Position numbers and translations under genes: made by a program
Assembly (NCBI GenBank): GCA_038143065.1
Contig: JAYQLI010000004.1
Span: 1-49,441, forward strand
DNA from: Rhodospirillales bacterium
GTDB taxonomy: Bacteria > Pseudomonadota > Alphaproteobacteria > Bin95
Direction: 5' to 3'
DNA length: 49,441 nucleotides
In this document: piece by piece, positions 1 to 49,441 of the stretch
How positions within the stretch are numbered: the first letter of the stretch is position 1
Layout: the number at the start of each line of letters is the position of its first letter
The notes under the pieces: model-generated
Seen by the model: only the letters and a program-made list of their open reading frames with translations
Database searches by the model: none
What the model was told of the DNA's origin: nothing

Positions 1-189
1 TACCTATTTCTTCAAACTAAGTAATTAAGAGAAATAATATGCTCACATTTTCACTAGTTCTTCGCGCGCATCTTGAATTCTCGTCGTCAGATTTTGGCAC
101 CAAAGCGGCTTCAACTAAGAAACATCATTTAGCGGCATTGCTTAGACATGCAAGGCCAGTACCCGCCTAAAGAAGACCTACAAGCCCTT

Positions 190-367
190 TTAGATCCACT
201 ATTCGCATCCCTTTTCGTTTTGATTACCAATATGAGGCTCGTTGCATTTAACAGTAATTTTTGATCGATGGCATGGAAGCAGTATTCGGACGAAGATGCG
301 CTGAAGAATTTACTCGAGATTGAAGTTCATCTTCTTGGAGATATGGATGTTTTGAGTACCTGCCACA
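190..367 (+). mobile_element. IS3-family left-end remnant with truncated orfA
   Basis: ORF at 268 starts MAWKQYSDEDALKNLLEIEVHL, resembling the MARKRYSDEDILKLLREIE start of alphaproteobacterial IS3 OrfA. Similarity is lost after ~33 codons. Left boundary is approximate. Confidence 0.55.
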
Positions 368-458
368 CGAAACCTACCCCCACCTTCTTCACAAAAAAAA
401 GAAAAGCATACCCAGCCCCCTGCTCTGGGAGGCTGGCTTGGCTTTTTCAGGGACCCAG

Positions 459-659
459 CTACCCCAACCGTTTCCTCTCGACATACACCCTCAACCAAGC
501 CCAGTAGTGAGCCTGACTGCGTAAGCCCTGGGCCTGCGCGGGAAGGTCCTTGGCCTGATCGGTTGGAATGCCGCCCTCATGGATGTGGATGGCCACTCGC
601 TCCTCAAAGGCCTCGATGTCAGGGATAAGAGCAGGTTCTGCTGTAGTGGTTCGGCTCAT
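459..659 (-). CDS. Small phage-like hypothetical protein
   Basis: EAFEERVAIHIHEGG resembles the (E/D)AFEERAAI..(D/E)GG motif common in small phage/mobile-element proteins. Confidence 0.4.
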   Translation of the reverse strand: MSRTTTAEPALIPDIEAFEERVAIHIHEGGIPTDQAKDLPAQAQGLRSQAHYWAWLRVYVERKRLG

Positions 660-759
660 GATGTACCGTATACAAGTGCAACCCATTGAAAGGGCAACGC
701 AGCATCTGCAGCGCCACTGACGTTCAATAAGAGATCAAAATGCCATAATGGCAGGTTAG

Positions 760-1050
760 TCAAGTTTCGGTTTGATTTCCAGCATCTGGATGATTTTTAC
801 CCCAAACACGTTCTGCATCTTTTGACACAAGTCGCCTTTGAATGCGACTTAGCTCTTCAAAAGCTTTCTCGCGGCTGCCCATTTTCGCCAAGGCACGCTC
901 AAACGTTTTGCGTACCGATCTGGGTCTCCACGGCAAATCCGCCGCCGCAATCCAAGCTCGCAATTCTTGCGAGAGCCGATCAAAATCTTGCATCGGATCT
1001 TCATTTCGCAGCGAAGATTTCAGGCTAGTTTGACCACGATTATGCGCCAT
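760..1050 (-). CDS. Conserved Rhodobacterales hypothetical protein (possibly DUF6525-like), last gene of the Zn operon
   Basis: DPMQDFDRLSQELRAWIAAADLPWRPRSVRK motif. Start overlaps the corrected end of DUF1826. Confidence 0.55.
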   Translation of the reverse strand: MAHNRGQTSLKSSLRNEDPMQDFDRLSQELRAWIAAADLPWRPRSVRKTFERALAKMGSREKAFEELSRIQRRLVSKDAERVWGKNHPDAGNQTET

Positions 1051-1677
1051 TAGACCCCTCATCTAGATCCGAGATTGGATCAAGAACCAGAACCAATCGG
1101 GTTTGGCCTGTGCCTTGAATGGGGGAGATCGGTGCACCAGATCCACCTTTGCTTTAGAAGGCCAGCGTTTGCCGCGAAGAACGATCGCTGCTCCCGTTGG
1201 AACCGTGTGAATCGTTTCGGGATCCCCAGCAGCATTTGCCAGCCCATATTGGGTGCCGGTGCCGCGATAGGTACATATAAGCCGCGCGGTTATTGCATCT
1301 ATGTGAAAACGGCTACAGGCATTATGCGAGATAACATCAAGGCGTAAGCGCATATATTGAGCTTTCATAATTTGCGTAAACGCATCAGAAAGCTGCTGTG
1401 CATGCGCGATAAATGCGTCGCGTTCGGCACAAACCGGCATCTGAGACATATCACAAATATGAACCAAGGCGCTCTGAACCTGATTAGGACGCAAAATAAC
1501 CCGTGCCTTTGGCAAACAGGCCGGGTCTAATGAAGCGAGCCAGGCTAAAATGTGAGAAGATATCTGGGTTTGGCACAATACGGCTGCGCAATCCGGATCT
1601 TGAATAATCGAAAAATCGCTAGCGGTTTGTGCAAGCGCAACCCCCACCAGCGCCTTTTTGTTCTTGTCAGAGAGCAT
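1040..1677 (-). CDS. DUF1826 family protein (frameshift near C-terminus)
   Basis: CSRFHIDAITARLICTYRGTGTQY and VHRSPP motifs. Adding one base in the G run at ~1121-1125 restores HRSPPIQGTGQTRLVLVLDP with a stop at 1040. Typical COG0523 neighbour. Confidence 0.85.
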
Positions 1678-1679
1678 GT

Positions 1680-2894
1680 TTATGCGGCCTCTTCAGAGCG
1701 GCGCCAGATGGGAAAGGGATCGGGCATATCAAGCGGTAGCGCGCTTGGGGAGGAGGCCATAGAAATCGGAACAAGACAGGCGTCCAATTTGGCTTTTAGC
1801 GCGTTCCAATCAATCCCTGACCCGATAAATACCAGTTCTTGGCGCCGGTCCCCCCATGGCTCTTGCCAATGCGCCTGAACATAAGCGTCAACCCCGTTAT
1901 GATCGGGCCAATTTTCCCGCGCAACCGATGCCCACCACGTGCCCATCGGCTTGACGCTTGACAGCGCACCGGCCAGCGAAAACTCAGCCACCCAATCTGG
2001 CCGCGTACTGATCCACAAATGTCCTTTCGCACGGATCACACCGGGCAGATCCCCATTCAATGCCGCAAGGATTTTTTCCGGGATAAATGGCTGGCGCTCC
2101 CGATAAACATAGCTGCTCACCCCATATTCTTCGGTTTCGGGCACATGATCAGAAAACCCATAAAGTTCTTTGGCCCACATCGGATGCTCATGGGCTTTAT
2201 CAAAATCAAATAGGCCAGTATTAAGTATTTTTTCGGCAGCAACTTCAGACCGGTTGGTTTCAATAATCTCGGCATCCGCATTCAGGCTGCGAATGATCTT
2301 GCGCGCTGCATCCACCTGCGCTGGTCTGGCATCAGAAACCTTATTCAAGATTACAACATCTGCAAATTCTATCTGATCGGTCAACAAATGCACCAAGCTG
2401 CGCTCATCCTCTTCACCCATCACCTCGCCGCGATCACGCAGGAAATCATGGCTGGAAAAGTCATTTAGCAAATTGACCGCATCCACCACCGTCACCATAG
2501 TATCTAGCCGCGCCACATCGGACAGGCTTTCCCCAAATTCATCACGAAAATCAAACGTCGCCGCAACCGGAAGCGGTTCAGAAATACCCGTGGATTCGAT
2601 CAATAAATAATCAAATCGGCCCGCTGCAGATAAGCGGCGCACTTCATCAAGTAAATCATCGCGCAGCGTACAACAGATACAGCCATTTGACATCTCAACC
2701 AATGTTTCATCAGTGCGGCTCAACTCGGTATCCGCGCGAATGAGATCGGCATCAATATTCACCTCTGACATATCGTTGACAATCACCGCAACGCGGCAAC
2801 CTTCACGATTGTTCAACGTACGGTTTAAAAGAGTAGTTTTACCAGCGCCTAAGAAGCCAGATAAAACCGTAACCGGAAGTCGTTTATCAGTCAT
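1680..2894 (-). CDS. zigA: COG0523 zinc metallochaperone GTPase (ZigA/YciC type)
   Basis: Intact 404 aa. GFLGAGKTT Walker A, GCICC metal motif, ESTGISEP, CobW_C-like end [11 protein letters not shown]. Confidence 0.9.
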
Positions 2895-2910
2895 AAAAAC
2901 ACCTTATTAT

Positions 2911-3978
2911 TTAGGATATTAAGGCAGGCTCAGTTGCCCGCACGCGCAGCATATCAAGGCTCCGTTGCAGCTCGGGTCGGGATAAATCACGCGCAATAAT
3001 AACAATGCGCGTTCTACGATCCTCTTTCGCCCAGTCTTTAAGCTGCACAGGCGGTGCAAAAATATGCTGTACCCCATGGATAACGAAAGGGGCCTCGATG
3101 CCTTCGAGGAACAAAATACCTTTCACTCGCAATATATCAGAGCCTCTGATCGCAATAAGCGTGTCGAGCCAAAGATCAAAAGCGGCATCCGGTAGTGGAT
3201 CATCCAAAATGATCGAAGCTGATCCAATCCGCGTATCATGCGCTGGCAAAGGCGCTGCTATTTGAGCGGCGGGGGCAAAACCTGACAGATTTGCAAGCGC
3301 CTCAAATTTTGGCTTTTCGCCAACTGTCCAATTCAAAGCTTGCTGCTTTGTGGCGTTGTTGTGAAGCGCGCTTAACCCCCAAAGTTTTCCAAACAAGCCC
3401 TTTCCCAAGATGGATCGGATGATGGTTATGCCAGGATTCAAACCATATAGGCGGCTTTCAAACTCTGCACATCAGCAGGGCTTACGAGATCGGTTTTGCT
3501 TAGAACAATCAGATCCGCCATAGCCGCTTGTGAGACGGCCTCAAATTGTGCATCAAGCGTGGCGGCCGCATGCGCAGCATCCACAACCGTTACAACCCCG
3601 TCCATCCGGGTGTTTTTTGCAAGAAAATCATCCACCAGTAACGTCTGCAAGATCGGGCCGGGATCCGCCAATCCGGTGGTTTCAATAACGATACGTTCAA
3701 ATGCAACTTCGTTTTGCACGCGGCGCTCAAACAAATCCTGCGATGGTCTTTGAAAGATCACCACGCACCGAGCAGCATAGACACCCCGACCGCATTAAAA
3801 TAATTTCTTCACTGCTTTCTTCGATCAGATCGTGATCCAACCCTGCTTCGCCAAATTCATTGACGATAACAGCCACGCGTCCAGCAGAACTATCGGATAA
3901 AACGGCATTGAGCAAAGTGGTTTTGCCAACGCCTAGAAATCCTGTGAGCAATGTAACTGGAACGCGTGGATCTGCCAT
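2911..3978 (-). CDS. Second COG0523/CobW-family GTPase (two frameshifts)
   Basis: Pieces 3727-3978, 3438-3764 and 2911-3441 give GFLGVGKTT, GCLCC, ETTGLADP, ILRVKG and HGVQH in order. Confidence 0.85.
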
Positions 3979-3981
3979 CGG

Positions 3982-5118
3982 TTAATTCCCCAAAGCGTCG
4001 ATGAGCGTCGTTGCATTATGGCGCATCATATCAAGATAGGTGGATGCAGGCCCGCTTTGCGCAGAAAGCGCATCTGAGTACAACGTTCCCCCAATCGTCG
4101 CACCCGTCTCATTTGCGATCTGCTCCATCATACGATTATCTGTGATCGATTCGATAAACACTGCCGAAATACTGTCTTCGCGAATTTGCGTGATCAAGGC
4201 GGCCACATCGCCAGCTGAAGCTTCGCTTTCAGTGCTCATTCCTTGGGGCGCAACAAAGGTCAGATCATACGTTGCCGCAAAATATCCAAAGGCATCATGC
4301 GGCGTTACCACCGTTCTTTTATCTGCGGGCAAACGTTTCATCATCGCCTCAATGTCAGCACTAAGCGTCTCTATCTCGGATATGAAAGTGGCGCGATTAG
4401 CATAATAATCTCCGGCGTTTTCAGGGTCGGCCTGAGCAAGCCCAGCGGCAATGTTATTGGCATAGATCACAGCATTTTCGAGGCTATGCCACGCATGCGG
4501 GTCAAATGCGCCATGATCATGCCCCGCGTGGTCGTCATGATTGTCATGATCATCGTGCTTATCATGCTCGTCATGATCGTCGTGGCCATCATGATCATCG
4601 TGCTTATCATGGTCGTCATGATCGTCATGGTCAGCGTGATCGTCATGATCATCATGGTCAGCGTGATCGTCATGATCGTGATCGTCGTGATCGTCGTGAT
4701 CTTATCATGATCGTCATGGTCATCGTGATCGTGATCGTCATCGTGATCGTCGTGATCGTCAAAGGCTATTGGGACAACGCCCTTTGTCGCCACGACCATC
4801 GCGCCGTCGAAGGAGGCGGATTCGGCAAGACGTTCTAACCAACCTTCAAACTCAAGGCCGTTCAAAAACAACACATCAGCCTCTGCAACCGAGCGCGCCG
4901 CCTTTGGTGTTGGTTGATAGACATGCGTATCGCCATCTGGTCCAACCAGCGTTGTAAGTGCGATATGTTCGCCGCCGATGCGCTCAACCATATCCCCAAG
5001 GATTGAAAAGGTTGCGACAACGGGAATGGGCTCTTCAGCCCATGAGGCCATTGGAAACGATAACGAAAAAAGCGGCAAGAGCCGTGGCAGATTTCAGCGT
5101 AAAACGTAAAGATGTCAT
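3982..5118 (-). CDS. Zn/Mn ABC transporter substrate-binding protein (ZnuA/AztC-like) with long His/Asp loop (frameshifted)
   Basis: VVATFSILGD, DTHVY, DPHAW (after frame correction), HDAFGY and YSDALS motifs. ATG at 5118 follows a GAAAGGA RBS. Frameshifts near 5066-5071 and ~4700. Confidence 0.9.
4515..4760 (-). repeat. Low-complexity 9-bp-period repeat encoding (D-D-H)n
   Basis: Degenerate GAYGAYCAY tandem inside the metal-binding protein gene. Confidence 0.9.
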
Positions 5119-5128
5119 AATATTCCTT

Positions 5129-5998
5129 TCAAGTTTTTAAGTTACGGCGTGGTAAGTTTTGCGCAATTGCGCCTCCGACTGGTCCAAAGATAATTGACAG
5201 CCCATAGCCAATACCGGCCGCTAAAATGATTGCTGGCCCCGATGGGAGACTGTAATGAAACGATAAGAGTAACCCGATTACGCTTGAGAGCATCGCGATC
5301 AACGCGGCAACAGCGATCAGGCCAGCGATTGTTTCCGCCCAAAACTTCGCCGCAGCGCCGGGTAAAATCATAATACCCACCGCCATTAAAGTTCCAAGCG
5401 CATGGAACCCGGCGACCAAGTTCATCACCACAAGCGCCAAGAAAACAAAATGGGTAATCGCACTCAACTTGCTGACAGAGCGCAAGAATTGTGGATCGGC
5501 GCATTCTAGCACCAAGGGTCGAAACAAAAGCGCCAAAACCAAAAGCGATACGCTGGCGAAGGAACACAGCAGAATAAGCGCGGTATCGTCTAACGCCAGC
5601 ACCGTTCCAAACAGCACATGCATCAAGTCAACGTTATTGCCATGCGTTGATACGATCAACACGCCGATGGCCAATGAAATAAGATAAAATGCAGCCAAGC
5701 TTGCATCTTCGCGCAGCGACGTTACCCGCGCCACGAAACCAGAAGCCAATGCAACCAGCATGCCTGCGATCAAACCTCCAACCGTCATCGCGCCAAGCGA
5801 AAGACCTGAAACCAGATAACCCGTCGCCGCACCTGGTAAAATTGCATGCGCCATTGCATCGCCAGTCAAGCTCATATGCCGCAGCATCAAAAACACCCCC
5901 ACAGGGGTGGCGCCCACCGACACGGCGATACAGCCCAAAAGCGCACGGCGCATGAAGCCGAAATCCACAAAGGGCGCCAAGAGCACATCCCAGATCAC
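5129..5998 (-). CDS. Zn/Mn ABC transporter permease (ZnuB/AztB-like)
   Basis: Hydrophobic, with MSLTGDAMAHAILPG and DLMHVLFG motifs. GTG start at 5998 overlaps the ATPase stop (GTGA). Confidence 0.9.
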   Translation of the reverse strand: MIWDVLLAPFVDFGFMRRALLGCIAVSVGATPVGVFLMLRHMSLTGDAMAHAILPGAATGYLVSGLSLGAMTVGGLIAGMLVALASGFVARVTSLREDASLAAFYLISLAIGVLIVSTHGNNVDLMHVLFGTVLALDDTALILLCSFASVSLLVLALLFRPLVLECADPQFLRSVSKLSAITHFVFLALVVMNLVAGFHALGTLMAVGIMILPGAAAKFWAETIAGLIAVAALIAMLSSVIGLLLSFHYSLPSGPAIILAAGIGYGLSIIFGPVGGAIAQNLPRRNLKT

Positions 5999-6737
5999 GC
6001 CGCGCTCTTTCCGCAAGTATGTGGGGTTGCGGCGCAGGCCTCGCACATTTGGCGGGCACGAAACTGGTTTTCGGATGTTAAAACTTGTGCCGTAGGCCCA
6101 TGCGCCACAAGCTCACGCGCAAGCATCATGGTGAATGGAAAATGTGTGCCCACGGTGGCGTAATCATGCAGAACCGCCAAGATGGTGCGGCCTTCCGAAT
6201 GCCAGCGTTTGATCACATCAATCAAATCGGCCATCGTTTTTGCATCGATCGCGGCGAAGGGTTCATCCAACAAAACCAGACGCGCGTCTTGCAAAAGCAG
6301 CCGAGCAAACAATGCCCGCTGCATTTGCCCCCCGATAAGGATCCAATGGTGCGTTTTTCAAACCCGGTCAAACCTACCGCAGCAAGGGCAGCATCCACCT
6401 TCGCGCGCATCTTGGGGGTCAACCGGCCGAAAGCGCCTACCTCGCGCCAGAGCCCCATCGCCACAAGGTCAATCACGCATATCGGAAAACTTCCGTCAAT
6501 CTGGGATTGTTGCGGCAGATAGGCAATCTCATCTTGGCGAAACCCGTCGATCAAAACGCCTCCCTTTAAGGGGGAAATTGCGCCGGTGACACCTTTTAGC
6601 AAGGTTGATTTTCCTGCCCCATTCGGGCCAACAATCGCTGTAAGACTGCCCTCTTGAACCTCTGCGTCCAATTCTTGGACAGCAGGCAGCCGGTCATAAC
6701 CCAAGGTCAGATTCTGAAATTTAATCGCACCTGTCAT
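5995..6737 (-). CDS. Zn/Mn ABC transporter ATP-binding protein (frameshift ~6330)
   Basis: [13 protein letters not shown]|QMQRALFAR split at a C/G homopolymer, LLDEPF, VLHD. Confidence 0.9.
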
Positions 6738-6865
6738 AAGGCGCTCAAAGGATTGGTGGCCCAAAAGAAGCCAAGCCATAGCGCGGCGGCAATCAGGATG
6801 GCTACGCCCAATCTAGGCCCCATCCCAATTAGTAAAAGGCGGAAGGGACGCTTGTCTTTTATCAT
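6734..6865 (-). CDS. 43-aa single-TM membrane protein (not in ORF track)
   Basis: MIKDKRPFRLLLIGMGPRLGVAILIAAALWLGFFWATNPLSAL*. ATGA overlaps with both the zur stop and the ATPase start. Confidence 0.7.
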   Translation of the reverse strand: MIKDKRPFRLLLIGMGPRLGVAILIAAALWLGFFWATNPLSAL

Positions 6866-7275
6866 ACTGCGGCCTGCGCGGGTCCACAGCTTGCGCAGAT
6901 CCCATTCACTTCGATGATATGGCGTTGGGCAGAAAAGCCAGACTTTCGCAACGCGGCGCTCAGAAGTGAGAAGATATCAGGCTCAAAAGTCTCTTCTACA
7001 ACGCCACAATCTTCGCATATTGAAAGCACCGAAGTTTGATGATGCGCCTCGCTTTGGCACGCGACATAGGCATTCAACGATTCCAAACGATGTATCTGGC
7101 CACGCTCCCCCAGCGCAGCAAGCGCCCGATACACGGTTGGAGGCGCAATTTTCGGATATGTTTCCTGCAGACGGTCAAGCAACGTATACGCAGAATGCGG
7201 GTTCTTGCTATCGCGCAAAATGGAAAGAATTTCCGTTTGCATTTGCTTTCCACGCTTACCCATACCGTGCTCCAT
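6862..7275 (-). CDS. zur: Zinc uptake regulator (Fur family)
   Basis: APPTVYRAL, IHRLESLNAYVAC, CEDC and CASC motifs. First gene of the Zn ABC operon. Confidence 0.88.
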   Translation of the reverse strand: MEHGMGKRGKQMQTEILSILRDSKNPHSAYTLLDRLQETYPKIAPPTVYRALAALGERGQIHRLESLNAYVACQSEAHHQTSVLSICEDCGVVEETFEPDIFSLLSAALRKSGFSAQRHIIEVNGICASCGPAQAAV

Positions 7276-7290
7276 AGCGACTCAATGCGT

Positions 7291-7313
7291 TAATAGTTAT
7301 AATATAACATTAC
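7291..7313. promoter_or_regulatory. Zur box
   Basis: Palindrome GTTATA-A-TATAAC (7296-7308) directly upstream of zur, matching the proteobacterial GAAATGTTATA-N-TATAACATTTC consensus. Confidence 0.85.
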
Positions 7314-7701
7314 AATTCACAAATAGTTTTTTTAGGCCTTTGCAACGAACCAAAAATTCAATTTTTTGAGCAAGAAAAATACTCAAAAATTGACCAGTTA
7401 AGCTTTTTGAATGCGTAAATAGTCAGAAACCTGACAACAAAACAAAACCGGAGTAAAAAAACCGAGGGTATAGAAAACGCTCATTTGGGCGCTTCACAGC
7501 GATGAAACAGCCATTATGTTTTATCGCTTTCTTTGTAAAAGATCGCGATACTACTTTTTGGGATTTACCCACTGAATACAGAAATAATTTTTTCAGTCGT
7601 GGCACCAAGCTGTTTAAAAAAATAAACCTTGTCGCGCCGCGTTATACGATAAGGGCACTCAAAGCCGCATTCTGATATGCCTCACAATGCCCAAAATTTT
7701 T

Positions 7702-7893
7702 TTATTTCCCCCAAGGACAAAGAGCTTCAACCTTTTGGCGGCCCAGTTTATTCAATGTTTTTATGTTTTCTGCGTAAATCTTCTCGGGCTCTGAAACATG
7801 GGCCAGGGCTCTACTCAGGTGAGCTTGCCGCAGAATATGTATGATTGGATAGGGCGCACGATTGGTAAAGTGGCTTAGATCATCCGCTGGCAC
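7702..7893 (-). pseudogene. C-terminal fragment of a DUF1415-like protein
   Basis: DDLSHFTNRAPYPIIHILRQ...NIKTLNKLG motif. N-terminal part is absent. Confidence 0.6.
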
Positions 7894-8041
7894 CCCTCGA
7901 TCAAATCGTCAAATCTGCCCCAAAGGCGCTGACGTTAGACACTAATTTATCTTTCTGTTATAAATACATAAATAAAAAACACCTCAGGAAAGGCTCCTAA
8001 GGCAGGGTTAAAGGATAAGCTGTAAGGGGTAATGCGTAAGA

Positions 8042-8120
8042 CGTAATACTGTAATTCGTAATACTATAATTCGTAATATATAATATATAATACATAAGGG
8101 TTTGGGTGTTCCCAACACCC
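8042..8120. repeat. AT-rich 15-bp tandem repeat followed by a short hairpin
   Basis: CGTAATACTGTAATT / CGTAATACTATAATT / CGTAATA..., then GGGTGTT-CCC-AACACCC. Confidence 0.6.
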
Positions 8121-8510
8121 TGTCAGCTTAGAACAAACTACACTACAATTTATTCTTTATCGTCTGCTATTAGAGCTGTCTTTATTTCCATAGCTTCAGG
8201 ATATTTTTTCTATGTCTTTAGGGCTGCTCTCTGATGCCCTCTTTAAGCACTTCCTTTTTTGATACCCCTCTTATGCTTAGCCTTTAAAGTGTCTCCTCGT
8301 GGCACTCTGGGGCACTCTGGTAACTTTGGCCTGTAAATTTGCGCTGCTGTTCTTTTAATAGCACTTCGCTATTTGAGCTTTGACATTTGCTTGAGTATGT
8401 TTCCATCCACCTGATTTTAATCTGAAATATTTTTGCTGCTTCACACACTTGAACTCACTTTTCCACTTTCTATATCAAAAGTGAAAATTGAGATGTAGGA
8501 GGATTGTATC

Positions 8511-8759
8511 ATGCATATGGACCTTCAAACCGCAGTTGAAGCGATCCTAAAAAGCAAAGACCCTGTGACAACGATAGGCGATCTAATTGTTGCCGAGGGT
8601 GGATTTTGGAACCAAAGCGAAGCAACCGACAAAGGACAGCTATTCACAATACAACTATTTGGAGTGCAGGGTATTGGCTTAGGCGCTGCTGCCGCACTTG
8701 ATAGCTGGCTTCAACGAGCGACGAACGCAATTCAATCTGAGTTTTCAGATACTCACTAA
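8511..8759 (+). CDS. Hypothetical protein
   Basis: 82-aa ORF with a strong AGGAGG RBS upstream. Confidence 0.6.
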   Translation: MHMDLQTAVEAILKSKDPVTTIGDLIVAEGGFWNQSEATDKGQLFTIQLFGVQGIGLGAAAALDSWLQRATNAIQSEFSDTH

Positions 8760-8777
8760 GCTGCATTAGGTTCAGTA

Positions 8778-9482
8778 ATGACTTGGGGTTCTCTAAAGTC
8801 ACGGATAATGCAGACGCTTCTGCTCCCGATACTGCTTATTCAGGGAAATATGGTCAGGAAACAGGCCATTGAACTTCCTGAAGCAAAAGGAGCACGAAAA
8901 GGGCTCTGTGGATCTGGTAAAGATTTAAGTATCATTTTCTTGGGTGACTCTTCTGCTTGTGGCGTAGGCGTCGATCATCTTGACGACGCTTTGTCTGGAC
9001 GTCTTTTGACCTCGATCAAAGATGAATACTCGTGTGATTGGTCAATACTTGCAAAGAGTAAAATTACCACTCGAGATCTCATTAAAATTATCCAAAATGA
9101 GGCAGATACTAAGGTTGATGTTGCAGTTATTTGCATTGGAATGAATGATATTACTGCAGGTAAACATGCTGAAAGTTGGATTTTAGAACTGTCCGAATTG
9201 AGGTCGCTTTTAACAGAAAAATTTGCAGCAAAAAAAATGATATTTTCAGGCATTCCCCCAGTGCGTCATTTGAAACAAATATCTCAGCCTCTTCATTATG
9301 TTCTCAGTTTGAAAGCATCTGTTTTTGAAAATGCATTGCAGGAATTTTGTGTCTCACACCCGAACTGTCATTATGTGGATATTAATTTACCCGTTAATAA
9401 ACAAACTATGGCGAAGGATGGCTTTCATCCAAATAAGATATTCTACTCTACATGGGCTGGCAGAATAAGAGCTTTGCTTTGA
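8778..9482 (+). CDS. SGNH/GDSL hydrolase
   Basis: FLGDS, IGMND and DGFHP blocks. Confidence 0.85.
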   Translation: MTWGSLKSRIMQTLLLPILLIQGNMVRKQAIELPEAKGARKGLCGSGKDLSIIFLGDSSACGVGVDHLDDALSGRLLTSIKDEYSCDWSILAKSKITTRDLIKIIQNEADTKVDVAVICIGMNDITAGKHAESWILELSELRSLLTEKFAAKKMIFSGIPPVRHLKQISQPLHYVLSLKASVFENALQEFCVSHPNCHYVDINLPVNKQTMAKDGFHPNKIFYSTWAGRIRALL

Positions 9483-9561
9483 TTTTGATTTTTGGCGAAA
9501 TAGAGACAGCCGCTTGATGGGTTTTAGAATGCCTGAAACATCTATTATCTTTGACTGAACC

Positions 9562-10856
9562 CTACCACACCTTCTGCATGTGCTCTCTCATGACGTCTAG
9601 GGCATAGCCTGAGCCATAGTTGGCAGCGACTGTGTTGGAACCATGCCCTAGGATGGCCATTGAGATAGCCTCAGGGCAGCCTGTATTCCTCAGCTTGTCC
9701 TTCATGCGGTGGCGGAGGGAATGCATCGTAAGCTTCTTATCGGTGATTATGATTCTCAGGCGCTTCATCAGCATAGCAGAGGCAGCATCATTGCCACGTG
9801 GGCGAGCGTATTTGGGGAATATAGCCTCCCATCCTCCTTGCCTTTCCTGTGCTCCTGCAGTGTCTCTGCTGCCCTGTGGCTCAGTGGTAGTGTTCTATGT
9901 GAGCCCTTGGTCTTAAGACCTCTTATGCTGTTGGGGCGTATGGTTACTGAGCGCTCCTGCAGGTCCACGTCTTGGACTTCTAGCCCTACAATCTCCGACA
10001 GCCTTGCACCTGTATCTATCAAGGTGATGAAGAGTGCCCAGGCAAGCGGGTCATTCTGATAGCAGGGAGTTGCTATGGCGATATGCTCGTCCGTCAGCGG
10101 ATGCCTATCCTCGACGCTGGCCCCTGCTCCCTTTTATCTTCAATCCGTTGAATACGTTTGGGATGGTAAGGCTATGCTCTGTTATCACGTAGTTCACGGC
10201 TGCCTTTACAACGGCCACATTCCTCAGCACCGAGTTGGGCTTCATCCGCTCCAGTAAGTGGTCCCGAAAGGCATTGGCATCCTGCTCTGGTAATCTCTTC
10301 CAGGCTACCCTTTTCCAGCTTGTGCTCTCCCAGGCTGCTTTTAAGGTCTTTGCGCAGCTTCTTTATACGCAGGGCAGCATCTTTATCTCTCACACCTTCC
10401 CCGGCTTTATAGGCTGCATATTCACTTAAGGCTGTATCCAGTGTCATGGGCGGCGACTGTAGCTTGCCGTTGTAGACTTGCCTCACCACCTCCTGTGGCA
10501 GTTTGCCAGCAATCGTTTGGGCCAGCTCATTCAGCGCATAGTCCTCTTGGCTGTATTCAACGATTTGACCAGCCACGACCATATCCGCAACTTCCTCGCC
10601 CAGCGCTGCTCTAATGAAGGCCAGGGCTCGTTCATTGGCGGGCATGGTCTCTTCTGCTGCAAACAGCTGCCTCTATTTCCAAGTGTACTTTGGGAAGGGC
10701 CTTCATCGCCTCTGAGTAGCTCTCCCCAGTTGCCGATAGAGTGTATCCTTTCCAATCAGGTGTCTGAGCTTTTTTAGGAACGTTTCTTTTATAGCGATAC
10801 GAGCCGTTCTGGCGTCTAAAGACATAGGCGGGGAGTTTTGGCATCTTGGGGTCCAT
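9562..10856 (-). mobile_element. Tyrosine recombinase/phage integrase (several frameshifts)
   Basis: Pieces give YRYKRNVP (N-terminal), TGARLSEI, LKT, HSLRH, ILGH and NYG catalytic motifs. Confidence 0.85.
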
Positions 10857-11057
10857 CTCATAGTTTTGAATCCAACTGTGAGGCGGATCAGTCGCTTTGC
10901 CTGTCCAGCTTTGACAAAATACAGCAAAATCTGACCAAGTGGTCCCAAAAGCGGTCCCGATAAATGGTCCAACCCACTGGTATAATTGAATTTATTCAAA
11001 AAAACTGGGTGAAAATGGCGCTGTGCTGAGTGTTGAAAGCTCCATGCTCCCGCAAAA

Positions 11058-11194
11058 TTCCCTGTTAACAGGGAAATTTACAGGGAAAACCATCAGGATC
11101 TGCTACTATTCGTGCTGCAAAGCCCAGTATTTATTGAGCAACGCTGATTTTACTTGCAAATTTAACAGGGAATTTAATTCGCAAGAACAGGGAA
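11058..11194. repeat. ACAGGGAA repeat cluster with 18-bp palindrome at putative island end
   Basis: TTCCCTGTTAACAGGGAA (11058-11075) plus ACAGGGAA at ~11080, ~11165 and ~11187, about 200 bp upstream of the integrase start. Confidence 0.7.
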
Positions 11195-11292
11195 ATTTAA
11201 CTTAAAAAGAAGAAGAAAAAGCACGACAAAACACACTTATTAGGATTTTGTTAGAAGATGAAACGCGGGCCAGAGTTTTAGATGTTTAGGGA

Positions 11293-11510
11293 GTGATAGG
11301 ATTGGAAGTCGACCCTTTTTCTGCACCTGGGAAATTCTGGCGAGGCAATTTACACACCCATTCTACCCGCTCGGACGGGGTACTTGATCCAGATGAAGTC
11401 GCTCGTTGTTATCAGCTTGAAGAGTATGACTTTTTAGTAATGACAGACCACTTCGTAGGTTTGTTTGACTATCCCTTGACCAACATTCAATACTCCGAAA
11501 ACGAGAACTT
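11293..11510 (+). pseudogene. N-terminal fragment of a PHP-domain (CehA/McbA-like) metallohydrolase
   Basis: FWRGNLHTHSTRSDG and TDHF match 32088-33008. Similarity ends after ~73 aa. Confidence 0.8.
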
Positions 11511-11541
11511 CAGAAGGCTGGCTGGTCAAAAAAGGGTAAAT

Positions 11542-11590
11542 AAAAACCAAAATGACCGCCCAACATGGAGAAACTCCTTGTTGAACGGCC
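11542..11590 (-). terminator. Probable intrinsic terminator downstream of the RNA array
   Basis: Minus strand: GGCCGTTCAACA-AGGAGTTTCTCCA-TGTTGGGCGGTC stem followed by ATTTTGGTTTTT. Confidence 0.55.
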
Positions 11591-11603
11591 ACTTGTTCTA
11601 ATC

Positions 11604-12065
11604 CATCTGTCAGCCACCTTCAGCATGGGCGAACCATTGCGTCCTGCGTCTCAGTTAACGGGCACATTATCCGAAGATAACACTTCCGCCACCTAATCGC
11701 CGATGCCTTCGATGATAATGATCCAAAGATCAAAACCTTTCCAACATCTGTAGTCTAACTCGCCGATTACCTTCAGCATTAGCGAGCCAATGCTTCCTGC
11801 GTTTTAGTCAAAGGGCGTAAAATCCGAAAACATTACTCACTTTTTCTATCACGCCGATGCCTTTCCGTTTTCTTATCCGAAGATCAGAACCTTCCCAGCA
11901 TCTGTAATCTAACTCACCAGTTACCTTCAGCGTTAGCGAACTTACGCCTCCTGCGTTTAATTTGTTTCCGCAATCTCCGAAGAGTTTGTTTTCACAATTT
12001 GACCGCCGATGCTTTTGTGGATAATAATCCGAAGATCATAACCTCTCCAACATCTGTAATCCAAC
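11604..12065 (-). ncRNA. Tandem array of three ~153-nt structured RNA units, family unknown
   Basis: ACCTTCAGC recurs at 11616/11769/11923 and CATCTG at 11745/11899/12051. Minus-strand hairpins are mostly UUCG-capped, with compensatory changes between units. No ORF spans it. Confidence 0.7.
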
Positions 12066-12265
12066 AGTGGTACATCCGTTTTAGCCTTAAATCCGTTGCC
12101 AGTTTTAAGCCTGAAATTTCGATACCCCCCAGACTAGATTAACTTTTAAAATTACACGAGATCTGCCATCCACAAAGCCCAAAATGCGGCATTTTGACAA
12201 GGTGGCTGACTTATCCCCAACTTTCTTATCTTACTCACATTTTTATCCACAAAAACTGTGGAAAA
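12016..12265. promoter_or_regulatory. Cluster of DnaA-box-like 9-mers
   Basis: TGTGGATAA 12016-24, TTATCCCCA 12211-19, TTATCCACA 12243-51, TGTGGAAAA 12257-65. Confidence 0.45.
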
Positions 12266-12319
12266 AGTCATCAAACCTTAACAATTCACGATTTTCAAAA
12301 GAATCAGGAAGCATTGATT

Positions 12320-12527
12320 ATGAGCGAAGACCGCCTTCACACGCATGGAGGATAAGATCGACAAATTGTCAGAAGCTGTCCACGCCATCGCTCGAATGGA
12401 AGAGCGAATGCTTACCGTCTTTAAGCGGCTGTAAAACGTGGACGGCAGCATAAAGAAAATGGATGACCGCATCGATGAGATGGAAAAACAGGCCCTTGCC
12501 AGAGGTCAAAAAATTGCATTTGCTGAA
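12320..12527 (+). pseudogene. Phage-like coiled-coil protein remnant, cut by IS3
   Basis: MSEDRL..RMEDKIDKLSEAVHAIARMEERMLTVFKRL*NVDG...GQKIAFAE, with a frameshift and a stop. Ends exactly at the IS end. Confidence 0.5.
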
Positions 12528-12722
12528 TGTCTAGCCCCCTATATTCGCCCATTGATTTTTGGTTTCTCTAATATGGTTTCTGGGGCGGGTGGGCGCATGT
12601 TTAATGCGTGATGAGGTCTGATCTGGTTATATTGCCTAAGCCAAACATTGATAGCGACCTGAGCTTGTCGTGTGGTGTGGAACCATTCAGCGTTGAGGAT
12701 TTCTTTTCGTAGGGTCCCATAG
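12528..12722 (-). mobile_element. IS3-family right-end remnant (orfB C-terminus)
   Basis: Minus-strand GTLRKEILNAEWF...WLRQYNQIRPHHALNMRPP. Terminus TGTCTAGCCCCC at 12528. Confidence 0.8.
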
Positions 12723-12732
12723 TTCTATCTAG

Positions 12733-13200
12733 CTGGATTCGAGGCAAATGGAGCCTTTGAACAGCGTGTTTTGACGAATGACCTTCAGGGCTTTGCTGAG
12801 GCAAAGCAACAACCGCTGCAGAGCCCTGAAGATTTTGTTTTAGAAATATTGGAGCGTTTGCGTGATGAGAAATTCACCCTAATAGCTTACAGTACAGCTG
12901 AAATGACAATTATAAAAAACTTTTAAATACAGGTCATCAACACAAGACTTTGCAGATCTGCGTTATCTTAATTTGCTGACAGCAGCAAAGCGTTGGATAC
13001 GAAAATACAGAAAAAATGACTTTGAAGCTTTGCCACCACTTAGACTTGGAGCTAACTTTTCCACCCAAAAACGGCAAAGATATTCTCTTGCTTCCGTGAT
13101 GCGTCGGACAAGTTATCATGCAGAAAATGATTATGCTCCAGGCAAGACGACAAGCCGTTCAATGCCGCAATTAGCGCGCTAAAACTTAAAGAGCAAATCT
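12733..13200 (+). pseudogene. Fragment of an unknown protein, truncated at both ends
   Basis: Protein-like reading across frameshifts (…FTLIAYSTAEM…YLNLLTAAKRWIRKY…YSLASVMR…). Function not recognised. Confidence 0.35.
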
Positions 13201-13447
13201 TTGATTACTTGGGCATCGTGAGGTAACTCATATCAGACCTAGACTATTTTTCATTTTTTTCTGCTTGATAAGAAATTGTTACAAAACACGCCTACACAAA
13301 CAGGGTAACATGAGGGATTTAAGATGGCTTGGTTATGCAAATACTTGTTTAATTTTCAACTTTTAATTTCAGCATTGTAAGCTCTGACATAAGCAACTGT
13401 TGCGTTAGTTCCGATGATTTTAAGTAGCAAGGCATTCGTAAAATCGC

Positions 13448-14293
13448 ATGGATCTCATTATAGATAGGCTGATACATGAGCGAGCGCCATGGCTTTCGTC
13501 ACAATCGCCTTTAACGGCTGCGTTAGATACATTTCTAAAATTCTGTCTTGATTACGATAATACAGTTACCGAGGCTAAAAATCTGGAGCACCTATCGGGT
13601 ACGGATGTGCTAAACAAACTCAGTACTGAAATTGCGCGCCAAGTAAATATCGCTGGTTTACAGAATATTCCAGAAACTGGATCGGCGTTAATCGTTGCCA
13701 ATCATCCAACCGGCATCGCAGACGCCATAATTTTATACAAAGTACTCAGCACTAAGCGGCGAGATTTGTATTATTGTGCAAATAATGACATTTTACGTGT
13801 CTTCCCACAACTAGAAGAACATATTGCGCCAGTAGAATGGCGCAAAGAAAAACGCAGAAAATCAAGCACACAAGCCACTCTGCGCTTCATAAAAACTGCG
13901 ATTGAAAATGAAAAATTGGGTGTGATATTTCCATCTGGGCGACTTGCGAAGCGCAAAGGCTTTAAATTGGTTGAACGAAACTGGATGACGTCTGCTGTAA
14001 CAGTGGCACAAAAATACAATTGTCCGCTTATCCCAGTCCATATAGCTGCACGAAACTCTTATCTCTTTTATTTATTTGACATGATTCATCCGACCTTGCG
14101 CGATATTACGCTGTTTAAAGAGACTTTGAACAAAAGGCGCTTTCGTTTTGACGTCAATATTGGTCCGTCAGTTTGCCCGCAGTCGCTAAGTCGGGATCCA
14201 AAAATTGCTACCAATATGTTGAAAGAAATCGTGATTTCTCTGATAAGCGGGCAGAAAATACTCAGAAACGCAATGTGCCGCAGCATTGGTTAG
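13448..14293 (+). CDS. Lysophospholipid acyltransferase family protein (PlsC-fold), type A
   Basis: ANHPTGIAD (HxxxxD) and IFPSG blocks. Confidence 0.85.
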   Translation: MDLIIDRLIHERAPWLSSQSPLTAALDTFLKFCLDYDNTVTEAKNLEHLSGTDVLNKLSTEIARQVNIAGLQNIPETGSALIVANHPTGIADAIILYKVLSTKRRDLYYCANNDILRVFPQLEEHIAPVEWRKEKRRKSSTQATLRFIKTAIENEKLGVIFPSGRLAKRKGFKLVERNWMTSAVTVAQKYNCPLIPVHIAARNSYLFYLFDMIHPTLRDITLFKETLNKRRFRFDVNIGPSVCPQSLSRDPKIATNMLKEIVISLISGQKILRNAMCRSIG

Positions 14294-14332
14294 ATATTTT
14301 GCAAGCGATAAATTAATTCGAGGCATAAAAAC

Positions 14333-15210
14333 ATGTTAGAGAATGCTAAAGACGTAAAAGAAATTAGTTATGCACATTCGGCCCAGTCAAAAGGCGGGCG
14401 AACTATCATTAAGCTTATGGAGAATATGACAGGTCGCATTGGGCTGCTTAAGCGGGCCAGAGGATATCAAGATGAAATTAAGGCAGGTTATTCCTTTTGA
14501 ATGTTATTGTTGAACGATATGGTCTGGAGCTTGATGTACTGCTTGGTTCGCTTTCGACCATTCCCAAAGAAGGCCCGTTAATTGTTATTTCAAACCATCC
14601 CTATGGTATTTTAGATGGATTGATGTTGGGTCGTATTTTGGATGAAACACGTCCAGATTTTCGGATATTAGCCCATAAAGTCTTCAAAAAATCTGAAGAC
14701 CTTAATCGAGTAATTTTACCAATTTCTTTTGATGCCAACAAAGAGGCCTTAGAAATAAATCTTCAAACGCGGAAAACTGCGTTGGATTATCTGAAAAATG
14801 ATGGATGCATAGGCATCTTTCCAGGCGGTACCGTCTCAACTGCAGCGAAGCCATTTTCTCAGCCCTTGGATCCTAATTGGAGAGCCTTCACTGCGCGCCT
14901 GATCATCAAATCGAACGCTTCTGTGGTTCCGATTTACTTTGACGGCCATACAAGCCGACTGTTCCAACTTGCAAGTCATTTGCATTACACGCTGCGCATG
15001 GGTTTAATGATAAATGAGTTTAGATCTCGCGTGGATAGTAAAGTCAAGGTCGCCGTCGGAGAGCCTATGACCTTCCAAGAACTTGCTCCATACGCCAAAG
15101 ATACAAGGGCTTTAATGGATTATTTACGTCAGAAAACCTATGAACTTTCAACGAATGCGGATCTCGGGCTTGAGTATGGTTATGAATTTGAAGACAAGTA
15201 CAAGCCATAG
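14333..15210 (+). CDS. Lysophospholipid acyltransferase family protein, type B (frameshift ~14498)
   Basis: SNHPYGILD and IFPGG blocks. The N-terminal part from ATG 14333 (MLENAKDVKEISYA…) joins if one G is added. Confidence 0.85.
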
Positions 15211-15240
15211 TCAGCAGTTATCATCCAAATTAACAGAAAT

Positions 15241-15822
15241 CACGGCTCTGGCTGAACGATGGATCGTGCGTGCGCCTCAAGCCTGAACGCGCGAACCATG
15301 TCTGGTCCTATGACTTCATCCAAGATCGCACGGCTGACGGGCGGGCCTATCGGACACTGAACATCATCGATGAATACACACGGGAGGCACTTATGATCCG
15401 CGTCGATCGCAAGCTCAACTCAACCGATGTGCTGGACGCTTTGACGGACCTGTTCATACTGCGTGGGCCACCAGAATACATCAGGTCAGATAACGGCCCT
15501 GAGTTCATTGCACAGAAGGTGCGGGACTGGATCGCCGCTGTCGGCGCCAAAACCGCCTATATCGAACCTGGATCACCCTGGGAAAATGGATACTGTGAAA
15601 GCTTCAACGCTCGGTTCCGCGACGAGCTGCTCAATGGCGAACTGTTCTACGGCTTAAAGGAGGCCCAAATCCTAATCGAGAAATGGCGCATTCATTACAA
15701 CACCGTCAGGCCACACAGTTCATTGGGCTATCGTCCGCCTGCATCGGATAGCATCGTTCCGATGGACCAAAGGCCGACAATACACTTACATTCAAACCGG
15801 ATCACCCAATGGGGGCACGCCA
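15241..15822 (+). mobile_element. IS3-family transposase orfB fragment with right end
   Basis: VWSYDF, IRSDNGPEF, SPWENGYCESFN (DDE) and YNTVRPHSSLG. End ...GGGGGCACGCCA at ~15822. 5' part is missing. Confidence 0.9.
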
Positions 15823-16075
15823 GGGTTAGGCATGGCATAGACGCTAATTTGCACAGCACTTTAGGGCAAGGTGGTTTATTCTGACAGAGCCGCCAATAGC
15901 GCCGTTTCAGAAAGTCTTTTGATCTGGCTCTTATATTCTACTCACAACGAACCACAAATACGTATGCTGCAAAGGGCATCAGTAACGAGTATGCTAACGC
16001 TGGCATGATCGGTTCACATTTCTTTCACAATTTGCAATACAAATTTAACAATCTTTTTACCAAAATTTAATACTG

Positions 16076-16093
16076 CCGTCATTGAGCTGTCAT
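16076..16093 (+). promoter_or_regulatory. Pho box
   Basis: CCGTCAT-TGAG-CTGTCAT about 50 bp upstream of the phnD-like gene. Confidence 0.75.
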
Positions 16094-16143
16094 AATTTTA
16101 TGATGTCCACCCTGTATTGTTATTTACATGGAGCAAATCAAAA

Positions 16144-17043
16144 ATGACAAATCTTAAGCGCCAATTATCGGCCATAATTGCAACATTTATATTAGCTTCT
16201 ACCAACGTTGTATTAGCTGGGTCACATAGCAAGACCTACACGATGACGGTGACTGATGCTGAATCTATGGAAGAAATGATTTCTGAATGGGGTCCATTGG
16301 CAGAAGCGCTGGGATCAATACTGAACGCAGAGATGAAATTGATACAAGTCGCCAGTCATACCGGAGCAGCGGAAGCGATGCGAGCTGGCAAAGTCGACTT
16401 AGCCTTCACAGGACCTGCCGAGTATGTTGCTATAAACAAGCTCACAAACGGCGAAGCAATGATCGGGATAGCACGACCTGATTATTATTGTGGCATAGTG
16501 GTAAAAACAGCGGACGGTTACACAAAGGCATCTGATCTAAAAGGAAAGAAGATTTCTTTCAAACAGGGGTCTACTTCTTATCACTTCTGTCCAATGAAGT
16601 TACTTAAGGATTATGGCATCGATCCTCTTACTGATATTGAAGCAGTTTTTACAAGTAAATCCTTACAACACCCTGCAATGGTGCGCGGTGATACAGACGC
16701 CATGGCCACGAATGTCAGAAGTTGGATAAAAAATGATAGGAGCAAAGAACCTACAGGAAATGGTGATTACAAGGTCTTGCTTCGTTCAGGTGATCTACCC
16801 ATGGATATGATTATGGCAGGTGGGCATATCAAAGGTCAAGAATATGACACAATCAAAAATGCAATTGTAGAAAATGAAACAATGTTATTGGAGGCACTTT
16901 TCAGAGGTGTCGATGCTAATGACGGTTCTTCTGCCCATTCCAAATACAAGGGGACTAGGCTAGTCCCCGTAGTAGACTCAGACTACGATGTGGTTAGAGA
17001 AATGTATGTTGCAGTCGGCATGCCTGAGTTCACTTTAGATTGA
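16144..17043 (+). CDS. phnD: Phosphate/phosphite/phosphonate ABC substrate-binding protein (PhnD family), module copy 1
   Basis: Signal peptide, FTGPAEYV, DLKGKKISF and GSTSYH motifs. Followed by phnC and phnE. Confidence 0.8.
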   Translation: MTNLKRQLSAIIATFILASTNVVLAGSHSKTYTMTVTDAESMEEMISEWGPLAEALGSILNAEMKLIQVASHTGAAEAMRAGKVDLAFTGPAEYVAINKLTNGEAMIGIARPDYYCGIVVKTADGYTKASDLKGKKISFKQGSTSYHFCPMKLLKDYGIDPLTDIEAVFTSKSLQHPAMVRGDTDAMATNVRSWIKNDRSKEPTGNGDYKVLLRSGDLPMDMIMAGGHIKGQEYDTIKNAIVENETMLLEALFRGVDANDGSSAHSKYKGTRLVPVVDSDYDVVREMYVAVGMPEFTLD

Positions 17044-17057
17044 TAAAATATCATATA

Positions 17058-17087
17058 GCAGTCCCAGATTGTCACACCTGGGACTGC
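17058..17087 (+). other. Intercistronic stem-loop after phnD
   Basis: GCAGTCCCAG-N10-CTGGGACTGC with no U tract. Confidence 0.6.
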
Positions 17088-17100
17088 GCTAGGTTTTGGC

Positions 17101-17861
17101 ATGAAAACTTTAACAGTATCTAATCTCCACAAGTCTTACAACGATAAGAATGTACTCAACGGGTTGAACTTCGAGGTATCAAAAGGCGAAGCCATATCCA
17201 TTATTGGCTCCAATGGCGCGGGCAAATCAACTTTAATAAAATGCATCCTCTTTTTGACAAAACCAGATAGTGGCTCAGTCGATATATTTGAAAATAGAGT
17301 GAATAATCTATCACAATCTGCACTTAGGAAATTAAGATCCAAAGTTGGCGTCGTGTTCCAAAAGCACAACCTAGTTCCACGTTTGTCTGTGCTTTCAAAT
17401 GTTATTCATGGAGGCATTGGTGAAGCCAATACTAGTTCTATGCTTCCGCTCTCGGCTATCACTAGATGGACACATGTAACCGCATCAGGTGCGATTAGAT
17501 CAAAAGCTGTAGATTGCTTAAAGATGGTGGGGTTGGAGAGCTTAGCTCTAAAAAGAGCTGACTCACTGTCAGGAGGTCAATCGCAGCGAGTGGCAATTGC
17601 TCGAGCCCTCATGCAAAACCCAGAAATCATTATCGCGGATGAGCCTGCTGCAAGTCTCGATCCTGTAGCAGGCCAACAGGTCATGGATCTGTTTTTTAAA
17701 TTGTGTAAAGAACAAAATATTACACTCTTATTTACCTCTCACAATACTGACCAGGCTTTGGATTATGCCGATAGAACCATTGCGCTGAAAATGGAAAAAT
17801 TAGCTTAGACGAAAAAACAAATATGCTAAAATCAAAGGATCTCATAAGTGAATATGGATGA
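17101..17861 (+). CDS. phnC: Phosphonate ABC ATP-binding protein (frameshift near C-terminus)
   Basis: [38 protein letters not shown] and [10 protein letters not shown]. Corrected end by comparison with copy 2. Confidence 0.88.
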
Positions 17862-18673
17862 CGCACCAGCCCGCCTTCCCTCCAAATTACATTTTTATTT
17901 GTTAATAATAATAGTATTCTCATTATTTTCAGCCTGGTCATTCTCTGGGTCTGGGTTTTCTGTTTCTAAGTTGATAGAAAGCCCAGAATACCTAATGGAT
18001 TTTCTTAAAAGAGCATTTCCGCCCTTCTCAGAGCACCGAATTACCTGGGATGCATTTTTTAGATATTTGGATGCTTTGCTAGAGACAATTCAGATGGCTT
18101 TTGCTGGAACTGTACTGGGCGTTATATTTGGATTTGTTCTGGCATTGCTGGCCTCTAAAAATTTATTGTTCACCTCCCCTTATCTCAGACCCATAGGAAT
18201 TTTTTCTAAAGGGTTAATTGCATTTTTCAGAACTGTACCTGACCTAGTCTGGGCTATAATATTTGTGGTAGTGGTTGGTCTTGGGTCTTTTGCTGGTACA
18301 CTCGCTATTATGGTGGACACAATAGGGTTCTGTGGGCGATTTTTTGCTGAAGAAATGGAAGAGGTTGATAAAAGTCCTGCAGAAGCTTTGGAGTGTTGTG
18401 GAGCCACCAAAATAGATGCAACTTTTTCAGCTGTCATCCCTGCAGCCATGCCAGGTTTTATTGCAACTTCGCTATTTGCATTTGAAAAAGCGATTAGGTC
18501 TTCTGTAATTCTCGGAATTGTCGGGGCCGGAGGCATCGGCTTACAATTACAAAGCTTATTCAATTTTTTTCTCATATGACCGGGCGATGGTTATAATTGG
18601 AATGATTTTCATACTTGTCTTGGGGATCGAGCAAATCAGCAATTACGCCAGGCAAAAAATTATTTCTCGGTAA
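17854..18673 (+). CDS. phnE: Phosphonate ABC permease (frameshift in T run ~18565)
   Basis: FRTVPDLVWA, RFFAEEMEEVD and SSVILGIVGAGGIG motifs. Confidence 0.88.
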
Positions 18674-18712
18674 TTCAGTTCAATTATCAATAAGAAAGTA
18701 TGTGGATTAAAA

Positions 18713-19951
18713 ATGAATACTCAATCAATTCTTATTCAGGGCGCTAATGTTCTTCTACCAACCGGTACGGTTGAAACATGCGTGTTAATTGAAAATGGGC
18801 TTATTGCTGGAATCGGTGATAACTTTAGGGCTGATATTACAATCATGGGAAAGGGTTTTCTTCTGACGCCCTCTTTGATTGACGTTCATGGCGACTCATT
18901 CGAAAGACAAATTATGCCAAGACCTGGTGTAAAAATACCTCTGGAAATAGCAATTAAAGAGACAGATAAACAACTTGCAACAAATGGTATCACCACTGGT
19001 TATCATGCGATTACATTCAGCTGGGAAGACGGTCTACGGTCAATTGATAGCTCTCAAAAACTTATATCTTTCATAGACAGATTTTCCAATTATTTGTCAG
19101 TCGAAAACAGAATCCAAATAAGGTGGGAAACCTTCGCATTTGAGGCAATTGAATTTATTGAGAAATCGTTTTTGAATACTTTACCCCCAGCACTGGCTTT
19201 CAACGACCACACCTCAATTACTATGCGTCCATTCAACACTACACTGCAGCAAAGACCATTTGAACATTCGCTCGACTTTGAAGCAGCTAATTTAAAAGAT
19301 CCAAGATTGACCGACAGAATTGGCTCAAAGGTTAAGAGGTCCGGTATGAGCGAGAAAGATTATCTAGAAAAGTTGGAGAAAATTTGGGAGAGAAAACCCG
19401 AAGTTCCAAACAAAATAAAAGAGCTTGCTAAAATTGCAAACCTTAGAAACATACCTCTGCTCAGTCATGATGATACGCAAATTGAAACCAGAGATTTCTT
19501 CCGTAAGCTTGGGTCCAAAACTACCGAATTCCCAATGACTGCAGAGGTCACTCAGCATGCTAAAAATGAAAATGATATTACGGTGTTTGGAGCACCCAAT
19601 GTACTTAGAGGGGGCAGTCATACTGGCTCGGTGAGTGCAAGTGATATGGTCGAGGACGGTTTATGCGACGTGCTGGCATCAGACTATTACTACCCAGCAT
19701 TACTTGGAGCAATTCACAAGCTTCATCGAGAGCGACGAGGACCCCTTGAACGTCTCTGGAGTTTGATATCCGGAGGACCAGCAGCTGCAATGAGAATAAA
19801 CGATAGGGGAATTATTGAAATTGGAAAGAGAGGGGATTTGTTGTTGCTAAATTGGTTAGAAGAAGGCTCCCCATTAGTTGCTGCAACAATCTCTAATGGA
19901 AAAATAGTACATTCAAACGGAATAAGACTAGTCCGTTCAAAAAAAGGTTGA
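18713..19951 (+). CDS. phnM: PhnM-like amidohydrolase (ribose-methylphosphonate triphosphate diphosphatase family), module copy 1
   Basis: Intact 412 aa. DVHGDSFERQIMPRPG, FNDH, SHDD, EFP, GAPNVLRGGSH and ASDYY motifs. Confidence 0.85.
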   Translation: MNTQSILIQGANVLLPTGTVETCVLIENGLIAGIGDNFRADITIMGKGFLLTPSLIDVHGDSFERQIMPRPGVKIPLEIAIKETDKQLATNGITTGYHAITFSWEDGLRSIDSSQKLISFIDRFSNYLSVENRIQIRWETFAFEAIEFIEKSFLNTLPPALAFNDHTSITMRPFNTTLQQRPFEHSLDFEAANLKDPRLTDRIGSKVKRSGMSEKDYLEKLEKIWERKPEVPNKIKELAKIANLRNIPLLSHDDTQIETRDFFRKLGSKTTEFPMTAEVTQHAKNENDITVFGAPNVLRGGSHTGSVSASDMVEDGLCDVLASDYYYPALLGAIHKLHRERRGPLERLWSLISGGPAAAMRINDRGIIEIGKRGDLLLLNWLEEGSPLVAATISNGKIVHSNGIRLVRSKKG

Positions 19952-19999
19952 GTTTGCTGTCTATGGATAAAAAATAAGAAGTACATATTCAAATTGTAA

Positions 20000-20270
20000 A
20001 TGGGCTGGCAGGGTCAAAAATTCATCAGTAGCAGCCATATCCATTATAATCTGCGAGTCGCGCTTTCGCTGAATGAATTCCGCAGGCGCACAGAAAAAGC
20101 CGGTCAAGATCACCATCGGAGACCCGATTTCACCAGACACTCTGTCGACTTTTTCGAGCGTCGGAAAAAGCATGATGGATTTCCTGCGTAACCAGACATA
20201 TACGCTGTCCCCTGATTGTGTCCTGTCCTCTGAATACGGCTTCAAGTTTGAAGAACAGTATAGAAGTTGA
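20000..20270 (+). pseudogene. C-terminal fragment of a type-B acyltransferase
   Basis: SHIHYNLRVALSLNEF…MMDFLRNQTY…EYGFKFEEQY parallels the end of 14333-15210. Confidence 0.75.
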
Positions 20271-20313
20271 GCGCAAGCCCCGCTTCGTACAAAATAGTGG
20301 TTTCTTCGTATAA

Positions 20314-20331
20314 CTATCACCTCTCTGTCAT
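20314..20331 (+). promoter_or_regulatory. Pho box
   Basis: CTATCAC-CTCT-CTGTCAT upstream of the GDPD remnant. Confidence 0.55.
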
Positions 20332-20374
20332 GTTCGCATTCGATCCTTCCAACAATACAATTGCAGAAAGTAAA

Positions 20375-20972
20375 ATGCGAAACACTGCTGCTTTCATTTT
20401 GACGTGCTACGGAGCTTTGCCAGTCACAGCACAAATGATTGAAAACATGGAATATGGTCCACGCCCCTACTACCTCATTGATCAGATGCGGGACGGTGTT
20501 TGGCTTCAATCTCTTAACCTCGAAGATGTGCTCTATTGATCGAAGCGGAACCGGAACTCGGTGCGCAGGCGGTTTATTTGATGGATGAGTAAAACAGCGA
20601 GTGCTATTCCCCATGGTTGCGGGCACGTCACCCAACACCATGGAAGAGCTGAAATCGATGGGTGTGAACTACATCGCACCGCGAACATGGATGCTGGTCA
20701 CAACATCCGCAGACGGAGAAATCGTACCGTCAGAGTTGGCTGTGCAAGCCAAAGCAGGCGGGCTGGAGATCATCACATTGACAATCGAGCGGCCTGGCCC
20801 TCTCATGTCCGGTGGCGTCTGGTACTGTTAGTCCATTGCAGACATCACCAATAGTGATGGAGTGATGTATGAATATATCGACGCATTGGCGCAGGATGTT
20901 GGCGTCGTGGGCATCTTCTCTGATTGGTCCGCAACAGTGACCTATTACACAAGCTGCATGGGGCTTGAATAG
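20375..20972 (+). pseudogene. Glycerophosphodiester phosphodiesterase remnant (internal deletion)
   Basis: N-terminal YGPRPYYLIDQM and C-terminal GVNYIAP…DVGVVGIFSDW…YY..CMGL are present. The catalytic middle is missing and there is an in-frame stop at ~20829. Confidence 0.7.
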
Positions 20973-20994
20973 GCCCTTACCTTCGCGTAACGCA

Positions 20995-21060
20995 TTGATC
21001 CTCCCCTCCCGTCAGCCTGACAAAGTTCTCTCGGCCCTCGCCTTTTGGGCGGGGGCTCCT
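20995..21060 (+). ncRNA. Candidate anti-SD (cuckoo-like) small RNA or 3' UTR with terminator hairpin
   Basis: TTGAT-CCTCCCCTCCC-GTCAG hairpin, then GGCCCTCGCC-TTTTG-GGCGGGGGCT stem. Confidence 0.35.
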
Positions 21061-21111
21061 GATTTCAACCAAACCCGCACGATAACTCAGGAACGGCGGG
21101 AAAAGTCTTAA

Positions 21112-21129
21112 CTGTCATAGAGCTGTTTC
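21112..21129 (+). promoter_or_regulatory. Pho box
   Basis: CTGTCAT-AGAG-CTGTTTC 22 bp upstream of the acyltransferase start. Confidence 0.7.
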
Positions 21130-21151
21130 AATTCTATGGAAATAAACCGAT

Positions 21152-22015
21152 ATGAAAGATCGAATTGATCCATTGATTGAAGAACGCGCAAAATGGCTGT
21201 CCGTCAACCGGCCTTTTGCGCGCGTGGCCCGCACCTGCCTTGATCGCCTGTTGAGCTATGAAAAGGCCCTTGAACTCACAAATCAGATGCATGACTGGCC
21301 CAGCAACAAAATCATGGACCATCTCGGCCGGCTTTTGACCCAGCGTGTGACCTGCTCAGGGCTTGAGAATATCCCCGCATCCGGTCCGGGTCTGATTGTG
21401 GCTAACCATCCAACCGGGATCGCGGACGGGATCATCCTGCACCGACTGCTTGCGACGAAGCGGCCCGATAAATATTTCTTCGCTAATAGCGATATTTTGC
21501 GCCTCCTTCCACAGATGGAAGATATGATTGCCCCCGTCGAATGGCGGGTCGACCGGCGCACCCAAACTAAGACACGCGCAACGATGATTTACACAAAACA
21601 GGCGGTCGAGTCGGGGCGTCTTGGCGTTATCTTTCCGTCAGGGCGATTAGCCAAACGGCGCGGTTTCCGGCTTCATGAACGCCCATGGATGGCGTCGCCT
21701 GTGACCTTGGCGCGAAAATTCGATTTGCCGATTATTCCTGTGCGGATAGAAGCGCGCAACTCGGTATTGTTCTACCTCTTTGATTTGATCCATCCAAGCC
21801 TGCGCGACATTACCTTGTTTCATGAAACGCTCAACAAGGAGCGCCAGAGGTATCGAGTCGATATCGGCACTCCGATTGCGGCAAAAAACCTGCCCATCAA
21901 GCATGAGGAAGCGATCACCATGCTGTATCACGCCGCGCTTGCACTTGCCGGAAACGGGCGTGAACAGGACAAAACTGTGCCACTTTTGCCAAAATGGCGT
22001 GCAAGTCAGGCCTAG
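21152..22015 (+). CDS. Lysophospholipid acyltransferase family protein, type A (paralog of 13448)
   Basis: ANHPTGIAD, IFPSGRLAKR and LFDLIHPSLRDITLF are shared with 13448-14293. Confidence 0.85.
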   Translation: MKDRIDPLIEERAKWLSVNRPFARVARTCLDRLLSYEKALELTNQMHDWPSNKIMDHLGRLLTQRVTCSGLENIPASGPGLIVANHPTGIADGIILHRLLATKRPDKYFFANSDILRLLPQMEDMIAPVEWRVDRRTQTKTRATMIYTKQAVESGRLGVIFPSGRLAKRRGFRLHERPWMASPVTLARKFDLPIIPVRIEARNSVLFYLFDLIHPSLRDITLFHETLNKERQRYRVDIGTPIAAKNLPIKHEEAITMLYHAALALAGNGREQDKTVPLLPKWRASQA

Positions 22016-22036
22016 GCCTACGCGCGCAAAAAGGTG

Positions 22037-22746
22037 TCAAAGGGTCAGTGTAACCCGATCCCCGCAAACCATATGCGACCGTATTCGACAGGCTCACCAG
22101 CCTCGGACGCATTCACTCTGGACGTTCGCAACAACGGATCACTTTCGCTGACCTGCAAGAGCAGCGCATAGGTCGCGGGTGCGCGGACCGCCGTGACTCG
22201 GGTTGAGACACGCGTATAGTCATAAATACCTTTCATGCTCAGCGCTTCGGTGACGCTGCTTGTCTCGGATAATGCTGCAGCACTTCCAGAAAGCTTTGTT
22301 ATCGGAAACAGGCTTTCCAAAGCCGCGATCGGCTGACCATCCGCCAAGGACAGCCCGTGATAAGCGCAGACCGTATCGCTTGTTTATAGGTGCAACGCTT
22401 GCCTCTTCTGCGGTTGCCGCGCGGGTATCCAGTGTCAGATTGCGTTTTTTACGGTTGGCGTCCCGCAGTGATCAGATTTTCATGAAACCGGATACGTTGC
22501 CCAATCGGATAATCGTTCGGTGTCGCAGCCACATAGGCGCGCACCGCGCCGTGTGCGAACCAGCCCTTCATCAATCAAAACAGAGAACCCGTGACGAACT
22601 GTATGGCGGTTTACGCCGAAATGCGCCGATAGCGCCGCCTCGGTCGGTAACTTGTCACCGGGGCTATTGCGCCCTTCCGCCAATTCGCTGCGCAGTGCAT
22701 TTGCAATGGCTTTCCATCTCAGAGTCTCTTCGGGGCTGTCGCACAA
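22037..22746 (-). CDS. phnF: GntR-family phosphonate regulator (multiple frameshifts, possibly degenerate)
   Basis: LPTEAALSAHFGVNRHTVR HTH and DYTRVSTRVTA…GEPVEYGR UTRA region. Divergent from phnG. Confidence 0.8.
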
Positions 22747-22827
22747 AATTTACAAAACTCTTCTATCATGGACAATGATGGTTGATACGATATGTACAGT
22801 TGTGGAGAGGAGAGCCAAGTTGTCGAG

Positions 22828-23280
22828 ATGAAAGACACAGGACACGAAAATAACTCTCGCAAAGCGTGGATGGGCTTGCTGGCGAAAGCTCCCGAAGGCC
22901 GTGTTGCTGCGTTGTTGAGGGTGAAATGGAGCGCCCCGATTTCACGTGGCTGCGTGCCCCTGAGATTGGCAGCACGATGGTGCGCGGGCGTGCCGGGGCG
23001 ATCGGCGCCCCATTTAATCTTGGTGAGATGACCATCACCCGCTGCGCCCTGACTTTGGAAACCGGCGAAACAGGTCACGCCTACATTCAGGGACGCCGAA
23101 AAGCGGATGCTGAAACCGCAGCCCTCGTCGACGCACTCATGCAAACCGAAAAAGCAGCGCTTACGCCAAGCGGTCCTTAACCCGCTGGAAGCCGAAATGA
23201 ACGCGGCCAAAGCAGCCCGCGCGGCCAAAGCGGCCGCAACAAAGGTAGACTTCTTCACCATGACGCGAGGAAAAGACTGA
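22828..23280 (+). CDS. phnG: C-P lyase subunit PhnG (frameshifted)
   Basis: RKAWMGLLAKA, LRAPEIG..MVRGRAG..GAPFNLGEMTITR and AAATKVDFFTM.RG. Confidence 0.9.
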
Positions 23281-23843
23281 TGCAGGCAAACACCCTCTCT
23301 GGCGGCTTCACTAATCCTGCAACCCAGTCAGCACATGCCTTTCGATCTGTGATGGAGGCGATGGCCCGTCCTGGGACCATTCAAGACATCGAAGGTGCAG
23401 AGCCGCCGGCTTCATTGTCGTCTGCGGCGGGAACTGTCCTACTGACCCTTTGTGACACTGAAACGCCAATTTATCTGGCAGGCGCGATAGATTGCGCTGA
23501 TGTTCGTGAGTGGCTATCATTCCATATCGGTTCTCCCTTTGTTGGTCCGGCGAACTGTATGTTTGCGGTAGGCTCATGGGATGCGCTTGAGCCGCTGTCG
23601 GCCTACCCTATTGGGACGTCGGAATATCCGGACCGTTCTGCCACTCTGATTGTAGAAACGCCCCAACTTACCTCATTGGGCGCTAAGCTGTCTGGCCCCG
23701 GGATCAAGGATCAAGCGATGCTTTCCTTACCGAAACGTGCCGCATTTCAAGCCAATAGGATGCTATTCCCGCTGGGGTTGGATTTCATATTCACAACCGC
23801 CCACCAAATCGCGGCGCTACCCCGTACCACGGAGGTCTCGTAA
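23280..23843 (+). CDS. phnH: C-P lyase subunit PhnH
   Basis: AFRSVMEAMARPG, LTLCDTET, GTSEYPDRSATL, LSGPGI, FPLGLD and ALPRTT. Confidence 0.92.
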   Translation: MQANTLSGGFTNPATQSAHAFRSVMEAMARPGTIQDIEGAEPPASLSSAAGTVLLTLCDTETPIYLAGAIDCADVREWLSFHIGSPFVGPANCMFAVGSWDALEPLSAYPIGTSEYPDRSATLIVETPQLTSLGAKLSGPGIKDQAMLSLPKRAAFQANRMLFPLGLDFIFTTAHQIAALPRTTEVS

Positions 23844-23844
23844 C

Positions 23845-24932
23845 ATGTACGTAGCTGTCAAAGGTGGGGAGCGCGCCATCGAGAATGCCCATGCCTGGCT
23901 TGCCGAAGAACGCCGGGGGACAAGGGTGTCGCAGAACTCAGCATCGCACAAATCCGCGAGCAGCTGAGCCTTGCAGTAAACCGCGTTATGGCCGAGGGCT
24001 CGCTTTATGATCCTGACCTTGCAGCACTTGCGATCAAGCAGGCGCGTGGTGATCTTATCGAGGCAATCTTTCTGATACGTGCTTACCGCACCACCTTGCC
24101 CCGCTTTGGCGCATCCCAGCCGGTGGACACGGGTGCAATGGCCTGCGATCGACGCATTTCAGCGACCTTCAAAGACTTGCCAGGAGGACAAGTCCTTGGA
24201 CCAACCTTTGACTACACCCACCGTTTGCTGGATTTCAAGCTGGCCGCAGACGGTGAAGTGGCTGAAGCTCCGAGCCGCGACGTGGTCAAAGGCGATGTGC
24301 CTCATGTTGCCGAATTTCTGAACCTTGAAGAGCTGATCGAACAGGCCCCTCAGGGATAACACACCGCCCCCGACTTGACCCGCGAACCCTTGGAAATGCC
24401 CGCCAAGCGCGCCTTACGACTACAGGCCCTGACCCGCGCGGACGAAGGCTTTACACTTGGCCTTGCTTATTCAACACAGCGTGGCTACGGGCGCAACCAC
24501 GCCTTCGTTGGCGAGCTGCGTATTGGGTCCGTTCCGATTGAGATGGACATCCCCGAACTGGGCTTCGCGGTCGAGATCGGCGAAGTCACCCTGACCGAAT
24601 GCGAAACGGTTAACCAGTTCACTGGCTCAAAAACAGAGCCGCCGCAATTTACGCGCGGTTATGGACTGGTCTTTGGTCAGACCGAACGCAAAGCAATTTC
24701 AATGGCACTGGTCGATCGCGCGTTACGCTGGGAAGAACTGGGCGAGGACAACGTCGGGGCTCCAGCACAGGACGCGGAATTCGTGCTGTACCACGCTGAT
24801 AATATCCAAGCGACGGGCTTTCTTGAGCATATCAAGCTACCACATTACGTCGATTTCCAATCTGAGCTAGAGCTGGTGCGCAAGCTGCGCCGAGAAGCCC
24901 TGGGCGATCAGGTTCAGAAGGCAGCGGAATGA
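23845..24932 (+). CDS. phnI: C-P lyase subunit PhnI (two frameshifts)
   Basis: MYVAVKGGERAI, RRISATFKDLPGGQVLGPTFDYTHRLLD and HIKLPHYVDFQSEL. Confidence 0.92.
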
Positions 24933-25420
24933 CTGCCGATACGGTGGTCTTCGAAATTGGCGGTGTCCTTGTGGACTGGCAGCCTCATCTGGCTTGGGCT
25001 GATGACCTAGGCGAAAACGGCACGCGGGTGGCGCAATATATTCACCGCTACACCCGCACTGTCCCAGATAAATTGTCTGCAACTTGGGACCCGCTTTATG
25101 CGCTCAAAGACAAAGACGTCACGCTGCATGCCATCACCGATTGGTCCGCTGAAAAATGGCCTGAGGGCCTAAAGGTGCAGCCTAAATTAGGTGAGGTCTT
25201 TGGTACAACCGTCATGCCCGACGAGCTTTGCGTTTTGAAACCCAGTACGAAAATCGGCAAAACACTTTGCACCCACGCGAAAGTGCCCTCTGATCAATGC
25301 GTCTATATCGATGACGGGCTTCACAATTGCCTTGGAGCGCGAGCCGCTGGCGTGGATGCCATCCACTTTACCAACGCCGCAGACCTTCGGGCAGGTTTGA
25401 ATGAAAGAGCGCTGCTATGA
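24929..25420 (+). CDS. HAD-family phosphatase, apparently degenerate
   Basis: VVFEIGGVLVDW (catalytic D replaced by E), KP and YIDD motifs. Cap region is short. Confidence 0.65.
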   Translation: MTADTVVFEIGGVLVDWQPHLAWADDLGENGTRVAQYIHRYTRTVPDKLSATWDPLYALKDKDVTLHAITDWSAEKWPEGLKVQPKLGEVFGTTVMPDELCVLKPSTKIGKTLCTHAKVPSDQCVYIDDGLHNCLGARAAGVDAIHFTNAADLRAGLNERALL

Positions 25421-25461
25421 CGCCTTACCCTTTGAAATCAGATCCGTTTTGGTCAGGACGG

Positions 25462-25631
25462 TCAGCGATCAAACACACCGGACTGGGCCTTTGTGTCCAT
25501 AAACCAACCATCTGGCCCGCAGTAGTCATTGGGCAAAACCGGCACGAGGTAGGGCAGCACCCAAGCCACGAGCCGTTCAAATACGGCCAAGCCTACAAGT
25601 GCAATCAAAACACCAAATCAAAACTCAACAT
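25462..25631 (-). CDS. Possible ~56-aa membrane protein antisense within the phn operon (1-nt frameshift)
   Basis: MLSF|FGVLIALVGLAVFERLVAWVLPYLVPVLPNDYCGPDGWFMDTKAQSGVFDR*, with GGGGAACGAA upstream. Confidence 0.4.
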
Positions 25632-25693
25632 TTCGTTCCCCATACTATAGAAATTGGTTCTTTTGGGGCTTACACCTATTTTGAGATAGTACT

Positions 25694-26553
25694 GTGACAC
25701 ACCAAGACAATTACAACTTCGCTTATCTCGATGAACAAACCAAACGGATGATCCGGCGTGCGATCCTTAAGGGGCTCGCTATTCCGGGCTATCAGGTGCC
25801 CTTCGCCTCTCGCGAAATGCCAATGCCCTATGGCTGGGGCACGGGAGGTGTGCAAGTTTCAGCAGCAGTATTGACACCTGAAGACACGTTCAAGGTGATC
25901 GACCAAGGCGCTGATGATACTACGAACGCCGTGTCAATCCGCACTTTTTTTCAGCGCACAGCGGGGGTTGCGACCACGACGGCAACACAGGATGCGACGG
26001 TGATCCAGACCCGCCACCGCATCCCCGAAGAGAGCTTGGGCGAAGGCCAGATCCTTGTCTATCAGGTGCCTATTCCCGAACCTCTGCGTTTTCTGGAACC
26101 GCGCGAAAGCGAGACTCGAAAGATGCACAGCCTCGAAGAATATGGGCTAATGCATGTGAAGCTTTACGAAGACATCAGCCGCCATGGCCATATCGCTACG
26201 TCCTATGCCTATCCGGTCAAGGTAGAGGGACGCTATGTCATGGACCCATCGCCGATCCCGAAATTCGACAACCCCAAACTGGGCGATATGGCGGCAATCC
26301 AGCTTTTGGCGCAGGCCGTGAGCAACGCATCTACGCGCTGCCACCCTATACAAATGTCATCAGCCTCGATTTTGAAGATCACCCATTCGAAGCCTCTAAA
26401 GCCAATCATCCCTGCGGAATGTGTGGCAGTACAGATAGTTATCTTGATGAGCTGATTGTCGATGATGCGGGCCGGCGGATGTTTATCTGCTCGGATACGG
26501 ACTATTGTGAGACCCGTCAAGCGGCTGGTCATAAAGGAAAGGACGCGGCATGA
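25694..26553 (+). CDS. phnJ: C-P lyase radical-SAM subunit PhnJ (frameshift ~26305)
   Basis: YNFAYLDEQTKRMIRRA and MPYGWGTGG. CGMC…CSDTDYC appears after frame correction. Confidence 0.93.
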
Positions 26554-27321
26554 CACCTTTGCTTTGCGTTCAGGGGATAACGAAACGATACGGCGCCCAT
26601 ATTGGCTGTACGGATGTGTCGTTTGACTTGTATCCCGGCGAAGTGATGGGGATTGTGGGCGAAAGTGGATCGGGTAAATCTACGCTGCTTAACTGCATGG
26701 CAGGTAATTTGGCGCCCGATGCGGGCCAAGTCGTGTTTGACACCCGCTGTGATGGTCCCCGCGAGACGATCTCCATGTCCGAACCCGAACGTAGAATGCT
26801 CGGCCGTACCGATTGGGCCTTTGTTCACCAGCATGCTCGCGATGGGCTGCGCATGGGTGTCAGCGCGGGCGGCAACGTAGGAGAGCGGCTAATGGCCCTG
26901 GATGAGCGGCATTATGGCGATATTCGCGATAAGGCCAGCGACTGGCTGGGCCGGGTCGAGATTGACGCCTCTCGGATAGATGACCGCCCCACAACCTTTT
27001 TCAGGTGGGATGCAGCAGCGTTTGCAAATCGCGCGTAACCTTGTGACGGGCCCAAGGCTTGTGTTCATGGACGAGCCGACCGGCGGACTGGATGTATCGG
27101 TTCAGGCGCGCCTGCTAGATCTGTTGCGCGGATTAGTGCGCGATATGGGCTTATCGGCCATCATCGTGACCCATGATTTGGCTGTGGTGCGGCTGTTGGC
27201 GGATCGACTGATGGTTATGAAAGACGGTCATGTGGTTGAGGCCGGTCTCACAGATCAAGTGCTGGATGATCCCCAGCACGCCTACAGCCAGCTTCTTGTC
27301 AGCTCCGTTTTACAGGTGTGA
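26550..27321 (+). CDS. phnK: C-P lyase ATPase PhnK (frameshift ~27000)
   Basis: GESGSGKST, VSAGGNVGERL, FSGGMQQRLQIARNL and MDEPTGGLDVSVQARLLD. Confidence 0.92.
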
Positions 27322-27324
27322 GTC

Positions 27325-28008
27325 ATGATTGAACTTAAACACGTTTCCAAAGCCTTTACGCTGCATAATCAAGGCAGTGCGGTAATTGAGGTCATCAATG
27401 ATGTTTCCTTTGCCGTGGCCGCCGGCGAATGTGTCGCGCTTACAGGGGCATCTGGTGCCGGTAAATCAACGCTTATGCGGATGATATACGGCAACTACTT
27501 GACCCAATCTGGTCAAATTCTTATTGACGATCTGGACCTTGTGCAAGCCGAACCCCGTGAAATAATCACATTGCGCCGCGATGTGCTTGGCTATGTCAGC
27601 CAATTCCTACGCGTCGTACCTAGGGTCCCGACCCTGGATGTGGTGGCAGAGCCTTTGCGCCTATTAGGCGTTTCGGCGGTGGATGCGCAGCGCCGCGCAT
27701 CGGCTCTTTTGCACCAATTGAACATCCCAGAGCGGTTGTGGTCGCTTTCACCAACAACTTTTTCGGGCGGCGAGCAACAGCGCGTCAATATCGCCCGTGG
27801 CTTTACCTATAACTTCCCTGCGATACTGCTGGATGAACCGACCGCAAGTCTTGATGCGGCCAACCGAGATGTCGTGCTGTCCCTAATCGAAGACGCCAAG
27901 GCGCGTGGTGCGGCGATCATCGGCATTTTTCATGATGAGGCCGCACGAAGCCGCGTATGTGATCGCGAAATTGATATTAGCCGCTTCACACCTGGAATGG
28001 TTGCATGA
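27325..28008 (+). CDS. phnL: C-P lyase ATPase PhnL
   Basis: FTLHNQG, GYVSQFLRVVPRV and TFSGGEQQRVNIARG. Confidence 0.93.
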   Translation: MIELKHVSKAFTLHNQGSAVIEVINDVSFAVAAGECVALTGASGAGKSTLMRMIYGNYLTQSGQILIDDLDLVQAEPREIITLRRDVLGYVSQFLRVVPRVPTLDVVAEPLRLLGVSAVDAQRRASALLHQLNIPERLWSLSPTTFSGGEQQRVNIARGFTYNFPAILLDEPTASLDAANRDVVLSLIEDAKARGAAIIGIFHDEAARSRVCDREIDISRFTPGMVA

Positions 28009-28564
28009 CACTCGCCTTGAACTCCAAAGGGCGACTGATCGCAGTCGTTGGTCCTTCGGGGGTTGGCAAAGACAGTGTCATGGCGGGCCTCTGCGATGTG
28101 ATGCCCTATCTGCATTTGGTGCGCCGCGTCATCACCCGCGCGCCTGAACTAGTCGGCGAGGAGTATGACGCAGTGTCTGTTGAGCAATTTGAGACTCTCG
28201 TTCAAGACGGAGCATTTGCTATCCATTGGAGTGCACACGGGCTACATTACGGCATCCCGATTACCGTGAAATACCAGCTTGGCAAGGGAACTGATTGCCT
28301 CGTGAACTTTTCGCGCAAAGCTCTCGCGCATGCGTCAAATATCTTTCCACGATTTTTGTTCTCAACATCACCGCAGAGCCAGAGACTCTGGCCCGGCGTC
28401 TAGTCGCACGGGGTCGAGAGACAACAGAAGAAATTTCCAAGAGGCTTGAAGAAGCCAATAAACCCTTGCCTGAAGGTCTCGAGGTGGTCCACCTAGCCAA
28501 TGATGGCCCATTGTCACAGACTATTGCTCGTGGTGCAGCGCTGCTTCATCCGGCGAGCGTGTAG
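28005..28564 (+). CDS. phnN: Ribose 1,5-bisphosphokinase PhnN (frameshift ~28355)
   Basis: VVGPSGVGKDS, RRVITR, WSAHGLHYGIP and LARRLVARGRE. Confidence 0.9.
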
Positions 28565-29216
28565 CGTTGGATCAGCTCGAACCGACCGTCATCCCGTTCA
28601 GCGCACAGGGCAATCTGGTCCACGACGAAAGGTGCACTCAAATCCGGCAGCACGCGCCGGACCGTCTGGGACCAATGGTCGACGTCTTCTTTGAGCAAGC
28701 GGCCCGACAAGGTCAGGTGAAATTTGAACTCTTCCATTACATAAGGGTAACCCCATTGCACAAGCAAGGCGTCTTGACAGACGCTGAGCCCTACGGCGCG
28801 GCGACGGGCCAATTCTGCGGCGCTGGCAGGGCACGGAACCCGTCGAGGTCACGAACGCACGCCGCAGCCACTCGTTGAAGCGCGCTTGTTTCGCCCCGTG
28901 GCGTCAAGGCCAAAAACCCACCCAGTGTCGTCAAATCTAATGGATCGCAAACCGCAGGTGCCAGCGACGCCGCCAGTTCTGCTGTCGCCTGTTCCAGCGT
29001 GGCCATCGTCCGATTGTCTTTCAGGCGAAAGGGCGGCTTCAATGTCCCGTGCAACCCGTAATTGCGCGGTGTCATCGTGATGTCATACAACTCGGGCATA
29101 GGCAGTTGAGCTGCCTCACGCCCACGCACCACATCCCATCCGAGCCAAGACGCTCCAAAATCAGCCAAGGGCCCGGCAGGCGGCACATAGAAAATTGCAA
29201 ATCGAGAGAACGACAT
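28546..29216 (-). CDS. DUF1045 phosphonate-cluster protein, putative 2H phosphoesterase (frameshift ~28810)
   Basis: RFAIFYVP, WLGWD, YGLHGTLKPPF and WGYPYVMEEFKFHLTLSG (two HxT motifs). Confidence 0.85.
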
Positions 29217-30406
29217 GAATTCCCCTTTTCCTGCCCTCCCAGTGACACAGGCGTATGACAGTGATGTGTCAAGCGACCTGTGTCTTGCCAATGCGCAGCT
29301 TGTTCTGCCCGATCAGGTGATCAAGGGAACGGTGACGATTGAGAATGGGACGATCTGCGACATTCGTGAAGGGGACCAGGTCCCAACCGGCGCCATCGAT
29401 TGCGCAAATGACTATGTCATTCCTGGACTGGTGGAATTGCACACCGACAACCTCGAACGCCACATCGAGCCTCGTCCAGAAGTTGACTGGCCACATCTTC
29501 CTGCGCTGATAGCCCATGATGCAGAGCTGGCTTCAACGGGTATTACGACCGTATTTGATGCGCTGCGCGTCGGATCGATCCACAGTGGTAAGGCACGCTA
29601 TAGCGATTATGCCCGCAAAATCGCGGATGAATTGCTTTCGGCCCGCGGAGCAGGCATTTTCAAGATCAGCCACTTCCTCCACCTTCGGGCTGAAATATGC
29701 TCGGAGACATTGCTCGAAGAACTGGCCGCATTCGGACCAAAGGACCGCGTGGGGATCGTCAGTTTGATGGATCACACGCCGGGACAGCGCCAATTTCGCG
29801 ACCTAACTGCCTTAAAACCTATGTGACGAAAAAGCGTGGTTTGACCGACGTCGAATTCAAAGACCACGTTGAGAACCTGTTGGCTCTGCAAAAACGCTTC
29901 GGGTCTGAGCACAAAGTGGTGCTGTTGCCCATGGGGATCGTCTTGGCGCGGTTCTGGCCAGCCATGACGATACAACCGCCGACCACGTCGCTACGTCAGC
30001 GACAAACGGCGTGGGCTTTGCGGAATTCCCCACGACAATCGAGGCCGCGCAGGCCTGTCGCGCCCACGGAATTGCCGTAATGATGGGTGCACCTAACCTG
30101 ATCCGCGGCGAGTCCCATTCTGGCAATGTCGCAGCACAAGACCTTGCGCAAGCCGACCTTTTGGATATCGTTTCGTCAGACTACGTGCCCTCGGCGCTAC
30201 TTTTGTCTGCCTTCCGTCTGGCCGAAATCTGGAATGATCTGCCACGCGGAATCTCAACAGTGACGTCCAACCCTGCGCATGCCGTGCAGCTCGTTGACCG
30301 TGGTGCCTTGAAGAAAGGCTTACGCGGGGATGTTTTGCGCGCGTGCAAGCTCGGTAATATACCCCTGCTGCGCGGCGTATGGAGTCAGGGCAACAAGGTG
30401 AGCTAA
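29215..30406 (+). CDS. phnM: PhnM diphosphatase, canonical type (two frameshifts)
   Basis: PGLVELHTDNLERH, LMDHTPGQRQF, ASHDD, GAPNLIRG.SHSGNV and SSDYVP. Confidence 0.9.
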
Positions 30407-30727
30407 TGCCGTTGAGCTTGAAAACCAAGTCTTTTTCCTTACCAAAACAGTCATCGATCTTGGTGAACTCCATGATATGGCTGGACCCATTATGACAAGT
30501 CGCCCAGGGTCTGATTGATGAAACTGCCCCGACTGAACCGTGACTACCTGCCCGCCATCGGCCTCGGGGTGACCCAGATTGTTGGCCACAGCACATTGCT
30601 TTATGCCTACGCTGTCCTTTTTCAGACGGCGACCCTTGGGATACTCTCTGCATTGGTCAACCGTTGCAGGATCTATTAGCCAAACGCTTGGAGCCCAGAG
30701 AACGGCTACATCCTTGGTCAACTAGCA

Positions 30728-31526
30728 GACTAACGCTGCTTGGCGGAACAACAAAAGCAGGCAAATCCACATTTGCAGAGCAAATTGCTAAAGAAGTATC
30801 GCTTGAAAAGAAGGTTCTTTATTTTTGCCTAAGAATATAACGAACGAATGGCGCAGGGACACTTTAAGCGTTTTACCGAATTGCACCAAGTACATATTGT
30901 CGTTGAGGGCCAAATGGATCGTATTGGTAAAAGAGGCGAATATCAGTTTGATAATCTGCTTTTAAAGTACAAACCCGAGTTAGTCATTGTAGAGATTTAA
31001 GTTAAATTAAAACGGTAAAATACAGGCCACTACGACGCTAAATATCAGGCTATGGCAGAGATAAAAGAGCTTATTGATAAGCACGAGATAGACTGCCTTG
31101 TTTTAACGCATTCAGGCAAGCCCACAGCCAACGACAGCGATGATCCTTTTGAAAAAATTATTGGCTTTACAGCGCTGAAAAGGCGTACCCGATAACTTAA
31201 TGGTTCTCGCTCAGAGCAATGAGCACACGAAGCTAAGTACTAAGGGGCAGCTTATTTATTCAAGCAATCTCATATTAGACTTTAAGGGCGGAGTTTATTC
31301 TGAGAGATCCGGCATAGCGGCTGAGCTGGAAGATAAAGCACCGTTACAAGCAAAAATTTTAAAACTGCTGCAAGACAACGAGCTGAGGGTTTTCGAGATA
31401 GAAAATCAATTAGAGCGCTCTGGGCCCCAAACCACTAGCGCGTGTCAAAAGCTTTTCAACGAAGAACGAATTACACGCGAAAATCGCACATTGCCGTACA
31501 GGCTATTCGAAAGCAGGTTGTTATAA
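30728..31526 (+). pseudogene. RecA-like AAA ATPase/helicase (AAA_25-type) remnant of phage/satellite type
   Basis: LTLLGGTTKAGKST Walker A, KVLYF, PELVIV and CLVLTHSGK. Contains in-frame stops. C-terminal HTH-like region. Confidence 0.6.
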
Positions 31527-31833
31527 AGTAGGGTGTTAAGTCTATTAATTCTGTTAATTTAATTGTCTCTAGTTAATACTCTTAACAGACTTAACAGGGG
31601 CTTCTTGACAACCAAGTTATGGATCAAACCAAAACTGAACGTTTTTTAATGCGTATACTCGCAGGCTTTGATGCACTGAATTGGGATTTACTGCGTAAAA
31701 ATTCACCGTGGAAAATAGTGATATTTATGACGCTTTAAAAACCTTAACTGAAAATTCAAATGCACAAATAGACTATGGCGATGAAGACTGCGACGATGAT
31801 GATTGCATTTTTCCTATTTAAGAGCATCCGTTT

Positions 31834-31950
31834 ATGAGCTGGCGAACAACCAGATTACAGATTTTGGATCGTGACAACTGGCTTTGCATTGAATGTAACA
31901 GTCCAATTAAAAGTCGAAATGCCCACGTTCATCATAAATTACCTAGGGCG
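31834..31950 (+). pseudogene. HNH endonuclease fragment
   Basis: WRTTRLQILDRDNWLCIEC…HVHHKLP. The second half (N…CxxCH) is absent. Confidence 0.6.
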
Positions 31951-32019
31951 CTCAGCCGTAGGCCAGTCGTTTTGCGGCCAGCAGAGCTGGCGGAGAATTA
32001 TGGTCTTTCATGTCGTTGG

Positions 32020-32058
32020 TTGTCATTTCGTCACACCAATTTCACATAGCTTTGTTAT
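32020..32058 (+). promoter_or_regulatory. Pho-box-like repeats
   Basis: TTGTCAT, then GTCACA/TTCACA at 11-bp spacing and TTGTTAT upstream of the PHP gene. Confidence 0.4.
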
Positions 32059-32087
32059 GAAATGAGTGATCAAAAAAGAGGCTCGTA

Positions 32088-33008
32088 ATGCAGACTGATA
32101 TTTTTTCACTGCCTGGTAAATTCTGGCGCGGCAATCTTCATACTCATTCCACACGCTCTGACGGGGTGCTGGAGCCTGCAGAAGTATGCCGTCGCTATAA
32201 AGCCGAAGGCTACGATTTTATTGCGCTGACGGACCATTTTATTGGTCGTTACGATTATCCAATCACCGATACGACCGATTTCAGGGATGTAGATTTCACA
32301 ACAATTCTTGGTGCTGAACTGCATTCGGGCGCCATGGAAAATGGGGAGCTCTGGCATATTCTTGCGGTCGGATTACCTCCTGATTTTGCCCGGCCTGACG
32401 CGCCTGACTTTTACGCCACGCCTTATCAGGAAAGCGGTCCTGCACTGGCTGCACGTGCTTGCGCCTCCGGAGCCTTTGTGGCTGTGGCACACCCGGAATG
32501 GTCGGGCTTGACGACGGCAGATGCACGAAGCATCGAAGCAGCTCATGCAGTCGAAGTTTACAACCATGGCTGTGCGACTGGCTGCGACCGTCCCCACGGC
32601 TTTTACACGCTCGATCAATTGTTAACAGAAGGGCGCAAGTTGACGTTGTGTGCCACCGATGACGCACATTTTTCTGAACCGGACCATTTTGGCGGATGGG
32701 TAATGGTTAAATCCAAAGAGAATACACCCGAGGCATTACTAGAAGCCTTGAAAGCCGGAAGTTATTATAGCTCGACCGGACCGGAGCTGTACGGCCTACA
32801 CTGGGGGGACAGGAGTGTAATCGTTGAAAGCTCAGCCGTGCGATCAGTGATTGTGCAAGGCCAAGGGTCTGCCGCGGTCGCGATGCACGGTCATTCTATG
32901 ACGCGCACCGGGGTTGCGTTAGAGCGATTTAAAAACAGCGGCTGGTTGCGCGTCACGGTGATCGACGCCGCTGGAAATCGCGCATGGTCCAACCCGTTTT
33001 GGCGTTGA
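32088..33008 (+). CDS. PHP-domain (CehA/McbA-like) metal-dependent phosphoesterase
   Basis: Intact 306 aa. GNLHTHS, TDH, AHP, EVYN, DDAH and AWSNP motifs. Confidence 0.85.
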   Translation: MQTDIFSLPGKFWRGNLHTHSTRSDGVLEPAEVCRRYKAEGYDFIALTDHFIGRYDYPITDTTDFRDVDFTTILGAELHSGAMENGELWHILAVGLPPDFARPDAPDFYATPYQESGPALAARACASGAFVAVAHPEWSGLTTADARSIEAAHAVEVYNHGCATGCDRPHGFYTLDQLLTEGRKLTLCATDDAHFSEPDHFGGWVMVKSKENTPEALLEALKAGSYYSSTGPELYGLHWGDRSVIVESSAVRSVIVQGQGSAAVAMHGHSMTRTGVALERFKNSGWLRVTVIDAAGNRAWSNPFWR

Positions 33009-33194
33009 TTTGACCCCGACGTCGTTACGAGTTTGACGAAGCATCGTTAACCCTGAAGGGCATAAAAAAATTGCACCTCGAATAAAAGATATTTAAGCTT
33101 TTTATTAGCTGAGACTAGCAGGGTAACACCGCCAAAAATCATTTTCACTATGGCCGACCAATATGCTTGCAAAGCTATCAATTTTTGACTCATG

Positions 33195-33300
33195 CAATAC
33201 AACCAGATCAGACCTTATCACGCATTAAACATGCGTCCACCCGTACCAGAAACCTTATTAGAGAAACCAAAATCAATGGACGAATATAGGGAGCTAGACA
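33195..33300 (+). mobile_element. IS3-family right-end remnant (same element type as 12528-12722, inverted)
   Basis: QYNQIRPYHALNMRPPVPETLLEKPK. Terminus GGGAGCTAGACA. Confidence 0.8.
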
Positions 33301-33605
33301 ATCCCAGTCTATATTTAGCTGCATTAAAACTTGTGCGCGAACGAGTTCTTACCTTGGAACAAAGTTGGGATTTAATTTCGCGTAATCCTGCTCGTATTAT
33401 GAGGCTTGATGACGTGGGTGAACTAGCTTTTGACAAACGGGCAAATATTGTAATCGTTGATCGATCTAACACGGCTATCGAGGCTACAGTTAGCAAAGGA
33501 AAGTTTGCATTTGTGAGCGGAAAGTTTATGGATAGTTTTATTTTCCAAAACATTGGCATAAGCACTGTTGCTGCTTCAAAGGTAGCTATCCGTATTTGTA
33601 TATAA
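33301..33605 (+). pseudogene. C-terminal fragment of another PhnM-like gene, truncated by IS3
   Basis: PSLYLAA…SWDLISRNPARIMRLDDVGEL..DKRANIVIVD matches PhnM C-termini. Confidence 0.7.
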
Positions 33606-34200
33606 ATGCTTCGACAGATAAATTTCTAAAATCCGGCAAGCATTCTTCTATTTTGTCATGATCCCAGTCCCACCATGCCAATTCAATCATTTTGTTTGCT
33701 AATCTGCGGGCAAGCCTAACTCGAAGAGGTTTGGCAGGGACCCCCGCAACGATGGTATATGGGGAAACACTTTTCGTTACGACCGCACCCGAGGCTATAA
33801 CGGCACCATGTCCTATTGTTATATCTGGCTTAATTTGTGCATTGTGTCCCAACCAGGTATCATGCCCGATATATGAAATGCGGTTCTCTCTTTTTTCAAA
33901 CCATGCATTATCAGCAGCTGCGTTATCCCAATAGTCATCCGAACGATACTGAAAGTGATGCAGACTTGCGCGGTCTAAAGGATGATCAGAAGCGCCTATT
34001 CGGACAAAGCTTGCTATATTTGAAAACTTTCCCACAGATGCGTTGGCGATGTCTGTGTATCTGTCACAATATGAGTAATCACCAATTATAGAGTTGTTTA
34101 TTCTCGAGCCCCTGCCGATCTCACAGTAGCGCCCAACGGTACTGTCTATAAATTCGACATCTGAATGAATGTACGGGCTTTCGGGTTTTAATCTTGCCAT
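33586..34200 (-). CDS. Hexapeptide-repeat (CatB-like) acyltransferase of phosphonate clusters
   Basis: IGDYSYC, VGKFSNIAS, IGHDTWLGH, IVAGVPAK and LAWWDW. Confidence 0.85.
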   Translation of the reverse strand: MARLKPESPYIHSDVEFIDSTVGRYCEIGRGSRINNSIIGDYSYCDRYTDIANASVGKFSNIASFVRIGASDHPLDRASLHHFQYRSDDYWDNAAADNAWFEKRENRISYIGHDTWLGHNAQIKPDITIGHGAVIASGAVVTKSVSPYTIVAGVPAKPLRVRLARRLANKMIELAWWDWDHDKIEECLPDFRNLSVEAFIYKYG

Positions 34201-35527
34201 TATGCTGATGAGATGAACTTAACTGTCCAAGGACCCCTTGATCAATCGTTGTCGGATTTTTCCTGATAGCCAGTCAGTAGCTGTGACCAGAAATATTATT
34301 AATATAATGTAATAAGTCACTTCTTCCCAGTTACTTTGGGTGATAATTGCCTGAGTAAGCATCAGGCCTATACCTCCACCGACCATCGCACCGATGACGG
34401 TTGCTCCACGAATATTTGATTCAAAGTAATATAAAATTTGACTGAGTAAAACCGGGGTAAGTTTGGGATAATTCCAAAACGATAGCGCTGTATATTTCGC
34501 GCTCCCGTTGACTTTACTCCGTCTATCTGTTTGCTGTCGACATTTTCTAGTGCCTCTGAAAATAGCTTTCCAAACGTACCGGTGTCAGTAACAACCATGG
34601 CTAGGGCCCCAGTTAGTGGTCCGGGTCCGAAAGCACGTGCCAAGATTATTGTCCATAACAAATGATCTAGGCCTCTGGTGAAATCAAATATCCGCCGGAA
34701 AAAAAACCTGATGGGCTGTAGAGGTGTAATATTTTTTGCTGCCAAGAAAGCAAGAGGGAAGGCTACCAAGGCGGCTCCAAATGTGCCCAAAAAAAGCCAT
34801 TAAAATAGTTTCTCCAATCGCCCAAGCAACATCGGAGTGCCTCCACATTTTATTGTACCAAAAATCTCTCATTATTTTTGACAGCTCGCCATTGACTGCT
34901 AGCGAGGCTAATTCAGATATGGTTTTGCCATGATATTGGCTGTCCAGTGTAAAGAAGAATAATTCCCAGCCATAAAAAATATCTGAATACTTCAGTACGA
35001 TTTCGGGTAATTGTGAGGCGACCTGCGTCCGTTGTAATAGTAACTCGGTTTTTTGACTGGTTTATCCACTCTGGTAATGGTCCATCTGGATATTCCGCCT
35101 GTACACCACGTAAACCGGGTTCAGCCCAAATTCTACCGTAATCAGGTACCTCATATACAACATCTTTTTCACCAAAATAAATCAAATGCCCGTTGCCTAG
35201 ATCTACTTTGCTTGTACTACCTAATTCTATCCACTCCGGTGCTTCTCCCGATGGATATCTACCTTTCTTTTCACCTTCAATTGATATTGAAATATCGCCT
35301 TTTCGGTTATCACGAGTGACATGCACTTTGTGGCTATACATGTCCCCCACTAAACTTTTTGCGTTTTTTAGCGACCCTCGCTCACTCAGGCCTAAGATAT
35401 CGAAGGAAATAAAAACATACGTGAGGTACGCCAAAATAGCGATTGGAATACCAAATGCCCAAGCACGTTTAAAATAAAAAAGCTCGTATACATCTGACTT
35501 AAAAGTTTCTGTGTTATTTATATTCAT
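34200..35527 (-). CDS. phnE: Phosphonate ABC permease, long form (frameshifted)
   Basis: N-terminal periplasmic extension, then AIGETILMAF, GPGPLTG and DTGTFGKLFSEALENVD. Confidence 0.85.
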
Positions 35528-36393
35528 AGAAACCCCTCAGATTTTCTGCCGTGTGTCAAACGATCCCGCAATATTCCAGACAGCTGATCAACAATAACAA
35601 TGGTTAAAAACAAAAGAACAAAAATAGCACCAGCTTCGTCGTATCGACCTTTACCCCACGAAATCGCATTTTTTAAATCATAACCAATTCCACCGGCACC
35701 AACAAAACCTAGAATAGCAGAAATACGAATGTTGATCTCAAACCGTAATAGGGCATAACTGAAATAGTTGGGCGAGACTTGTGGTACAACGCCAAGTAGC
35801 ATTTTTTGCATCCAACTTGCACCCACAGAGGACAATCCATCAATGGGCTGAAGTGATGCATTTTCGTTAACTTCCGAAAATAATTTTCCAAGCGCTCCTG
35901 TTGTGTGAAAGGTGATGGCAATCATGGCCGGGACAGGGCCACCGCCAAGAATAAAGATTAATACAAGCGCTATTACAAAATCAGGAATTGCTCTCATGAC
36001 GTCCAAGATACGTCTAAAAACTGGAATGAGCCGAGGCCACTTAGCCATGCCTTGCGTTGCGAGCATCGACAACATTATAGCAAATATTGACGCTACCAAG
36101 GTTGCTGCAGCCGCTATGTTAATCGTCTCTATTAGTGATGGAAAGAATTTGATGAAAAGACTGGGAATTTTTTCCGCTTTTTCATAAGCCTCTGAAATCA
36201 CTTCTCCGGGAAAGTCAAAGACTTTCGTAATACCCGCCCAAAAGCCGCCTGCATTCCTGCTATCTACAGTATTGAAGCCAGATATCATAAGAACGATAAA
36301 AACACCAAGTAGAATAACGCTATATGTGCGGCGTTTTTTTATAAGCTCGAAATAGTCTGCTTCGTATTTTTGAGTTGAGGTTATTTCAGACAT
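35524..36393 (-). CDS. phnE: Phosphonate ABC permease
   Basis: HTTGALGKLFSE and RFEINIRISAILGFVGAGGIG. Confidence 0.92.
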   Translation of the reverse strand: MSEITSTQKYEADYFELIKKRRTYSVILLGVFIVLMISGFNTVDSRNAGGFWAGITKVFDFPGEVISEAYEKAEKIPSLFIKFFPSLIETINIAAAATLVASIFAIMLSMLATQGMAKWPRLIPVFRRILDVMRAIPDFVIALVLIFILGGGPVPAMIAITFHTTGALGKLFSEVNENASLQPIDGLSSVGASWMQKMLLGVVPQVSPNYFSYALLRFEINIRISAILGFVGAGGIGYDLKNAISWGKGRYDEAGAIFVLLFLTIVIVDQLSGILRDRLTHGRKSEGFL

Positions 36394-36410
36394 TACATTC
36401 CTAAAGAGTT

Positions 36411-36437
36411 GGTAGGCCTTGATTAATGAGGCCTACC
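36411..36437 (-). other. Intercistronic stem-loop after phnD
   Basis: GGTAGGCCT-N9-AGGCCTACC. Confidence 0.6.
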
Positions 36438-36453
36438 GGTACGATTTTACTTT

Positions 36454-37362
36454 TTACTTTGATTTTAGCTTACGTGCTTCTACGATGATTTCGTATGCCT
36501 CATGACCTATCGGCATAACTCCCAGTCGTTCACCTGCAAAGACCCCGTAAGCGCATTCAGGATCCATTGAATGTAAACTTGCGGTTAAACCCGTGATCTT
36601 AACCTTCACGTCAGATGGAAGATCTTTCCTTATAACAACTGGACCCTCTGGAATCGGCTTTGACTGCCAAATTTGTACCATGTCATTCATATCAACAAGA
36701 CCTGCATCAACTGCTTTCCTTAACGCACCAGCATTGAAACCGTCTTCCCAATCACCAAGCCCATCGGCCCAAGTAACGCCTCCGTCTACATCGCCATTGT
36801 TAACGGCGACAATCGTCTGCTCATGACCACCGGTGAACTTAACTTCACCAAAATAATCACCGGAGTCCATAGTGGCACCAGTTGCTTGTGGAATTTCGAT
36901 TGATGGTATTAAATACCCGGAGGTTGAGTTCGGATCACCGAAACCAAAAACTTTTCCCTTCATGTCATCAAGGGATGATATACCGCTATCTTTTCTGGCA
37001 AAACCAACTGAATAATAACCGTAGCCACCGTCCATATTGACTGCAACTAGGATGGGTTCTACTGCTTCAGGATTTGCGATAAAGGTTTTGGCGTAACCTG
37101 ATGCACCCAGCCAAGCCATATCAATAGTACCACCCAAAAGACCCTGGATTACGCCATCGTAATCAGCAGGTGCAAATATTTTTGTGGGGACGCCGAGTAG
37201 ATCTTCGGCTTTTTCACGAAAGCATTCATTATTTGTTAAGCGGTCTTGTGCGTTTTCTCCACCTAATATTCCAATACGAAACTCAGATATTGAGTGACCA
37301 CCCGCAAATGAAGCGGTTGATAACGCTGTAGAAGCGATAAGTGCTGATACTAATTTCTTCAT
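36454..37362 (-). CDS. phnD: Phosphonate ABC substrate-binding protein (canonical alphaproteobacterial PhnD)
   Basis: FRIGILGGENAQDR, DYDGVIQG, DPNSTSGYLIP and GGHEQ. Confidence 0.92.
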   Translation of the reverse strand: MKKLVSALIASTALSTASFAGGHSISEFRIGILGGENAQDRLTNNECFREKAEDLLGVPTKIFAPADYDGVIQGLLGGTIDMAWLGASGYAKTFIANPEAVEPILVAVNMDGGYGYYSVGFARKDSGISSLDDMKGKVFGFGDPNSTSGYLIPSIEIPQATGATMDSGDYFGEVKFTGGHEQTIVAVNNGDVDGGVTWADGLGDWEDGFNAGALRKAVDAGLVDMNDMVQIWQSKPIPEGPVVIRKDLPSDVKVKITGLTASLHSMDPECAYGVFAGERLGVMPIGHEAYEIIVEARKLKSK

Positions 37363-37409
37363 AATTTATCTCCGATATTGCCCGCTATATTTTTATGGGC
37401 TGATTGAAA

Positions 37410-38205
37410 TTAAACTGAAACAAGATTAAACTCTCGTATTTCAGTTGATGTTGCCGCCTCGGAAAAATCAGAGCCAGCACCATATATTTTGCGAGCTACT
37501 TCGGTTGTCAGTTCAGACGGTGTCCCGTCAAAAACTACATTGCCATTTCGCATTCCAATCACACGATCGCAGTATCTTCTCGCAGTATCTAAGGTGTGTA
37601 GGTTCGCAATCACAGTCCGCCCATCTTCGTCATGTATGCGACGAAGAGTTTCCATAACAATTTGCGCATTCATCGGATCTAGAGATGCTATTGGTTCATC
37701 TGCTAAGATCATTTTTGGGATCTTGCATGAGCGCTCTTGCTATCGCAACTCTTTGTTGCTGCCCACCAGAAAGCGCTTCTGCTCTTTTCGCGAGGTGCTC
37801 TGCAACTCCAAGTCGGCCCAAAATTTCAATGGCAGTATGTATATCAGACTTAGGATATAAATTGAAAAAAGGTGGCAAAGGTAGATCTTTTATTCAATGT
37901 GCCATGAAGGACATTGCTTACAACATCCATGCGGGGGACTAAGTTAAATTGTTGAAAGATCATTGCGCAATTCGATTGCCATTTTGCTTTTGCTGCGCCG
38001 CGTAAATCTGATACTGATAAACGTTGAAATAAATACTCCCGGAGGTTTGCGTCTCTAGCCGATTTATCATTCGCAAGAGAGTAGATTTTCCTGCTCCAGA
38101 GGCTCCAATGATGCCAAGCATTATTGGTTTCTCTACGTCAATTGAGACTGAATTTACAGCAATATTAGACCCAAATTTTTTAGTCAGGTTACTTATTTTT
38201 AGCAT
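37410..38205 (-). CDS. phnC: Phosphonate ABC ATP-binding protein (several frameshifts)
   Basis: [44 protein letters not shown] and [12 protein letters not shown]. Confidence 0.9.
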
Positions 38206-38265
38206 GATTCCCCGAATTCAGATTCGGGTGTATCTCAACATTGTTGTACTTTTGTGAAGTTTTTC

Positions 38266-38283
38266 ATAAAATTTATATGACGG
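38266..38283 (-). promoter_or_regulatory. Pho-box-like site upstream of phnC
   Basis: Minus strand CCGTCAT-ATAA-ATTTTAT. Second half is weak. Confidence 0.4.
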
Positions 38284-38289
38284 TTCAGG

Positions 38290-39220
38290 TTATTCTTTCT
38301 TCAACAAAATTGGATTGGACCAAGCTTTCTTATTTGCCTGATCGACCTCAGTAATTCTAACCCACCTCCCTTTAACAAACCGGCTTAATGAAAGTGAAAT
38401 TTTTGAAATAGACTCCCCATGATGGGCGGTAGCTGCGGAACCTTGGCCTTGCAAAATAACACTGCTAACAGCACTTGTATGAATGTTAATTTTTTTCTCT
38501 GATATTGAGATATTTTTAAGCTCAGGCCCTTGGCTTGAATAAAATGCACCGGATTTTAATGCTTTCAAAAGATATTCAGGTTCATTTTCTTCTGATTTCA
38601 CCATTAGCCATCCACCGAAGTGATCTGGTTCTGTAAAGTGCGCATCGTCAGTAGCAATAAGATTTAATCGCCTGTTATTAGAGAGTAATAAATCAAGGGT
38701 GTGAAAGCCATCCGCCCGGTCTGCTCCTACAGCACATCCGTGGTTATAAACCTCAACTGCGTGCGCTGCAGATATTGAAAGTGCATCCTTAAAGCTCAGT
38801 CCGGACCAATGTGGGTGAGCAATAGCAACAAAGGCTCCTGCGTTGACTGCCCGCAAAGCTATTTCTGGACCACTCTCTTGATCTCTAATAGGTAGAAAAT
38901 GTGGGGAGTTGGATGGTTTAAAATCAGTCGGAAGTCCTACTGCCAGTATATGCCAAAGTTCACCATTCTCCAATGCACCGGAATGCAGCTCTGCACCGAT
39001 AAGCGTTGTGAAATTCTCATCTCTAAAGCCGGACGTATCTGTTAAAGGATAATCGTAAAGTCCGATAAAATGATCGGTAACGGAAATAAAGTCATATCCT
39101 TGGTTTTTTGTATCTTCGGCATACTTCGCCTGGGTCTAGCAACCCGTCGGACAGATTTGAATGAGTATGTATATTTCCTCGCCAGAACTTTCCAGGATTT
39201 TCAAATGCAGATAAATTCAT
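38290..39220 (-). CDS. PHP-domain phosphoesterase, second full copy (frameshift ~39105)
   Basis: FWRGNIHTHS, ENGELWHILAVGLP, DDAHFTEPDHFGGW and AWSNP. Confidence 0.85.
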
Positions 39221-39276
39221 AAACGGTTCTTTATATTACAATATAATAAGGAAGTTAGATATTTATTGTAACCTTA

Positions 39277-40502
39277 TTATGAACGAATTAATTCTAATTG
39301 ATTTGAATGTACTATCTTACCATTTGATATTGTTGCAACGACAGAGGCATAGTTATTTTCATGCCAATTTAGTAGTAATAAATCTGCTCTTTTGCCAACT
39401 TCAACTACTCCCCTATCCTCTAAATTCATTGCTGAGGCTGGCCCGCTGGACACCAATCTCCAGAGATCTTCTAAAGGGGCGCGTTGATCTCGGTATAATT
39501 TATGAATTGAACCAAGCAGCGCTGGGTAATAATAATCTGATGCAAGTACGTCACACAACCCGTCTTCGACCATATCACCGGCATTAACAGACCCCGTATG
39601 GCTGCCACCTCTTAAAACGTTAGGTGCGCCAAAAACAATAATGTCATTACCATTCTTTGCATTTCTTGCTACCTGAGCGGTCATTGGGAATTCTGCAGTT
39701 TTGGCTCCAAAGCTCTCGGAAGAAATCTCTAGTTTCATGCTGTGTATCATCATGGCTAAGCATTGGTATGTTTTTACTATTTGCTATTTTCGCAAGCTGT
39801 TTTATTTTGTCTGGAACTTCGCTTTTTCTCTCCCAAATTTGTCCCAGCCTAGCTAGATGCTCTTTTTCGCTCATGCCAGATCTTTTAAGTTTTGAGCTAA
39901 TTCAGTGAGCAATCTTGGATCATTCAAATCAGCTGCCTTGAGCCTTCGGAATGTTCAAACGGTCTCTCCTGAAGTGTGGTATTGAATGGTCGCATAGTGA
40001 TAGAAGTATGGTCATTAAATGCCAATGCCGGGGGTAAAGAATTTGAAAACGACTTTTCTATAAGTTCAATTGCTTCAAATGCGAAAGTTTCCCATCTTAT
40101 TTGGATTCTGTTTTCAACAGACAAACGCTCTGAGAATTTATTGATATAGGATATAAGCTCAGATGACTTGCCAGTCGATCTCAGACCATCCTCCCAACTG
40201 AAGGTTATTGCGTGATAGGCTGTAGTAATCCCATTGGTAGAAAGCTGTTTATCAGTTTCTGATATTGCAATGTTCAATGGAATTTCCACACCAGGTCTGG
40301 GCATTATTTGCCTTTCGAAAGCATCCCCATGGATGTCAATCAGTGAGGGCGTTAACAGTAAATTTTACCATTGATTATAATTTCGCCATTAAGTTTATCT
40401 CCAATTTCACTAATCAAACCATTTTCTATTAACACATGTTTCGATAATACCTGTTGGGAATAAAACGTTGGCTCCTTGAATAAGAATTGACTGAAAATTC
40501 AT
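39277..40502 (-). CDS. phnM: PhnM-like amidohydrolase, module copy 2 (frameshifted)
   Basis: Collinear with 18713-19951 (MPRPGV, FNDHTSITMRPFNT, GAPNVLRGGSH, ASDYYYP). Confidence 0.8.
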
Positions 40503-40544
40503 CGATTAAATTCACATTCTTTCTGATTACCTAATTATTGGTCA

Positions 40545-41359
40545 CTAGCGATTGATAATTTTTTGTCTGGCATAATTACTGGATTTGCTCAATTCTAAAA
40601 CAAGTATGAAAATCATTCCGATAATGACCATTGCTCTATCATATGAGAAAAAATTGAATAAACTTTGTAATTGCAAGCCAATACCTCCTGCACCAACTAT
40701 ACCCAAGACCACAGACGATCTGACTGCCTTTTCGAAAGCAAATGGTGAGGTTGCAATGAAAACCTGGCATCGCAGCTGGAATAACTGCAGAAAAAACGGC
40801 GTCCACTTTTGTCGCCCACAACATTCCAGAGCTTCGGCAGGGCTCTTATCGACCTCCTCATTTCTTCGGCAAAAAATCGTCCACAAAATCCAATAGTGTG
40901 TCACCATTATCGCAAGCGTGCCCGCAAATGCCCCCAGACCAACTACAACAACAAAAATGATTGCCCAAACGAGGTCCGGGACTGTTCTGAAGAAAGCAAT
41001 TATTCCCTTTGAAAAAACCTGTATTGGCCTAAGATACGGCGACGTAAACAGCAAATCCTTAGAAGCTAGTAATGCTAGTACAAACCAAAATTACCTAATA
41101 TGGTACCAGCAAAAGCCATTTGAATTGTTTCTACTAGTGCAGCTAAATATCTGAAGAAGGCATCCCAAGTAATTCCGGTGTTCTGAAAAAGGTGGAAAAG
41201 CTCTTCTCAGAAAATCCCATAGGTATTCTGGACTTCCAATTAATTTTGAGAAAGAAAAACCAGATCTGAAAAAGACCAACCAGAAAATAGTGCAAAAAGT
41301 ACCAAACATAATATGTAAAAATGTAATTTGGGAGGCAAGCGTCGCGGTGCATCATCCAT
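40545..41359 (-). CDS. phnE: Phosphonate ABC permease, module copy 2 (frameshifted)
   Basis: Collinear with 17854-18673 (FFRTVPDLVWAIIF, LGIVGAGGIGLQL). Confidence 0.8.
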
Positions 41360-42116
41360 ATTCACTTATAAGATCCTCCGATTTGAGTGTATCTGTTTTT
41401 TCGTTTAAGCTGATATTCCCGTTCTTTAAGGCAATGATCCTATCGGCATAGTCAAGGCTTGATCTGTATTGTGAGAGGTGAATAAAGAGCGTGATTTTTC
41501 TTTTCCTTACATAGCTTAAAGAACAAACTCATTACTTGTTGGCCTGCAATAGGGTCAAGACTTGCAGCTGGCTCATCTGCTATAATTAGTTCTGGATCTT
41601 GCATTAGAGCACGCGCAATTGCGACCCGTTGAGATTGGCCTCCAGAAAGCGAGTCAGCTCTCTCTTGAGCGCTAATGACTCCAGCCCTACCATTCTTAGA
41701 CAATTGATAGCCTTTGATCTAACAGAATTTGGTGCAGTAACATGAGCCCAACGACCAATCGCTGAAAGTGGCAACATAGATTTATTATTCGCTTCTCCGA
41801 TTGAACCGTGAATCACATTTGAAAGTACCGACAGTCGTGGAACAAGGTTGTGCTTCTGGAATACAACGCCAACGTTAGAGCGCATTTTCCGAAGCTTTAA
41901 CTGCGACATGGAATTAACTCTATTATCGAATATGTCTATTGAAGCCGCTGTCAGGTTTTGTTAAAAAAGTGCGCATTTTATCAAAGTTGACTTGCCGGCC
42001 CCGTTGGACCCGATAATAGACAGCGCTTCACCTTTCGGAACCTCGAAATTTAAGCCGTCTAGAACTATTTTGCCATTATATGATTTTCTTAGATCAGCGA
42101 TCTTTAATACTATCAT
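41352..42116 (-). CDS. phnC: Phosphonate ABC ATP-binding protein, module copy 2 (frameshifted)
   Basis: Collinear with 17101-17861 ([29 protein letters not shown]). Confidence 0.8.
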
Positions 42117-42131
42117 TTTTAACCCAAAAGC

Positions 42132-42158
42132 AGTCTTGGATTGAAAAAATCCAAGACT
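42132..42158 (-). other. Intercistronic stem-loop after phnD copy 2
   Basis: AGTCTTGGATT-N5-AATCCAAGACT. Confidence 0.6.
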
Positions 42159-42183
42159 CCTGGAAAAAAGTGTTTATCTGTAG

Positions 42184-43079
42184 TTAGTCTAAAATTAAAT
42201 TCAGGCATGCCTGCTGCAACTGCATCTCTCTTACTGCGTCGTAGTCGGAGTCATTTAAAGGAACTAACCTAGTGCCTTCGTACTTGGAATGGGCTGCAGT
42301 GCCGTCGTTAGCATCGACACCTCTGAAAAGAGCTTCCAACAACATTTTTTCATTCTCGACAATTGCGTTTTTGATGGTGTTATATTCTTCACCTTTGATA
42401 TGACCGCCGCCATTATCATGTCCATGGGTAGGTCGCCTGAGCGAAGTAATACTTTGTAATCACCATTTCCGGTAGGTTCTTTACTTCTGCTATATTTTAT
42501 CCAACTTCTAACATTTGTCGCCAGACCATCTGTGTCACCGCGAACCATTGCCGGATGTTGTAGAGATTTACTGGTAAAGACTGCTTCGATATCCGTAGTG
42601 GATCGATACCATAGTCCTTTAGTAGTTTCATGGGGCAAAAGTGATATGAAGTAGATCCCTGTTTGAAGGAAATTTTCTTACCTTTAAGGTCTGATGCTTT
42701 GGTGTATCCATCGGCTGTTTTTACCACAATCACAGTAATAATCAGGGCGTGCTATACCTATCATTGCTTCACCATTTGTGAGTTTGTTTATGTGGCTACA
42801 TACTCCGCAGGTCAGTAAATGCTAAGTCTACTTCGCCGGCTCGCATCGCTTCTGCTGCTCCTGTGTGACTAGCAACTTGTATCAATTTCATCTCTGCGTT
42901 TAATATCGATGCCAATGCCTCTGCTAACGGGCCCCATTCAGATACCATTTCTTCCATAGATTCGGCATCCGTTACAGTCATCGTGTAGGTTTTACCATGT
43001 GATCCAGCCAGAACAATGTTGAAAGAACTTGCAAAAGAACTGCAATTATTGTCGTAAAAAGGCGTGATAATTTCATCAT
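42184..43079 (-). CDS. phnD: PhnD-family substrate-binding protein, module copy 2 (frameshifted)
   Basis: Collinear with 16144-17043 (MTVTDAESMEE, KQGSTSYHFCPMK, LLRSGDLPMD). Confidence 0.8.
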
Positions 43080-43130
43080 TTTAAGTCACTCCAAAAAAGG
43101 TTAAGAAGTGTTTGGTTTCTCATAGAAAAA

Positions 43131-43170
43131 ATCAAAGTTTGATGACTAAATTGTTATATTGTGGTAACAA
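43131..43170 (-). promoter_or_regulatory. Pho-box-like 11-bp-period repeats
   Basis: Minus strand TTGTTAC-CACA-ATATAAC-AATT-TAGTCAT-CAAA-CTTTGAT upstream of phnD copy 2. Confidence 0.35.
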
Positions 43171-43521
43171 AAATTTAAAAAAATGTAAATTTGCACTTTT
43201 CAGAACTGGCTACTATGTGCTCCAGTTTGTGTCCTCATATCGCGAGCGCTCAATATATGTTAAATTTGTTAAACGTCGTCATTGACCTTGGCCCTTGCCA
43301 AAACTTATATTTACATTTTTTTCAGTGACCAGACACATTTAATCTGTGAGATAATATCCCAATAGTTACGCTATGTATTAATACTACTGCAGGGTCCTGA
43401 ATCTCCAAAAAATAATGCAGATAATTTGTTAGACGTTGAAATCAAGCTTTCCAAAGTCAAAATATTTCTAGAAAATTTGATTCAATGAAAAGTACTGTGG
43501 TAAGTTAATTAATAACCTGCA

Positions 43522-43557
43522 TTGACTATCAAAATATTTCTATTATTCTAGAAATAT
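43522..43557 (+). promoter_or_regulatory. Promoter with inverted-repeat operator for the ArsR-family regulator
   Basis: TTGACT at 43522. ATATTTCTA-N6-TAGAAATAT (43534-43557) overlaps the start codon. Confidence 0.55.
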
Positions 43558-43888
43558 GGAAGTAATTAGTAAATACTCGTTATCTTTAGAAAAGGCGGCC
43601 TCGTGCTTTGCCGCACTTGGTTCGGAGCAACGTCTCTCGATCCTAAAGATATTAGTTCGCAGTGGTCCGGTGGGGCTAACTATTGGAGAATTAGGAGAAC
43701 GTTCGGGAGTAACTGGTTCTACACTTACGCATCATATGAAGATACTTACACAAGCCGGTATGGTTGAGCAGAAAAAAAATGGAAGATCGATTATTTGTGC
43801 TGCGGTTTCTTTTGATGAAATTCAAAAACTAAGCGAGTTTCTGCTACAAGACTGTTGCGTGGATACGAAAGTAACGCGCGATGACTGA
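43556..43888 (+). CDS. arsR: ArsR/SmtB-family regulator (C-terminal CC type)
   Basis: FAALGSEQRLSIL, STLTHHMKIL and FLLQDCC. Confidence 0.8.
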   Translation: MEVISKYSLSLEKAASCFAALGSEQRLSILKILVRSGPVGLTIGELGERSGVTGSTLTHHMKILTQAGMVEQKKNGRSIICAAVSFDEIQKLSEFLLQDCCVDTKVTRDD

Positions 43889-44894
43889 CATAACTAATTT
43901 TCAGAAAACTTACAGATCGATTGATAAAGCGGTTGGCTCTTTGTGTCTGATATTCCTGGTTCTTTTGATTTGGGATTTGAATGAATTCATTTCAACGTTT
44001 TTATTTTATGTCAATACCTTGCTGGGTACTACGCCCTTTATAATTTTTGCAGTTTTGGCAGTTGCTTACTTAAAGGCCACAAGTGCCGAAAATTTATTAT
44101 CAAAGGCTTTCTCAGGGCCTCAATTGAGAATGATTTTTCTTGCAGCCTTTTTAGGAGGTTTATCTCCGTTTTGCTCGTGCGAAGTCATTCCGTTTATTGC
44201 AGCTCTTCTTGCTATAGGAGCTCCACTAAGTGCTGTTATGGCCTTCTGGCTGGCTTCTCCTTTAATGGATCCTGCAATGTTTTTAATTACCAGTGGAACG
44301 CTTGGTTGGGATTTTGCAGTGGGCAAAACAATATTCTCTGTTGGAATTGGGGTTCTTGGCGGGTTTATTACGATGATTTTCATAAGAGTTCAGTATTTTT
44401 AGATCCGTTGCGAGACAAACCTCAAATCAGGGCTGCTGGGCAATGAAACCTTTCGTAGGAACACCTGTATGGAAATTTTGGAAGAGCAATGACCGCCTGG
44501 AAACATTTAAATCCACAACAACAAGTAATGCTTTTTCTATTGAAATGGTTGGCTCTCGCTTACTCGATTGAGGCATTGATGATCAAGTATATTCCCAGCT
44601 GAATTGATCGTTACACTGGTTGGCGGAGACGGATTTATTACAATTCTTGTGCGGCAATTCTGGGAGCACCTGCCTATTTGAATGGATATGCAGCGGTTCC
44701 ATTAGTTGATGCGCTGATATCCCAAGGTATGTCTATAGGAGCAGCAATGAGCTTTATGATTGCTGGTGGGTAAGTTCTATGCCTGCTGCAATTGCCCGTT
44801 TGGGCCTAGTGAAGCCAAAGTGTTCACCGCTTACCTGATCTATGGAATAGTTGGGGCCACCCTGTCTGGGTTACTCTGGCAATTTATAAATTAA
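43881..44894 (+). CDS. ArsP-like (DUF318) permease (frameshifted)
   Basis: LSPFCSCEVIP, MAFWLASPLMDP, PAYLNGYAAVP and GAAMSFMIAGG. Overlaps the arsR stop. Confidence 0.8.
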
Positions 44895-44960
44895 CTTTTA
44901 TATTTTTGTCACATTGATTTAACAAATATGTACTTCCTTTGCGCTAAAAGGATACATAAA

Positions 44961-45312
44961 ATGTCCAATCGGAGACGCGTTGGTCAGATTTCTTGATAGC
45001 TTTATAAGCGGATACGATGAAGAGTTATTTGATGAATTGTGGCATGATGAATACGAGGGATACAGCAATTCTACTGGCACGCCCGTCAAGAAAGCCAATC
45101 TAAAATCATTTATGGAGGCTTCTATTGGGGTAGTAACTCATGGCACGGAAATACTGTATGAAAACGATGAGGTGCTCGTTGCTGAATGGAAATGTACATT
45201 TCCCAAAAACTCCTCAGGAAAAGAGGGGTCATATACGGTGCTTATTTGGCATAAACTGAAAAATGGAAAGATAATCTCACACCGGTCTGGAATGACACGT
45301 ACGGATCACTAG
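44961..45312 (+). CDS. NTF2/SnoaL-like small protein
   Basis: LWHDEY…EILYENDEVLV…KLKNGKIISH. The start at 44961 needs a frame correction. Confidence 0.55.
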
Positions 45313-45364
45313 CTTAAGTTTACCCCAATTTAATTACGGTAAAATAAGTATTAGCGATCTGAAT

Positions 45365-45854
45365 TTAACACTTACTTCACGGGGGATGGCAAAAGCAATT
45401 GTTTTCTGCCAAACTAAAATCAACTTCGCTCCAATGATCTTTATCTAAATTAGCAACCCAAGTCGCACAAGTTGGGTAATCGTGAAACCTCTCATGTGCT
45501 GGTGGGATTTTTGCCATAGTCAGCAAAATTTGCGCAGGCAGGATTATGTGAAATAAGCAAAACTGTTTGTTCTCGCGCTGACTTTAAAAGTGCATAACAA
45601 TTTTCAGGGCTAGGGTGATATAGATCTTCAGAAAGCGCACCTAGTTGGCTTAACGTCAAGCCCTTCGAATGTTTCTCGTGTACGTTTAGAAGATGAAATT
45701 AGTGCCTCTTTTGGTAAAAATCATTTTCATGCAACCAATTGCCCATCGCCTGAGCTGAAGCCCGACCTCGCCCATTCAATGCACGCTCATGGTCAGAAAC
45801 AGGTTTATTCCAACTCGATTTAGCATGGCGCATTAATATTAATTTAAGGCTCAT
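45365..45854 (-). CDS. sixA: SixA-type histidine phosphatase (frameshifted, not in ORF track)
   Basis: MSLKLILMRHAKSSW…DHERALNGRG…SSSKRTRET…LLISHNP…YPT. 3' end is approximate. Confidence 0.75.
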
Positions 45855-46148
45855 ATCAAATACACGGCATTAAATTTTCTAGAAACTGAGCAAACGAGTG
45901 AACTTTCACTGGCGTATAGATGATTGTTAATTTGCTTTGCATTGGTGCCTCCAAGTCATCAATCAGAATAGCCAATTATGAAAAAAATACAAAGTGAGAA
46001 GCTGAACAGGTAGCAAGTTGGTAAATTCACAGAAACCTATTAATTAGCGGGTAGTTATGGGGCGCATTTAATAAAAACATAAAAAAAATTTATAAATCTT
46101 TTACTTACTATGGTTAACGATGTTCTTGTAACATGTTAGGGGAAAAAT

Positions 46149-46350
46149 ATGCTTACTCATAATTTTAATGGAACTGTCGTCGTAAAAAATAGTGAGAGTG
46201 GAGCTCTTGCTCAGGCCATTCTTACTGATAAAACTGCAGATAAATTAAAAAGTGAACCTAAATGGTGTTCCACTTATTTTTGAAAGGGTTACGAAGGACA
46301 GATATACTGCAACCTGCTCCAGTTTAAGCTTTGAACTTGTGAGCGGTTAA
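46149..46350 (+). CDS. Small hypothetical protein (frameshifted)
   Basis: AGGGGA RBS, then MLTHNFNGTVVVKNSESGALAQAIL…. Confidence 0.3.
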
Positions 46351-46846
46351 GAAACTGTAATAGTAGTAACTTAAAAAAATTGTTTGATAGATTAATCTTC
46401 AGCTTTTGATATCCCTTTTCTGTGTGTAAAAACATGGAAAGTTGAATATTCTAAATAGGCATTTACCTAATAAATAACTTAACCATTAGTTGTCCGCTAT
46501 TTTTTTACCGATTAGTCATTGGTCACATCAACATTTGATTTGGGTTGTTATCTCGCTTAATGTTGATTTGTGGAAAAAAATATACTTTAATGTCTTATAT
46601 AATTATAAAAGTATAAAAAAATTGAGGCAGATATGAATATATTTTCGGCGCAAATGTTGCTGAAGCATTATGGCCGTGGAAACCGGCCACGTGGCAAAAT
46701 TAGTAGACAAGTATTTATTTATACAGCAGTACTTACTGCAGGAATAGCAATGATTTACTTCCAGTTTCTGCAGGTTAATAATTAAACTGTCATACTTTTT
46801 AATCCATTTTTTATATGTTGTCGTACATACAAAAAATGGGGGAAGC

Positions 46847-47048
46847 ATGGTTGAAAAACAGAAATCTGATGAAATTGAAAACTTGCTCGATTATTGCCGG
46901 CTATGGTACGGTATAGTCAGCACTGATGATAACCGAGAGCAGGCACTTTACTATGGTCGCCTTAAGCGGTTTCTTTACAAATGAAGATACCTTGACCCCT
47001 ATGGGTGAGCAGGTTGCTAAATTGATAAATGATGGTCTTGCAGCGTAA
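46847..47048 (+). CDS. Small hypothetical protein (frameshifted)
   Basis: GGGGGA RBS, then MVEKQKSDEIENLLDYCRLWYG…LTPMGEQVAKLINDGLAA*. Confidence 0.35.
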
Positions 47049-48008
47049 TTAATCGCAACCGTACCTAAGCTTTATATAAGTTCATATATTTGTAACAAAT
47101 TGTGATTACACTGAGGCTTGTATCGAAAGATACTTTTCTCTAATTTGATAACCCGTACTTATAACTCCCTTATAATAGCCACTGTTATTTGGGGTTATTT
47201 TTTTTTAACTTTTATAAAAGATTTACATTTCCATGATTACAAGCCGACATAATTCACTGCAATTTCTTTAAAACGCCATTTAGTGTGAAGGGCAATTATA
47301 ATGGTAACAGAGCAAAACAGTCAGCAAAAATTTATGTTTCTAGTAATTTATACTAAGAATGCAAAACTCGTTATGCATATTCTTCCAGGGCCAAAATCAA
47401 GTTCGCCAGTTCTCAGGAAAACAAGTATCTTCAAACCTTTAACAGCCTCTCCACCATGGAGGATCGCTTGATCACCTATTCAAGTATTTGGCATGTTAAG
47501 GTATGACGTCACTGGGAGAGCCTGATGAGCACAATATAAATACTGACGAACTGGTAAGTCAGTGTGCCAAACCAACATAGTTATATACATTGGCTCACAG
47601 ATCAAGAAGCCTCTTTGTAATAGAATAATAAAAGAAATCAAAATCTATAATTTCTATGTTTATATTTTTAAATATTTTTACATCAGGTGATTTCGTGCGG
47701 TTTGGCTGGTGATCCAAATAGGGAGGAATTGAAAACTAAGCAACCAAACCGCAGGTAAAATTATAACCAATTTAATGACAATACGGTTTCGCTTTGGTAA
47801 ACTTTTTGTAAATCTTGAAATGGGTAATTAGTCGGTCGAATTTGGAGTTAAAAGTTTAGAATTTTAGTAAATTTAATTTATACAAAGCGCTAAAATTGCC
47901 AAGTAGACCTGTAAATTTTGAGGGTCGACTGTGGCTGCTATTGCATAAAAAATTAACCTCTGTTAATGTTTACAACAAGTTTGAATTTAAATCAGACTAA
48001 AAATATTT

Positions 48009-49260
48009 GTGCTTATACCTGAAACCATTGGAGCCTTGGATTGGAATTTTTCGATCATGTTATTGTGGGTGGTGGTATTTTTGGGCGCATCTATCGCTTA
48101 TCATCTGTCAGAATATAGCTCTAAGCGTATTTTAGTTATAGATCGGTCAATTCGCCAGTGGCTCTTCAAGCAAAGCAGCTGGACTTATTTTGCAATGCTC
48201 GTCCAAACACTCAAATATTCCACTTGCAAAAAAAACAGTCGACATAATCCCTGTTTTTAGAGAAGATCAATGGAGAACGAATAGATTTTCATCAGGTAGG
48301 AAGCCTCCGAGTTGCATGTACAGATTCTAGTGTCGCGGAATTGGAGTCACTTGTTGCGGCAGCTTCTAGGTGGGGAGTAGATGTTTCTTATCCGAGCCAA
48401 AAAAAAATTAAAGGAATAGCTCCATGGCTTGAAACAAAAAAAAATTTTTAAAATCTGTATTTTCCAACTGATGGTTATATCGACCCCTATCTATTGACAT
48501 GGCAATACATAAGGCTAAAAAAAAATAACGTAAAATTCGTGTCAAATGTAGAAACAAGAGGAATATCGATTCATCAAGGACAGATTAAAGGTATTCAAAC
48601 ATCAGACGGTGACATCGCATGCACTAATTTGATTGATGCGTATGGGAGTATGGGCTTCATTATTTCGGATCAAGTTGATATTTCAATTCCCATGGCGCCA
48701 GTTAGAAGCCATTATTGGATACAGGCAATGAAAAAGAATATAAGAACAGTGGAGCAATTGTAATGCTTCCTGATATATCCACATATTTTCGCCCTGAACT
48801 TGGTGGATTACTTCTAGGGGTACAGGAAAAGAACTGTATCGCATTTGATGCTAGAAAATTACCCAAACGACTCTTTTTGCCCCAACGTGGAGACGAGCAT
48901 CTAGATACGCTACAGGATCTTATACTGCAATTTTACAATTTTATCCAGATTTGGAAGCAGTGAGTATAACAAATTATATTAGTGGACTTTCGTCCTATAC
49001 ACCGGATGGTGAAATTATTTTGGGTAAGATAGATACGATTGAAGGCTTCTTTGTCGACAGCTGGAGATTGTGGTTCAGGTATCACATTATCGGGAGGAGT
49101 ATCGGCTCAATTATGGCTGAACTCGTTGTCGATGGAAAATCGAAAACAGATATCTCTAAGTTTAAACCGGATAAGACTCGGTAAAATCAAAATATATGAA
49201 GAAAGGATTTCTTAGCGAGGTGTTAGCTTCTGCTAGGTCGGCAAAGTCAAAAGGCCACTC
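48009..49260 (+). CDS. FAD-dependent oxidoreductase (DAO/sarcosine oxidase beta-like), heavily frameshifted
   Basis: FDHVIVGGG, GASIAYHL, SSSKAAGLI, DGYIDPY, YFRPELGGLLLG and GLSSYTPDG..ILG across frames. Ends are approximate. Confidence 0.75.
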
Positions 49261-49441
49261 AAGTCTACAAAATAGTTATTAATCCAATTTGGTTAAAATT
49301 TACACGCTTGATTATCAATATTTAAAAATCTGTTTGAATACACACAAATATCCTTTTGCTTTGTAAAAGTTTTGTGACAACATGACAGGATCAGGTTTGA
49401 GTATTTATAAATATTAATTAACCAGAAGTGGGGGGAAGAAT

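Follow-up and report, generated by a model that had tools for sequence, protein, structure and literature searches.

A three-domain four-way-junction RNA gene in marine bacteria, probably of an undescribed phage-derived family

What is encoded by three diverged tandem repeats in the DNA of a Rhodospirillales bacterium? In the window, that is, the whole stretch of 49,441 nt analysed here, the units lie end to end on the minus strand and are 153, 153, and 156 nt long. The mean column identity of their alignment is 82%. The sequence-only reading had described repeated ~153-nt units with invariant blocks, and its four named blocks are unchanged in all three units. Within one gene, the units show a mean identity of 65–69% (24 genes). 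Tandem Repeats Finder returned 0 rows for the window because the units are too diverged, and this is not evidence against the repeat. The repeat is more than chance, because the three-unit gene recurs at four sites of the genome and in other organisms. It is well supported that the three units are paralogous four-way-junction domains within a single non-coding RNA gene.

The gene runs on the minus strand from ~12139 to 11542. Its leader is followed by three domains, then by a tail pairing with the 5' end, and last by a terminator hairpin (Table 1). Leader, three domains, and tail are present in all 29 full-length copies (24 distinct), and the domain order is fixed. The same domain is 84–87% identical across clades, whereas different domains are 65–69% identical. 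A fixed gene of three domains, with a leader and a tail, describes the locus better than an open-ended array does. The stable product probably measures ~540 nt and has its 5' and 3' ends paired. One transcript of repeated domains under selection for structure had been proposed from the letters, and this agrees with the single promoter and terminator, the fixed domain order, the pairing that survives sequence changes, and the very high depth in RNA libraries.

Table 1. Positions of the RNA gene, its parts, and its neighbours in the window.
Feature	Position	Strand	Content or basis
DnaA-box-like 9-mer cluster, three motifs	12211..12265		motif matches
DnaA-box-like motif, 1 mismatch	12257-12265	minus	
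DnaA-box-like motif, perfect TTATCCACA	12243-12251	plus	
DnaA-box-like motif TTATCCCCA	12211-12219	plus	
Putative promoter	12145..12178	-	block conservation, high-depth RNA contigs start just downstream; GCTTTGT block 12178-12172, -35-like TTTGTG 12176-12171, 16-nt spacer, -10-like TAATTT 12154-12149
Leader	12066..12139	-	consensus fold of 15 full-length genes (helices 1-4); P1 5' strand (12138-12131), G-run, conserved hairpin, P2 5' strand
Domain 1	11913..12065	-	four-way junction: closing stem, arm 1 with purine-rich internal loop, long arm 2, short arm 3; covariance model (CM) 169.9 bits
Domain 2	11760..11912	-	same fold as domain 1, different arm 2/3 sequence; CM 166.8 bits
Domain 3 and start of tail	11604..11759	-	P2 3' strand 11613-11607; CM 166.5 bits
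Tail	11594..11604	-	P1 3' strand 11604-11597, pairs with 12138-12131
Terminator-like hairpin and U-run	11542..11593	-	helix 22, 19 pairs (~11593-11551), U-run to 11542
Divergent 88-aa gene remnant	12320..12527	+	frameshifted; cut by IS fragment at 12528
C-terminal remnant of small convergent gene	11505..11539	+	inferred from sequence alignments
Tyrosine integrase gene split over several frames	9562..10856	-	downstream of RNA gene; Pfam Phage_integrase

RNAalifold gives the three units a closing stem and three arms with 47 pairs, 11 of which show compensatory change. The four-way junction folded earlier by eye had the same stem and arms. In a set of 72 domains, 97.4% of 1511 cells are paired, against 24.8–46.0% when the partners are slid. 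Both sides have changed in 10 of 31 pairs (107 cells against 4–27 slid), and the covariation score is 0.379 against at most 0.067. None of 500 shuffles reaches the observed pairing, compensatory cells, or score. In 15 full genes, 99.2% of 2742 cells (183 pairs) are paired, against 33.6–45.9% slid; in both sets the structures were derived from the same sequences that were used to score the pairing. Pairing, compensatory cells, and covariation score thus all show compensatory changes beyond the controls, the mark of a structured non-coding RNA. More marginal is the count of pairs changed on both sides, being reached by 36 of 500 shuffles for domains and 14 of 500 for full genes, and the measure of further pair types lies below the mean of the shuffles in both sets. 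The orthologues form only two clades and the known phage copies are four, so the independent events are few. G-U makes up 15.9% of paired cells, and such pairs form on the minus strand only.

In the consensus fold of the whole gene, the units are nested inside the helices P1 and P2, and the linker between units 1 and 2 pairs with that between units 2 and 3. All 8 pairs of P1 are found in 15 of 15 sequences; P1 and P2 are invariant, and hence covariation gives them no support. The pairing of P1 is also present in the minimum free energy (MFE) folds of the window RNA and the phage RNA. The MFE z-score of the window RNA is only -2.08, with 3 of 100 shuffles folding equally well, and the phage RNA has z = -3.61. 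Helix 22 corresponds to the terminator-like hairpin noted before at 11542-11590, and contains one compensatory pair (GC in 9 sequences, AU in 6).

The arms are mostly capped by UUCG and vary in sequence while their pairing is retained. Reading the units bears out the earlier count of UUCG on the minus strand in seven of nine hairpin loops; the other two are CUCG (unit 2, arm 3) and UUUG (unit 3, arm 1). In clade B, the UUCG loop of arm 3 in domain 3 is replaced by GCAA or GCAG (GNRA), and the stem is altered too. Constant in each domain are the junction nucleotides A / G / AGGA / GAAGG and the purine-rich internal loop of arm 1. In the phage versions described below, the stems covary and the junction letters are unchanged.

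Conservation concentrated in the junction and the internal loop of one adjacent arm, with arms that otherwise vary, is what a catalytic or ligand-sensing module would show, and junction-based aptamers and the hairpin ribozyme are conserved in the same way. A self-cleaving ribozyme or an aptamer is nevertheless rather unlikely here. No ribozyme or riboswitch model of Rfam matches, neither an expression platform nor a regulated gene lies downstream, and the RNA contigs reveal no cleavage ends. The unpaired AGGA of every junction and the GGA of every arm-1 loop also recall a CsrB/RsmZ-like sponge for CsrA. This idea was rejected, and can practically be dismissed, as CsrA is absent: PF02599 was found in neither of the two genomes searched (the own genome, 97.6% complete, and IMCC1909), while 3 of 14 named genomes were positive in the control search.

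According to Rfam 15, the whole window contains no match at gathering score. The best sub-threshold matches have 14–18 bits (E 2.1–7.1), and among them IMES-3, whose gathering score is 55, reaches 14.9 bits (E = 5.1). The relatives in IMCC1909 and phages have no match at E <= 1. The assignment to an unknown family, for which an Rfam search had been proposed as the check, is in line with these results. The coding capacity is limited to short unconserved ORFs of 43–47 aa on the plus strand, and none of the ORFs across the array in clade-B relatives is shared with clade A. No description of the RNA was found in open-access text.

The sequence-only reading had itself raised a decayed repeat-protein gene, and DNA repeats devoid of RNA function are a related possibility. 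Only the repetition itself speaks for either. Single-base indels between copies, the lack of any ORF common to the clades, compensatory changes, tetraloop swaps, and the very high depth in RNA libraries make this explanation scarcely credible.

The own genome contains four copies, with single-base indels between them. The three-unit gene recurs at 95–100% identity, the 462-nt array is 95–97% identical among the four copies, and a longer match between C4 and C50 that includes the flanks is ~88% identical. One other species genome carries the gene, that of the Planktomarina-like isolate IMCC1909, on a 5.6-kb tRNA-Leu island. IMCC1909, which has an incomplete prophage, is a cultured strain of the RCA cluster; PMC10675870 describes this cluster as one of the major roseobacter lineages in oceans from temperate to polar. 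The first pattern scan of species genomes yielded 18 stretches, of which one is real (L013) and 16 have no CM match; L006, with 16.4 bits (E = 0.037), was taken as noise. The pattern scan of marine metagenomes yielded 32 contigs. The gene is present in 31 of them, every full-length copy having three domains, and the remaining contig (L051) is a chance match.

In 60 relatives, BLAST found no match to the array. Covariance-model searches, in samples of genomes that were in part scored under stricter filters, found only the known carrier in the family of G000, which is also the order (1 of 37 genomes), and in the genus (1 of 23), the family (1 of 151), and the order (1 of 151) of IMCC1909; absence here means not found in the genomes searched. 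Altogether, building a covariance model, as had been suggested, recovered homologues in the own genome, IMCC1909, marine metagenome contigs, and viral contigs. The C2-type locus has no DNA match in nine genomes of the same genus, and therefore no empty site can be read in a relative.

Six RNA runs contain the stretch. In four metatranscriptome runs from four studies, 1142–3813 contigs lie on the gene. Their summed depth is 3.6e5–2.8e6 over 11627-12082, against 0–95 for flank contigs, although depth summed over contigs gauges expression poorly. The contigs of these four runs, unstranded and from runs chosen for containing the stretch, cover 11570-12139 at a summed depth of 1e5–2.8e6, which indicates transcription. 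Very high depth of the gene was found in salt-marsh RNA libraries. High-depth cover stops between the bins 12083-12139 and 12140-12196 and inside the bin 11570-11626. The terminator stretch 11513-11569 has no high-depth cover, and holes in contig cover prove nothing. Single contigs contain adapter sequence at 12122 and 11599. These data weakly hint that the molecule starts near 12139-12122 and stops near 11599, its terminator having been trimmed off.

The listed RNA contigs are only 70–125 nt long, so that cutting between the units would be compatible with them. The transcript might be cut into ~150-nt pieces, acting as three separate small RNAs or forming a processed decoy array. In favour of this, the linkers between units are conserved (GAGTTAGA), and a unit is able to close by itself in each case. 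The whole-gene fold, which nests the units in P1 and P2 and pairs the linkers, argues for one molecule. One listed contig (X18 record 26) bridges the border of units 2 and 3 with more than 31 nt on each side, and no pile-up of molecule ends was reported in the RNA contigs. The variable arms keep their structure and not their sequence between orthologues. They are thus not seed regions, and the variable guide loop considered in the sequence-only reading finds no support. Separate small RNAs are unlikely, and a single RNA is preferred.

A scanner for consensus sigma-70 promoters and simple terminators called neither the promoter nor the terminator of the RNA gene. The GCTTTGT block is conserved in the own copies, IMCC1909, and the metagenome and phage versions. 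Between unrelated contexts, homology is limited to the gene and ~80–135 nt upstream, and between context classes it ends at the terminator. Directly upstream of the gene, three to five DnaA-box-like repeats are found with 12–20-nt spacing. In the 49,441 nt there are 15 such motifs at one mismatch or less, three of them inside 55 nt, and only two perfect ones. The cluster thus consists of several close matches, one of them perfect, and three motifs are placed upstream of the promoter in all context classes, phage versions included. Among the phage loci below, a regular expression finds the motifs in four of four RNA-bearing loci against 1 of 76 without the RNA. From these letters, DnaA may bind at the putative box cluster. 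Alternatively, the repeats may be recognised by a phage protein, e.g., a terminase or a late activator.

Single-domain versions of the gene sit in contigs of temperate phages, divergent from the packaging operon. Three of 80 viral loci that contain a gene for an 88-aa protein have a CM match, always upstream of that gene and divergent, and a fourth, degenerate copy was recognised by eye (total 4 of 80). The order in the viral loci is the 88-aa gene, a terS-like gene, terL (E = 7.4e-61), and a head-tail adaptor; the RNA is located between the early region and the terminase genes. The single-domain RNA is ~230 nt long and has the same leader as the three-domain gene. One 58.9-kb viral contig, rated 100% complete, encodes two tyrosine recombinases.

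Further searches of the viral contigs added little. Two unit patterns found no stretches. The promoter-leader pattern found nine, two of which are real and lie on contigs already found. Of 13 found with the leader pattern, the known L175 alone is real, and the remaining 12 have at most 6.6 bits (E = 6.6). BLAST against phage and plasmid collections gave no match.

In IMCC1909, the gene is flanked by a 17-nt exact repeat of the 3' end of tRNA-Leu, 5628 nt apart, with an integrase adjoining. In the window, Pfam Phage_integrase matches two fragments (E = 2.6e-8 and 8.2e-4), and the N-terminal one clusters with the integrase of IMCC1909 (Phage_integrase and DUF6538). The window integrase is either a pseudogene or affected by an assembly indel. 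A phage origin, previously thought possible, gains weight from the single-domain relatives that adjoin terS and terL and from this tRNA-Leu island. The RNA is a member of an undescribed phage-derived family moving between marine bacteria.

The 88-aa protein has a coiled coil and a C-terminal membrane helix, and is weakly XhlA-like. Its matches in PHROG are weak (phrog_1863, E = 8.8e-5; phrog_937, "hemolysin", E = 1.8e-3), and Pfam gives nothing. The gene is intact in L041, L054, and 116 viral loci. A small convergent gene lies downstream of the RNA in IMCC1909 and phage L138, and the window appears to keep its C-terminal remnant. The comparison of neighbouring genes, proposed earlier for tracing a partner protein, was carried out across contexts and revealed neither a constant neighbour gene nor a partner protein.

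A tandem RNA repeat on mobile DNA with a small membrane protein encoded divergently could be an RNA antitoxin: of type I, directed at the 88-aa protein, or of type III, directed at a toxin encoded downstream. As to type I, 76 of the 80 viral loci with the 88-aa gene are free of the RNA, and bacterial loci keep the RNA even where the 88-aa gene is broken or absent. The predicted antisense duplex with the 88-aa mRNA is no better than shuffles: -81.2 against -80.5 ± 5.0 for L041 and -72.5 against -64.0 ± 6.0 for L125, by a method that is crude for long RNAs. For type III (ToxIN-like), the genes beyond the terminator are not conserved, being different or convergent, and a co-oriented toxin gene is missing. 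The antitoxin-like array of the sequence-only reading is not sustained on the same ground, and an antitoxin role is very improbable.

The upstream repeats and the position in phages might also point to a DNA element acting in cis, a replication origin or packaging site of the phage or island, of which the RNA would be a primer or by-product. At the loci of class 1, the module is retained and the RNA depth is very high although phage and replication genes are gone. Selection acts on RNA pairing, and the ends are paired as in stable RNAs. A cis element is accordingly quite unlikely. The setting of the RNA is that of a prophage "moron": it has its own promoter and terminator and is present in 4 of 80 loci with the 88-aa/terS/terL module, and the depth is 1–8 for the remnant of the flanking gene against ~1e6 for the RNA, in terms of summed contig depth, which measures expression poorly.

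GOLLD and ROOL are stand-alone genes with their own promoter and terminator and high expression, and they are not known to have an established function. Both are large prophage-associated bacterial non-coding RNAs, according to PMC12286853. The present RNA resembles them in this gene organisation and in its association with prophages and mobile DNA. Unlike them, it is smaller (~230 nt in phages, ~540 nt when triplicated), does not match Rfam, occurs in marine bacteria, and has a DnaA-box-like cluster upstream. GOLLD and ROOL have many tertiary motifs, while the present RNA is one repeated four-way junction with UUCG-capped arms.

CsrB/RsmZ and 6S RNA are abundant, stable, trans-acting RNAs, and CsrB/RsmZ contains several copies of one binding module. 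They serve as a working analogy for the mechanism. The modules here are 150-nt junctions in place of the GGA hairpins of CsrB/RsmZ, with CsrA absent, and a long helix with a bubble, as in 6S RNA, is not seen. ToxI arrays of type III antitoxins are similar in being tandem structured RNA repeats on mobile or phage-related DNA. The period of ToxI is ~36 nt. Here, it is 153 nt, the domain number is fixed at three, the domains are diverged, no endoribonuclease toxin gene follows the terminator, and no processing is seen in contigs.

The pRNA of phi29 is likewise a phage-encoded structured RNA with paired 5' and 3' ends and a central multi-helix junction, and the phage copies of the present RNA directly adjoin packaging genes. 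Unlike pRNA, it matches no Rfam model, the phage pRNA family included, and its depth is very high in settings that lack terminase genes or in which these are near-silent. As the loops of the bacterial forms are UUCG or GNRA, these forms have no complementary loops for a pRNA-like ring. IMES RNAs, with which a comparison had been suggested from the sequence alone, have been reported as abundant in marine RNA samples. IMES-1 to IMES-4 share with the present RNA the occurrence in marine RNA libraries and the unassigned function; the architecture differs, and the match to IMES-3 is at noise level.

It can be stated with high confidence that the gene is real and expressed, encodes a structured RNA, and belongs to an undescribed family derived from phages. 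As a whole, a phage-derived, triplicated, abundant, trans-acting, protein-binding RNA is the best explanation, held with moderate confidence. The family comes from temperate phages, as is well supported, where a one-domain RNA stands back-to-back with the packaging operon (88-aa protein, terS-like gene, and terL) and shares the DnaA-box cluster, promoter, leader, tail, and terminator with the three-domain gene. Tandem triplication generated the three-domain form before the split of the two known bacterial clades. The gene is now carried on islands and prophage remnants and stays intact as neighbouring phage genes decay.

The RNA itself would be very abundant, stable, and trans-acting. It can be speculated that three near-identical junction and internal-loop surfaces are offered to a protein, leading to titration or scaffolding; this decoy or scaffold mechanism, suggested by analogy, is tentative. 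The gene might be a moron expressed in lysogeny that benefits the host, e.g., by control of, or immunity to, related phages, and the DnaA-box cluster would couple its transcription to the replication state of the host.

A more specific proposal combines a phage partner with a superinfection decoy, a phage-born protein trap captured and triplicated by bacteria. The single-domain RNA would bind the small terminase, the portal, or a late regulator of the phage, serving either as a cofactor similar to pRNA or as a timer coupled to the DnaA of the host. The abundant chromosomal three-domain copies would be an RNA-only decoy that blocks superinfecting relatives. Both parts being true together is a long shot.

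Few bacterial RNAs combine large size, strong structure, great abundance, and no known function. Each of 6S, OLE, GOLLD, ROOL, and IMES opened a research line. The RNA described here has an unusual build, a four-way-junction module that is single in phages and triple in bacteria, and there is clear evidence for its horizontal movement between two bacterial orders. Its regulatory region looks DnaA-controlled, judging from motifs. Its summed contig depth, a poor proxy for expression, exceeds that of the neighbours by four to five orders of magnitude in four environmental RNA sets. Because IMCC1909 is cultured, this carrier makes the RNA directly testable. Titration of a host or phage protein by the RNA, if it occurs, would bear on the influence that temperate phages and their remnants have on the physiology of abundant ocean bacteria. 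If the protein trap is true, it would represent a new kind of RNA-based phage immunity, exerted by a bacterial transcript that is unusually abundant in coastal waters.

The three units are arranged head-to-tail, and their alignment has a mean column identity of 82%. The invariant blocks named in the sequence-only reading are common to all three units, and UUCG accounts for seven of the nine hairpin loops on the minus strand, as had been read by eye. RNAalifold recovers from the three units the proposed layout of a closing stem and three arms, with 47 pairs, 11 of them with compensatory change. Tandem Repeats Finder reports no repeat in the window, because units of one gene are only 65–69% identical on average. 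The actual unit is one gene, and the three units are its domains. In order, the gene comprises a ~75-nt leader, the three domains, a short tail repeating a domain's start, and a 19-pair hairpin followed by a U-run, which is the terminator-like hairpin noticed earlier. Simple promoter and terminator scanners called neither element at the gene. Conservation in the alignment of the genome's own copies spans ~12157 to 11542.

Coordinates of the RNA domains and the neighbouring integrase in the window
Feature	Position	Strand	Remark
Unit 1	12065–11913	minus	head-to-tail with the other two units
Unit 2	11912–11760	minus	middle of the head-to-tail trio
Unit 3	11759–11604	minus	last of the head-to-tail trio
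Split integrase	9562–10856		downstream of the RNA gene in the window's class of loci

The window's own genome (4.63 Mb, 52 contigs) contains the whole array in four copies at 95–100% identity, two of which share one contig. The copy on contig C2 matches the window over 11542–12157 only. The remaining two copies sit in a ~20-kb segment (window ~7900–29300), present once on C4, the window's contig, and twice on C50, at 88–99% identity. Along with the RNA gene, this segment contains the integrase, acyltransferases, an IS and phosphonate C-P lyase genes. The long match between C4 and C50, flanks included, is ~88% identical; for the 462-nt array alone, identity to that copy is 97%. On another contig, G000:C1:11879-15385 resembles an "empty" C2 locus, without the ~2.5 kb bearing an MFS transporter gene and the RNA gene. 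Coding repeats, including a decayed repeat-protein gene, are contradicted by the alignment of the own copies and by ORF comparison of the relatives.

The consensus fold, built from 15 full-length genes, pairs the start of the RNA (12138–12131) with the tail (11604–11597), and P2, the next helix inward, encloses all three domains. This terminal helix, P1, and P2 are invariant across the sequences. The whole gene may fold as three self-closed junctions or as one nested structure, and the data fit either. Among 72 domains, 97.4% of 1511 cells are paired (24.8–46.0% with slid partners), 107 cells are changed on both sides (4–27 with slid partners), and the covariation score is 0.379 (at most 0.067 in the slid control). 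For the 15 full-length genes, the paired share is 99.2% (2742 cells over 183 pairs). The base of arm 2 switches between G-C and A-U among copies, the arm 3 stems of domain 1 are changed on both sides, and in clade B, one of two orthologue groups, a GCAA or GCAG loop replaces UUCG in arm 3 of domain 3. The share of G-U among paired cells, 15.9%, is compatible with the minus strand only. The set represents few independent lineages, and the excess of double-change pairs is marginal, shuffles reaching the count in 14 of 500 cases for the 15 genes and 36 of 500 for the 72 domains; the measure of further pair types is lower than the shuffled mean. By folding energy, the window RNA stands out only modestly (MFE z-score −2.08).

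No match in the whole window reaches the gathering score in Rfam 15. Below threshold, the RNA region gives only noise (E 2.1–7.1), with IMES-3 reaching 14.9 bits where its gathering score is 55, and the relatives give nothing at E ≤ 1. The family, called unknown from the start, is thus without a match there, IMES models included, and no published description was found in open-access text. A block-pattern scan of one genome per species yielded 18 stretches, of which one is real: a single array of three units in Rhodobacteraceae bacterium IMCC1909. With a looser pattern, 32 stretches were picked up in metagenome contigs, 31 of them real, with 84–98% identity along the whole gene. Every full-length copy (29/29; 24 distinct) has three domains. 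These copies form two clades, 83–87% identical to one another. Across the clades, the same domain is 84–87% identical and different domains 65–69%, indicating that the triplication is older than the clades. Covariance-model carriers number one of 37 genomes in the window's family, which is also its order, one of 23 in the genus of IMCC1909, and one of 151 in each sample of its family and its order. The distribution of the RNA gene is sporadic.

The stretch is present in 20 of the 24 runs listed, and six of the 20 are metatranscriptomes. In four metatranscriptomes from four studies, 1142–3813 contigs lie on the RNA gene. Summed contig depth there is 3.6e5–2.8e6 over 11627–12082 and 0–95 in both flanks; it is a poor expression measure, from unstranded contigs and runs picked for containing the stretch, but the contrast is beyond what DNA carry-over could give. 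The fixed domain order, kept pairing and this depth together uphold the earlier interpretation of one transcript of repeated structured RNA domains. The array may also be cut into monomers. In run X16, one RNA contig joins 11732 (domain 3) to 12042 (domain 1), equivalent places, skipping 309 nt or two units, at a depth of 324 versus ~1e6 for the RNA gene. It is either a natural one-domain variant or an assembly chimera.

In the metagenome and the own "class 1" loci, the RNA gene lies among ordinary chromosomal genes. In the window's class, the left flank of the RNA gene contains zinc-uptake genes, and the right flank acyltransferase, IS and phosphonate-lyase genes. Upstream is a divergent 88-aa gene remnant, frameshifted and IS-truncated. 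It is cut by a ~190-nt repeat (12528–12718), apparently the 3'-terminal part of an IS3-like transposase gene together with the IS end. This repeat is present many times in the own genome and at least 12 times in IMCC1909 (76–91% identity), so mobile elements are common to both orders. The genes cobW, znuA, integrase and phnI are split or truncated (2911–5078, 9562–10856, 24375–24932), and are either real pseudogenes or assembly indel errors. In IMCC1909, the RNA gene lies within a 5.6-kb tRNA-Leu island (L070 8385–14029; G061:C1:774384-780028), adjoining an intact integrase. The island ends are a 17-nt exact direct repeat of the tRNA-Leu 3' end, resembling att sites. Besides the integrase and the RNA gene, it carries a 51-aa gene and three ORFs (96, 129 and 177 aa), which are DUF1330-, glyoxalase- and secreted-protein-like by eye only. 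The RCA genome paper (PMC10675870) reports a single incomplete prophage for IMCC1909, the other RCA genomes having none.

The 88-aa protein has 116 relatives among viral contigs. In three of the 80 viral loci kept, the domain model matches just upstream of the 88-aa gene, divergently, at 34–42 bits, and a fourth, degenerate copy was found by eye. The phage copies have a single domain but otherwise share the layout of the bacterial gene: upstream boxes, promoter block, leader, tail and terminator. Their stems covary and the junction letters are unchanged. A 58.9-kb viral contig (L125), rated complete and encoding two tyrosine recombinases, has the order RNA, boxes, 88-aa gene, terS-like gene, terL and adaptor. 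After its RNA terminator, on the same strand, is a 74-aa zinc-ribbon-like ORF (2144–2368, minus) with its own promoter-like site; its Pfam match to Zn_ribbon_Elf1 (E=0.0083) is weak and below cut-off, and no such ORF was seen in the bacterial loci. The phage origin that had been raised as possible is borne out by these single-domain relatives and by the tRNA-Leu island with its integrase.

Upstream of the promoter, a 55-nt stretch contains three matches to TTATCCACA, one of which is perfect; the 49-kb window as a whole has 15, two of them perfect. The boxes are conserved in all contexts and in the phage copies, and in the phage loci they track the RNA rather than the 88-aa gene. From their sequence, they could be bound by DnaA, and the element may instead function in cis, at a DnaA-dependent origin. 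Another perfect box lies inside domain 1 (12016–12024), on arm 1's 3' strand; since other clades lack it, it is probably due to chance.

The RNA is conserved, structured and mobile, its depth in RNA libraries is very high, and it presents three copies of one junction/loop surface. It would work in trans, binding a protein at these three surfaces. A ribozyme or aptamer role may apply instead. No gene is constant across the contexts of the RNA gene, and no partner protein was found. A CsrA sponge was rejected, csrA being absent from both the own genome and that of IMCC1909. The suggested antitoxin-like array is likewise not supported, as no conserved gene lies downstream of the terminator across contexts (type III). 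Nor is a type I antisense role, complementarity to the mRNA of the 88-aa gene being no greater than in shuffles.

The RNA represents a new, phage-derived family whose depth in environmental RNA data is exceptional. The single-domain phage copies beside terS-like and terL genes, and the copies that persist in bacteria once the neighbouring phage genes have decayed, indicate that the module acts like a temperate-phage moron.
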